Shown one piece after another: positions 1 to 64,000 of a stretch of 64,000 nucleotides of DNA. Within the stretch, counting starts at the first letter, position 1. Each line of letters starts with the position of its first letter. The stretch is from Octopus vulgaris (Eukaryota). The DNA is taken from NCBI GenBank assembly GCA_951406725.2, contig OX597826.1, positions 16,988,001 through 17,052,000 of the forward strand, written 5' to 3'. The position numbers were made by a program, and so were the translations under genes. The notes beneath the pieces are model-generated. The model worked only from the letters and a program-made list of their open reading frames with translations. It searched no databases and was not told the DNA's origin.

Positions 1-163
1 TACATGCATACATACATACATACATACATACATACATACATACATACATACATACATACATTCATACATACATAAGTTCAAATAGAATCAGACCAGAATT
101 GTTCAGAAGAAAAACAAAAACAATACACAAACTACAAAAGAACACGATAAACAAAGTTCCATA
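1..163. repeat. (TACA)n plus ~90-bp unique segment, directly repeated at ~985-1163
   Basis: aagttcaaatagaatcagaccagaattgttcagaagaaaaac...aacaaagttccata occurs at 74-163 and ~1075-1163, each preceded by (TACA)n. Confidence 0.9.
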
Positions 164-804
164 CAGTCTTCAGTGTCGACCCGTATCTTTCAAGTTTTGA
201 CACTTCCAACACAATATTTCGATTCAGTACTATCAATAAGTTAAATGGAATCTGCCAGGGGACATGGCCTACAGACACTAACATTGAACATTCACAGGAA
301 AATCACTAAAATTGATGCTAATACTTTTCCGAAACAAAATAGCAAAGCAGAAAAAAATGCCTTTTGACAGAAAACGAGTTACTGGAAGTACGAGAGAAGG
401 CTATGTGTGACAGAAAAGGAGGCTGAAGAGGAAAGAAATGTGAGCTTTTATATTATAATTAAAAAATATTATATGACACAATGAACAAAATGTGTCAGTC
501 TGTTTGAACGGTCAAGGGAATACAGAGAGAAAGAAGAAGAATAATGGCAGTGTTGCTTTCTGAATAGGAAGAGGTTACAGGAGAAAGAGAAAGGCAGGAA
601 CCATGAAGAAAGTGAAGGAGAGACAACGAGAAATAGAGAGAATATAGTGCAAAGACATTAACAAAGGAAAGTGATAGAAAACAACAGCTCATAAAACAGA
701 GAGAGTAGAGAAATCGCTCGAATGTTGCAGAAAGCACAAAAGAAGTACGAATTTTTAAAAAGCGGTGCATTATAGTTATAAGGGGGGAAAGGCTGCAAAA
801 AATG

Positions 805-1037
805 ACATACATACATATAGATACATACACACACGCATACATGCATACATACATACATACATACATACATACATGCAAACATACATACATACATACATAC
901 ATACATACATACATACATACATACATACATACATACATACATACATACATACATACATACATACATACATACATGCATGCATGCATACATCCATACATGC
1001 AAACATACATACATACATACATACATACATACATACA

Positions 1038-1066
<29 letters not shown>
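805..1066. repeat. (TACA)n microsatellite
   Basis: Seen directly; source of the MYVC/HTYI pseudo-ORFs. Confidence 0.95.
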
Positions 1067-1071
<5 letters not shown>

Positions 1072-4000
1072 CACAAGTTCAAATAGAATCAGACCAGAAT
1101 TGTTCAGAAGAAAAACAAAAACAATATACAAACTACAAAAGAACACGATAAACAAAGTTCCATAAACTCCATACATTCTTTATATGGTAAACAAGTTGCC
1201 ATTTCCTCGTTGGCCATAAACGAGATCTCAATGCAATTTACCTCGGTGACTTTCGACAGAACTTCTTGATTTAATAGTGTTAACAGCTACTATAGTACTT
1301 TCGGTCAAAGAAGGCAAAGACAGGCATAAACATGCGAGAAAGCTGAAGTGTTGCTTTCTTCGGGAGGAATTGTTAGGGGAAAACGAGAGAAAGAAAGAAT
1401 GAAGAGAAAGAGAGAAAGCGAGAGAGAGGGAATGAGAGAGAAATGGGGCGGAGAATGATTAGTAGCCCTGGCTGAAAGGTAAACCAATGCAAAAGTGGTT
1501 GTAAAAACAGATCTCAGGAAAGGGATGTAATGAACTTGGAACACAGAGATGGGAGGTAATTTGCAACGCAGAGACAATATCAACAGAAAAGGGAAGCGAA
1601 CAAGTAAGCCGTAAGTACATCGCCAGAACATGGAGTGAATCTTTAAGATATATGTTTGTACTGACTGTCTGGGTATTTGTGTTCGTATGTTTACAAATAA
1701 GAGATATATGACTCAATAGCTAAAGCGGAATATGTTTATTTGCTGCAAACCTACATAAGTGACCAGACTTTTCACTGATTTGTGTAGCTTCATATCTGAT
1801 AAATATATTGGGTGTTTGAATTTTTCATATAGACTCTTGTTATTCCAAACATAATATGTTATTCTTAAGGATTTCGCTTGTGAGAAGTGTGTGTGTGTGA
1901 GTGTGTGTGTGTGTGTGCGTGTGCGTGCGTGTGTGTAGTGTAGTGATGTATAACCATATTAAAGAAGCTACACTATACTTAAACTGAATATCCAATTCAT
2001 GTGTTGATTAGAGGGAATATATTTTTTCGTAGTAAGCGTCACTTTAAGCTGAATCTGTTCCAGCGCGTCTTATGAGTCTATCTAGACTCGCATTGACTCG
2101 CATTGACTCGTATTGACAAGGCATTGAATCATACACCTATTAAGTACTCATGCATACGTGTTCAGATTCTACCGGATCGCCTGACATCGCTGGCACTCCC
2201 TACATACAGGTTGTGTACGTATGTGTAAACGTATGTCTATGTATATGCTAATAAGGGGTATTGTGATTGAATGAGGGGTTTGATTTGGCTAATAAATGCA
2301 CACGCATTGCACTATTTAAACTTATATAGCTCTGCGAATGTGATAAAATACCTAACACAAGCATATTAGCTTGGAGATAACCTGCAAAGGGATTTATGGT
2401 TTTCAATAAAATGATTTAAAGGAAGTCACATGTAAAACGATAAGAATCATGGGTAAAAATGCAGGTGTATTTTTAGGGACAATAAGCACTTAACCGCAAT
2501 TTTAACAATATCTTTCACTGAGCTGCCTACTTTTCAACACCAGTGAATAATGGAAAAAAGGGAAAGGTCTTTATTACTGCCATTGTTGGAGAAGACATTC
2601 TTGTAGTGTCCCTTTGGCTATATGATTGCAAAGACGGTGCTATTAGAAAAATTACAAAAATAATAATCATTAAGAAAATTAGCAGCAATTGTCAATAAAC
2701 TAAGCAGCAATATGTTTTTGTCAACTCGTTGTTATCCGATAAGGTCAATAGCGTTAAGAGCAATTCAAAGGTTTCCCTTAATTCTTTCTTCTTATTCCAT
2801 CTATTTATATGTATTTTTAATTTCAATATTGCTCTTTGTTGAAAACGCAGAAGGAAAATAGATGCACTTTAGAATAGGAAAATTATGGGAAAGAGAAGAT
2901 TGTATTTTAAATGGGATCAAAACATTGCAATTAATTCTTTTCTATATTTTTAAATAAATTAATTTGATGCATTTGAGTAGAAATAATTGTATTTGACTGA
3001 AACACTTAAATGGCTTGGGGATTAAACTGAATATCGGAATCAACTATAACAAAACCCACCTAAGAAAATATCAAAAACTAATTATACAAACTATTCAAAT
3101 AATGAAAACAGAGAAAATTGCTGCCATCAGAAAATTATTTCTCTCAAACGATGCTTTAGTCAAGTGAAGGAACAACATCTTTCTATGGATTCTTTTCGAT
3201 ATCATCTCTGAGTTGAAAATGGAGGTTATTATATTCCAGTAATTTATAAAGTAACATTTATGTTACTTCTTAAGTAAACTGATTTCGTTGCGCTGCTAGA
3301 AATATAAGTGTCATTGTGCAATGAAGAAGACAGCACAGGTTCCCAAGTGTTTCAACCCATGATTCTATCCTGTTTATTTTCTTTTCACTGATTGTTTTAT
3401 TGAGAATACAAATAATATCATAGCAAAGATATAACACTGATATAAAATTGATGTTATAAGAAACCAGTTAAAAACAACTTGTGGAGTCACCGGACCTACT
3501 AGAAATAGTTGCCAAATGCAAATCAACCCACACTTTACTATCTAAACAAGGAATCTGTTAAATTTCATAATTTAGTCCAGGAAAAATTGTTTGAAAAGGA
3601 AGTGTGGTAAAAATGGCTATAATGACAATAGAGCTGACTCGTGGTTAAACAAGGGCAACAAAACCGTACTGTACACAACCTATTGACAGTAAGTCTGCTT
3701 TTCGAGAGAACTAGACCGTCATAATGCATGACCCTTTGTGAATAGTTTAGTATTACGCAATGAATTCAAACAATGTTGGCGGAGCTTCCTTCCAGCACGT
3801 TCAGGTAGACAAATAAATATCAGTTGTATCTGGGCTCATCTCTATTAAATATCTGTCCTTCGATAATATACTCGGGTGCAGCAAGAGCTATGATAGCAAC
3901 CAACATGACACGAAATGAGAGAACTGATCACAGAACCCAACCAGCTGTGATTATTGCATTTCACACAAGCTGCCATTAGCGGTTTCTATTAAATCATGAC

Positions 4001-4276
4001 GTACCGCAACTTGCCATTTATTTCTTTTCTCAAATAGCCATGTTTTATGAGTACGTGTGTGCGTGTACGTGTGTGTGTGTGCGTGAGGTGTGTGTGTGTG
4101 AGTGGTGTGTGTGCGCGTATGTCCCGCATTTCAGTTGATAAAAACGTTTATGAACAAAAGTAACATAATCTATCCCTCTCTCTCACTCTCTCTCTCTCAC
4201 TCTCTCTCTCTCTATCTATCTATTTATCAATCTGTTTATTTATCCATCTATCTATCTATCTATATATATATATAAA

Positions 4277-4371
<95 letters not shown>

Positions 4372-4372
<1 letters not shown>

Positions 4373-4534
4373 GTGCTGGAGTGGATGTGTGGTAAGTAGC
4401 TTGCTTACCAGCCACATGGCTCCGGGTTCAGTCCCACTCCGTAGTACCATGCGCAAGTGTCTTCTACAATAGCCTTGGGCAGACCAATGCTTTGTGATTG
4501 GATTTGGTAGACGGAAACTGAAAGATGCCCATCG
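4372..4534 (+). mobile_element. SINE family A, 5' half (tRNA-like head)
   Basis: gtggatgtgtggtaag (A-box-like), ggttcagtccc (B-box-like); matches the full copies at 12628, 24297 and 46567; ends in (TA)n. Confidence 0.9.
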
Positions 4535-4537
4535 TAT

Positions 4538-4614
<77 letters not shown>

Positions 4615-4806
4615 CATAAAAGCAAATAAATGGTACAACGAAGTACCGATATTTACTGGAAAATAGCGAACGTAATAAATACGACGCTAATGTATAGCTT
4701 CACTGCGTATGAACTAGCAAAAATGCGTGTGTGCAACAAACTTGAAAAAAATTGCCTTACCTCCAGGGAGAACATCTGAAAGATGAAATACCTAGAAAGG
4801 GATAAT

Positions 4807-4875
4807 GTGGTACCGGTTTCAGATTTTTCAAGATATGTCTGCACACATATACTTGATTTATCTTCATCAGCAAAC
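4807..4875 (-). ncRNA. Minimal type I hammerhead ribozyme motif
   Basis: Minus strand CUGAUGA-AGAU..UCAAG..AUAUGU/ACAUAU..CUUGA..AUCU-GAAA, palindromic stem III ACCGGU, cleavage triplet GUA; stem I weak. Confidence 0.8.
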
Positions 4876-7179
4876 ATATACCTCGACACAATTTCAAATG
4901 TTGCCATGCCAATACACTCGACTAAACGCCAAGACGTTGACAGAACGAGAACAGTGAAGAGGTTTTAATAAAAATAGTAAAGTAATACGAAAGTATTGCT
5001 GTCCAGTAAAGAATAGCCCGTGAGGAAAAATTATACATAAAAGCAAATAAATACGACTACGCATTTCGCCCGGCATGCTAACGTTTCTGCCAGTATTAGA
5101 ATTAATATTACACTAATACTATGGAGAAAAGGATATTTTCGACTAACTAAAACCATCTCTTCAATTTTTAATACAAGGGTAGATGCTTATTCCGTAAATT
5201 TAAACGCATCTACTCACTGTATTGAATCTAAAAAGGCTGAATGATTGTCAAGCTTACAAAGATCCGAGCGCAAAATATAGTACAAGAATGATGGATTTTA
5301 CGGATTTGGATAAAATGAAAGTGAAGTGTTAGAATCAGTAAAATGTATTTAGTTTCATGTATTTATACAACTTTGTATGCCGTAGAGAGTAGAGGAATCT
5401 GACGGTTTACAATTGATTCTACTTTTGAGAGATAACTACTCGAAATATTTCTTTTCTGACGGAGGAATGGTTACTTTAAAAAATTCACATTCTGTCTTTT
5501 CTCCGTGATATATGAACACTACTGTATTGTGTTAGCCATGCTTGACGTATGCATTTTCAACCGCATTCTTAGTTGACATTGGAATTAAATATTCCTATGT
5601 TAAAAAATAACAGTCGATAATTTGGGTTCATGTGATCAATTTTTATTTTTTTAAATAACAATTTCTTAATTTGACACAAGAGAAAAGTATTAAAAAAATG
5701 TATTAAATCAGGCTATGTATATAAAGGGTACAGATTTTTACCAAGTCTTGTAAAATGAAGTTTTAAGTGTAACCCGATGAGATGTGAACTTGGGATAAAA
5801 AGAGAGGAATCGCTATTAACAATATTTCCGTTCCGATCTTTTTTTCTAGGTCTTAAGAGACTGCACGTATGTTAGCCGTGATAATACATATACGAAACGT
5901 AAGAAAAAAAATTACTTGTGGGTAATTATTTCTAGTATTGTTGTTGCTTTGGTTCTTATCCTGATTTGCTTAAATCGTAATTTTCCTGAGAAATTGCCAA
6001 ACTTGCTATATCTGTGTGTGCATATATATATATATTGTAAACACACACACACATATAGATGAATATATCATGCGTATATATTTTTTTCTGATTTTCACCA
6101 TTATTACTCTTTTACTTATTCCATTACAATTTCTTCCTTTTCATTTTTTTTCATTCTACTCGATGTTATTATATTCATCACTTTATTGATAACTTTTGTA
6201 TTTACTGTTAGTCTTTCTGCTCTTATCTTTGTTGTACAAGTTTTTTTCTGATCATCTCAGTCTATTGGTGGCACTTTCGAGACTAACCAAAAAATAATTT
6301 TAAGCAAGAAAAATCATTGAGCATTCAATAAAAAAAAGTACTGAAAAAAAAAATAATATGAGCAAAAACTAATAAACATTGCTACGACTAATGCTACCGA
6401 TGTAGTTCCAAAGTGAAATTGAAGATGTCGAAAGTTATGTGATGTTAACAACTCAACATTAAGAATTCAAAGAAATATTTACTTCAAAGTAGATAAAAGC
6501 CTTCAGAGGCCGAAATGTATCCTAAGTAAATATCTTACAGGAAAACATACCTGTGCTGCACACATGTACATTCCTATACTTACACAGCTCACATTCTCTC
6601 AACGTACACTCTTTCTCTCTTTCTCTCTCTCACACACAGTCTCATCTCTTATTCTCACTCTCTCACACATACACACACATATATATGTAAGTACATACAA
6701 AGTCTGTTTGTGGTATGCGTGTGGATGGAAGTAGTTACGCTGCATCACTCTGGATTTGTGCTGCATTGAACAAAAATACAACTTTGAAGTATAGGCTTAT
6801 AATAAATGATATTCTTATGTAAATAACCACCTAGAGCTAAATATGCATGCATCCACACGCACGCACATATATATGCATAGATATAGATATAGATATAGGT
6901 ATAGATATATGTATGTGTGTATGTATGTATGTATGAATGTACATACGCATGTATGTATACATACATATATATAATACATACCCACACACACACATATATA
7001 TATATATACAAACATGTTTATATATGTGTATGTATGTGTATGTATATATATATATATGCAAGTACATATGAATGTATGTATACCATATAGCACATGAATG
7101 TAGCATAAATATTTGCTACATTGTTTTCACAATAGCTTATTTAATGCATATAAAACTATATCAGATTTTTTCTCGATCA

Positions 7180-7230
7180 GTGAGTGGATTTGGTAGACGG
7201 AAACGGAAACAAACCCGTCGTATATATATA

Positions 7231-7261
<31 letters not shown>

Positions 7262-7499
7262 CTGTGTGTGTCTGTGTGTGTATATATATGTTTGTGTGTC
7301 TGTGTTTGTCCCCCCCACACCATAGCATGATGTTGGTGTGTTTACGACCTGTAACTTAGTGGTTCGACAAAAGATATCGAAAGAATAAGAACTATGCTTA
7401 CAAGGAATAAGTCCTGGGGTCGATTTGCTCGACTAAAGGCGGTGCTCCAGCATAACCGCAGTCAACTGACTGAAACAAATAAAAGAATAAAAGAAAGAA
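7180..7499 (+). mobile_element. SINE family A, 5'-truncated
   Basis: gtgagtggatttggtagacgg...(TG)n...ggcggtgctccagcat...ctgaaacaaataaaaga. Confidence 0.9.
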
Positions 7500-7507
7500 T
7501 ATATATT

Positions 7508-7573
<66 letters not shown>

Positions 7574-7673
7574 CACACACAATTGCCGCGTGAAAGTTAT
7601 TTATAAGCCATTTAAAAACACAAAATCGTTAGATTCACTTCAACATTTAAATTTAATTTGCCAAAATATTTTC

Positions 7674-7741
7674 GTCGCTTTGAGACAGCGACCTGTTCAC
7701 TGAATTTTGTCAGTGATCAGGTCTCGCGGTCTCAAAGCGAC
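7674..7741. repeat. Near-perfect palindrome with ~30-bp arms; each arm carries a hammerhead-like GUGANCA core
   Basis: gtcgctttgagacagcgacctgttcactga / tcagtgatcaggtctcgcggtctcaaagcgac. Confidence 0.85.
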
Positions 7742-8260
7742 TAGAATATCCTCAAGCAAATCTGGACAGAACTAAAAGATGAGTTCGTCAGAAGATTCCA
7801 TGCAATCTTGAAGAGCTGTGGGAACTCAGCCACAGCGAACGGTGTCTCATACTTGTGAAGTTGGTGAAAGCATTGTACGCTTCTTTTCTCAGACGCATTG
7901 AAGCAATTATTCAAGCTAAGAGAAACCACACGGAATATTAGTAATGCATCAGTACCTTCTAGAAATGAATATTATGTAATAAATTTTCGTTATACATTTT
8001 TTTTCTGTTTTTAAAAATGGTACCTTGATTGGTTTATGTGAAGTGGCCGAAAACTTTTGCACGGCCATTTTTTGCGGTCATCTCGCATCTTCTCTCATTC
8101 AGAACCCCTACAACAAAACATAAAGATTAGGTATGGAAATGGTTCCAACAGGGACAATGTTGCATCTGTAAAAACGCAATGCGTAACATCCGCTTATAAA
8201 TTGGCAATTAGTAGGATTTAACAATAGTTTAAAGTGGCCGAAGGCTTTTGCACAGATCTG
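7742..8260 (+). mobile_element. Tc1-family transposon right end (transposase C-terminus plus IR/DR-type terminus)
   Basis: Translates ...PCNLEELWELSHSE...LYASFLRRIEAIIQAKRNHTEY*, like the Tc1 SMPRR..AVI.AKGG.TKY motif; direct repeats gtggccgaa..cttttgcac at 8043 and 8234; ends ctg+ta. Confidence 0.8.
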
Positions 8261-9033
8261 TATATGTGTATATATCAGAGAAATAGAGAGAAATAAGTAA
8301 GGATACAGATGTATGCATATCAAATACGTTATTCTATGTGTGTATCTGTATGGTTGTTTGTTTGTGTGTGTGTGTGCATGTGTGTGTACGCGTGTGTATG
8401 TATGTGTGTATATGTATGGTTGTTTGTTTGTATGTGTGTGTACGTGTGTGTATGCGTGTGTGCATGTGTGTGTGTATCTGTATGGTTGTGTGTATGTGTG
8501 TGTGTGTGTGTGTGTGTGCATGCGTGTTTCTGTGTGTATGCGGTATATTCTGTCCCCAGAAACTGCACCAGATATTTAATGATGCTCGAAGCTCTTTCTC
8601 TTAATGTCGAGTAATGCATTTATTTTGTTGAGAACCCTACCAGATATAATTTACTTAGGAATTCCTATAGTGAAACAATATTTTGTGTGTGTGTGTGTTC
8701 ATGGACGGTCAATGTGCCAATAAATATCTAAATAAACACCCACACTGGTTCAGTATCGCGTCTTTGGTTAACTAACTTTCTATTGATTTATTTAAGGTGT
8801 TGATTCAATAACCAAGTGGTTGTTAGTCTTCTCTTTCCGAATTCCTTCGCCGCTATTGGTGACCTCATCTGTGACATGTCCTTCCCTTCAAGGTCTGCTT
8901 TGAGACTGTCCAAGAACTAGTCTTATGCCTATTCGTATCTATGTATGTGTGTATGTATGTGTGTATGTATGTGTGTATGTATGTATGTATGTATGTATGT
9001 ATGTATGTATGTATGTATGTATGTATGTATGTA

Positions 9034-9367
9034 TTTCAAGCATACACGACTGCAAACATTGCAGACCAAGCTTTCCCCATTCACTATACGAGCCGTGCGC
9101 TTTCGCGCAGCTCGCTTAAGTTCTTCATGCTGGATACGTACTCTCTCAAAAGTGTCGATCCCCTCCTTAACCTGCTTCCTCCATCTGTGGCGATGACAGG
9201 CATTGTTCTCCCAGTCAGTGTACTGCATATCACAGGCCTTTAATGAGGACTTGACACCAACGGAGCCGCAAATGCAAAATATAAGTTAGTACTAGAGCAC
9301 ACAATGTTCCTGAAGGTCGGCAATGGTCTTCCTCGGTCACGAGTGGACGGCCATCATCATCATCATG
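9034..9367. mobile_element. RTE-clade LINE 3' end with 5' inversion
   Basis: 9034-9246 minus encodes LKACDMQYTDWENNACHRHRWRKQVKEG...CNVCSRVCL; 9247-9367 plus continues HQRSRKCKI*, then a stem-loop 3'UTR and (CAT)n tail. Confidence 0.8.
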
Positions 9368-10019
9368 TATGCATGTATATATGTATTTGTATCTATGTAT
9401 GTATCTTCGTATGCATGCATTGCATGCATGTATGTATGGATGAGTGTGTGTGTTTGTGTGTATGTCTGCCTATATATACGTATATATGTATGTAGATCTG
9501 TAAGGGTTTACTTATGCACGTGTGTTCTGCTACGTGTGTGCTCGACATGGGTGGAAGTGTGGTGTCGTATTTTTTTTTATAGGTGAGCGTCTGTCTGTGT
9601 ATTTTCGTGTGTGCATTCTTGTACGAGTGTGTTTTCGGTGTATGTCGTGTGTGTGTGTGTGGTGTTCTTCCTTTTTTTACAAGATTAGTGCCTGTGTGTA
9701 TGTTTGCGTGTGTGCGCTTTTATGCATATGTTACCCCGCGTGTGTGTATACGAGCGCGCGTGTATGTGTGCTTGTGTATACTTCAGTTTGTGTGTTACCG
9801 CGGACGTATATGTCTGCTTGGATGTTCATAATTACATGCATGTACGTTTATGGATTTCTGTGTATCCTGCTATCATTATATTATTATCCTATATACCTAC
9901 CTATACTTACATATGCCCACCCACCAACACGGACGTATACACATCCACATTAGCCATCTACTACGTGGATAGTGCCAGTAGTGTTGTGGCACTATTATTT
10001 ACCATATATGTATACTAAT

Positions 10020-10800
10020 TAGTGTTAACATCGTCTCATGCATGAGAATATATTCAGGTATCAGTCTTAACCATCAGTCTCTCGGAAGTTTACACAAACT
10101 TTCGATAACAATTTCATTCAGTATGCCACTAGGTTGATCTTTGGATGCTGGGTCAGAATCCATGACTGTTTCTTGTCCTTAAACTCACGCCAGTATTCAC
10201 TCATCCTCTCAGCTAAACTCCTGGATGTCTCCCCAATATATGCTATATTCCTATTGCTACTATGACATGACCCGCCATGCATTTGTTTGGTAAATTACAT
10301 TCCTGAACTTGCACTTAATGTTAGAGTTCAAAGTACGTACAATTCAGTTCCTATCAATATGTATGACTCGTCAAAGGGATACGTCTTACATAACTGTGAT
10401 TTGATGGACCTCTCTGCATTTTCTACAACATTAATGCTGAGTTTAGCTTTCTTCATAGTCTTCCTAGACCTGCGGGCTAACTCCCCATACGGTGTAGACT
10501 CTACAAACATTCCCCTTCGAAATATTGTTTTGTTGAACCTCGTGTTTATTTGGTTTGCTTTATCACCAGTCCCTCCTGGAATTACAACATTTCGGTCGTT
10601 ATGTGTGCTGCCTGTTGAATTTAATGCCCGGATGTCCACAGAGCCACACTGCAATTGATGAAATAACGATATCAATTTTATCGACTGTTTCTTTGTGACT
10701 AAGGGTCATCCTGCAGCATACAGCTTAAGGATGCTTACACTACTTTCAGGCCGGTTGCAATGTTTTATTCTAGATTCTAACAATATTTCAGACGCGTCTG
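10020..10800 (-). mobile_element. Penelope-like element remnant (RT thumb plus GIY-YIG endonuclease)
   Basis: MFVESTPYGELARRSRKTMKKAKLSINVVENAERSIKSQLCKTYPF, then CKFRNVIYQ...AYIGETSRSLAERMSEY; frameshifted. Confidence 0.8.
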
Positions 10801-11600
10801 CAAGTATCTTCTGTGTGTGTTTATGTGTATGTGTGCGTGTGTGTGATGAACGTGTGTATGTGTGTGTGCGTGCGCGTATTTCTGTGTGCTTGTGCGTGTG
10901 TGACCAAATGCACACACAAACACAGAATTACACATACACACATACGTACACCAATATGCAATCACACAAACTCACATAAATACATACACACTAATTCATA
11001 CACACACATATAGTTCAATGAGTACTTTAAGACTAACCCCACACGGGTTCTTCCGTTATTATTCACGATTCTTTGTCTGTCCTTCCGTCTCTCAAATCAC
11101 TATGTATTTCGTTGCTCAATACAACATTTTCTCTTCATATCCTGGTACAGCATTACGAGACCAGGTTTTTCATTTCCCTTCGTGAACCTTCATTGATCTT
11201 TGTCTGTTTCTTCATTTTCCCCAATTCCTACATTTTTCACTTTATATGTTTTGGCAGTTAAGTCATGTATCGATTCCCGTCAAGAAACAACATTCCAATA
11301 TCTTGCAATGCAGTGTAAGTAGCTTCTTTGGCTTTACTTCCGGAGGTCTCTTCAATTTATACACAGCTTTAAGTAAAATTGTCCTATCTTCTTCAACTAT
11401 TTCCTTCAGTAGCAACACGCCATCAAACCTTTCGTTTCTTGCAAGCTCTGTCTGACGTCAGTTTCACATTCTATAGTTACATGTTAAGGAGCCTTAGAAG
11501 CATGCCAGTGGTTCACAAACTGGGGTCCGCGGACTGGGGTAAGACTGGGGGTCCGTAAACTAAATTCAAAATTTCACACACACACACATATATATGTATG

Positions 11601-11660
<60 letters not shown>

Positions 11661-11674
<14 letters not shown>

Positions 11675-11880
11675 GTTAATCCAAACATGAAAACACAAAG
11701 AGAAATCACAACAACGCGAGGACGTGGAACAAATATAGTGTTATTGGACACTCAGGAAGGAAGGGAATAAGGAGGGTTTAACGTTTCGAGCGGTGCTCTT
11801 CGTCAGAAACATAGGAAAAGAAAAGATCCAAAGAAGGGAAGACGTAGAAAAAAATTGCCAACGGTACACACGCGGTCACG
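11661..11880 (-). mobile_element. ~215-bp hammerhead-bearing repeat (family H1)
   Basis: Homologous to 31292-31500 and 34468-34682; abuts (TA)n; HHR motif at 11776-11810. Confidence 0.85.
11776..11810 (-). ncRNA. Minimal hammerhead ribozyme motif
   Basis: GUUU-CUGACGA-A-GAGC-ACC-GCUC-GAA-ACGU-U-AAAC. Confidence 0.7.
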
Positions 11881-12627
11881 TTATACACACACACACACAC
11901 ACACACACACAGAGGCCGTGAAAAGATTGGGAACCACTGGTTTATGCGTTGTAATTGGTATACAATTAGGTATACATTAGCTCTGTGTTTTACAGTCGAT
12001 TGGCCCTCACATTTCTACCCTCTACAAACAAAACTTTTCGGCACCAACTCTCGAAGCCTCTCGCTGCATAAGATATCCTTAGGCACAACTTACATTATTG
12101 TTCTTTACTGCGTGTTCGATTTTCAAAAGATTAGCTAAATTAATTTCCGATAAAATAATTTAGTGAAATTCATTTGGCCTAATTCCTCTACACAAGTTCT
12201 TCTCCGTACCCAAGTGATTACCTGTTTGATTAATCCCTAAGACACTCCTCCCGTGGTTGTTATGCACTTTGACAGATGTCACAGTGAGTTACAAAAGCAA
12301 TAATTGTAAGCGCAGAGATTTCATCAATATTGTTCATTCAAGATTTTTTTCCATTGGCAACTCACTTCTTTCAGCAGCAGTCATTACTTTTTAAAATGTC
12401 GGCCTGTGTTTTAGGATGTCACTGCTTCCTAGTACAAGCTCATAATAAATTCCCAAATAGCTTTTATATGCACCTGTCAAAACTTAAAACCTACACATAC
12501 TGGACACCTGCATCCTGATATATGATAAGTGCCAACGCAAAAAACTCTCGGACCTTATTATTAATAAACATTTATATGTATATATGTGTGTGTGTGTGTG
12601 TGTCTTGGTGGGTGTTTACGTGTATAT

Positions 12628-12851
12628 ACTCTTTACTCTTTTATTCCTTTACTTGTTTCAGTCATTTGACTGTGGCCATGCTGGAGTACCACCTTTAGTC
12701 GAAGAAATCGACCTTAGGACTTATTTTTTGTAAGCCTAGTACTTATTCTATCGGTCCCTTTTGCCGAACCGGTAAGTTACGGGGACGTAAACACACCAGC
12801 ATCGGTTGTCAAGCAATGTTGGGGGACAAACACAGACACACAAACACACAT

Positions 12852-12917
<66 letters not shown>

Positions 12918-13076
12918 GACGGGCTTTTTTCAGTTTCCGTCTACCAAATCCACTCACAAAACTTTGGTCGGCCCGAGACTATAGAAGACATTTGCCCAAG
13001 GTGCCACGCAGTGGGATTAAACCCAGAACCTTGTGGTTGGTAAGCAAGCTACTTACCACACAGCCACTCCTGCGCC
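12628..13076 (-). mobile_element. SINE family A, full length
   Basis: Head ggcgcaggagtggctgtgtggtaag through tail ctgaaacaagtaaagga; internal (TA)n/(TG)n; head partly duplicated at 13081-13101. Confidence 0.95.
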
Positions 13077-13644
13077 TATAGCTACTTACCACTCCTGCGC
13101 CGATATATTCAATAATACTAATAAAACTTTTTGTCTTTGTACGTACATACTTGTGGTATGTGTCACACTTCAAAGGAAGAGGTAAAAAGGCTGATGGGGT
13201 GGTACAAGAGAAATGAAATAAGCTAAGGAGATATAGTTAAAGTGAGTGGCAAAGTGGGAGAGAGGGGGACAGAAGAAGAGGAAGTATAGTTGAAGTGAGA
13301 GGCAAAAGAGGGGGAAATAAGAAGGAGAGAGAGAGAGAAAGAGAGAGAGGAGATTTATAGCGCTGGAAAGTAAGAGAAATATAACGCGTTAAACGCAGGA
13401 TGACAGTTAGAGGCGAGGAGATATAGAGGAGGGAGGGGGGAGGGAGGGGGAAGAGAGAGATTGAATGAAGGGAGGGAGTGGATAGAGAATAACAGTGAAA
13501 GACAATGAACCATTCTCGTACAGAAAACGCTGGAAAACTTCCATATGATGTGGAAATTGCAAAAAGAAATGTTGCCTATTTATCTCTCTGTCTGACAGTT
13601 ATTCTATCTCCCTCCCTCCCCCTCTCTCTCTCTCTCTCTCTCTT

Positions 13645-13843
13645 TCAGGTAGTTCTCAGGGTAATTCAGCCTCACACAGAATGTGACAAGGCTTGCCCCT
13701 ATGAATTACTGCTACAACTCATTTATGCCAGCTGGGTGGACTGCAGCAAGGCGAAGTACAGCTCAAGAGGACAGCGCGCCACCTGGAATCGTACTCATGA
13801 CCTTACGATCGTGGGCCGAATACTCGTGATCATTGAGCCATGT
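13645..13843 (-). mobile_element. SINE family C-related, diverged
   Basis: tRNA-like head catggctcaatga; central part similar to 52661 and 23958 copies. Confidence 0.6.
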
Positions 13844-14362
13844 ACCGTCACTATCTTAACCGTAGAGAAAATGAGTGAAGCGATAGAGACAGAGAAAGGA
13901 AAGCCTCACTCATTTGAAATGACGACTTTGATCGATATTTTCTAGCTTCTTTATTTCTAACAATGAAGAAGAGGGAAAGACATTTAGTAATGAATAGAGG
14001 AAAAATCTTTCAGGTATTAAGTTTTCACTCTGGGAGTTCTAGAACAATCGATTGTTAGGTCTCTCTTCTTTCCCCCACCCCGGTACATATTCGCCTTCTT
14101 TCATAGCTCATGTCTTTTAGTTGGTGGGGAGAAAGACCATGTTTTTTTTTCAGGCACGTTTAATCTTTCCTCTACGAACTACAAAGCAGCCCCCTCCCTT
14201 CCGTTTTTCGTACAAAAATGAATGCAAATTTCGAACGGAGTATATCTGTAAAAAGATCCCAGAATAATGGGTGATACCTCTACAAAGTGGGTGCAGGAGA
14301 AAAGTTGCGAACAAGTGGCTACACGGAATTCAATTCTATACTTTAAAGAATATCTTTACTGT

Positions 14363-14456
14363 AGCCTTGTGAGTGGATTTCATAGAAGGAAACCGAAAGA
14401 AGCCCATCATATATATATATATACATATATATACATATATATATATACATATATAT

Positions 14457-14500
<44 letters not shown>

Positions 14501-14743
14501 ATATGTGTGTGTATGTGTGTGTGTGTGTGTACGTATGTGTGTTTGTGTCAGTGTTTGTCTGCCGCCATAATCACTTGACAACTGATGTTGGTGTGTTTGC
14601 GTCTCTGCATCAGCTGTTCGACAGAAGGGACTGATAGAAAAAGCACCAGGCTTACAGAGAATAAGTCCAGGAGTCGATTTCTCTAAAGGGTGGTGCTTCA
14701 GCATGGCCACAGTCAAATTGCTGAAGCAAGCAAAAGAATAAAA
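14363..14743 (+). mobile_element. SINE family A, 5'-truncated
   Basis: Homology to the other family A copies. Confidence 0.85.
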
Positions 14744-14785
14744 AATACCAGAATGTTCCTTACCACTAAACCAAGAAGGTTCCTT

Positions 14786-15880
14786 GGTACTTTTTGGATA
14801 TCTCACCCACATTACAACATTGCCATTAAAAATGGGGTTATCTGCCCACTAAAAACTTGAGTTCTCTCCCCCTCCCCCATCAACTCCACGATTTTGTGTC
14901 TGTCTTTTTTCTTTTTGTTTTTTGCCTGATTGATTTCCTGTACATTATGAATCTTTTACGTCTAAGTGAAATTTGCGAAGAGGAAACATCGAGTCTCATT
15001 TTTTTCAAGAAAAAGGAATTTTTCACCAAGAAACACAATACAACAACGGTCATTTTATGAATTTCTCAGTTGGAAGTTAAAATAGATGGTGGTGTAGAAT
15101 TCGTGGACGCAGACTAGAAAAAGGACTAAGAACAGATTAAGGACTCAGAACTTTTATCTTTTCGTAAACCAGCACTTTTCATACATTGCTGGGCATACAT
15201 GACATGTATCAAATTTTGTGAACGTGAGCTATAAATGAAAGCCAAATGCGTTGTTGACAGGAATAATTATTTGAGAGAAGTTTGTGCTGCACACATTTTG
15301 GTTAACCCAAGAGTGATTGGAACACCTAACATGACTGTTGAAAAACAATTGTTGTTTCGGACGTCAACTACCTCAGCAATGGGTTTGGGGTGGTATTTGT
15401 AGAGAAACAGAAAGGTGTTTCAATATTTATTATCTCTGACAGGCCTGCGATAACACTTCTTACAATAATAGAAAATAATATAAGACCGGGTACTAAAATC
15501 ATAAGTGACGAATGGTCAGCATAAAAAATATAATTAATATTGGTCATTTTCAACATCTCACTGTGAATCATTCTCTATAATTTGTCTATCCTACTAATAG
15601 AGCTCACACCCAAAATATTGAAAGACTTTGGAAGAGTGCTAAAGAAAAAAATAAAAGCCAAGATGGTACTCACAGATGTCTGCTGGACACATGTATGTAC
15701 GAGTTTATTTGGCGACGAGAGATTGGATTAAAAGAGTTCGATCCTTTTGGTTCAATACTTCAACACATCGTTGACATTTGGCCTCCTCAGTAGCTATTTA
15801 GTAAAATGTTTTTTTTATTTTCATACAACGGGGGTAAATAACCCCATTTTTTAATGGGGTCGAGATAACCAAATTGTACC
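14786..15880 (+). mobile_element. Merlin (IS1016/ISXO2-like) DNA transposon, degenerate
   Basis: TIRs ggtactttttggatatctc..cattaaaaatggggttat / reverse complement ggtacaatttggttatctcg..cattaaaaaatggggttat; 8-bp TSD ggttcctt/ggttcttt; transposase motifs TLLTIIENNIRPGTKIISDEWSA, HLTVNHS, HTQNIERLWK, YEFIWRR. Confidence 0.92.
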
Positions 15881-16159
15881 GGTTCTTTGAATATGTAGGA
15901 TGTATTTTAAGGCTAAATAATATTTATGTTTACGTTTGCGTAACAGTTTTTTTTTGTTGAATTATATAGTTATCAGTTTTACACTTCTTTCTATATTCTG
16001 TAAGTGTAACAATATAGAAACATTTCTCATGGCACCAGCACACAATTTACAGACGCTTACAAGTTTAATGTTTTCCGTGAAGCTTTCACGGGTCCATCTA
16101 GTATAATATAATATGTGCATATATGTATATATCATATATAGAATAGTACATGTAATGTT

Positions 16160-16330
16160 ATTAATTTCTGCCACAAGATCAGTAATTTTAGGGGTATGGG
16201 CTTAATCGATTAAATAAATCCCAGTTCTTAACTGATACTTTATTTATTGAATATAAAAGGAGGAAAGGCAAAGATGACCTCACATCAGCAGGATGTGAAC
16301 TCCGAATGTAAAGTTCTAGAAGAAAACTTG
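16160..16330 (-). mobile_element. SINE family D, diverged
   Basis: Reverse complement contains tttgcctttcctccttt..caataaataaagtatcagtt..ctgggatt, as in the 48456 copy. Confidence 0.6.
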
Positions 16331-16423
16331 CAAAGTATTGTCATCAATATGTAAACGTGTGTATATTTACTTTAGTTTTTACCGATGTACAAATCTGTTA
16401 TATTCATGTATTGTATATATTCC

Positions 16424-16538
16424 TTGAGGTGCCAAAATTTCCGTTTCACTGAACATCGTCTGACTACCATTGCAACTTTCAGTGTAATTGTATCAGTCAC
16501 TAGTTCGTAAAAGAGAAACGAAAATTTTGACACCTCAA
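16424..16538. mobile_element. Small MITE / inverted repeat
   Basis: ttgaggtgccaaaatttccgtttc / gaaacgaaaattttgacacctcaa. Confidence 0.7.
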
Positions 16539-16792
16539 TAAGTAGTAGGACATTTAATCTAGCAGTTTTTGTGTGTTGTTAAGTGTTTTATGGGATATTT
16601 CCATAATTTCATGTTCTTTTGTTTTTTGTTTTTTTTTTTGTTTTTTGTTTTTTTCAGTTTTAAAACAAAGTCGTAGAATAAGTCAAGTGTGAAGGCAGAA
16701 CAACTGGTCCTTCAATACAAGCATTCTACACATACACACACACACACTTATATGGTGGGGAGTGAGTATCACAATATATACAAACACATTAG

Positions 16793-17255
16793 ATTTTAAA
16801 ATAGTTTCAGCTCGAAAGTTGCAGTCATGCTGGGGCCCCACAGTTGGCTTTCTAAAACTTACTTTGTTTGAAACTTCCGCTGATGTGCGGCAATCGTTGA
16901 AAGAGGGTGTTTTATACTACTGACCTCATTTACATTTCCCGCTGTGAGGTAGGCTCCTTTGGCAGGAGGAGATCCAGTTTTGTTTTGAAAACATCCAACA
17001 CCCACACCATGCAAGTTTCTCAGGTATTTTGGAAGGATCTGTTGCAGCATCTGCTCCTGTATTTTTATTGCGATGTTGGGATCCTTGGCACTTCCATGAT
17101 CTTTCAAGTGTACATCTTTTCCGCCTCAAGGGAGGAGAGACTTTAATTTTTCAGGCTTTTCCAGTAGTTCACACGTTGCATTGAGAAGTTTCTTCTGTGT
17201 AGCTTCCCTGGATTGCTTCGTTTGCCGACGTTAATTTTTGTACTGTGCGGTGACT
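16793..17255 (-). mobile_element. CR1-group (Crack/Daphne/L2-like) LINE 3' end
   Basis: EAIQ..YT, MQRVNYWKSLKN.SLSSL, ILPKYLRNLHGVGV..FKTKLDLLL; 3' tail ggggccccagcatgactgcaac..gctgaaact. Confidence 0.75.
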
Positions 17256-17256
17256 G

Positions 17257-17488
<232 letters not shown>

Positions 17489-18474
17489 ACAGCATACGTA
17501 CACACTTATGCTCACCTTATCGTAAGTATGAATCTAAATTGTGTATTATTCTTTAAATTTGTCTTTTAGCCCCCCTCATACTTTCTTCAGCTTTTTTTAT
17601 TCTCGCTTCCTCCTCTCTGCCGCCCCTCTCTCTCTCTCTCACACACACACACGTTTCTTGGTCCTCTCTTTCTTTAACTCCTACTTTTCCACCTCGTTTA
17701 TCTCCCCTGTACCTTTCCATTTGTCTAATCTTTCAATCCCGCTGCCCCTTAGCCTCTCTCCTCCTTCCATGTGACCGGTGTCTGGCCAGCCATGATATTT
17801 CTTGGCCTGACTACCGACCGCCAACATCTCTTCTGTCCATCTCCCTTTTTCTGCCTTAAGGCTTTCACTTTATAGACGCCAGCTCAATTTGTTTCATTCT
17901 CAGTCGAGAGACACCTGTTGCTATATTCTTGTTGTTTGTATTTGTAATTGTGTACCATGTTCTCCGTTTTTTCTTAGTTGCCGTACACATTCGCTAGCTT
18001 TCTTACAAAAAGCTAATGCTCTTAGCTTAGAATTTTGGGGAAACAATCAGATCGAACAGTCTCAAGTGTAACTGACCGAAACTGTTAGGACATCTGATAA
18101 CTTGACTGAAGAAAGAAAGCCACGAAGGGCCCGTCCTTTTACTCCTGTGCCTCTAATTGTTGTTTTCCTGTCCGTCTTTGTATTGTACATCTGTTCGAAT
18201 GTTTTATTGCCCCCTATTGCGCATTTGTTCCATTTCATATATATACATATATATATATACATATACATATATATATATATATATATATTTAATATCTGGG
18301 AAATAACCTTATAGTGTGAGTTCCAAATTTCCTATACAGATGTCGATTATCATAGCTATCATACAGCAGCTATTCTCCTTTATATATATTTAATATCATC
18401 TCGGAAATAACCTTATAAATTTGCGTTCGGATATCTGTCGTGTGTGAACAGATAATTGAAAATGGCTGTCTTGA

Positions 18475-18856
18475 GGCGGAGGAGTGGTTGTGTTGTAAGT
18501 AACTTGCTTACCAACCACATGGTTTCGGGTTCAATCTCACTGCACGGCACCTCGAGCAAGTGTATTCTACTATAGCCTTGGGCCGACCAAAGCCTTGTGA
18601 GTAGATTTGGTACACGTAACCTGTCGTATATGTGTGTGTGTGCGTTTGTGTCTCTGTGTTTGTCCCCCATCCTCGCCTGACAACCGATGTTGGTGTGTTT
18701 ACGTCCCCTTAACGTAGCGGTTCGACAAAAGAGATCGATAGAATAAGTACTATGTTTACAAAGTGTAAGTCTTAGGGTGACTTGTTCGACTAAAAAGCGT
18801 TGCTCCAGCATGGCCGCAGCCAAGTGACTGAAACAAATAAGAGAATAAAAGGATAA
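18475..18856 (+). mobile_element. SINE family A, full length
   Basis: Head, body and tail homologous to the other copies. Confidence 0.9.
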
Positions 18857-19664
18857 ACGAATACGTGCGAAAATCCATTAATATCCATAGAATTGATACA
18901 AAAGGATACAAAAGATTGATACAAGGAGATAGGATGAAGAGGCTTCAGTCCAAATCATTACAAATCACTAGATTTCTTTCTGTGCATTAGCATCAGCTGG
19001 AAATTGCTGAGTGTTTCTCGTATTATGCACATTGCATTACTATGATCCAACAACAGCTGTGTACCTTAAGGTGTTCAGGTGAGTGGATTTGAGTGCACTG
19101 CATTGCACAGGTATTGTTGGATCATATTAATGCAATAAAATGTGTAATATGGGAAACACTCATCAATGTCATCTCTATGTATATATGTATATATGTAAAT
19201 ATATATGTGTGTGTGTATATATATATATACATGTATATATGCACATATAGGTACACATGTGTATAGATATATACATATATATACATATGTATACATTTGC
19301 ACGCACACGCACATATATACACGTACTTAAATGCATATATACTTACAAACATACAAAGATATATATACATATATACACGTGTGTGTGTAAGTGTTTGTGT
19401 GTGTGCGAGTATTGTGTGTGTGTGTATGTGTGTGTGTGTGTGTGTGCGTGTATGTGTGTGTGTTAGCTGATGCAAACGTGAGAAAGAATTTTGAAATGAA
19501 AATGTAACGTTAAAAATGAGAAATAACGGGTGGATATCTGATACTAAATGGCTAGCTTCTATGTCAAGCATGAATGGCAGAATCGAGAAAACCTAAGGAC
19601 AGTGAGATGTTGTGGATTTTGATAAATGTGTACGTGTGTGTTTATATATATATATATGCATATT

Positions 19665-19810
19665 TGGAGCAGTGCCACCATCTTGGTATTTTCTCAGCAT
19701 GCTCGTTTCCCAAGTTTTCGTTACTTAACACGATGCACAGGTCACATACGCTGGATAGTGTATTATATGGGTGTGCATTTTTTTTATTATTGACAATTCT
19801 ATTCCATATA
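19665..19810 (-). mobile_element. Second copy of the PLE endonuclease 3' end seen at ~22700-22855
   Basis: catcttggtattttctcagcatgct...cacaggtcacatacgctggatagtgtattatatgggtgtgcattttttt shared by both sites. Confidence 0.85.
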
Positions 19811-19892
19811 TATTGTTATGGTATATTCTGTTAAGAACTTAGCGGAATACGGTATAAAACTCGTCTACTTTCAGATTTAACTTTTGCTATCC

Positions 19893-19967
<75 letters not shown>
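19893..19967. repeat. (TAG)n microsatellite
   Basis: Seen directly. Confidence 0.95.
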
Positions 19968-19968
<1 letters not shown>

Positions 19969-20066
19969 TTATACGTACTTCCAGGTTTGCGTTCGAGTAT
20001 ATGTCATGTGTGAATAGATAATTGAAAAATTGGAGTCAACAAGATGTAGGTTTAGAGATTTATCTT

Positions 20067-20437
20067 TGTTGTAGTTGAGATGGTACACCCCTCCCACGCG
20101 ACAAGTGGTCTATAAAGTTAGACGACGTCAAGCAATACGGGGAGTCGTGTATCAGTCGTTGTAGAATCGTTGTACGAGTTCTCAGTTGGAGTTACGTGTC
20201 AGTTATGTGTTATAGAATTCGTATCACAGTCAAGGTAGACGGTTCCAATTCTGTGTCTTGCAGTGCTATCAGCGATAGCACGATAGACGAAGCCGTGTAT
20301 TATCATTCCGGTATAGAAGAGATACATTGTATCCGATACCATGAAAATATCGTGATTACTAGAATAGACACAACAGCTATAGTCAAAACAGTGGTCACAC
20401 CACGCATCATACAAGTGGAAAACACCACATCATAACA
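20067..20437 (+). mobile_element. Probable solo LTR (371 bp)
   Basis: TGTT...AACA termini, flanks atctt/atgtt (5-bp TSD, one mismatch), ctataaag TATA-like motif near 20110. Confidence 0.5.
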
Positions 20438-20897
20438 ATGTTTTAATCACTAAAATTGTTTCAACGCACCGTACTTCTCCAGGCGTGCAAGTACTTGCTT
20501 ACGCAATTGTTTCCCTGCATTATGAGTTCAAGTTGTGTTTCCTCAGGCGATATGTAAATATTATCTCCTCTCTGTCTGTCATAGCCTGAATTTAGTAGTA
20601 GTCATTAGGTTTATCATCGTGAGTTGTTACTGAAAGAACCGTTGGCAAACTCCTTTGAATGTATAGATGTAGTGGGATGGTAATTCTGCCTAAGTTGCCG
20701 TTTTAAAAGGATTGGGATTTGATATTTTTGTACTGTTGATGTGTTATTCATGGTTGGTTACACATGTTATTGTCCTTGCTGACCTGTAAGATTCGGCCTA
20801 TACGTACACATAATTGTTCATTCAAATATACACCAATATATGTATTAACGCTCGGACACACATACACACACATACATATATATAGTTATAAATATAG

Positions 20898-20934
<37 letters not shown>

Positions 20935-21273
20935 TAGATATAGTTATATATATATATACATGCACACATATAGAGATATATACGCGCACTCACATACATA
21001 TACATATACCCAATATATGTAAACACACACTCTCGCATATACTTACACATATGCTCATGTGTGTGTCTACATAGACATACACACACACACATATTTATAT
21101 TTATATATATATATATATGTATATTGTTTGAATATATATATGTACTTATGTAAATATATACACTTATGCAGACTAAAAACATGAACGGGCACGTGTACGT
21201 ATATATATAGAAATACAACACGAAACATGCACACATGGGTGGGCATGAAGAGGAGAGGGAGAGAGTTCACTGA

Positions 21274-21339
<66 letters not shown>

Positions 21340-21342
<3 letters not shown>

Positions 21343-22574
21343 TAGTTTTATTTTTATAGCGTGCTTTCACTTCACTACCGAGCGCAGCTCTCTGTGCCTT
21401 GGGGATGTACTGTGATATGTTGTGATGCTCTGATGGTTATTGTATGGAAAGTTGTTCTGCGTAGGATGTGTGCAGTGCCTAGTAGTGCAATTTTCTGTAT
21501 GTTATATGTGTTTGTATGTCCTGGTGTTTTTGTTATGTATTTGTCTGAATATTTTTTTATAATTCCTAATGCACCTACAATGATAGGAATTGTTTCTGTT
21601 TTTAGATTCCACATTCTGGTTACCTCCATTTCCAGGTCTTTGTATTTTGAAAGTTTCTCCATTTCTTTTAGAGACACTTTGTCATCTGCCGGTATTGATA
21701 CATCAATTAGAAAGCATTCTTTTTCTTCATGATCTCTGACAACTATATCTGGTCTGTTGGCCTTAATTTCTCTATCTGTGTGTATCGGCATATCCCAAAG
21801 TATGGTTGCTTTTTTATTTTCTGTGACCTTTTCTGGTGTGTGCCTATACCATCTTTTTTCTGTTGTTATTCCATAATGTTGGCATAGCTTCCAGTGTATG
21901 TAGATTCCAACTCATGTCTGTGAATATATTTCTTCTTAGCCAGGACTGGGCAGCCAGAGATAATATGATTTATTGTTTCTTGTCCTTCTCCACATATTCT
22001 GCAGTTACTTGTTATATTTCTTTTCATTACATGTTTTTGGTAATTTTTGGTGGTGAGGCTTTGGTCTTGTGCTGCAATTAAAAATCCCTCTGTCTCTGCT
22101 TTGAGTCCTGAGCTTCTCAACCATTGCTGGGATTTTTCTTTGTCTATTTCTTTTGCATTTAGTTTAGTCCAGTATTTACCGTGAAGGGGTTTTTCTTGCC
22201 ATCGTTTTCTCATGGTTCTTTGCTGTTCTAGTTTTAGTTTGGATTTCATTTGTTTTATAGCTTTTGTTGTTTCTTCATATTCTTCTTCTTCTTCTTCTTC
22301 TTCTTCTTCTTCTTCTTCTTCTTCTTCTTCTTCTTCTTCTTCTTCTTCTTCTTCTTCTTCTTCTTCTTCTTCTTCTTCTTCTTTATATTTGTTAGGTGGT
22401 ATGATTTCTTGTTTGTATTTGTCAGCTTCCTTAAATACTGAGAACAGTTTTTTGTTTTGCTCATGTTTTGCCGCTATTTGTATCAGTTTTCCTTCCTTCT
22501 GAAGTAGATATTTTTGCAGTCTTATGGTGGTTATTTTATAGTAGTTTTCCAGCTGTATAATTTTTCCAGCTGTA

Positions 22575-22575
<1 letters not shown>
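21340..22575 (-). mobile_element. R4/Dong-clade non-LTR retrotransposon, 5'-truncated
   Basis: WQEKPLHGKY, LKAETEGFLIAAQDQSL, CCHC knuckle CRICGEGQETINHIISGC, RLE motifs NRPDIVV..FLIDVSIP..EKLSKYKDL..PIIVGALG; (TAA)n tracts on both sides. Confidence 0.92.
22281..22383. repeat. (TTC)n expansion inside the LINE ORF
   Basis: Seen directly. Confidence 0.95.
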
Positions 22576-22649
<74 letters not shown>

Positions 22650-22669
22650 CATTATTATTATTATTACTC

Positions 22670-23690
22670 GATTGTGTTGTATCTTGAAAATGCATATTTG
22701 GTGCGGTGCCAACATCTTGGTATTTTCTCAGCATGCTTGCTTACCAAGTTTTCGTTACTTATCCCGATGCACAGATCCTCAAGGCACAGGTCACATACGC
22801 TGGATAGTGTATTATATGGGTGTGCATTTTTTTATTATTGACCATTCTATTTTATATTTTATTTTCCTTCTTTTAATCGCCATATTATGTCCGCTAGTGA
22901 TGTTGCATGTCACCGGCTTATCTTTATGAATGAAGAGATATCGTTGCGAAAACGGCCCTTAAATTGATTTTCGGAGGCTCCTAGGTATGCGTATATAAGT
23001 TGTGGTGTGGTGATTGCGCATTTGTATATGTTGCTTTTTGCATGCATTGGTTCCCTAGCGGACACGTAGGTTTCTTGCGACAGCTGCAGTTATTTGCACT
23101 ATTGTTATTTTTGTTCTTATTTGGTGAGATTTTGGTTTTGTGATGTTCCCGTTCATTAGCAGTGACTGAAGTGTTCCTGATGTTTTGTTGCTTCTGTTTT
23201 GAGTTTTTATTTGAATTCTATTACAACAGTCGAGGTCGTTGTCCGTGTTTTTGTGATCCCTATTGTTTCTATATTTGTTATCGTTCTTATACCCTGTGTT
23301 TTTTTATCTATTTGTTCTTTGTCTGTGGACGTTGCTTGCATGCATATTTTTTATTGTTTTTATTTGTGTATGTAGTACTCCATGTTCTTGGATGTGGCGT
23401 ACGATACTTTCACTGTCTGCTTGTTGAAGATACTATAGTACTTATGTGTTTTAGGGAAGCACCTATCTAATGCTGCAAGGAATTGTTTACCTATCTTCGA
23501 TGATATTTGCAATCTGAAAATTGGGTTATACCATAGGACCTCGGAATTTTGTATTTTTTTGTTTGGTTCCCTTAACCTATTTTTTGTGTTGACATTTTGT
23601 ACGTAGTTTTTTCTGTTATTGTTATTTTGGGGTGCTTTGTTTATTTTTTCCTATCTTTTCCTCGTCTTGGGTTTTTTGAGCGGAAACACA
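22670..23690 (-). mobile_element. Penelope-like element remnant (linker plus GIY-YIG endonuclease)
   Basis: VLWYNPIF..KIGKQFLAALDRCFPKTHKYYSIFNKQTVKVSY; NCSCRKKPTCPLGNQC; IYKC..YLGASENQFKGRF; IEWSII..PYNTLSSVCDLCLE..RCWHRTKY. Confidence 0.88.
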
Positions 23691-23921
23691 CGTGGTAGAT
23701 ATAAATAAAGGATTTAAGAGTATCCTCCCTAGCAATTTATCTCTTTCAACTCTCAGTTTGATCAGCAAATGCGAAACCGGTCCTTACTTCAATTATATTG
23801 AAAGAATAAAACTTTATTTTATACAAAGCTGTATATCTTTATTATCATGGCTCTAATATATTCTTAAATCCTGTAAAACAAATATTCTGTGTTGTTTCAT
23901 CTTATATCTTTCTCTCACTCA

Positions 23922-23957
<36 letters not shown>

Positions 23958-23958
<1 letters not shown>

Positions 23959-24200
23959 CTAGCAGTTACCCATGATTACCAGCCTCCACTCTCCACACCA
24001 GCGATGTTATCCAAAGGAAAGGCAAAAGCCGATACAGCTTGTCATCACTGACATTGCGACTCATTTCTGCAGCTGAGTATACTGAAGCTACTTAACATTG
24101 AGTGACTTGCTCAAAAGCACAACACAGAGCCCGGTCTGTAAATGGAATTCACTGTCACATGATTGTGAGCCCGACGCTCTGACCACTGAGCCATGCGCCT
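23958..24200 (-). mobile_element. SINE family C
   Basis: Head ggcgcatggctcagtggtcagagcgtcgggctcacaatc; homologous to 52661-52990. Confidence 0.85.
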
Positions 24201-24296
24201 TCACTTTATGCATGCAAGTATGTATGTATGTATGTGTGTATGTATGCATGTATGTATGTATGTATGTATGTATGTATGTATGTATGTGTACATACA

Positions 24297-24650
24297 GGCG
24301 CAGGAGTGGCTGCGTGGTAACAAGCTTGCTTCCCAACCACATGGTTCAGCGTTCAGTCTTACTGCGTAGGACCTCGGGCAAGTGCCGACCAAAGCCTTCT
24401 GAGTGGATTTGGTAGACGGAACGTGATAAACGTTCGTCGTATATGTGTATGTGTGTGTATTCCCCACCATCACTTGACAACCGATGTTGACGTGTTTACG
24501 TCCGCGTAACTTAGCGGTTCAGCAAAAAAGACTGATAGAATAAGTACTAGGCGTAGAAAGAATAAGTCCTGGGGTCGATTTGTTCGTCTAAAAAGGCGGT
24601 GCTCCAGCATGGCCGCAGTCAAATGACTGAAATAAGTAAAAGAGTAAAAA
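24297..24650 (+). mobile_element. SINE family A, near full length
   Basis: Head ggcgcaggagtggctgcgtgg through tail aagtaaaagagtaaaa. Confidence 0.92.
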
Positions 24651-26388
24651 ATACGTGTTTATCTTTCTGAATCTACGCAGATATTTTTGTCTATGTGTAT
24701 CTATGTGTGTGTGAGCGTGCGTGTGTGAGCGTGTGTGTATGTGTGTGTGATAGCGTATGTGTTTGTGTGTGTGTGTAATTAGGACTAGCCTCACTCGAGC
24801 ACGTGTCCATGAATGTCCTCTTATCTCCAGCAAATAAGCCTTTCCTTTTCCTTAATGACTTGTTAATTAGGGAAAAATTCTTGCAGCTGGTCATAATTAC
24901 TATTTGGTGATAATAATACATCCTCTACAGTCAGTGGTAATTTGAATAAATCAGGAATTTCATGTCGTATGTTAACATATCCATATTTGTCTATGTTGTA
25001 CAAATAAGTAACACTGGCCAGTCCGAATTAATCTCTCTCTCATTTTCGTTTAAACTATGAAAATGTTTATTCCACAACTACGTTATACTTCTTTTTGTAT
25101 ATGTACATATATAAATGCTTGTGTGTATATCTCTGCATATAAATGAACACACGTATGTATCCTTACATATCCTAATATATGTATATACGTGTGTGCGTGT
25201 ATGTGTGTGTGTGCGTGTGTATGTGCGCGCGTGTGTGTGAGTATGTGTGTGTACGTGTGTGTGTGTGTTAGTGTGCTCCTATAAAAGTTGCATACCTCCA
25301 AGCATGCTTCAGCAAACGTCCTCTTGGTTTCATTCCGTTTGGTTCTAACACAATCATAACCTTCCGCAGTGTAGATTGCAAGAAATTACATCAATTTCGT
25401 CATTACAACGATGTGAAGTGGTACATCAATAGAAAAACTCCCTTTGTCCCTTCACAACGCAGAATGAAAAGTATGTTTGATTCTTATTTCCCTCACAGTG
25501 AAGTTTTCTAATATTTTCCTACATATTTATATAGGTGTGTGTATGTCTGTCAATATATTTCACTTGACCGTAAATCACTTGGAGGATGACTGGAAAGTGA
25601 CCTGTAAAAAATATACTCTTGTTTTATTACATTAATACATACACACAGACAGACAAGCAGTATGGACCCGAATATCGATATAAACAGTGTTAATTGTATA
25701 CAAAATATCTCTACTCATTCAATGACCTTCACTCAAAGCGAACAGCTACACAACCAAATTTATATTTTGTGATACTAGTTTCCTGTTTTCTGCTAATTAA
25801 TTGGTAAGCCATTTCAGATGCCCACTGCCATTTTCACTAAAATGACCATCAATGTTTTTCAGTTTCTTTTATTCCCGTAGCTTCGAAATTCTTCATTTTT
25901 ATTTAATGCTGCTCACTTACTTTTCAGTTATTTTGCAAAGTTGAGCACAATTATTTATTTCTAATGACACGCCATTGAGTGGAAACAACGTGTATGCTGC
26001 GTAGAGATAAATTACACAAATAAATTATTCAGTTTTTGCATCGTATGATGTATTGCACAGTTAACTGAACATGAATGTTTCTGCTTTTCAAATAAAATTA
26101 CCTGAAATATAAGTGTGAGTATTTATTTTTATGCGTGTGTATGCATGTGTATGCATGTATATGTATATATGGATGCGTGTATGTGTGAGCATGTGTCGGT
26201 ATATGTATGTGCGAATGTTACGTATGTTTAAATATGGATATATTTGAGTACATGTATGTACGTAACTGTGTTATCCGCAATTATAAACATGAAAATAGTG
26301 ACATGATACACAGATGATACAGACATCTTCGAGACTTACGTGCTGAATGTGCTGCTGTACTTCGTCTCTCACACAACAGCACGAGCAG

Positions 26389-26768
26389 GGATGGCGCAAT
26401 GTCCCAGTGGTTAGGGCAGCGGACTCGCAGTCGGAGGATCGCAGTTTCGATTCCCAGACCGGACATTGTGTGTGTTTATTGAGCGAAAACACCTAAAGCT
26501 CCACGATGCTCCGGCAGGGGTGGTGGCGACCCCTGTTGTAGTCTTTCGCTCCAACTTTCTCTCACTCTTTCTTCATGTTTCTTGTCCCCGACTTCCTACG
26601 CAACCGCTGAGCTTGGATGCGCATTCATCCATCCGTCGATGCTCTCGGTGTCGGGCGTTGACCTGCTTTCTCTTCTGTGGGTCTTACGAATAGCAAATGA
26701 CCACGTTTCGGACTTCTCCCACTACAGCTTGCGAGCTCTGGGACGAAGACCGCTTCGCTCAACAAACA
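26389..26768 (+). mobile_element. SINE family B, tail type 1, with 14-bp TSD
   Basis: tRNA-like head ggcgcaatgtcccagtggttaggg..gtttcgattcc; aacagcacgagcag at 26375-26388 and 26769-26782. Confidence 0.92.
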
Positions 26769-28053
26769 AACAGCACGAGCAGCAATAAGCCAGATGTCAT
26801 GACACTGGGCCAGATGTTTATACTAACTTCAGTGCTTGTTCTCGTTGCACCCTTCGTCCTCTCTTGATCCAAATGGCTTGCTTTCTCACCAAACTCTTGC
26901 ACCTCAGTGTAATTCTTTCGCACTTATGATGCTATAGATGTGATTGTGTAGTGTTCATATTTGTAGGATGGAATTTAAGTGAATATACATAGATTAAAGT
27001 CATTTCAAAGTATAGTACTTATGGTATATATCGAATCACACGATTATAAGCTTATTGAAATGACACATATGATATCAAGAATCCAAAGGAACTTGTGATG
27101 GTCTACGTCGGCAATATTTAGTCAAATAGAGATCCCTGTTAGTCTGTTTGCCGTGACATGTGTGGACAATAACGAATCGGACTTTCTCCCACCCGTGTTG
27201 TCCATAAGGCTAGAAGCAAATGAATAACGCACTAGTTTACAAGTGACCAATCGACGTTCTTCAAAAATCACACGCAACCACTTTTTAAAAAACTACACAA
27301 GAGAGGGTGAAGTTGAAGCAATGGAATGTTTGAAATGTATTGCCGCAGCGGAAATATTTTTTATCATAGGTTTGCTCTATGAGCAACCAGCTTGAAAATA
27401 AACAACAACCTTAGTGGATGGTTCTATACAAAATCCATCATTGAACTTTGATCAGATAATTGGAATATAAGTATAACAATACAAGGGGGCTCCACCGCAG
27501 TCACTCGATCGGTTCGAAATATCTGATGCATCTACTTCAAAGCTGGCGTCAATGTGGTACATACAAAAAGGTATTCCTTGATATACGATTACATGATTAC
27601 GACTGAAAGGCATTTGATCAAAGATTCGATCAATCAAGAATGAACTGGAACTTAGCAAAATTCAAAAACAACATAATATCTTTTCTAAATGGAGAAAGAA
27701 AATAAAAATAAAAACGTTTATGAAAAGTTAAACATGAATTACAATGATAGCGTTTATATTTAAAAGAAAATGAGAACAATGTCTGTTAGTCTACTCATTT
27801 ATGTTGTAACATTTTCATGTAACATTACAGATCAATACATTCAATAAATGAGTTTTGCTCTGTGGAATTCTATTTTATCTTAGATGATTTTTCACACTAA
27901 ATTGAGATCTTTGTTTAATGATCTGAAGAATCTAAAACTGAAGAATTTAAGTAAAAGAACCATATCCCAAAGCTTTGTAATAGTTAATTTAGTCATGAAA
28001 CCGTACACCCGTTTTATTATCTTAGCAATACACGCTATTTAAAATACCTATAT

Positions 28054-28119
<66 letters not shown>

Positions 28120-28904
28120 CTTCCTTCTTCCATCTTTCTCTAATTCTCTATTTTCTCCCCTCCCTCCTTCACCATTTTCTATCTGTCTACCTTTGTCTCT
28201 CCTCTCTTTCCCTCTTTCTCTCTCACTCACCCTCTCACTCTCGCTGCTCACAAGTGACCATCGTCCATGATTTTTCTCCTCATTTGACCACCTTTGTGTT
28301 CTTATCCGACGTCTAAACGAATGGGTGTGTGTGTCCCCCCACTCTCTCTCTCTCTATCTCTCTCCTCTATTTTCTCTCTTTTAGAAAAAAAAGTATTTCC
28401 CAGCGTTCACTATTTTTCATTCGTTCCCGTCTAACGACCCTCCATGTTTATTTTCTTTCGGTTTCCTTGTCGTTTTTTGTTCCCACTGTCGTTTTTTGTT
28501 CCCAACATTGATCCTCCATAAATCTTAAATTTTATTTTAGAAATTATGGGAGCTACTGTCTTTGTTGCTTGAATACTCGAAATGAGGAGTAGATAGACAG
28601 CCAACAACTGATGAAGGGTCCTTTTTTCTGTGTTAACTTGCCCTGTTTTCTATTTGTCCTCGTTGTTTATGTATTTCCCTCGTTTTCCCTCATTTGTTTA
28701 CGTATTTGACTCGCTTATGTCCTGTAATTACTGTCTACGTCTTGTATCTATCTCTCGTGTGTACGTTATTTGCACCGTTGGTGACATCCCGTATTCATAT
28801 ATGCATGTATAAGTATATATATAATATTTATTATCTATATATGTGTATATACATATATGTGTGTATATATATATATATATAAATAGAGAGAGAGAGAGAG
28901 ATAA

Positions 28905-29035
<131 letters not shown>

Positions 29036-30398
29036 TCCCGTTTAGTGTTGACTGTCGGAAAAAAAGAGTATTCGGTGCCATACTAGAGATTAATAATATA
29101 TTTTATATTACTCTAGTCAGCTTTTCGCTACTCTGAGTTTCACCTTTGGATGAACAGGGTCTTCAAGCAATTTAACTTGCAGTATAACAATTCTTTTTAC
29201 TCATTCATGCTATTCTAAGCTACTGCATTGGATATTTGTATGTTAACATCCTCAGTATCCTTAGTTTAAATCTAATTCTAAACCCGAATTTGCAGCATAT
29301 GAGATAATCGTCCCTGCGCGCTATGTCAGTTCTAGTAATAGGTTTGTAAGCAACATCTGTTTACGATTTCAATGACCTGACAATAATCAGTTAAATCAAT
29401 TGCTAGTGTTCCCAGTCTCACAAGCCAACAAGATGCTACGAAGCAATTGTTTTGTGGTAAAATTGTTTTAGGAATGACAAGATTTCACCTATCAGACTTC
29501 GTTATAAAGATTTGGTTGGAATTGACATTTACAATATTTTTTCATTTATTTCTTGCTCAATTCTTTCCAAAGATTTTCTCTTTTCATATTAGAATTAAAG
29601 TAGTCAAGCTACTTAGCTTCTTTTCCCCCGGAATGCTTGAAAGGTCGATGTCCAGCTGTGCGCATTAAACATCAATTTCACTTTATTATCAGCATCCGCT
29701 TTAGAGTATTTACACTGATGACAACTGTACAATAGTTTTACAAAGAATGATGATGCATGATCATTATTCGTTCAGTGAAACCGACTGGTAGCTTGGGTAT
29801 CACACAAACAAGAATGTTCTTGATGGCAAGCCTCTGGCATGGTTTGACGATCACAAGGTAAAAGTCATACGTAATACTCAGAAAATGAAACCCCCTTTCT
29901 TTCTTTCATTTGACTTCCTGTATTTCATGTCTTTCTGAAAACTCATATATCAATGTCAAATTGACCCACTCCTCACTTTCTGTCTAGTTACTGGAGTTAC
30001 ACAAACTATAAAGACCTACAAGTTCCAAGTTCCTTACTTCAGGTTTATGATTCCACTGCAAGATCGATGTACTCTACTAGAGGCTATGCACAACGGAAAA
30101 ATTACCCAACAGAACACAACTAGCATTACACACACAAAATACAATACTAACACTAATATAATAACAGACTGCATCAGACACCATAAGAAAAGAAACTGAC
30201 GCGATACAATACCGGGAAGAGTTTGTAAACCCTCAAGAAAAAAACACACACTGCTTCATGCATCCCAGCAACACGGTGTTGTAGCAGGTGACACAGTAGA
30301 CATTTCTCTCAAACTACCAAATGTGGAATAATAATAATAATGATAATAATAATAATAACAATAATAATAATAACAACAACAACAACAACAACAACAAC

Positions 30399-30433
<35 letters not shown>

Positions 30434-30439
30434 TAATAA

Positions 30440-30568
30440 TAATCCTTACTACGATAGGCATAAGGCCGGAAATTTTGGAGAAGGAAACGTCAAATACATC
30501 GATTCCAGTGCGTACCTTGCACTCATCTCATCGACCCCGAAAGAATAAATGGCAAAGTAGAATTCTCT
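30440..30568 (-). mobile_element. SINE family D 3' part next to an (AAT)n/(AAC)n tract
   Basis: Reverse complement ctttgccatttattctttcggggtcgatgag..gcactggaatcgatg. Confidence 0.7.
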
Positions 30569-30839
30569 ACCCTAGGTATCAAGAACACACTCGCCAAGAA
30601 ATGGAAAGAAAATTGAAAGGTGACAATATTGATAATGATGATAATAATAATAATAATAATGAGTGAGAAAATCGCTTCCACAAAATAATTGTTCTTGAAT
30701 ATTAGTGAAAAGAAATTTCCCTCTTCTCTGCAAGTGCGTTCAGGGATTAAACAGAATCTACCCCTGGCAAGCCGTATCTGAGCTAAATTCACAGTTGTCT
30801 TCCCGCCATTTATAACTAATAACTGGAAGGTATAAAAAA

Positions 30840-31200
30840 CAATTTCAAAATTCGGTCGAAATTAAGAAATGGCTTTGTACGTTGTGGGTTAACGTGTGAA
30901 TTGACTCATTGAGTTTTTATCAGACACAAAGGTTTCAAGTCTTCGAGTTATCTACATTGCAAAGAAAATTTAACACGTCTGGAAAAACAGATCTACTGTA
31001 ATCACATCCCGCTCTCCTAGCATTTTGAGTGTATTAATCTTAAATCTTTCGAAGACCTCAAAATTGTTACGGTGAAAAAGTTTGCTACCATCTCGTGAGT
31101 AAAGTATCAAGAACACTCAACAGCTTGATAAACCGAGAAAACAAGTTGGATGAAACTTCAGATTACATATGGTTCAGAAATGCAAATTTCACTTGTATGT
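30840..31200 (+). mobile_element. Possible highly decayed mariner-like transposase
   Basis: DYIWFRNANFTC resembles IWFSDEAHFHL; otherwise weak. Confidence 0.3.
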
Positions 31201-31215
31201 TTCTATCTATCTCCT

Positions 31216-31291
<76 letters not shown>

Positions 31292-31500
31292 GTGAACGCG
31301 TGTGTACCGTTGGCGATTTTTTCCTCCGTCTTCCCTTCCTTGGATCTTTCCTTTTCCTATATTTCTGACGAAGAGCTCCGCTCGAAACGTTAAATCCTCC
31401 TTCTTTCCTTCTCTCCTGAGCGTCCAATAACACTATACTTGTTCCACGTCCTCGCGTTGTTGTGCTTTATCTTCGTGTTTTCATGTTTGGATTAACTATA
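31292..31500 (+). mobile_element. Hammerhead-bearing repeat, family H1
   Basis: Reverse complement of the 11661 copy; flanked by (TA)n. Confidence 0.85.
31361..31395 (+). ncRNA. Minimal hammerhead ribozyme motif
   Basis: AUUU-CUGACGA-A-GAGC-UCC-GCUC-GAA-ACGU-U-AAAU. Confidence 0.7.
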
Positions 31501-33183
31501 CACATATATAGTCTTTCTTATTCCTAAGGACGTAGCTTAAATTGTGCATTATACTGAAAGAACCATTGCATTTTGCATTAATGCAGACATGGAAGTAATT
31601 TATATATTATTAAATATAATAATTTAAATTATTTACATGTTTTCAAGTTACGAAACAATGTGTCGTGATATTTATTTATTTTGTTAAATTCAATTTCATC
31701 AAGGTATTTCTCTGTCATTTATGATTTACAGATATATCACTATATCGACCAGATAATCGGATGATGATAATCACCGATGTTTACAGTGCGTTTTCTCGCA
31801 TTTGTTTTATCCCTCCGATGATGTTACTGCGCTGGCTTGGGGACCAAGCTATGCGTATATATGTATGTGTGTGTGTGTGTGTGTAGTGAGTGTATGTATG
31901 TGTGTATGTATGTGTGTGTATGCTTATGTGACCTGACCCCTATAATTCCAAGACTAAGTTGGCAGGTTGTAAAAGCCGTTACAGTGTTGGATGTATTGCC
32001 TCACAGAATTTGTTCTGACAGTACGATCAGAGTGTATTGGTTACTTGTGATATGATTCCTGGCACTTAGCATTCTGACAGGTGGCACGCGACGATAACGA
32101 TGTCAAACCTCATCATCACGCAGCCTTTTCAGGGATTAAAAATTAGTGGCGTGCAGTAAGGAGATTAACGTGCATGTGCAGCTACCAGTTTCGCTCAAAC
32201 AGTTTTAGCCAGGTCTACACAAACAGTAGACGTTTGAGCAACCTTCACCGAAAGCGGCTCTCGTAGTGATCTTGAGATGAGATTAAGAAACTATTCTAAG
32301 ACCATGATTAGGCATTTTATAAATATATAAGCATGAAACAATTGTGCTGACATTTCAATGCCAGTAAATGTTATTCTGTGATACACGGGCACGCACGCGC
32401 GCACACACAACCACAAGCAACCACACACACACATATACATATCATGTATGTATATATGTATGGTGTCTGTAATATACAAAGCCTTAGTACCAGTTGTGTA
32501 AAGAGAGATAGTTATCCCATAGATTATATACCTGTTTACCTCTTCCTTCGCCTCACAATCGTCCGCTTTGCCTCTCCTCTCTCTCTCTCTCTCTCTCTCT
32601 CGCACTCATTTTCTCTCTACTGTTTTTCTTTCCGCTTTCCGAAGAAAACAAATCTTGTTCAATGGACATCTTACGAAATGGAATTATTCCTAACAAGATT
32701 TGCAACTTTATGATGATATAATGTATTCAGGAGTAGTACGAGTCGTAATGAAGACGGCAGCAATGTTTAATTATAGTGGATTTTTGGCGGAGGTATTTCC
32801 TCATTTCACAACTGAAATTATATTTATCAACGAAGCAATTTCTTTTGCTACTGATATGAAAAAAATAAAAACAGTTTGTCAGTAGAAGGAAACCCCTGTG
32901 AGAATCCCGGTGATGTTTTTAACAATTCCTCACGCTCCAATAGATACATCCGAATCACGATTGCAAATCTAGGAAAACATCACAAACAGCCTCAGGAAAC
33001 GTATTCCTATCGATAACGTTTTTCCTTTATATTTTGTTTTTATGCCTTATTAACAGGGTTTTTTTTTATGTATATGAATTTTTACACAAGAACTTACGTA
33101 GATGTAATACAAGCAAAAACATTTTATTATATATCTGCGTGTAAATAAATATCTCATTGTATGTATGCATGTATGTATGTATG

Positions 33184-33214
<31 letters not shown>

Positions 33215-34436
33215 GTATACACACATTCATACTTGTTTGTATATATGTGAATATGTATGAAAATATGTATGTGTATATGTATATGTGTATACATACATAC
33301 ATACATACATGCATACATGCATACATGCATACATGCATACATGCATACATGCATACATGCATACATTCATACATACATACATACATACATGCATACATGC
33401 ATGCATACATACATACATAAAGACAAATACATAAACATAAATATATATATGTGTATGTATGTATTTACCCATGTTTATGTTTGGGTGGTTAACTGCTTGT
33501 ATGCATATGTGCGTGTGTTGCAATGAGTGTATATGTCAATATATATATATATATATCTGTATATTACAGTGTGTACGACTGTATTTTAGAAACATTGGTT
33601 TCATGGTTTTCCGGGAAGGATTGTAAATATTCGGTAGGTTGTATGAAGATATTTCTATTCTTAAAGGCAATGTTTGTACATTTGCATATATACATATATA
33701 GTTGTTTTTATGTAGTAATTTACGCTTGTGGATATGTATATATAATTCATTTTCAGTATATTTGAATGTTTGATCGTTTGTGGGTGTGTTTATACAAACA
33801 CAAAATCGATATGGAAACAGATAGAAAGATATTCAATAAAAAAATGTAAACGTGTAAGCTCGTTTTAAGTATATATAAATGTGAGCATTCATGCTTGTAT
33901 GTGAATGTGTTTGCATATGTTTAGTATGTATTTGTGTTTGCGTATATGTGATTTTACCTCTCTCAATAAACTTCGGTATAAAGATTAGATAGCAGACGCA
34001 CTTGCACGCACGCATGCACATACACACACACACACGTACGCGCACACACGCGCAAGCACACCCCCATATTATATAAACGTTGGTTCATATATGTACCTAT
34101 ATAATTTTTTTTTCCAGAGCAACAATCACAAAGTAAGGTATAACCTATCAGCTAGTAGTTAGTGACTTTATGCTATGCACCCTTAAATATTTTACCCAGC
34201 GCATAAAAGTTAAATGTTACATATTGTTAATCAACTTACAAGAAGAAGATAAAGTATCACAGGCGTTTCAAAGATTCAACGAATGATTGATTCTCTATTT
34301 CAAATTCTGCAAACAGCCGTATACAATGAGACAGCAAATAAGCAAAGAGCAAAAGATTTTGCCAATTTATATGAAGCATGATACGTGAATATTTTCAAGT
34401 TGAATATCTTCCTCGGAGGAAAGAGCGGCAAATGTT

Positions 34437-34467
<31 letters not shown>

Positions 34468-34470
<3 letters not shown>

Positions 34471-34678
34471 GTTAATCCAAACAAGAAAACACAAAAAAGC
34501 AAAAAAACACAGCAACGCGAGGGCGTGGAACAAATAAAGTATTATTGGACGCTCAGGAAAGAAGGGAAGAAGGAGGATTTAACGTTTCGAGCGGAGCTCT
34601 TCGTCGGAGACATAGGAGAAGGAAAGATCCCGAGAAGGGACGACAGAGGAAAAAAATCGCCAGTGGTACTCACGAGGT

Positions 34679-34682
<4 letters not shown>
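34468..34682 (-). mobile_element. Hammerhead-bearing repeat, family H1 (core mutated to CCGACGA)
   Basis: Homologous to the other H1 copies; (TA)n on both sides. Confidence 0.85.
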
Positions 34683-34727
<45 letters not shown>

Positions 34728-34917
34728 AAACGTTTGATTCAGAATCCTTGGCACTCTGAGTTTCAAGCACGTGGCTAGTCTTCGGAGTCCGAATAAGAGT
34801 TCGATTGAAGAGAATCAATGTTTATTGCTTGATGTTAGCCTGTAATTGGTTGAGAATAGTAACACAGTACTGGTGTCGGTAAATTCGGCGACAGCAATTA
34901 GATGGAAAATACCTCAT

Positions 34918-34986
34918 GGTGAACAGGAAATCGACCGCGTGGCGAGCATGAAATCGGCCGCCTGGTGGACAAGATAACGGTCGTGT
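34918..34986. repeat. Three diverged tandem 23-bp units
   Basis: ggtgaacaggaaatcgaccgcgt / ggcgagcatgaaatcggccgcct / ggtggacaagataacggtcgtgt. Confidence 0.7.
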
Positions 34987-35040
34987 GTTTGGGGGAGGTA
35001 GGAAGGGGTAGTAGATGTGGGGGTATATATGTATATATGA

Positions 35041-35376
35041 GAATCCTGCCTCTCAAAGGTTGTAGTATACAAAGCCATCCTTAAACCATCCGATGGTATT
35101 ACTAGGCACTACATGGGCATGGCAGCCAATAATTTCAATGGAATATATTCCCAGCACTTGCATTCATTTACATCCAGAGACAGAGAGAACTCCACCTCCC
35201 TGTAACGCTTTCTCTGGAGACTGCGTGACCTCCGCGACGAAATACCCAGCATCAAGAGAACTATTATTGGCAGGGCGTTACCATATTCACCTGGCGCCCC
35301 TAATTGCCAGTTGTGTCTCCGCAAAAACCTGCTTATCATCTACCAGCCCGCAGTATCCAACAACAAGAAATATTAA
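35041..35376 (+). mobile_element. Penelope-like GIY-YIG endonuclease pseudogene fragment
   Basis: CLSKVVVYKA..HYMGMAANNF..HLHSF..NSTSL*RFLWRL..IIGRALPYSPGAPNCQLCL; one internal stop. Confidence 0.85.
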
Positions 35377-35654
35377 GTATCGTATAGCTGTCACCAGCAG
35401 TACACTATTCTGGTAAATTTCAAGCCACTGATCGGATATACCTCCTTAGTACGAGCTAACTCTAGAACCACCTGCACCAAGGTCACAGTTACAAATTAAG
35501 CCTCATTAACAGCACCGCAAATCATCGACTCACCCCCGCACACACACACTTCTCGATACCTGTTTACCCGTATACATACTTTTACATCACGTTGTTCATT
35601 ATCACGTAAATCTGCAATAGGTATGTAAATGACATTAATATTCTAGTTAAGACC

Positions 35655-35870
35655 GGACTCTAGTAATAGTAATGAAGAAACCGAGAGGAGCATAATGGAG
35701 GGCATCCAACATATATCTGACTCCATCTACCAAAGTATCAAGGTAACTATCGATTACTCGATTAGGCACCTTAACAATAGACTTACTGTCCTTCAAACTG
35801 AACTTTGTTAAGAGACTATGAACAACAGAGTGCAGCCCCTCCACTATTACAAGAAACACATAGCTTGTAA
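35655..35870 (+). mobile_element. Penelope-like RT fragment
   Basis: ERSIMEGIQHISDSIYQSIKVTIDYSIRHLNNRLTVL..HYYKK resembles the PLE RT motif IANSI..I..T.D.PS.H..G..P.LD. Confidence 0.6.
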
Positions 35871-36227
35871 ATATGTGTACAGCTATTATACAGTTTTTAT
35901 ACTACAAGACTTCCATAGTAGCTTTCACTCGGAAACTCTCAAAGCCTTTCGGGTTTGTTTATAAAAATATTATTTATGTAGTATTGAGACAATTTAAGTA
36001 TATATCAGTTAAATTTGACTGAAATTGACTGTTGAGCGTTTGGACAGTCAGATTCTCAAGGAGGCATGGAAGCATCGATTTGTGGGTTTGATTCAGCCTG
36101 AGGTTAGCTTATCATATTTCGGTCATTTGTTTATATTTAAAAATTGTCGCTTCAAAATCGGAGATTAAATATCATTATGATATATATTATATACAGTTAT
36201 TACACAGTTATATATACATACATACAT

Positions 36228-36260
<33 letters not shown>

Positions 36261-36375
36261 CATACATGTGAATGTGTTAAATAATAAGGCACTAAAAGAG
36301 AGTGACTCTCCCCAGAAACAACAAAATATGCTTCAACATACAAACTCACATAAAGAGCTTTGCAAACCAAATCCG

Positions 36376-36465
<90 letters not shown>

Positions 36466-36467
36466 TG

Positions 36468-38528
36468 AGTGAGTATTATTCCAAACTTACAGGGAAAAAT
36501 TCAATTTAAAAATACTAAATCAAATTTCAAAAAATATTATATATATATATAAATTAGGAAAAACCCACCTTTAATTAATTCCATAATGAAAAATTAAATT
36601 ATACTATCTAGAAAATTACATATTATAGAAAGATTAAATATAAGATAAAACATATAAATATGATTAAGTAATGTGCAAAATAATAAATAAAACGTATATA
36701 TTTGGTATAATAACGACACGTGTTTCGTGGCTATATTTAAGAGATGATAATAGTAAAAATAATAGTAGTAGCAGTAGTAAAATCATTTCAATATAAATAT
36801 AGCCACTCTTCAGGTTAAAGATAACAACAATAATAAAATAATTCATTAGATAAATTAATAAATATATGTAAATAATCTTATAAAATACGAAATATTTTAA
36901 CAAATATATTTTTGTTTAAAAAATGAGATACAATTAATTAAAATATTTAATATATATATAAGATGCAAAATAGACATTAAGTGAAAAATACAACACTTTA
37001 AACTATATACATTAAATCAAATTATTAAGTAATGTATTTATATTCAATATTTAATAAAGAACCAAATAAAGTTTAATACACATTAAGCAATTTATACCAA
37101 AAACCTTAATGTTAAGTAATATACACAATGCTAGTACAACCCATAAATACTGGAATCAAAAATAGGAAATGGTTCAAATATACACACACCTATTATATAA
37201 ACTAATATACATCATTAATATATATGTAGTATCTGCAGATTTAATATTTCACTCAATACTATAGTTGACCAAAATATCAATAAATATATGACTAATTTAC
37301 TTAAATGTAATAGTACGTAATATATATACCACCTAATTATTAAATAATGCATCGTCTATCAAAGCTAATTCGCAAATTAAATTATGTGTAATAGGTAAAA
37401 ATAATAATAAAGCATTCTAAATAAATAGATATCATAACTAATAACTTTCATAAATAATAACTATCAAGAAACTAAATATAAAAATAATATTTCAACAGCA
37501 ACAACAACAACAACAACAACAATAATAATAATAATAATAGTAATAATAATACACAAACCCAATACAATTCAAAAGGTAAATAATATTGGTAACCAAAAAA
37601 CGTTACTTACCGATGAAAACGATATAACTGAATTTTAAACTTAAAAAATAGGTGAAGATGTGAACAAATAGAATAAAATTATCAATGAAAATGAAAACTA
37701 TTTATTAATGAAAACACAATGCTAGTACAACCCATAAATACTGGAATCAAAAATTGGAAATGGTTCAAATATACACACACCCATTATAAAATCTAACTAT
37801 ATTATCAATATATATGTAGTATCTATAGATTTAATATTTCACTCAATAATATAGTTGACCAAAATATCAATTAATATAAAACTAATTTACTTAAATGTAA
37901 TACTACGTAATAAATATACCACCTAATTATTAAATTATGCATTGTCTAACAAAACTAATTCTCAAATTAAATTATATATTATATATAAAAATAATAATAA
38001 AGCATATTAAATAAACAACAACAACAACAATAATAATAATCATAATAATAATAATCATAATAATAATAATCATAATAATAATAATAATAATGATAATAAT
38101 AATAATAACAATCATCAAACCCATTACAGTTCAAAAGCCAAATAATATTGATAACCAGCGGAATATTTATTACGTAGTATTACATTTAAGTAAATTAGTT
38201 TTATATTGATATTTGGTCAACTATAGTATTGAGTGAAATATTAAATCTATAGATACTACATATATATTAATAATATAGTTAGTTTATATAATGTGTGTGT
38301 ATATATTTGAACCATTTCCTATATTTGATTCCAGTATTTATGGCTTGTACTAGCATTGTGTATATTACTTAACATTAAGGTTTATAACTTGCTTAATGAG
38401 TATTAGACTTTATTTGGTTCTTTATTAAGTATTAAATATAAATATATTACTTAATAATTTGATTTAATGTAAATAGTTTAAAGTGTTGTATTTTTCACTT
38501 AATGTATATTTTGTATCTTATATATATA
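36468..38528 (-). mobile_element. Very AT-rich composite repeat: hammerhead, tandem duplication and long inverted repeat
   Basis: Direct repeats ~37124-37600 and ~37714-38156; inverted repeat 36951-37328 vs 38163-38528; abuts (AAT)n at 36376-36465; end related to 54405-54470. Confidence 0.8.
36711..36817 (-). ncRNA. Type I hammerhead ribozyme, canonical core, long stem II
   Basis: UAAC-CUGAAGA-GUGGCUAUAUUUA..UAAAUAUAGCCAC-GAA-ACACGUGU-C/GUUA; 13-bp perfect stem II, GUC cleavage site. Confidence 0.9.
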
Positions 38529-38833
38529 CATATGTCATCAGCCACAAGGTATAAATATTTTAAACGGGGAAAAATTACAGTTTACAAGGAATAAAATAAA
38601 GAAGTAAATTAGAAGAATAAAGAGTAACAGTAGCTGGAAGAATATACGCAGGAGGATATGGATGTTGGTCAGTACTTTCATAAAAGTATAGGTGTTTAGT
38701 TAGAATCTCAGGTAAATCCAGGCAACATTTAAGCAGCAGTCTGAATGATGTATTTATATTGTAAATGTGTTAGAGCGACAAAAAGGTGACTTGAGGTACT
38801 TGTTTTGCCTTAGTTTTGATATTTCCTCTGATA

Positions 38834-38877
<44 letters not shown>

Positions 38878-38916
38878 TGTGTGTGTGTACATGTGTATGT
38901 GTATATGTTTAAATGT

Positions 38917-39223
38917 GGAGGCGCAATGGCCCAGTGGTTAGGGCAGCGGACTCGCGGTCGTAGGATCGCAGTTTCGATTCCCAGACCGGGCGTTGTGAGT
39001 GTTTATTGAGCGAAAACACCTAAAAAGCTCCACGAGGCTGCGGCAGGGGATGGTGGTGATCCCTGCTGTACTCTTTCACCACTCTTTCTCTCACTCTTTC
39101 TTCTGTTGGCCTGCTTGCTTAGCCAGCGGGGTGGCGTCATTCGAAGGCTAAAACAGTGCGAACGCATTGTGACCAGCGATGTGTAACAACATCTGATGTC
39201 TGGTCGGTCACGTTATCACGTGA
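38917..39223 (+). mobile_element. SINE family B, tail type 2
   Basis: Same ~185-bp head as the 26389 copy, unrelated 3' part. Confidence 0.9.
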
Positions 39224-39395
39224 CATGTATAAATACTATATACATATGCATGTATGGTATGTATTTGATGAATACGACATACGTATTCTTTATATGCAAA
39301 TGTATAATTGTGTATGCGTGTGAGTGCTCATTCGTGTGTGTACACATGTGTGAGCGCGTGTGAATATGTGTTTATATCATTCACTTTAAAAGTTT

Positions 39396-39435
39396 GCACT
39401 ACTATCGTTTCGACCTGTGACCATCATCAGGTGAA
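39396..39435 (-). ncRNA. Hammerhead-like motif, imperfect
   Basis: UCAC-CUGAUGA-U-GGUC-ACA-GGUC-GAAACGAUA-GUAGUG; stem II relies on G-U pairs. Confidence 0.5.
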
Positions 39436-39699
39436 TTTATAAATTTTCATTTATAGATTAAACGTAAATCTATATAAAATTTCACCACTACTTATTAAAG
39501 CGTTAAACTAACTAACAATCTTATATGTACGACACTAATTTTTTTTTTTAATGAAACTGAAATTCAAAGAATATAAGTCATTGTTGCTAGTTATATATAT
39601 TATGCTGTTGCCATGAATTTACAGATTTTGTTTACTGGTAATCCTTCCTTGGGTCATGTGATTGTCTACAATGTATCACAAAACAACGTCCTCATTCTT

Positions 39700-40200
39700 T
39701 AGAGTGGCAGAGCATGAAACATTTGTAGAATTTAAGCTGTGGTTGTAAGCTTCGTGGATGTGACTGTTGATTAATATACAGGTTTCCACTAACCGTATAG
39801 TAAACAAATAATCATACCAATGTATTGGTAAATACGCAAATAACGCCAGGGTAAGTATGATAAATAACGGGGTAGTCAAAAATATTTCCCTTGAAATTTC
39901 TGTCAAGAAGGCTACTTTCTATAAATCATATAAGTCTATCAAATCCTTTGTATATTTAAGGCTGAGAGAAGACAACGGGTAGTATCTGTTTGGGGTAGAG
40001 TTGGTGGAGCAGACAGACATCCTAAATGGTATTAGTCATAAAATCAAGATTTATTTGAAGCAATGTCATGAGGTTTAGTAAGAGAATACTTAAAACAAGA
40101 TATTGGCTGGTAATTAAGGTATCGCCCACTAGCAGACCATTGTTAATAGGACAGGGGATGTCTTATCATGTAGTACTATAGTTAAATACTATAAAACAAT
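39700..40200 (+). mobile_element. Possible decayed L1/Tx1-like RT remnant
   Basis: Faint resemblance only (Y.NARVSMINNGVVKNISLEISVK); many stops. Confidence 0.3.
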
Positions 40201-40467
40201 GCTGCTATATTATATACAGATAAAGTTTAGGGTTGTTCAAAAGATTATTAAGAAGAATAGTTTTGAATACTTTTTAGTATATATCAAATTTCACACAATA
40301 GAGGGAGGAAAAGAAAATATATAAATAGCTTAATATTTATACACGTAAATATCCATTTATCAGATATCTCTGAATATTGATTAAATGATATTTACTGGTA
40401 TTAATAAAGAAGTATTGAGGGAAAAGAACAGGCTAATTATATATAAAAAATTTTAGTCTAAAATTTA

Positions 40468-40590
40468 GTCTATTGCCGATCCGTTAAGTTACAGGGACAT
40501 GAACACAACTAGATTGGATGTCAATCGATGCTGGTGGGGGCAAACGCACACACATATACAATACACACACACACACACACATACACATAC

Positions 40591-40638
<48 letters not shown>

Positions 40639-40892
40639 GTGTGTATATACATGTATATATACACACACACAAATATATATATATGTGTGTGCGTATATAT
40701 ATCTATATATATATATGCACACATACACACATACATACGATGGTCTTCTTTCATTTTCCGTCTATCGAATCCACTTACAAAGCTTTCGTCAGGCTGAGGC
40801 TTTAATAGACGACAGCTGCCCGAGCTGTCATGCAGTGTGACTGAACCTGGAACTATCTGGTCGGGAAGCAAGTTTCTTACCACAACAGCCTC
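40468..40892 (-). mobile_element. SINE family A, diverged and partial
   Basis: Homology to the other copies; expanded internal microsatellite. Confidence 0.85.
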
Positions 40893-40955
<63 letters not shown>

Positions 40956-41265
40956 TGTATTTACTATGATTATATGTATATATGAACCGACAGAGAAGGA
41001 TAAGCAATCTGTATGCAGTTTTGTCTGATTTGTTTTGACATAATATTAATCGAATAAATGTATCCCATTGTTGTGTTGTAATTGCGATTTTCAATGCTTT
41101 CTGTGGAGATCAAATTTTTATTACGTAATTTCAATAGATATATATACACTCATATAGACAGAAGCACGTACATTCACACACACATACACACAAACACACA
41201 GACATACAAACATACAGACACACAACACACACATATACCCACACACACACACACATATATGTATA

Positions 41266-41472
41266 CTCTTTTACTCTTTTACTTGTTTCAGTCATTTGAC
41301 TGCGGCCATGCTGGAGCACCGCCTTTAGTCGAGCAAATCGACCCCGGGACTTATTCTTTGTAAGCCCAGTACTTATTCTATCGGTCTCTTTTGCCGAACC
41401 GCTAAGTGACGGGGACATAAACACACCAGCATCAGTTGTCAAGCAATGCTAGAGGGACAAACACACACACAT

Positions 41473-41540
<68 letters not shown>

Positions 41541-41695
41541 GACAGGCTTCTTTCAGTTTCCATCTACCAAATCCACTCACAAGGCATTGGTCGGCCCGGG
41601 GCTATAGCAGAAGACACTTGCCCAAGATGCCACGCAGTGGGACTGAACCCGGAACCATGTGGTTGGTTAGCATGCTACTTACCATACAGCCACTC
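41266..41695 (-). mobile_element. SINE family A, near full length
   Basis: Homology; shares diagnostic bases with the 62926 copy. Confidence 0.95.
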
Positions 41696-42116
41696 GTATA
41701 TATATATATATAGAGAGAGAGAGAGGGGGGAGAAGAGCAGTAAAACCTCAGCTACATGCCTGTTGAATGGCCGTTGTTTTTAAATGTTTTCTCCTTGGTA
41801 CAAAAACGATGTAAGGCTAACGAGATAAATAAAATCTCAATACGAAACTAGTTTCACCTTTAATGTACAAACAAATTAAATCAATTTTAAAAATTTAATT
41901 TACTACGATCTTCAGATGTATGCTCCATATTTTGTGAAAAATAATGCAGAACTATAAGATATATTTACCTTCGTTTACCTGCATCAGTTCGTAATTCAAT
42001 TTATCTCGCCCGCCTTACATCGTTTTCCTACCAAGGAGAAATGCCTTTGTTTTATTTGGTCATTCAACACGCATGGAGTTACGTCTTTTAACTGCTCTTC
42101 TTCCCCTCTCTATATC

Positions 42117-42161
<45 letters not shown>

Positions 42162-42243
42162 TGCCGCTATCGGCCCAGCGACAGATTAGAAGCGTGTTCG
42201 AATATGAACGAAGAAGCATGACTTCTCTCTCTTTTACTACATT

Positions 42244-42282
<39 letters not shown>

Positions 42283-43289
42283 TAAATACATGCGTGTGTG
42301 TGTGTGTATGTGTGTATGTATGTATGTATGTATAAAGAAATAAGTTTAAAATAATGGTAATTCCATATAATTCCTTTATATGAGCAAATTTGTCTTACGG
42401 CTGTTTCCAGTAATCATTATAGGTACATTACTGACAGGCTTACTCAATTGGTCTATAAGTTATCTAAAAGCTGCGGAGTCCTGTTGCGTATATGTCTACA
42501 CCTTCAAAGTTTGTCCGGTGATGCCAAGTTTTGATAATTAACACGAGACGATTTTAAGCAGTCAGTGCATTAAGCCGTGAGTGCAAGTAAAAGATATCAA
42601 CTTCACAGCTAAATTGAGCAAAGTATTTTATCAACCGAGTGCACTTGAGATTTAGAAAAAAGGAGGGGTGGAGACAATGTTGTAAGAGCACAATTTTAAA
42701 GTAGCGGCCTGGATTTTGTTAGTGAGTATGCAGTTTGTATGTGGAAGAAGACGTAAATCAGTTGATACTATGCAAAATATAATGCTGAGAGTACGAGAGG
42801 AGACAGAGAAAGAGAGAAAAAGAATGCGGCAAGTAAGTGACAAAGATTGTACCCGGCAATAAGTATGCTTGATCGTTTGAGTAGAAAAATAATCAAATAT
42901 ATGTGAACAAAGAAGTATATATGTGTGAGTTTATAGTTAGAAAATGTTGTAAATCAACTGTTGTAAATGTGCGTACGTCTGCCAGTTAGCTGGGTGTCAG
43001 AAAAGTTAATTGATTATTGATTTTAATGAAAGCAAACATCTTCAACTAGATAATCAATCACTTTCTGAATTAGTCGGATGATGTGGTACGAGGTATTAAA
43101 TAATTCCACAGACAGGAAGGCGGTGGTGAGACATACCATGGAAGTTCTAATAGTGAGCTACCGGTTCAACGAGTCTTTAATCCATCATGCAATATAATAA
43201 GGTGACAGCTGGAAAGTCTTCACTCATCAGTTATGGCATGGTAGCAGATAAAAGTGTTTCTTCTTTCCAGTTTGCAAAATTTCGTTTTG

Positions 43290-43600
43290 ATAACACATTA
43301 TCACAAGCATTATATCAAGAGTTTTATACGGCTTAGAACAAAAGATGCCTTTGTCGTTAGAACAGAACTTGTTTTGATCTCACAAACCTTAGATACGTAC
43401 GGGTTTGATAATAGAGTTACAACAAAAGACACCAATACCGGGGTATGAGATTTGAGAGATTGGAAGCACCTGTGCATGAAAGGAAAGTGACATGAACAGA
43501 GGTATATGGAGATTAAATACAAAGTTAATAAGGGCTTCGATTGATTACTGAGTCAATGCAGATAACCTCCAAGCCTGGGAGTGAATGTTAATATTTTGTC
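43290..43600 (+). mobile_element. Possible decayed L1/Tx1 endonuclease remnant
   Basis: RGIWRLNTKL resembles G.WKLN.SLL. Confidence 0.35.
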
Positions 43601-44503
43601 AATAGCGCAATCTCTCCTGTTTCCAAAGTTCGTAAATTCACTCCCAGTTCATCATTTACTTAGACTTTAGGACTGATATGGAACTGATACAAGCTTGGCA
43701 CGCGATTACTTTGAGTTCAGAATAAATAGGGGATAGTTACTGAGAAAGGGAAATTTATTTAACATACTAATATTGCTACTTCCTAAGTTGTTCACTGTAC
43801 GTAACTTACCGTTTGTAATACATTTGTATTACTAGCTCGGATTGTAAGCCCTAGAATAAATCTTGAAAAATGCCGAATGTGCATACATTAAGATAAAGCG
43901 GAAGGTGATGTTCTTCTATATATCGATTATAATGTACCTACAGACAAAACGTACGAATTCAAGACACACATAACGCTCCGTACAATGAAGATATAGAAAT
44001 AACACGAAGAAAACTGATTACAAAATGCGAAGTTCAACAATTGTAGCAACAGTTCCCAATATGTTTTGTAACATTATCTGGAGCTCATTCAAAATTTCAT
44101 GAAGTTACTTCTGCAAGTTGATAGACCAAATATGTGTATATATGACCTCGATAGTAATACACACACTTGATTATCATTAGTTAATGTACAACATGTTTAT
44201 ACGAATATGTCCTTGAATGTGATCTAGCAAATATTGAGGTGAAGTTAGTTATCGAAGGAAAACAAGTTGATGCCAAACTTAGTGACGATTGAATTTTTCC
44301 TTCATAATGTCACATTGCACCTAACTGTTTATGTTAATTATTATTGTATCTATTTATCCCTCAGTGAGAGACATTTGCACCGCTGGATGCTCCTGAACCA
44401 GTTGTTAAGTGTCCCACCCGTGAGGGATCGATGCTAGATGTGTCGAAACAATTATCATGATCAATAAGAATTATCGCATATTCCCTTTTCTGACTTTCAT
44501 TTC

Positions 44504-44555
<52 letters not shown>

Positions 44556-44779
44556 TCTTACGAAAGTGTGTTTGGAGTGGAAAAGAAAAAGGGGATTACG
44601 TTTGGGCATATACATTCGAACCTGAATCTATAGAATTCTCCTTAAGTTTACAAAGCTATTTTTTCATGAAAATACAATGGTTGACACCAGTGATGCTCAA
44701 CACATGGCCTGCCAAGCCGATTTGTGTGTTTTCCCACTTGACCGTCTTACGTCTTCTGTGCCACCAAAAGCCGAAAATA

Positions 44780-45494
44780 GATAAGAATTACCTACAGTAG
44801 TTTTTCTCCTTGCCCTCGGCGATATGCCTCTTTTTCTCGCAATTCTACGATAATTATAAATACTAAAATCTCGCAAGGCTAAGTTAGTTGGAGACTTTAA
44901 CGCTCTTATAGACGCACGCCTAGATAACATTGGCTCAACCGGTATGAAAAGTAACACCCGCCTCATCGATCTGCTGAAACGATTAAGGCTGGTAGGACTC
45001 AAGAATCCGATCGTTCCAATGTGGACTTGTAGTAATAACGACAGATCTCACAGGTCTTATATAGACAGGGTAGTAGTGAATACCAGAGATAGGTCCTCCT
45101 TAGTTGTCCATAATATACGGATCACAAATTAGTTACGGATATGGTACACATAGTTAAAGTCCATAAACAGAGATCTGGTTACTGGAAGTTGAACAAGTCC
45201 CTATTGACTTGCGAAACATACCGTAGCCAGATTAAGGAGTTAATCATGAAGACACTCACCGGCACCGTGTTGAATAACCGGTGGTGGGTTGCCCTCAAAA
45301 GAGCCCTTCGACTTGAATCTATTAGATTTAGCAAACAGTTAAGTCTAGAGCAGGCTAGAGTAGAAGGGTCTCTAGTTAAGACATTAGAAGAGGCGGTGAG
45401 ATTGGACTCCGTACCCCCAAGATTTGGCGGCGAGACCAGCCTTGAACCGACACCTCAATACCAAACGCATGAATCACGCGGAGATCGAAAATGA
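44780..45494 (+). mobile_element. Tx1/L1-clade LINE AP-endonuclease fragment
   Basis: LVGDFNA, WTCSN..SYIDRV, SGYWKLNKSLL, WWVALK; frameshifts. Confidence 0.85.
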
Positions 45495-46566
45495 GCGTAT
45501 GACACAGGGAGTGCAGACATGCACTCGCTCTGTTCTCCCGCAAAAAATCCCAAATTTTATTTAATTTGCTTGCGGGAAGGAGAGTTTCAACAAAGTCGTG
45601 TCTTGTCTTTGCCTCCGTAACGTGGAATAGTTGAAACAGGGACAACTTTAGATGGGGAATATTCTTTATGTTGTACGTTTCGTTTCTCTCGTTTCTATGC
45701 TCTTGTTTCTATGTTTTCGTTTCTCATTGTGTTCAACGTTCTTTTGATGTCCTGTACCCATATGTGCATGTATATATACATATATATGTAGGTGTGTACA
45801 TATATGTATGTATGTATATATGCATATATTTATATATTATTTGTATTATATTATATTTCTATATATTAAACTCCGTATAGTCCCTGATCGCTTTGGAAGC
45901 TCTAAAAAGCGGCAATCCTGTAGCAGCAATCCTGTAGAGGTACTGATTGTTTCGAAGGTTACTTTAATGCTGTACAAATTAAGGCATCCATTTAACCAGC
46001 CTTTTCTTCAGAAGCTGTACCGTCCAATCTTTGCAAATTGTTATAAAACTTTTAGATGTCGCATATATGGCTATTTACTATTGGTATATCACACCCAATA
46101 TGTCGTCGATAGACACACACACTCACTAACACACACGCACACACATATACCTAAGAGACATTCCAGTAGATATGCATTTATGAAAGAAAGTCAAGAATGA
46201 CATAGCAATTAACTGAATAGTTATTTAAACATTGGACTTAATTTTGTCTTCATTTTGAAATATAGTGCCCAACTGTAGTTCTGCTACTTTTTAATAGTTG
46301 CGCGATGTGTCTGAGCTCTTCACCTACACCTAACTGTTTCAGATATGGCGTTTAACATACTTCGTTTAGGACTTATTAACATGGAGAGAGAAGAGGAAAA
46401 AAAAGCAAGTCTCAAGAGAAATTAGAAAAACTTAAATGAAATATTGGCGGAATTCTGCTTTACGCCATATAACCCCTCAAAACTTTTTTATTCTTTGGAA
46501 TTTTCATTAAAATTTTGCAATTTTTTATTCTACACAAGGGAATTCATCCGATTATACAAAAAACAA

Positions 46567-46727
46567 GCGTAGGAGTGGCTGTGTGGTAAGTAGATTGCTT
46601 AGCAACCACATAGTTGCGGGTTTAGTTCCACTGCGTGGCACCATGGGCAAGTGTCTTCTACTATAACCTCGGGCCGACCAAAGCCTTGTGAGTGGATTTA
46701 GTAGGCGTAAACTGAAAGAAACCCGTC

Positions 46728-46764
<37 letters not shown>

Positions 46765-46965
46765 TGTGTTTGTCCCCAACATCGCTTGACAACCGATGCT
46801 GGTGTGTTTACGTCCCCATAACTTAACGGTTCGGCAAAAGCGACCGATAGCATAAGTACTAGGCTTACAAAGAATAAGTCCTGGGGTCGATTTGCTCGAC
46901 TAAAGGCGGTGCTCCAGCAAAGCCACAGTCAAATGACTGAAACAAGTAAAAGAGTAAAAGAGTAA
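46567..46965 (+). mobile_element. SINE family A, full length
   Basis: Head through tail ending in repeated gtaaaaga. Confidence 0.95.
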
Positions 46966-47025
46966 GCAAAACCTTTTCGTGCGTGATTTAAAACCTATTT
47001 AGCTGTTATTATTAGCACATCACAT

Positions 47026-47909
47026 TTTGTTTGGCATCCTTTCTGTCTCGGGAGACAATGGAGTTGCGCATTTTTTTTTTTTTTTTTTTTCCTAGGTCTA
47101 GTCCGGCTGTTATATTTTATTTCCTGTTACATTTCTTGCTGTGGCTGTGTAGTCCTATCCTGGACAAACACTCCCTCTGGCAGGTACTGCAAATGTAGCG
47201 AAGACTGTTCCTGGCTGATTGTAGTGCCATGGTCTCTTGTTTATGTCTCTTCCTTTCTTTCCATTTCTCCTCTCTCTTTCTGTCACTCCTCTGTATACCC
47301 TCTTTTACTGTACGTCGCCATTCTCCACGGTTGCCGGCGACTGCCTCCCAACCGCTAATGTTGATGTTGCAGGCCTTCATATCCCTTTTGCAAACATCCT
47401 TGTAACGCAAGATCGGTCTACCCACAGACCTAGTACCCCTAGCAAGCTCTCCGTAGAGTATGTCCTTGGGGATTCTGCCATCTTTCATACGGCTAACATG
47501 CCCAAGCCATCTCATACGTCTTTGTGTGAGGAGTGCAAACATGCTTGGTATTCCTGCTTGCCTGAGGACATCTTTGTTGGGGATATGATTCTGCCATTTG
47601 ATGTGGAGGATTTTTCGGAGGCAGCGCAGGTGAAAGATGTTTAGGCGACGCTCTTGGCGTGTGTATAGCGTCCAGGTCTCGCTTCCATACAGTAGAGTGC
47701 TGAGTACACATGCCTGGTAGATCTTCATTTTTGTGGTCTTGGTCAGCTTATTGTTGTCCCAAGCCCGTTTGGAGAGTTGGGCCATCGCAGCAGCTGCCTT
47801 GCCAATGCGTATATTGAGCTCAGCGTCAAGGGATAGGTTGTAGGTGACGGTAGAGCCCAGATAGGTAAACTTCTCCACCTCTTGTAATCTGTGGTCTCCA
47901 ATATGTATG
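47026..47909 (-). mobile_element. RTE-clade LINE, 5'-truncated, young
   Basis: Uninterrupted ORF 47117-47914 (FTYLGS, LLYGSETW, RWLGHVSRM, GRPILRYKD, CSTC..H..C); 12-bp TSD agcacatcacat at 47014-47025 and 47910-47921; 3' stem-loop tgtctcccgagaca. Confidence 0.95.
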
Positions 47910-48358
47910 AGCACATCACATACCGTATGTTTTTAAGCATTTAACAAGTGACAAAAAAACAGGTGGTAAGTGGCTTGGTAACAGCTTGGCCTGTTACTAT
48001 GGAAACAGGCGCCTATATGTCTGTGGCTTTCGTTTGACTAAAATTATCCAAAATTTGCCAACTTTAAAAGCTATTAACTCTTTATTTAATGATTTATGGC
48101 GAAAATCAATTTCATGTCAATGATTAATTTACAAAACTACATCAATACGCCAAATATGAAATCAATTGGAATAATTGAAGAAACTGAAAAGTGGCAGCTA
48201 AACAATTATTTCACGCTCTTTCTGTAAGGGACTTTAAATTCTTTCATTGCTATGTTTTTATAATTGGACTTCTTTCTCCAAAGCTATATATTAATCACTT
48301 TGATTGTCACCACGTATATTGTTATATTACTTCCGTTATATTTTGAATTATCTTAGTT

Positions 48359-48407
<49 letters not shown>

Positions 48408-48455
48408 AACGACTGAAAACGGTATAGTTTGTCTTCGCTATTATTCTACTGCTAA

Positions 48456-48670
48456 AGGCGGCAAGCTGGCAGAACCCATGCCAGGCGAAATACTGAGCAG
48501 TATTTCGCCCGTCGCTATGTTCTGAATACAAATATGACCGAAGTCGACTTCGCCTTTCATCCTTTCGGGGTCGATAAATTAAATACCTGTTACGCACTGG
48601 GGTTAATATAATCGACTAGCTTCCTCCACTAAAATTTCATGCCTTGTGCCTATAGTAGAAATGACTATTA
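48456..48670 (+). mobile_element. SINE family D (Nin/Deu-domain-like)
   Basis: ggcggcaagctggcagaa head; core gcctttcatcctttcggggtcgataaattaa recalled as Nin-domain-like. Confidence 0.8.
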
Positions 48671-48791
48671 TACTTCTGCTAAAAACACATGTTGATAATC
48701 TCAGACACATATATTTTCTTGTATCTATTTGTTTAGGAATGACTATCAGCTATATTTGTAAAGTTCATAGGTAAATATAATGCAAAAAACT

Positions 48792-49045
48792 GGCAATCCT
48801 TCGATATAACTCGACAAAACTAAAACAAACAGCTGTTTCTGTGACAACTCGACAATTCATTTCGGATATCTTCGTGAACTCCGTGACAGCTGCTGTGACC
48901 TCTGTGTGTGTGCGTTCTTGTTCTTGTCTGTGTGTGTGCCTGTTCCGTCACGGAGGTCACGAAGATATCCGAAGTGAATTGTCGAGTTGTCACGGAAACA
49001 GCCGAGTGTTTGTTTGGTTTTGTAGAGTCATATCGAAGGATTGCC
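48792..49045. mobile_element. MITE with ~95-bp TIRs (possibly Merlin-type)
   Basis: ggcaatccttcgatat..tccgtgac / gtcacgga..atatcgaaggattgcc; aaaaact duplicated on both flanks. Confidence 0.88.
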
Positions 49046-49315
49046 AAAAACTATTTTGCCAGTTCTTTTGAGTTTTTCATGGTTTATTATTTAACTTGAA
49101 ATATTTAACTTAAAATAATTGTTACTTTTACTGTAATCAGGTGCATATACGTGTGTATATATGTATGCATGTGTATATGGGTATGCATGTGTTTATACGT
49201 AAATGCACGCGCGTATGAGAGGACGTGTGTGATACCTGATACCTTTTCCCTCTGTTATTCACATCTTTCCTATCTAACGCCAGCTGTCTTTACTGTTGTC
49301 CATCTCCATGTAGAC

Positions 49316-49637
49316 CAGAGGTTCCCAAACTTTTTGGGCCCCCTCTAGCCACATACCCTCGGCGCCCCACCCCTATTTTTATGTATGAATAAATATTTAA
49401 TATTTCACTAATTTATATATACTATGAATCATTTGATATTTAATATAATATTATATAATTTGTATACAATACTATAATATTATATTATAATAAATTCATA
49501 GTGTCCCCAATCCACTGCCTTCCTCCCAACGCCTCCTTTTTCCCTACTGCCCCCCACCGCCCCTTTAGGCACCAGCGCCCACCCGGATCGTCTCAACGCC
49601 CACTGGTGGAGGCGGTAGTACTTACTTGGAGAGTCTG
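49316..49637. mobile_element. hAT MITE
   Basis: CAGAGGTTCCCAA...TTGGAGAGTCTG termini; 8-bp TSD atgtagac/atatagac. Confidence 0.8.
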
Positions 49638-49740
49638 ATATAGACCACTTTACCTTTGCCCATCCTGAAGACGTCGTGTAACGTTTACCTCATTCCCTCT
49701 GTTTCTCTCTCTCTCTCCCTGTATCTATCTACCTATCTCA

Positions 49741-49771
<31 letters not shown>

Positions 49772-50342
49772 TTCTCGCTTGCTATCTTTCTTCCTCTCCT
49801 CCGTGTTCTCTACATCTTCAAAATAGGTTACTCATTTTCATTCGCTCTTTATCAATTACTAACACTTCTCTTCTTTTCTCTGCAGTCCCTTTTGCTCTCT
49901 TCCTGTAAGTCACTTTCGGTTTAGGTGGTATTTTAAAAAATTATCTGCTTCACATTCTAGCAGTTACCCTCTTCATTTCTTTCTCTCTAAACACACGCGC
50001 GCATAATTGTATTGGGTTTTTCATTATGGAAATGATCTTGTCATAAGCATATATACATACAGACACAGGAATTCTCAAGCACTGGAAATTTGTGTATATG
50101 ATTTTCTGTGTATGTATGTGTGTATATGTGTGTGTAATTATGTGTTGGTGTGTACGTGTTTGACTGTATGTACGGGGAAGGAGAGAGCGAGGAGATGTGT
50201 ATATATATATACTCCACCTGCCTTCGTCTTTTGTTTATTTTCGTAAACTTTCCCTTTGCACATATATATATATATATATACATACATATATATATACATA
50301 CATACATACATACATGCATATATACATACATTCATACATACA

Positions 50343-50376
<34 letters not shown>

Positions 50377-50989
50377 ATTATAGACTGATTTTAAATTGGA
50401 ATCAAATATTCATACAAATAATATCCAGCTGTATGTATTTTGGTGTGTCTGTCTGAATGTTCATATATTAGTCGGACTTTTTATTTATATATATGATATA
50501 TATATACACCACAAATATATGCGTGCTTACTTATTTTTGCATGTGCAGGAAATAGGTTCTTTAAATGTGGTCTATTTTAATATGAAATGAGAGAAATAGC
50601 AAACAACTTACTAGAAATAGCTGCATTTTAATCGCATTTTCTTCAGGTGAAATCTATAAAACATATATATTTTACATCAAACTACATTCCGCTTCAAATT
50701 TGTTGCCACATTTATGAATTTGCTTCATTACCTGAATAGAGAACTGCATTCTTAATTACGTTTACCTACAAATAAGTTTATATGTACACATACGCTCACA
50801 TACATACATACATACATACATACATACATACATACATACATACATACACACACACAAACAAACACACACACTCACACACACATATATATATACATATATA
50901 TATGCACATATATATATACATATATATACATATATGTACATATATATATACATACATGCATATATATATATATATGCTTATACATATAT

Positions 50990-51032
<43 letters not shown>

Positions 51033-51040
51033 TATACATA

Positions 51041-51081
<41 letters not shown>

Positions 51082-51786
51082 GTATATATATATACATACA
51101 TATGTGTGTGTGTATATATACACACATGCACACACTCATACACACACACATACGCTACATCTGTGTGTGTGTGCGCCCGCACAAATATATTCACATATTC
51201 ACAAATATATATACATACACAAACACAGATATATATGGATGGAGAGAAAGAAAGAAAAAATGAGAAATTAAGAGCGAGAAAGATTTTGTTATACTGTACT
51301 CTAGATTACAAAGATGTATTGGTGTTTTCAAGTCTATTCTTAGATTGTTGTAAATATGTTGTGTTTATAAACAATATCTTCGTGAAAATAGGGATTAATC
51401 TGGTAAATACAGGAAAGAGATTATAGCTAAATTTAGACTTCATAAAATATGGCATTAATCTTCTGATGGGTTTTCATTAACGGCTAAATGTCATTGTTTA
51501 CAAACCTATTATTACTAAAGGGTTAAATAAACTAGATAGGTTATTTGCATTTGTATCACTTTCCGAGACGTAAATTTGTGTATTAAATCCTATAGTTTTA
51601 AGCAAAATTTACCTTCAGTGCTATACTAACTACTGTAGACATCTATAGCTATTTTATGTAGTGAGTATGTCATTAAAACAATAGATATATAAATGGTTTT
51701 GCTAAATATTATATATACTTATATTTGTACTTAACAAAAGTACAATAGACCATCACAGCTCTGAGCCCGTTGGAATTCTACTAGAC

Positions 51787-51860
51787 CAGTTTTTCTCAAT
51801 AGAAATTCATATGAACCACGTGGGTCCGTAAAATATTTTGGCGGTCCACGGTAGTAATAT
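51787..51860 (+). mobile_element. hAT MITE left end
   Basis: cagtttttctcaa..gggtccgtaaa resembles the 11506 element; preceded by tactagac. Confidence 0.45.
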
Positions 51861-52295
51861 AATAAATTAGCGAGCTACGTATTAAATAACAATTTTATCA
51901 TGAACTATCAGTAAAATCCTAAGTAGGTTTATAAAGCATATTTCCCTTCAGATTCGCCAAATATTGTTTAGATATTTGTTAACCCAAATTTACGACTAAC
52001 TGCTATAAAAGGTTCAACATTATATAAGCAGTGGTGATATAGCTTTGAATTGTGATATAGGAAGAGAACGTTTTCGGTTACTTTTGGGCAGCCCTTCGTA
52101 TGTCGAAGTGTGTGCGAGATTGATTTTCATAATGTGAAAAGGATGCCACAAATTACATTCTAAAGTTGTCCACATCCATTTACGATATCACTCAAGTGTA
52201 ACAACAAGCACTATCCTATGCACTATGCACTATGCACATAGTTAGCCTCAAGATATTAATACTAAAAAGAGAAGAAAGAAGACGAATGCGAACTA

Positions 52296-52531
52296 TTTTT
52301 TTTTTTTTTTTTTTTGTACTTGTTTCAGTCATTTGACTGCGGCCATGCTGGAGCACCGCCTTTAGAGTAGTGAAAGAGTACAGCAGGGATCACCACCATC
52401 CCCTGCCGGAGCCTCGTGGAGCTTTTAGGTGTTTTCGCTCAATAAACACACACAACGCCCGGTCTGGGAATCGAAACCGCGATCCTCCGACCGCAAGTCC
52501 GCTGCCCTAACCACTGGGCCATTGCGCCTCC
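52296..52531 (-). mobile_element. Chimeric SINE: family B head, family A tail, poly(A)
   Basis: Junction ..ctctttcactactct|aaaggcggtgctccagcatgg..gaaacaagtac(A)20. Confidence 0.9.
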
Positions 52532-52660
52532 TATGTATATATATTCATTTGATCGGCTAGAAATTGCAGCAAAATCTCCCTCATGTCGCAGTCTAGTTTC
52601 TTAAACATTGGACAGACATATCAGATGATGTAGATATTAGGATTGAATATGATAATATCA

Positions 52661-52990
52661 AGGTGTGTGGCTCAATGGTTAAAGTGTCGGGCTTACAATC
52701 ATGGGGATGAGATTTCGGTTCCCGGACCAGGCTGTGTGTTGTGTTCTTGAGCAAGGCACTTTATTTCACGTTGCTCCACTTCTTTCAGCTGTAGAAATGA
52801 GTTGTGACGTCACTAGTGCCAAGCCGTATCGGTCTTTGCCTTTCCATTGGATAACATCCGGGAAGAGGAGGCTGCTATCCATGAACAATTGCTTGTCTTC
52901 CATAAACAACCTTGCTTGGACTTGTGCCTCGGAGGGAAACTTTCAAGTGCAACCACATGGTCATTCATAACCGAAGGGAGTTTTGCCCAT
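52661..52990 (+). mobile_element. SINE family C
   Basis: tRNA-like head tggctcaatggttaaagtgtcggg; CORE-like cttgagcaaggcacttt. Confidence 0.85.
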
Positions 52991-54165
52991 TTTTATGACA
53001 AGTAACAAAGGATCGAATTTCTGTCATTATAGCTCTATCAGAGCTCACCTGGCCTAGAAATATCAATATTGAAGATTATTTTAAAAATTGCTAATCCAGG
53101 GTCTGTCATAAATACCTTAAAACTCCTGAGAAATAGGGCACACCCCTTGACACCGTGTTACGGTTATATTCTACACCATGCTACCAGGCTACATCATTTC
53201 CGTCTAATCATATTTCCGTTTGTGGAGTTGCTTCGCCTTACCTGCGAAATGTTCAAGGGAAACGATTCTAGGAACCATCTCAAACGCATACATTGATAAA
53301 AACAAAATCTCATTCTCAAAGTCGTTCTCCGTTTTTTTAAACAGTTCATACATTTCGAAGCATGTTTAGGTATTACAAGTCTTTGCAATTGGGAATGATA
53401 TGTTGAGTAAATAAGACTAATTATGTAACAACAATTACGAAACAAAGAGAACGCCTTAACCCAAATGACTAATATCATGTTAATTGCACTTTGGTAAGTA
53501 CAAAACTGAAATATTGCGAGAAGTACAGGGTTCTTTGTACTTGCCAAATTAGTGACACTAATATTGCTAATATGGACGAAAATATGCCAAAAGTTAAGTC
53601 AACAAAATAGGAAACTACCCAGAGACGCTAGCAATGGCTTCAAGTAATATTTTGTATTATACATACATACATACATACATACATACATACATACATACAT
53701 ACATACATACATACTTAGTATAATGAGTGATTGATTATTTATTTATTCGCAGCCTCAGATCACTACCAGATGAAATCAGTTTCAAAAAATCTCTGTGTTC
53801 TACTTTTCAGCTGTTATATCCTGCAATATATCCAGGAAGAAAACTGTGTTGTATACCACGCGCACATATATAGGAAAACACACCTGTATGCAAAGGTTGA
53901 TCGATAGAGAGACAAACAGAGAAAGAGAGATCATTTACACTAGGATTCTTGTCTCGGGTATCCACAGCTAAAATCGATTCGTACTATTTGCATAACAAAC
54001 TAGATTTTATACAATACGTGACTGCAAACACACACTGGAAATTTGACAATTCAGTAAATTGCTATGATCTAATTCCTCGTGCGATGTCAAAAGTCAATAT
54101 AGTGACAGCAAACCATCCGTCGGAACTTTACGTGTACCTGCTTCTCAGCTCCAACTTACTTAACA

Positions 54166-54192
54166 ATGATCTCACTGCTCAGTCAGGTTTCT
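54166..54192 (+). CDS. Candidate first coding exon (MISLLSQVS) of a small secreted protein
   Basis: aacaATG start context, donor TCT|GTGAGT, phase 0; speculative. Confidence 0.25.
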
Positions 54193-54328
54193 GTGAGTAT
54201 ATGTGCAATATTAGTGCGCGTATTCTTCAAGGATTTTGTATTTAGATATACGTACGTACATATATATTCACACATCCATACATATATACATACGCACAGA
54301 TACATACACACATATATGTATATATATG

Positions 54329-54385
<57 letters not shown>

Positions 54386-54472
54386 ATATATAATAAAATA
54401 TTAGGGAGTAACTCTAAACTTACAGGGAAAAATTAGATTTAGGATTAAATCTAATTCTATAGTATAAATATA

Positions 54473-54709
54473 TATATTAAATTAGAGATAAAACCACTAT
54501 TAGGCAAATCAAACAGTGAAAATCATAAGCCAATACATAGAAATAAAATTAATTAAAAAATATAAAAAATATAAACTATAAAATATAAAAATCCAATTGG
54601 ACTTTTATATTTTATATTTTTTATATTTTTTAATTAATTTTATTTCTATGTATTGGCTTATGATTTTCACTGATTTGCCTAATAGTGGTTTTATCTCTAA
54701 TTTAATATA
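54473..54709. repeat. ~235-bp palindrome centred on tccaattgga
   Basis: Arms tatattaaattagagataaaaccactattaggcaaatca.. / ..tgatttgcctaatagtggttttatctctaatttaatata. Confidence 0.92.
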
Positions 54710-54729
54710 ATATACCTGAGCAAAGATAC

Positions 54730-55000
54730 ATTACTGTTGCATCATTTAGCTCATTGCGGTTATGCAATAAAACAAGACAAACTGTAAAGCATCTTATGCT
54801 ACGCATCATGAAGACTACTAGTTTCATTGGATATATTAAAGATTTAGATACAGTTATAACCACAATTCCAGTCATTCCAAGAGATGTGTCCTTTAGACTT
54901 AGAAGGCTTCATCTTCCAGGAAAATTTTAGCTTTGTCATATCAATCAACGGAACACTTATACCAGTCATTAACGCTTGCTGGAATTGTTTTTATCTAACA
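54730..55000 (+). mobile_element. Helitron PIF1-like helicase C-terminal remnant
   Basis: RLCNKTRQTVKHLM..; IPVIPRDVSFRLRRLHLP..SFVISIN..QSLTLAGI, compared with LCNGTRL / RLQFP / AMTINKSQGQ. Confidence 0.75.
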
Positions 55001-55421
55001 TGCTGAAATGTTTGAATATATTCATGAGCCAATTTTACATGAAAAACATTCAGTATTCTGAGATACGGATTAGACAACTTCGTGAAATGTCGATGCTTTA
55101 ATAGACACAGATCATTGTTTGTATAGTAGTTCTAATATTCGAATCTGTGGGTTCCCTACTAATTGATTTAGTTCGAAGAGCAATTAAACTCACCTCAACT
55201 CTGCTTCGTACTAATTTCCCAGTTGTTTTAAAGATTAAAGGATTTCATGGTATGCGTCGCCCTGTCCTTGGTGGTCTACTCGACTACAGCTTCGTCGACC
55301 AGATCTTCCATGTTGGCATTGAGCTCCAATGTCAAAATTCGTAAGAGATAACTATATCCACCAAATTTAAGCGCTATCGTCGAGTAAAACTTTCAAATTC
55401 AGGCATTATCTTTAATCTTCA

Positions 55422-55640
55422 TCTTACTTCAGTCATAAGACTACTGCCATGCTGGCGCACGGCCTTCGACAATTCTTTTAGTTGAATTTATTGACCCCAG
55501 GGCTAATTTTTTAAAATCCCAGTACATATTCTATCGGTCACTTTCGCCGAATTACTAAGTTATGGGGACGTAAACACACTAACGCCAGTTGGCAAGTGGT
55601 GTGCGTGTGGGAGGGCAAACATAGACAGAAACACACACGC

Positions 55641-55731
<91 letters not shown>

Positions 55732-55871
55732 TACGACGGGCTTTTCTCAATTTCCGTCTATTAAATCCACTCACATGGCTTTGGTCGGCCCGAGGCTATA
55801 GTAATAGATACTTGCCCAAGGTACCACTCTGTGGGACTGAACCCGGAACCATGTGCTTGGGGACCAAGCTT
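55422..55871 (-). mobile_element. SINE family A, diverged
   Basis: Homology to the other copies. Confidence 0.88.
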
Positions 55872-55981
55872 CTTACCACACATCCACGCCTGCAAAGTTA
55901 TTTAAATAAATTTTATGATGACAGAACATGTCAATGGGATTTTAATAAATTTTCCTGCACATATACTTTTGTCGCGATCAG

Positions 55982-56230
55982 TTTCAATTCTCTTATATGT
56001 TTGTTTTAGTTACGTCAAGTTACATGTTCCATCTGGGTTTCGCTCAACCTGTAGATGACTATTATTCAGATGAAAATGGGATTGCTGAAGAGATAATGCC
56101 AGGTGCTTCAGACATTATGCCACTAATCCACGAAGGAAATTTACAACAAGATTTCGCATTCATCGTTGTTGCACAGATGATTGTTTTCTCTCAGACTGGA
56201 ATTATACCGATGAATAAATCAATTGGATAA
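55982..56230 (+). CDS. Candidate second coding exon (FQFSYMFVLVTSSYMFHLGFAQPVDDYYSDENG...SIG*)
   Basis: Non-repetitive open frame, in-phase acceptor atcag|ttt, AATAAA at ~56283 and ~56302; no recognised homolog. Confidence 0.3.
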   Translation, partial: FQFSYMFVLVTSSYMFHLGFAQPVDDYYSDENGIAEEIMPGASDIMPLIHEGNLQQDFAFIVVAQMIVFSQTGIIPMNKSIG

Positions 56231-56446
56231 TTTTAGCTTAATATGATGAATTGGAAACATATAAATGCGATTAGAGATAAACAATAAAGAGTCACTATCA
56301 AAATAAATGGCCAGTTTCAAACGAAATATGATACGAGAAAAAATTGATTTCACTAACACTTATGCAAGAAATATGCTTCTAGATGATATACGATTCAAAA
56401 GCAAAACAAGAGTACATATTGACAAACTTATATATGTACAAATATT

Positions 56447-56795
<349 letters not shown>

Positions 56796-56995
56796 AAGCA
56801 TAGGGGTTTAGTTCACAGGTGATCTAAACGATTAGGTACGCATTAGTAGGACTCCAAGGTTTTAGCTAAGACGGTAGTTATGGAGCCATTGCAAATTTCC
56901 GATGCAGCGGATATAAAATTGTTAAAGAGGACAACAAACGTTAAGGCAAGGTAAACATCTCAAGTTATATACATTATTATTATTGGGAAAAATAC

Positions 56996-57052
56996 AGTCT
57001 TACAGCTGTTTCTGGGATATCCCCGGGTGTAGATATTCCGTCATCAGAGATA
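56996..57052 (-). ncRNA. Minimal type I hammerhead ribozyme motif
   Basis: UCU-CUGAUGA-C-GGAAUAUC..GAUAUCCC-A-GAA-ACAGCUGU-A/AGA. Confidence 0.82.
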
Positions 57053-57394
57053 AATTGGGGAAAATAGGGAAAAATTAGAAGGGTGTATATTAATGAAATG
57101 ACGACATAGAGGAAGGGAGTGAAGGAATAAGAATAAGGAGATGAAGAGAGAGAAGAAAAAGAAGCATAAAAGTTCATAGTTCAACTTTCCGATGTTGTAG
57201 AAACAAATGCATACGTCCTTAGATGCAAACCTGCGTAGATCCATGTGAAATATCGAACGAACAATATCTAATTTCCTACTGTATTTCCTACTGCAATTCT
57301 CCTTTAGACTGGCATCAAATTTTTTAGAAGGCTAGCAAAATCGGTGGAGGGGAGATAGTCGATTTCATCCCTCCCAGTGCTCCACTGACCTATT

Positions 57395-57552
57395 TTCTTC
57401 CTTTTTTTTTACCTCTTAATCCTCTCTGTCGAAGAGCGTTAGCTCGAAACGTAAAAGACTTTTCCATTCGTCCCGAGTGTTAAACTAATACACCTGCTTG
57501 TTGTTCTTACACCCGTCTTCGTCTTTTCTTTTCTGCAAATTTGATCTATATA
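57395..57552 (+). mobile_element. Hammerhead-like repeat, family H2
   Basis: ctct-ctgtcga-agagc-gtta-gctc-gaaacgta-aaag at 57422-57457; homologous to 59720-59880. Confidence 0.7.
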
Positions 57553-58727
57553 TTTATATACATGCTAATCCTCAGAATTTAACTAACGATGAATATGTAG
57601 TTTTCATTTCCTCATTCAGATATTTAACGTATTCCCATGACAATAACAGCTATGATTACGAAGAAGACAGCTGTTTTTAATTTAGGAAAAGTGTCGTTAA
57701 TTTTTAAGGAAGTGGAATAATCGATGCCTTGAAATCTCGTATTTGCCGGATACTTTCCAACCCAGGAGGACGAAATGCAAAGTTATCTAAAGAGGGATTT
57801 GATTTCACAGCATAAAGATACAATGCCTATAATTTGTTTATCATGAAGCATCATTACAAGAAAAAAAGGTGTTAAAAAAGTGATGAGATGGGATTTGAAG
57901 AGGTGAAAATAAGTAATCACATAAAAATGAGTGGTGAGAGAATTTGTTACTGTGTGTGTCTGTGTCTTTTATTTTTTGTACATAATTCGTCGACATTCTT
58001 TCTAGAAGAAGGCTGATAGATAATTGCAATGAAGCCATAACTGCATTGTTGGAATTTCGATAACAACAATGATAACAATGTGTAACACGATTCCTGACCT
58101 TGTGTAGCAACTGCTGTTTTCTATTTTTTTACCCCTAGAAAGTATGGAAAATAGCTGACATTTCCTTCAAATTTTTGTTTCGTTACCTTTATTCAAACCC
58201 CAAAGAATTCCTCTCAACACATGGATTTGATGCTCCCCCACTAATCCTGTTCATCATCACACATTGCCAGTACTAAATCACATGCTCAAGCAACTGACAA
58301 ACAAATCTGTGGTATTGAGCAGAATATTTGCTACAACGATATTTCTGCTTGAGCATCTCAGCGCTGAATCCAGCTGAAATGTAATGGAAAATAGGTCAGT
58401 GGAGCACTGGGATGGATGTAATCGACCATCTCCCTTCCCTGATTTTGCTAGCCTTCTAATAAAATTTGATGTCAGTCTAAAGTACAATCGCGGAAGGAAA
58501 TACAATAGGTAATTAGATACTGTTTGATCGATATTTCAAAATTTATATTTACTTACCACACCCAAAACTAAAGGTTAAAGCGTTATTAAACTGATATCTC
58601 AGATAGAAAGAAAGTGAAAGGAGTTTAGCAATCTTGTAACAGATTGTGAACAATCTTAAATCTTATCGCAAGTATAGATTATATCATTTAATATTTGAAG
58701 TTTTTCTTATCTCTGTTCGCATCGCAG

Positions 58728-58858
58728 CGATGTCACCTTGGTCTTCCATCCTTTCTTAGTCGATAAAATAAAGTATTAGTCAAGTACTGGGGGTCGATAG
58801 TATCGACTGGTGCTTCTCCTCCAAACAGCTGGTCTTGTAGTGCAGTTAAAAGTAATAA
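58728..58858 (+). mobile_element. SINE family D 3' part
   Basis: cttccatcctttcttagtcgataaaataaagta..ctgggggtcgat. Confidence 0.7.
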
Positions 58859-59206
58859 ATATATGTCTCTGTACATATTTGGCAACGTAGCGTATTCGCA
58901 ATGTTAGCGTTTTATTTAATCTTGGTTTCTTACAGTACATTCTCAATGCTTTCTATCTAGAATGTCATACGATATAGTGTATATTTAAACACATAAAGAA
59001 TCCACTTACAGGGATTCTACACGCTAGAAAGAACAGCTAGGTTCTATAACCACAAAAATTACGGATAAATTCGACAGGAATAAATTTAGAAATGAAAAAC
59101 TTTTACCATCTAATTTCCTGGACCAATTGGTTTCTAATCATCTTTTAGCGAGTCAAGGAGAACACACAAGGTCTGATTTTCTTCAGCAGATCCAACCTAG
59201 GGTTAA

Positions 59207-59456
59207 ACATATCCACACGAGACAAATAAGACTACTTGCCTCGTGTTTATACGAACTACCTTTTCAAATTTTACTGCACAGACGCAATCCTTCGCTTTGA
59301 TATGATTAAATACCGTAAGTGTTTGGATAATTTTCGATTAAAAGTTGGCGGTTTTGTATTGAAGCCAGCGAAGGACTGCGTCTGCGCAGGAAAGTTTGCA
59401 ACGTTTGTTCGTATAAACACGAGGCAAGTAGTCTTGTTTGTCTAGTGTGGATATGT
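59207..59456. mobile_element. MITE with ~49-bp TIRs
   Basis: acatatccacacgagacaaataagactacttgcctcgtgtttatacgaac and its near-perfect reverse complement at 59407-59456. Confidence 0.85.
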
Positions 59457-59545
59457 CGAATTTTATCCGTAATTTTTGTGGTTACAGAACCTAGAATGTC
59501 ATATGTATATATACATACATACATGTGTGTGTGTGTGTGTGTGTC

Positions 59546-59636
59546 CCAACCCCGGGACTTATTCTTTGTAAGCCTAGTACTTACTGTGTCGGTCTCTTTT
59601 GCCACACCGCTAAGTTACGGGGACGTAAACACACAA
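59546..59636 (-). mobile_element. SINE family A fragment
   Basis: ccccgggacttattctttgtaagcctagtactt..ggggacgtaaacac. Confidence 0.85.
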
Positions 59637-59661
59637 ATATATACACATGTATATGCATATG

Positions 59662-59719
<58 letters not shown>

Positions 59720-59724
<5 letters not shown>

Positions 59725-59876
59725 AGAGTTTACGAATAAAGAAAAGACGAAGCCAGGTGGTGTACAAAACAAACAGATGTATTAGTATAAGGCTCAGGAA
59801 TAGAAAATGTCTTTTACGTTTCGAGCCTACGCTCTTCTACAGAAAGGGACACAGAAAAAACAAGGAGAGAAACAAG

Positions 59877-59880
<4 letters not shown>
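59720..59880 (-). mobile_element. Hammerhead-like repeat, family H2, within (TA)n
   Basis: CUUU-CUGUAGA-AGAGC-GUAG-GCUC-GAAACGUA-AAAG at 59811-59846. Confidence 0.75.
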
Positions 59881-59957
<77 letters not shown>

Positions 59958-60141
59958 CATATACATATATATATATAAATATTCGCTTTTATACGTATAT
60001 ATATAATGTTAATATACATGAATATACACATACACATAAATACATATACATACTTATATATAATATACATACGCAGACACACGTATACATACATACTTAC
60101 ATATATACATACATATTAATATATATATATATAAATATATA

Positions 60142-60987
60142 CAGGTTGTCCCAAAAGACCCTATACACATTCTTTTTTCAATTTCTTTTCAGGTATCATT
60201 CAGAGAGATGTGAGGCCATCAACATTTGGCACCTTAGACTTTGCAGTTTTGGGAAGTGCATCCCTATCTTGCCTATGGCTCGCCAGTTGATGTCAGAGCG
60301 TTGCAAAATTACCGCTTGGCAAGAAGTTTTTCAGTCCCCTATTGTAGTTCATCGCAAGTTTGAGAAGGTTTATGGCCGTCACGCTACTCCAAAACATAGC
60401 ATAATATATGCTATCCATAGAAATTTTCTCGAAAGAAGATCTGCTCTTGACAAACCACGGAGCGGAAGGCCTGCAGCCACCAGTATTGATGGAAACACCG
60501 AACTCCTGAAGCATGCGCTCGCGTAAAGCCTGAGGAAGTCCATCCGGAGCACTGTTCTGGAACTTAGCATCAACAAAAACTCGATTCAGCAGATGCTTCG
60601 GAGAATTATAAAGCTCTACTCGTACCGACTTCAAGCGGAAGATAACGATGCTCGTGTAAAAATGTGTGAATCATTCCTCTACTATTTCCAAAACGACTCC
60701 TAGTTCTTGGAAAACATATGGTTCAGCGATGAGTCTATCTGTCATCCCTCTGGTCGGGTAAACTGACACAATTGTCGAATTTGGGGAAAATCAAAAGCAA
60801 CAGAAATTCTCGAACATGAGCGAGACTCTCCGAAGCTAGTGCTATGATGTGCCATGGGCAAGGGAAGGATAGACTTAAAAACAACTGCAATCTCTAAGGT
60901 ATCAAATAGTGATGACCTCACGTCTCTTCGAAAGATACCTGACACGAAATAAATAAAAGTAAGTGTATAGTGACTGTTGGGACATCT

Positions 60988-60989
<2 letters not shown>
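60142..60989 (+). mobile_element. Tc1/mariner transposon with internal deletion
   Basis: TIRs caggttgtcccaaaagaccctatacac / reverse complement caagatgtcccaacagtcactatacac, set in TA repeats; transposase from ATG 60275 with KPRSGRP, NIWFSDES, HNCRIWG; stops present. Confidence 0.92.
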
Positions 60990-61044
<55 letters not shown>

Positions 61045-61174
61045 TGTGTATATATATATATGTATGTATGTATGTATATGTATATATATATATGTGTATA
61101 TATATGTATGTATATGTATATATATATATATGTGTATATATATGTATGTATGCATATGTATATATATGTATATG

Positions 61175-61725
61175 TCAGGTCACTTTCGAGTGCTACTGGT
61201 ATCATGTAACCCAGTACAACCTGTTGCATGGTCGGGTCGTCGGAGACTAAACCGTCAACCCCACCAATCTTGCTTGGTGAGGAGGGTGTTTATTGGACAC
61301 CCTGCGGGATGAAAAACAAAACCCATCAAAGGGCGGAGGAACTCTTGAGAGTCAACGCCCATCCAATAAATGTCTTATGGCTGTATCATGCGCGTGGATA
61401 GAAATAATCGGACTGAATACCCGATCGCGCGGTTAAGCCATTGGGAGTGAATGACTCCTAGCCTTTGTTAGAGCATCCTTCTAGGAGAAGGTAACTCAGG
61501 TAACTGGGATAACTCCGACATAAAACCTGCGGCTCGGTGCTTACCGATGATGTTGACTTGTTCTTCTTTTCGGAATATGGCTGCTGTTTCTTAGTGAGTG
61601 AGATTGACTCAGTGCACAGCATTTCCTCACTTTAAAAAAATCTTCTTGCCCAGGCATTGCACGATAACATCATTGATTAAGCTTCGTGCAATGGCCATAC
61701 TCGATAACGAGGGGGCATCCACCAT
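61175..61725 (+). mobile_element. RTE-derived non-autonomous element
   Basis: RTE 5'UTR-like catccttctaggagaaggtaactc; 3' end caatggccatactcgataacgag resembles the RTE tail at 9321-9345; no ORF. Confidence 0.65.
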
Positions 61726-62109
61726 ATGTATACGTATATATATGTATGTACGTATGGATATATGTAACAGCTGTTGCTATGTTGAATCCGCGAAATATCG
61801 GGAATTTGCTCTGCGTAAAGATATATACATATAAAACACGAGTAAGACGAGAAACATTTTAGGGTATGAAGGAGATAAAGGAAAGAAATAGAATATGAAG
61901 TTCGATAATTAAAATACGATTTTGTATCTATTTGGTTGTTTATTTATTTATGTCTGCGTGTACTTGCAAGTGTTTGATAGTTGTGTCTGCGAATATGTAT
62001 CTATGTTTTCATTCTGATTATTTCTGGATTTCTTGCGAATAGAGAAAGAGTCGGTTTCTAACTTAAATTTAAAGTACCTTCATTAGAATTTTGAGGATCA
62101 ATAAGTTAT

Positions 62110-62880
62110 TTGTGCCGGTTTGTAGGTATACATTTAGATACAGTTCATGTCTAGGATGTTTGGTTTGTTTTATGCAGGTATTCTTATCGACATCATGCTC
62201 ATATATACGTAAATGATTAATTTTGGAGTTTTACAAATTTTGAGTTATGGCTTCTAATTAGCTTTCTCCTTTCTGGTTTTCAGAAGCCTTGTTTCTTATA
62301 TATTGGTGCTTAGGGAATTTGTTACATATCTTATAGCTCCTTTAATTACTGATATATATCTGAACTTGTTATCATGGTAGAGTAGCAGTAAATTTCTCAT
62401 TAGTTCAAGCGAAGGTATTTTCCTTTTCGCTGATCCTTTAGCTTCACTTTGACATCCGATCTCCTCTACTGTACACAATTTCTCTTCTTTGTCCCTAGTT
62501 ACTATGCCTGGACTATTATGTTTGCATTTTATTGAGGTTTGCGCTAGGACAATTTCTACCGTCCACAGAGCATTTCGCTTAAACTCCATCTCTTCGGTCG
62601 AGATTTTCCTCCAAGCGTATTCCTGTCTCCTTCATCACTTTCTGTTGGTGAAAGGTATAGTGATTTGTTAGTTTACAAGCAATATACATCGTCCTATGGG
62701 TGCTACTCTTCCGAAAATCATGCATATTTTTTTCTGATTTTTAAAACTCAGTGGGACTTTGTTGTTTCGCTCGTGTTTCGGTTACGTTTGTAGACGAAGT
62801 ATATCAACAGGCTTTAACCTGCCAGAATGAGGATTCATTACATAGTACTAAATACCCCCTCCAATTTCCTTCACAGCATT
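62110..62880 (-). mobile_element. RLE-type non-LTR retrotransposon remnant
   Basis: QTSIKCKHNSPGIVTRDKEEKLCTVEEIGC..LMRNLLLLY..VIKGAIRYV (decayed PD-(D/E)xK domain). Confidence 0.7.
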
Positions 62881-62925
62881 TAATACTGTACTGTCGGTCT
62901 TTTGCTTCCTTTATACGATAATATT

Positions 62926-63306
62926 CTCTTCTTTACTCTTTTACTTGTTTCAGTCATTTGACTGCGGCCATGCTGGAGCACCGCCTTTAGTCGAGCAAAT
63001 CGACCCCGGGGCTTACTCTTTGTAAGCCCAGTACTTATTCTATCGGTCTCTTTTGCCGAACCGCTAAGTGACGGGGATGTAAACACACCAGCATCGGTTG
63101 TCAAGCAATGCTAGGGGGACAAAAACAGACACACAAACACACACACACATAGATATATATACACATATATACGACAGGCTTCTTTCAGTTTCCGTCTACC
63201 AAATCCACTCACAAGGCATTGGTCGGCCCGGGGCTATAGCAGAAGACACTTGCCCAAGGTGCCACGCTACTTACCACGCTACTTACCACACAGCCACTCC
63301 TGCGCC
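62926..63306 (-). mobile_element. SINE family A with head deletion and short duplication
   Basis: gccacgctacttaccacgctacttaccacacagccactcctgcgcc; B-box region lost. Confidence 0.92.
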
Positions 63307-63904
63307 TCTCTGTCTTCGGGAGAATACTTTCGAGCCATTGTTGTTTTTACTGAAAAAATTATATCAACGGCATATTTCACTTATACATAACGCAGAACAC
63401 TACTAAAATGATCGAGAATGTTGTACCTGCTACTTTTCTTAGTTGTAATAGTGGGGCAGGGTCACATCACTTAGCCTGCAATGCTGTTTGACTAGCAGGC
63501 GATACAGTATCTGTTCGAGGCGTACTAACTCTTCTCCTTATCTTGTATATTGAGGTCAATCCTTAACTCTTCCTCATCATTATCTTTGTCTCTTTCCAAT
63601 TCCACCCCGACCGTTCCATCATTTCTTCTATAATGTAATAAGCGTGTGGCTGCTTGACAGCAATAATCTGTTGTGCTATGGTAATTTATATCACGCTTAA
63701 AACCCGTCATAACCCCTCATAAAGTCACCCACACTGACTAATCTATTGTAGCCCTTACTATAACAAAGGGCATCCTAGACTTGCAAGCAAAATGTGCCAC
63801 AAAATTTCCACTCATGCTGTACACGTTGTAAAGTATTTCGTGATAAGAAGGGCATCCAGCTGTAGAAATCATGTCAAAGATGTATGTGTGTGTGTGCGTC
63901 TGCG

Positions 63905-63977
<73 letters not shown>

Positions 63978-64000
63978 ATACATATATGTATATATTTACA

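Follow-up and report, generated by a model that had tools for sequence, protein, structure and literature searches.

The question raised by this locus is whether an inverted repeat in a 64,000-nucleotide stretch of Octopus vulgaris DNA (the window; contig OX597826.1, positions 16,988,001 to 17,052,000) holds a natural hammerhead ribozyme whose core pair at positions 3 and 8 has been swapped to G3-C8, and whether such a motif would cut. The original prediction had placed a minimal type I hammerhead of this kind on the minus strand at 7703-7661, and the letters there agreed with it in sequence and position (Table 1). We searched with a type I hammerhead descriptor allowing any bases at positions 3 and 8, which gave no match in 742 kb of reversed control sequence; a looser descriptor, which picks up the window motif with its 3-bp stem I, gave one match in 1.27 Mb of reversed control. 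U4, G5, A6, A9, G12, A13, A14, the A15.1-U16.1 pair and H17 were all present, and the core departed from the canonical C3 and G8 only at these two pairing positions, where the changes restore a Watson-Crick pair. Rfam returned no hammerhead match for the window motif at either threshold. Canonical searches miss this variant, as had been foreseen.

Table 1. Features of the palindromic locus, in window coordinates
Feature	Position	Strand	Basis and remarks
Stem I strand UCA	7703-7701	-	read from letters
Core strand of the candidate hammerhead, G3-U4-G5-A6-A7-C8-A9 (GUGAACA)	7694..7700; G3 = 7700, C8 = 7695	-	letters and descriptor; family norm
Extra G between positions 9 and 10.1	7693	-	letters; a feature described in PMC4209133
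Stem II GUCGC/GCGAC	7692-7688 / 7678-7674 (within 7674..7693)	-	G10.1-C11.1
Stem II loop, 9 nt	between 7688 and 7678	-	loop differs among subfamilies
GAA	7673-7671	-	read from letters
Palindromic stem III AAUAUU	7670-7665	-	letters and descriptor
U17	7664	-	predicted cut after 7664, from hammerhead numbering
UGG, part of stem I 3' strand	7663-7661	-	read from letters
Stem I 3' strand	7657..7663	-	3 bp pairable in the short arm; 7 bp in the parent
Decayed second hammerhead half, from stem I 5' strand onward	7706..7749	+	letters and alignment
Plus-arm core GUGAUCA	7713-7719	+	letters
Short arm (Penelope-like element pLTR, nt 18 to about 146)	7578..7703	-	89% identity to a natural reference copy
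Opposite arm, truncated (pLTR nt 6-55)	7698..7749	+	alignment
ATG opening the parent reading frame	7609..7611	-	about 55 nt past the predicted cut
(TA)n run adjoining the short end, usual target of the family	7500..7569	strand-neutral	letters

Minimal hammerheads of Penelope-like elements (PLEs) are defined by an extra nucleotide, G10.1-C11.1 and a palindromic stem III (Cervera and de la Pena 2014, PMC4209133). These features, with stems I and II at the junction, were present in the parent element described below, so the predicted minimal type I topology held there with an even longer stem I. The window copy has the same layout except for its short stem I, whose 5' partner strand did not survive at the inversion junction. 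The plus arm is in poorer condition: alignment showed two inserted nucleotides in its stem II, UAG in place of GAA at 7742-7744 (a decay recognized in the original prediction), and neither stem III nor the 3' strand of stem I. The minus-strand arm stops at the family's short 3' end, and the remainder of the expected long arm was not found anywhere in the window.

The palindrome itself is real and forms one long hairpin (z = -9.8 and -11.4), but it acts against the hammerhead fold. In parent transcripts stems I and II were predicted to pair with probabilities mostly above 0.9, whereas the window palindrome gave 0. The window copy is thus predicted to be unable to fold as a hammerhead. Folding of two molecules gave an extended duplex rather than a dimer hammerhead, a result that carries no information either way. 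It had been pointed out that, within the core, the two arms differ only at N7; this is true but uninformative, A7 being the family norm and the plus arm being otherwise altered.

A 32-base core pattern with open positions matched the genome 1,633 times, and the first 100 matches had G3 in 98, C8 in 98 and A7 in 99, the matches being partly non-independent (24 of 119 loci represent one insertion amplified within a larger repeat). G3-C8 is therefore the norm of the family and no peculiarity of the window copy. The repeat unit is about 205 nt long. Its 5' end is fixed, while its 3' end lies either near nt 145 (short) or at 205 (long); contigs from other samples confirmed these ends. U17 was found in 69/71 intact copies. 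The GUGANCA core, GAA and the stems, whose conservation in the family the original prediction had asked for, were kept across subfamilies while loop II varied; in a young subfamily loop II differs in both sequence and length, with core and stems unaltered.

Within the family, covariation at 3-8 was not found: among the 91 matches without G3, ten had C3, every one of them with C8, and no C3-G8 copy occurred. The unpaired G3-G8 form was commoner, with 134 pattern matches against 10 for C3, and 97 of its first 100 matches were truly G3-G8. Of these first 100, 43 lay on a single contig (C16), 36 of the 100 at about 0.6-10.6 Mb on it, while those elsewhere were separate insertions, dispersed and with several loop backgrounds. 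This dispersal across loop backgrounds indicates that unpaired templates were copied.

Three loci (L333, L334 and L335) were tandem arrays of a 2.1-2.2-kb unit, with the same palindromic stub in every unit, and 13 successive matches lay on contig C2; the 2.18-kb arrays that we examined are a larger repeat with one palindromic stub per unit. The unit is not a non-LTR retrozyme, that is, a non-coding head-to-tail hammerhead tandem, but belongs to a coding element. Two further tandem candidates (L061, L062) were rejected as they contained no PLE frame.

That coding element was reached through a 30-codon frame at unit nt 114-203, which matched the start of an Octopus protein; a genome search with this protein led to full-length elements in which the unit continues directly into a long frame. 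The parent is a 4.3-kb Penelope-like retrotransposon, and the unit is its 205-nt terminal repeat (pLTR). L235 has direct pLTRs spaced 4,261 bp apart (1223-1425 and 5484-5682), each of them G3-C8, on either side of a frameshifted ORF, and in both L235 and L234 the direct pLTRs flank the frame and overlap its start. L233 has an open frame of 1,025 residues with RT motifs and a GIY-YIG endonuclease. Pfam GIY-YIG scored 25.4 bits on the parent frame (cut-off 22.6); Pfam RVT_1 gave no direct match to this frame, its RT motifs being recognized only by pairwise alignment with an RVT_1-positive PLE (E 4e-09). Since the unit flanks an RT and GIY-YIG frame and holds its start codon, it is a PLE pseudo-LTR, and the motif belongs to the element's 5' UTR, with the ATG following about 55 nt later.

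The association of motif and element was consistent. The endonuclease matched in all 150 scored candidates (81-100% identity), the unit with the G3-C8 motif was present in 30/30 of the best endonuclease loci, and arms downstream of the endonuclease were G3-C8 in 31/31. In 20 older loci, read by eye, the motif occurred in 13 (nine G3-C8, three G3-G8, one G3-U8). The 4.3-kb period, a CX3CxxC linker and C, C, H and H residues seen by eye in the endonuclease differ from the Hydra clade, whose elements are shorter than 3 kb and have a CxCX5C linker but no CCHH, and the linker motif suggests Neptune/Nematis going by the descriptions in PMC8557442. A search for sequence continuing past the long end showed none in common among 100 of 248 matches to a pattern that excluded T, the true first base.

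Other candidates and families were encountered in this search. Through Pfam GIY-YIG, the sole unit-bearing locus of 30 (L093) proved to be a nested insertion in an unrelated MITE, and a PLE family with 781-residue frames was rejected as the parent because the unit was present in 0/17 of its loci. The latter family (L095-L111, for example L096 with the motif near 4383) is young and has a hammerhead of the U3-A8 type, as does a further family represented by L083, L160, L196 and L312. A MITE-like family (L114-L142), abundant and about 380 bp long, with short inverted ends and located in TA sites, supplied 2,567 first-look candidates.

The layout of the stubs explains the palindrome. From 119 loci we distinguished 84 independent insertions, 51 of which were two-armed with canonical ends and joined at their 5' sides; 49 of these paired a long with a short arm, two were short with short and none was long with long. 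Target duplications of 9-14 bp were found in 14/49 long-and-short copies, whereas shuffling the pairings gave 0.35 on average, and in 22/49 the flanks were simple repeats, in which a duplication is unreadable. An inverted 5'-truncated pLTR, a one-sided tail and a variable target duplication, the marks of PLE insertion, are all found here. The window palindrome is this known inverted-pLTR insertion scar and does not speak for a function. The two arms had been taken as a sign of constraint, and this does not hold: they are the scar, and neither is intact.

A G preceding the 5' AGATG was found in 14/27 stubs and in 0/59 parent-type copies. This is as expected from cap copying; the alternative is a spliced tiny first exon, because the sequence upstream also resembles a splice acceptor. 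Upstream of the pLTR start, L235:1190-1225 is conserved and can be read in two ways: a TATA-like box (-30) plus initiator, or a branch point plus splice acceptor.

From this anatomy and the lizard element PAc (PMC11167929), in which RT starts at two internal sites and on both strands, a route to the scar can be proposed. The element's protein would nick an AT-rich target on each strand, the two nicks lying 9-14 bp from one another, and RT would begin inside the element's own RNA at two internal sites, nt ~145 and 205. A start in the 5' pLTR would be copied back just to the RNA 5' end, and two such cDNAs on the two nicked target strands, joining at their 5' ends, would give the long-and-short palindrome. 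Three parent copies (L212, L213 and L214) end near one point about 190 nt beyond the long end, possibly a third internal RT start.

A sister family gives the direction of the swap. Its protein is 54% identical over most of the frame, many of its frames are open over 1,310 residues and asparagine-rich (L242:1442-5380 and relatives), and its hammerhead sits at the same place before the ATG, with the extra G too, a G-C to A-U change in stem II and a stem I of different sequence that still pairs. In the first 100 of its 3,217 matches, C3 was present in 98 and G8 in 100, and position 9 was C instead of A in 96. PLE hammerhead motifs of unrelated families in the genome had C-G or U-A at 3-8 in 13/15. 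Because the sister is C3-G8 and the other PLE hammerheads in the genome are C3-G8 or U3-A8, G3-C8 is the derived state; the natural swap of the original prediction is thus supported for the family as a whole. A tree of 21 endonuclease sequences placed G3-C8 on both sides of the deepest family split and G3-G8 within one branch, with weak support (83/85); one member, L298, is G3-C8 with an altered U4. Old and young subfamilies alike have G3-C8 fixed while loop II varies.

Two readings of the palindrome can be set against these results. It could be a working unit of two ribozymes whose core is conserved by the arms, as the presence of G3 and C8 in both would fit. We regard this as very improbable, since one arm has a 3-bp stem I and the other lacks GAA, stem III and the stem I 3' strand, the arms lie on opposite strands and never come together in one RNA, the long hairpin leaves stems I and II unpaired in the prediction, and the layout is that of a common insertion scar. 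Less credible still is a fold-back MITE, derived from a DNA transposon, whose resemblance to a hammerhead arose by chance. The element is short, palindromic and abundant and lies at TA-rich sites, but its arms are unequal, its central junctions vary from copy to copy, its target duplications vary between 9 and 14 bp, its unit serves as terminal repeat to a frame encoding RT and endonuclease, and the descriptor found nothing comparable in control sequence; the parent loci refute this identity.

We consider it probable that the stretch is a broken, inverted pLTR stub of a family whose derived G3-C8 core likely retains pairing between positions 3 and 8 and whose cleavage would be slow and limited to full-length transcripts.

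The rival that deserves most weight concerns the family rather than the window. A hammerhead-derived motif may no longer cut: with constraint on the core relaxed, two changes would have drifted in successively, and the fold would have persisted as a structure of the 5' UTR or as a site where protein binds. Copied G3-G8 templates speak for such a loss, as do the more than 3,000 copies that the sister reached despite its altered position 9 and the uncut motif inside nearly all stubs. So does the lizard element (PMC11167929), where hammerhead mutants left insertion unaffected in vitro and no RNA ends at the cut were seen. Drift does not readily account for a core that departs from the canonical one solely at paired positions and regains a Watson-Crick pair there, for G3-C8 spanning the deepest split and reaching the youngest subfamily while G3-G8 sits within a single branch (weakly supported, 83/85), or for the pair kept in 13/15 hammerheads of unrelated families. 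A Watson-Crick pair at 3-8 can form as G-C in the main lineage and is absent from the G3-G8 sub-lineage. We hold this loss of cleavage to be possible, though the less probable course.

Cleavage by the family's candidate hammerhead has a somewhat better than even chance. It would proceed slowly and solely in tandem or full-length transcripts, perhaps as a dimer through AAUAUU or aided by the element's protein; the hammerhead of the lizard PLE required protein to cut. The window copy is predicted to be a dead stub, with cleavage confined to the full-length element. In a PLE hammerhead, cleavage returns in part with the engineered C3G/G8C pair (PMC11167929), and G3-C8 is reported to work better without C17, given as data not shown (PMC3884650). 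The caveat that the UUU triplet is suboptimal therefore carries little weight, U17 and the extra nucleotide also occurring in published PLE hammerheads. The near-universal U17 is consistent with co-adaptation to G3-C8 but does not prove it. More tentatively, and short of an even chance, a working G3-C8 hammerhead may have been fixed in this octopus Penelope lineage, with U17 co-adapted against a G3-C17 trap and with the G3-G8 offshoot and the A9-less sister completing a natural series. A hand count of arm starts gave 14 at the predicted cut, 5 one base before it and fewer (1, 5 and 3) at the next three positions, but the four positions after those were no poorer in starts (17, 9, 9 and about 22); microhomology confounds all of these counts.

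The family shares much with known systems. The metazoan PLE hammerheads of PMC4209133 likewise have type I topology in both pLTRs, the extra nucleotide at 9/10.1, G10.1-C11.1, a palindromic stem III and copies close together on opposite strands; they are C3-G8 or U3-A8, the latter a natural covariant, and the text covered makes no mention of the G3-C8 of the octopus family. Natural 3-8 covariation is also common to the hammerheads of Perreault et al. 2011 (PMC3088659), which in the passages covered is U3-A8 only. Poseidon PAc of Anolis (Frangieh et al. 2024, PMC11167929) has a hammerhead at the pLTR-ORF junction, AT-rich targets, two internal RT start sites that define the tail, and both strands cut and extended. 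Its C3G/G8C form is a partly active laboratory mutant, whereas the octopus swap is natural; its ORF starts inside stem II rather than after the cut, and its tail is 30-40 nt against about 57 nt in the octopus family. Adineta Penelope (PMC3846280) shares the head-to-head palindrome with a tail on one arm, a target duplication (8-10 bp in Adineta) and a pLTR that holds the first ORF codons, whereas the sampled octopus insertions are mostly pLTR arms alone, long with short in 49/51. Elements of the Hydra and Chlamys clades (Craig et al. 2021, PMC8557442) share the (TA)n targets, and an extra G after A9 and U17 occur among them, including in an Octopus element; every core listed there is C3-G8, and the octopus family core motif had no match in the part of the supplement covered.

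Hammerheads in PLEs, inverted stubs and a natural U3-A8 form had been described before. Lunse and colleagues reportedly collected about 150,000 PLE hammerhead variants in 2017. G3-C8 appeared in the literature searched only as a laboratory mutant, and larger PLE hammerhead catalogues, Repbase and the supplements of PMC4209133 could already hold a natural case; the octopus family is likely the natural counterpart of that mutant. The present analysis covered the parent element in full length, a sister family that is C3-G8 but altered at position 9, the offshoot with G3-G8 and the additional G at the 5' end.

If the G3-C8 motif cuts, it would lend natural support to pairing between positions 3 and 8 in the active fold of the hammerhead, reached through two transversions, a path that we did not find reported. 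Descriptors should then accept any Watson-Crick pair at 3-8, and PLE groups said to lack hammerheads may conceal such variants. Whether it cuts or not, three natural core states, each with an identified coding element, make the role of PLE hammerheads directly testable.

The window held other repeats as well. At about 7330-7495 lies a SINE-like repeat, probably an octopus SINE; similar sequence stood beside many of the loci examined. Another repeat family contributed two minimal hammerheads with the canonical C3-G8 core and one extra A apiece, at 31365 on the plus strand and 11806 on the minus strand, and fragments of other PLE frames lay at 10145-10600 (minus strand) and 35680-35865 (plus strand), with 29% and 48% identity to the parent.
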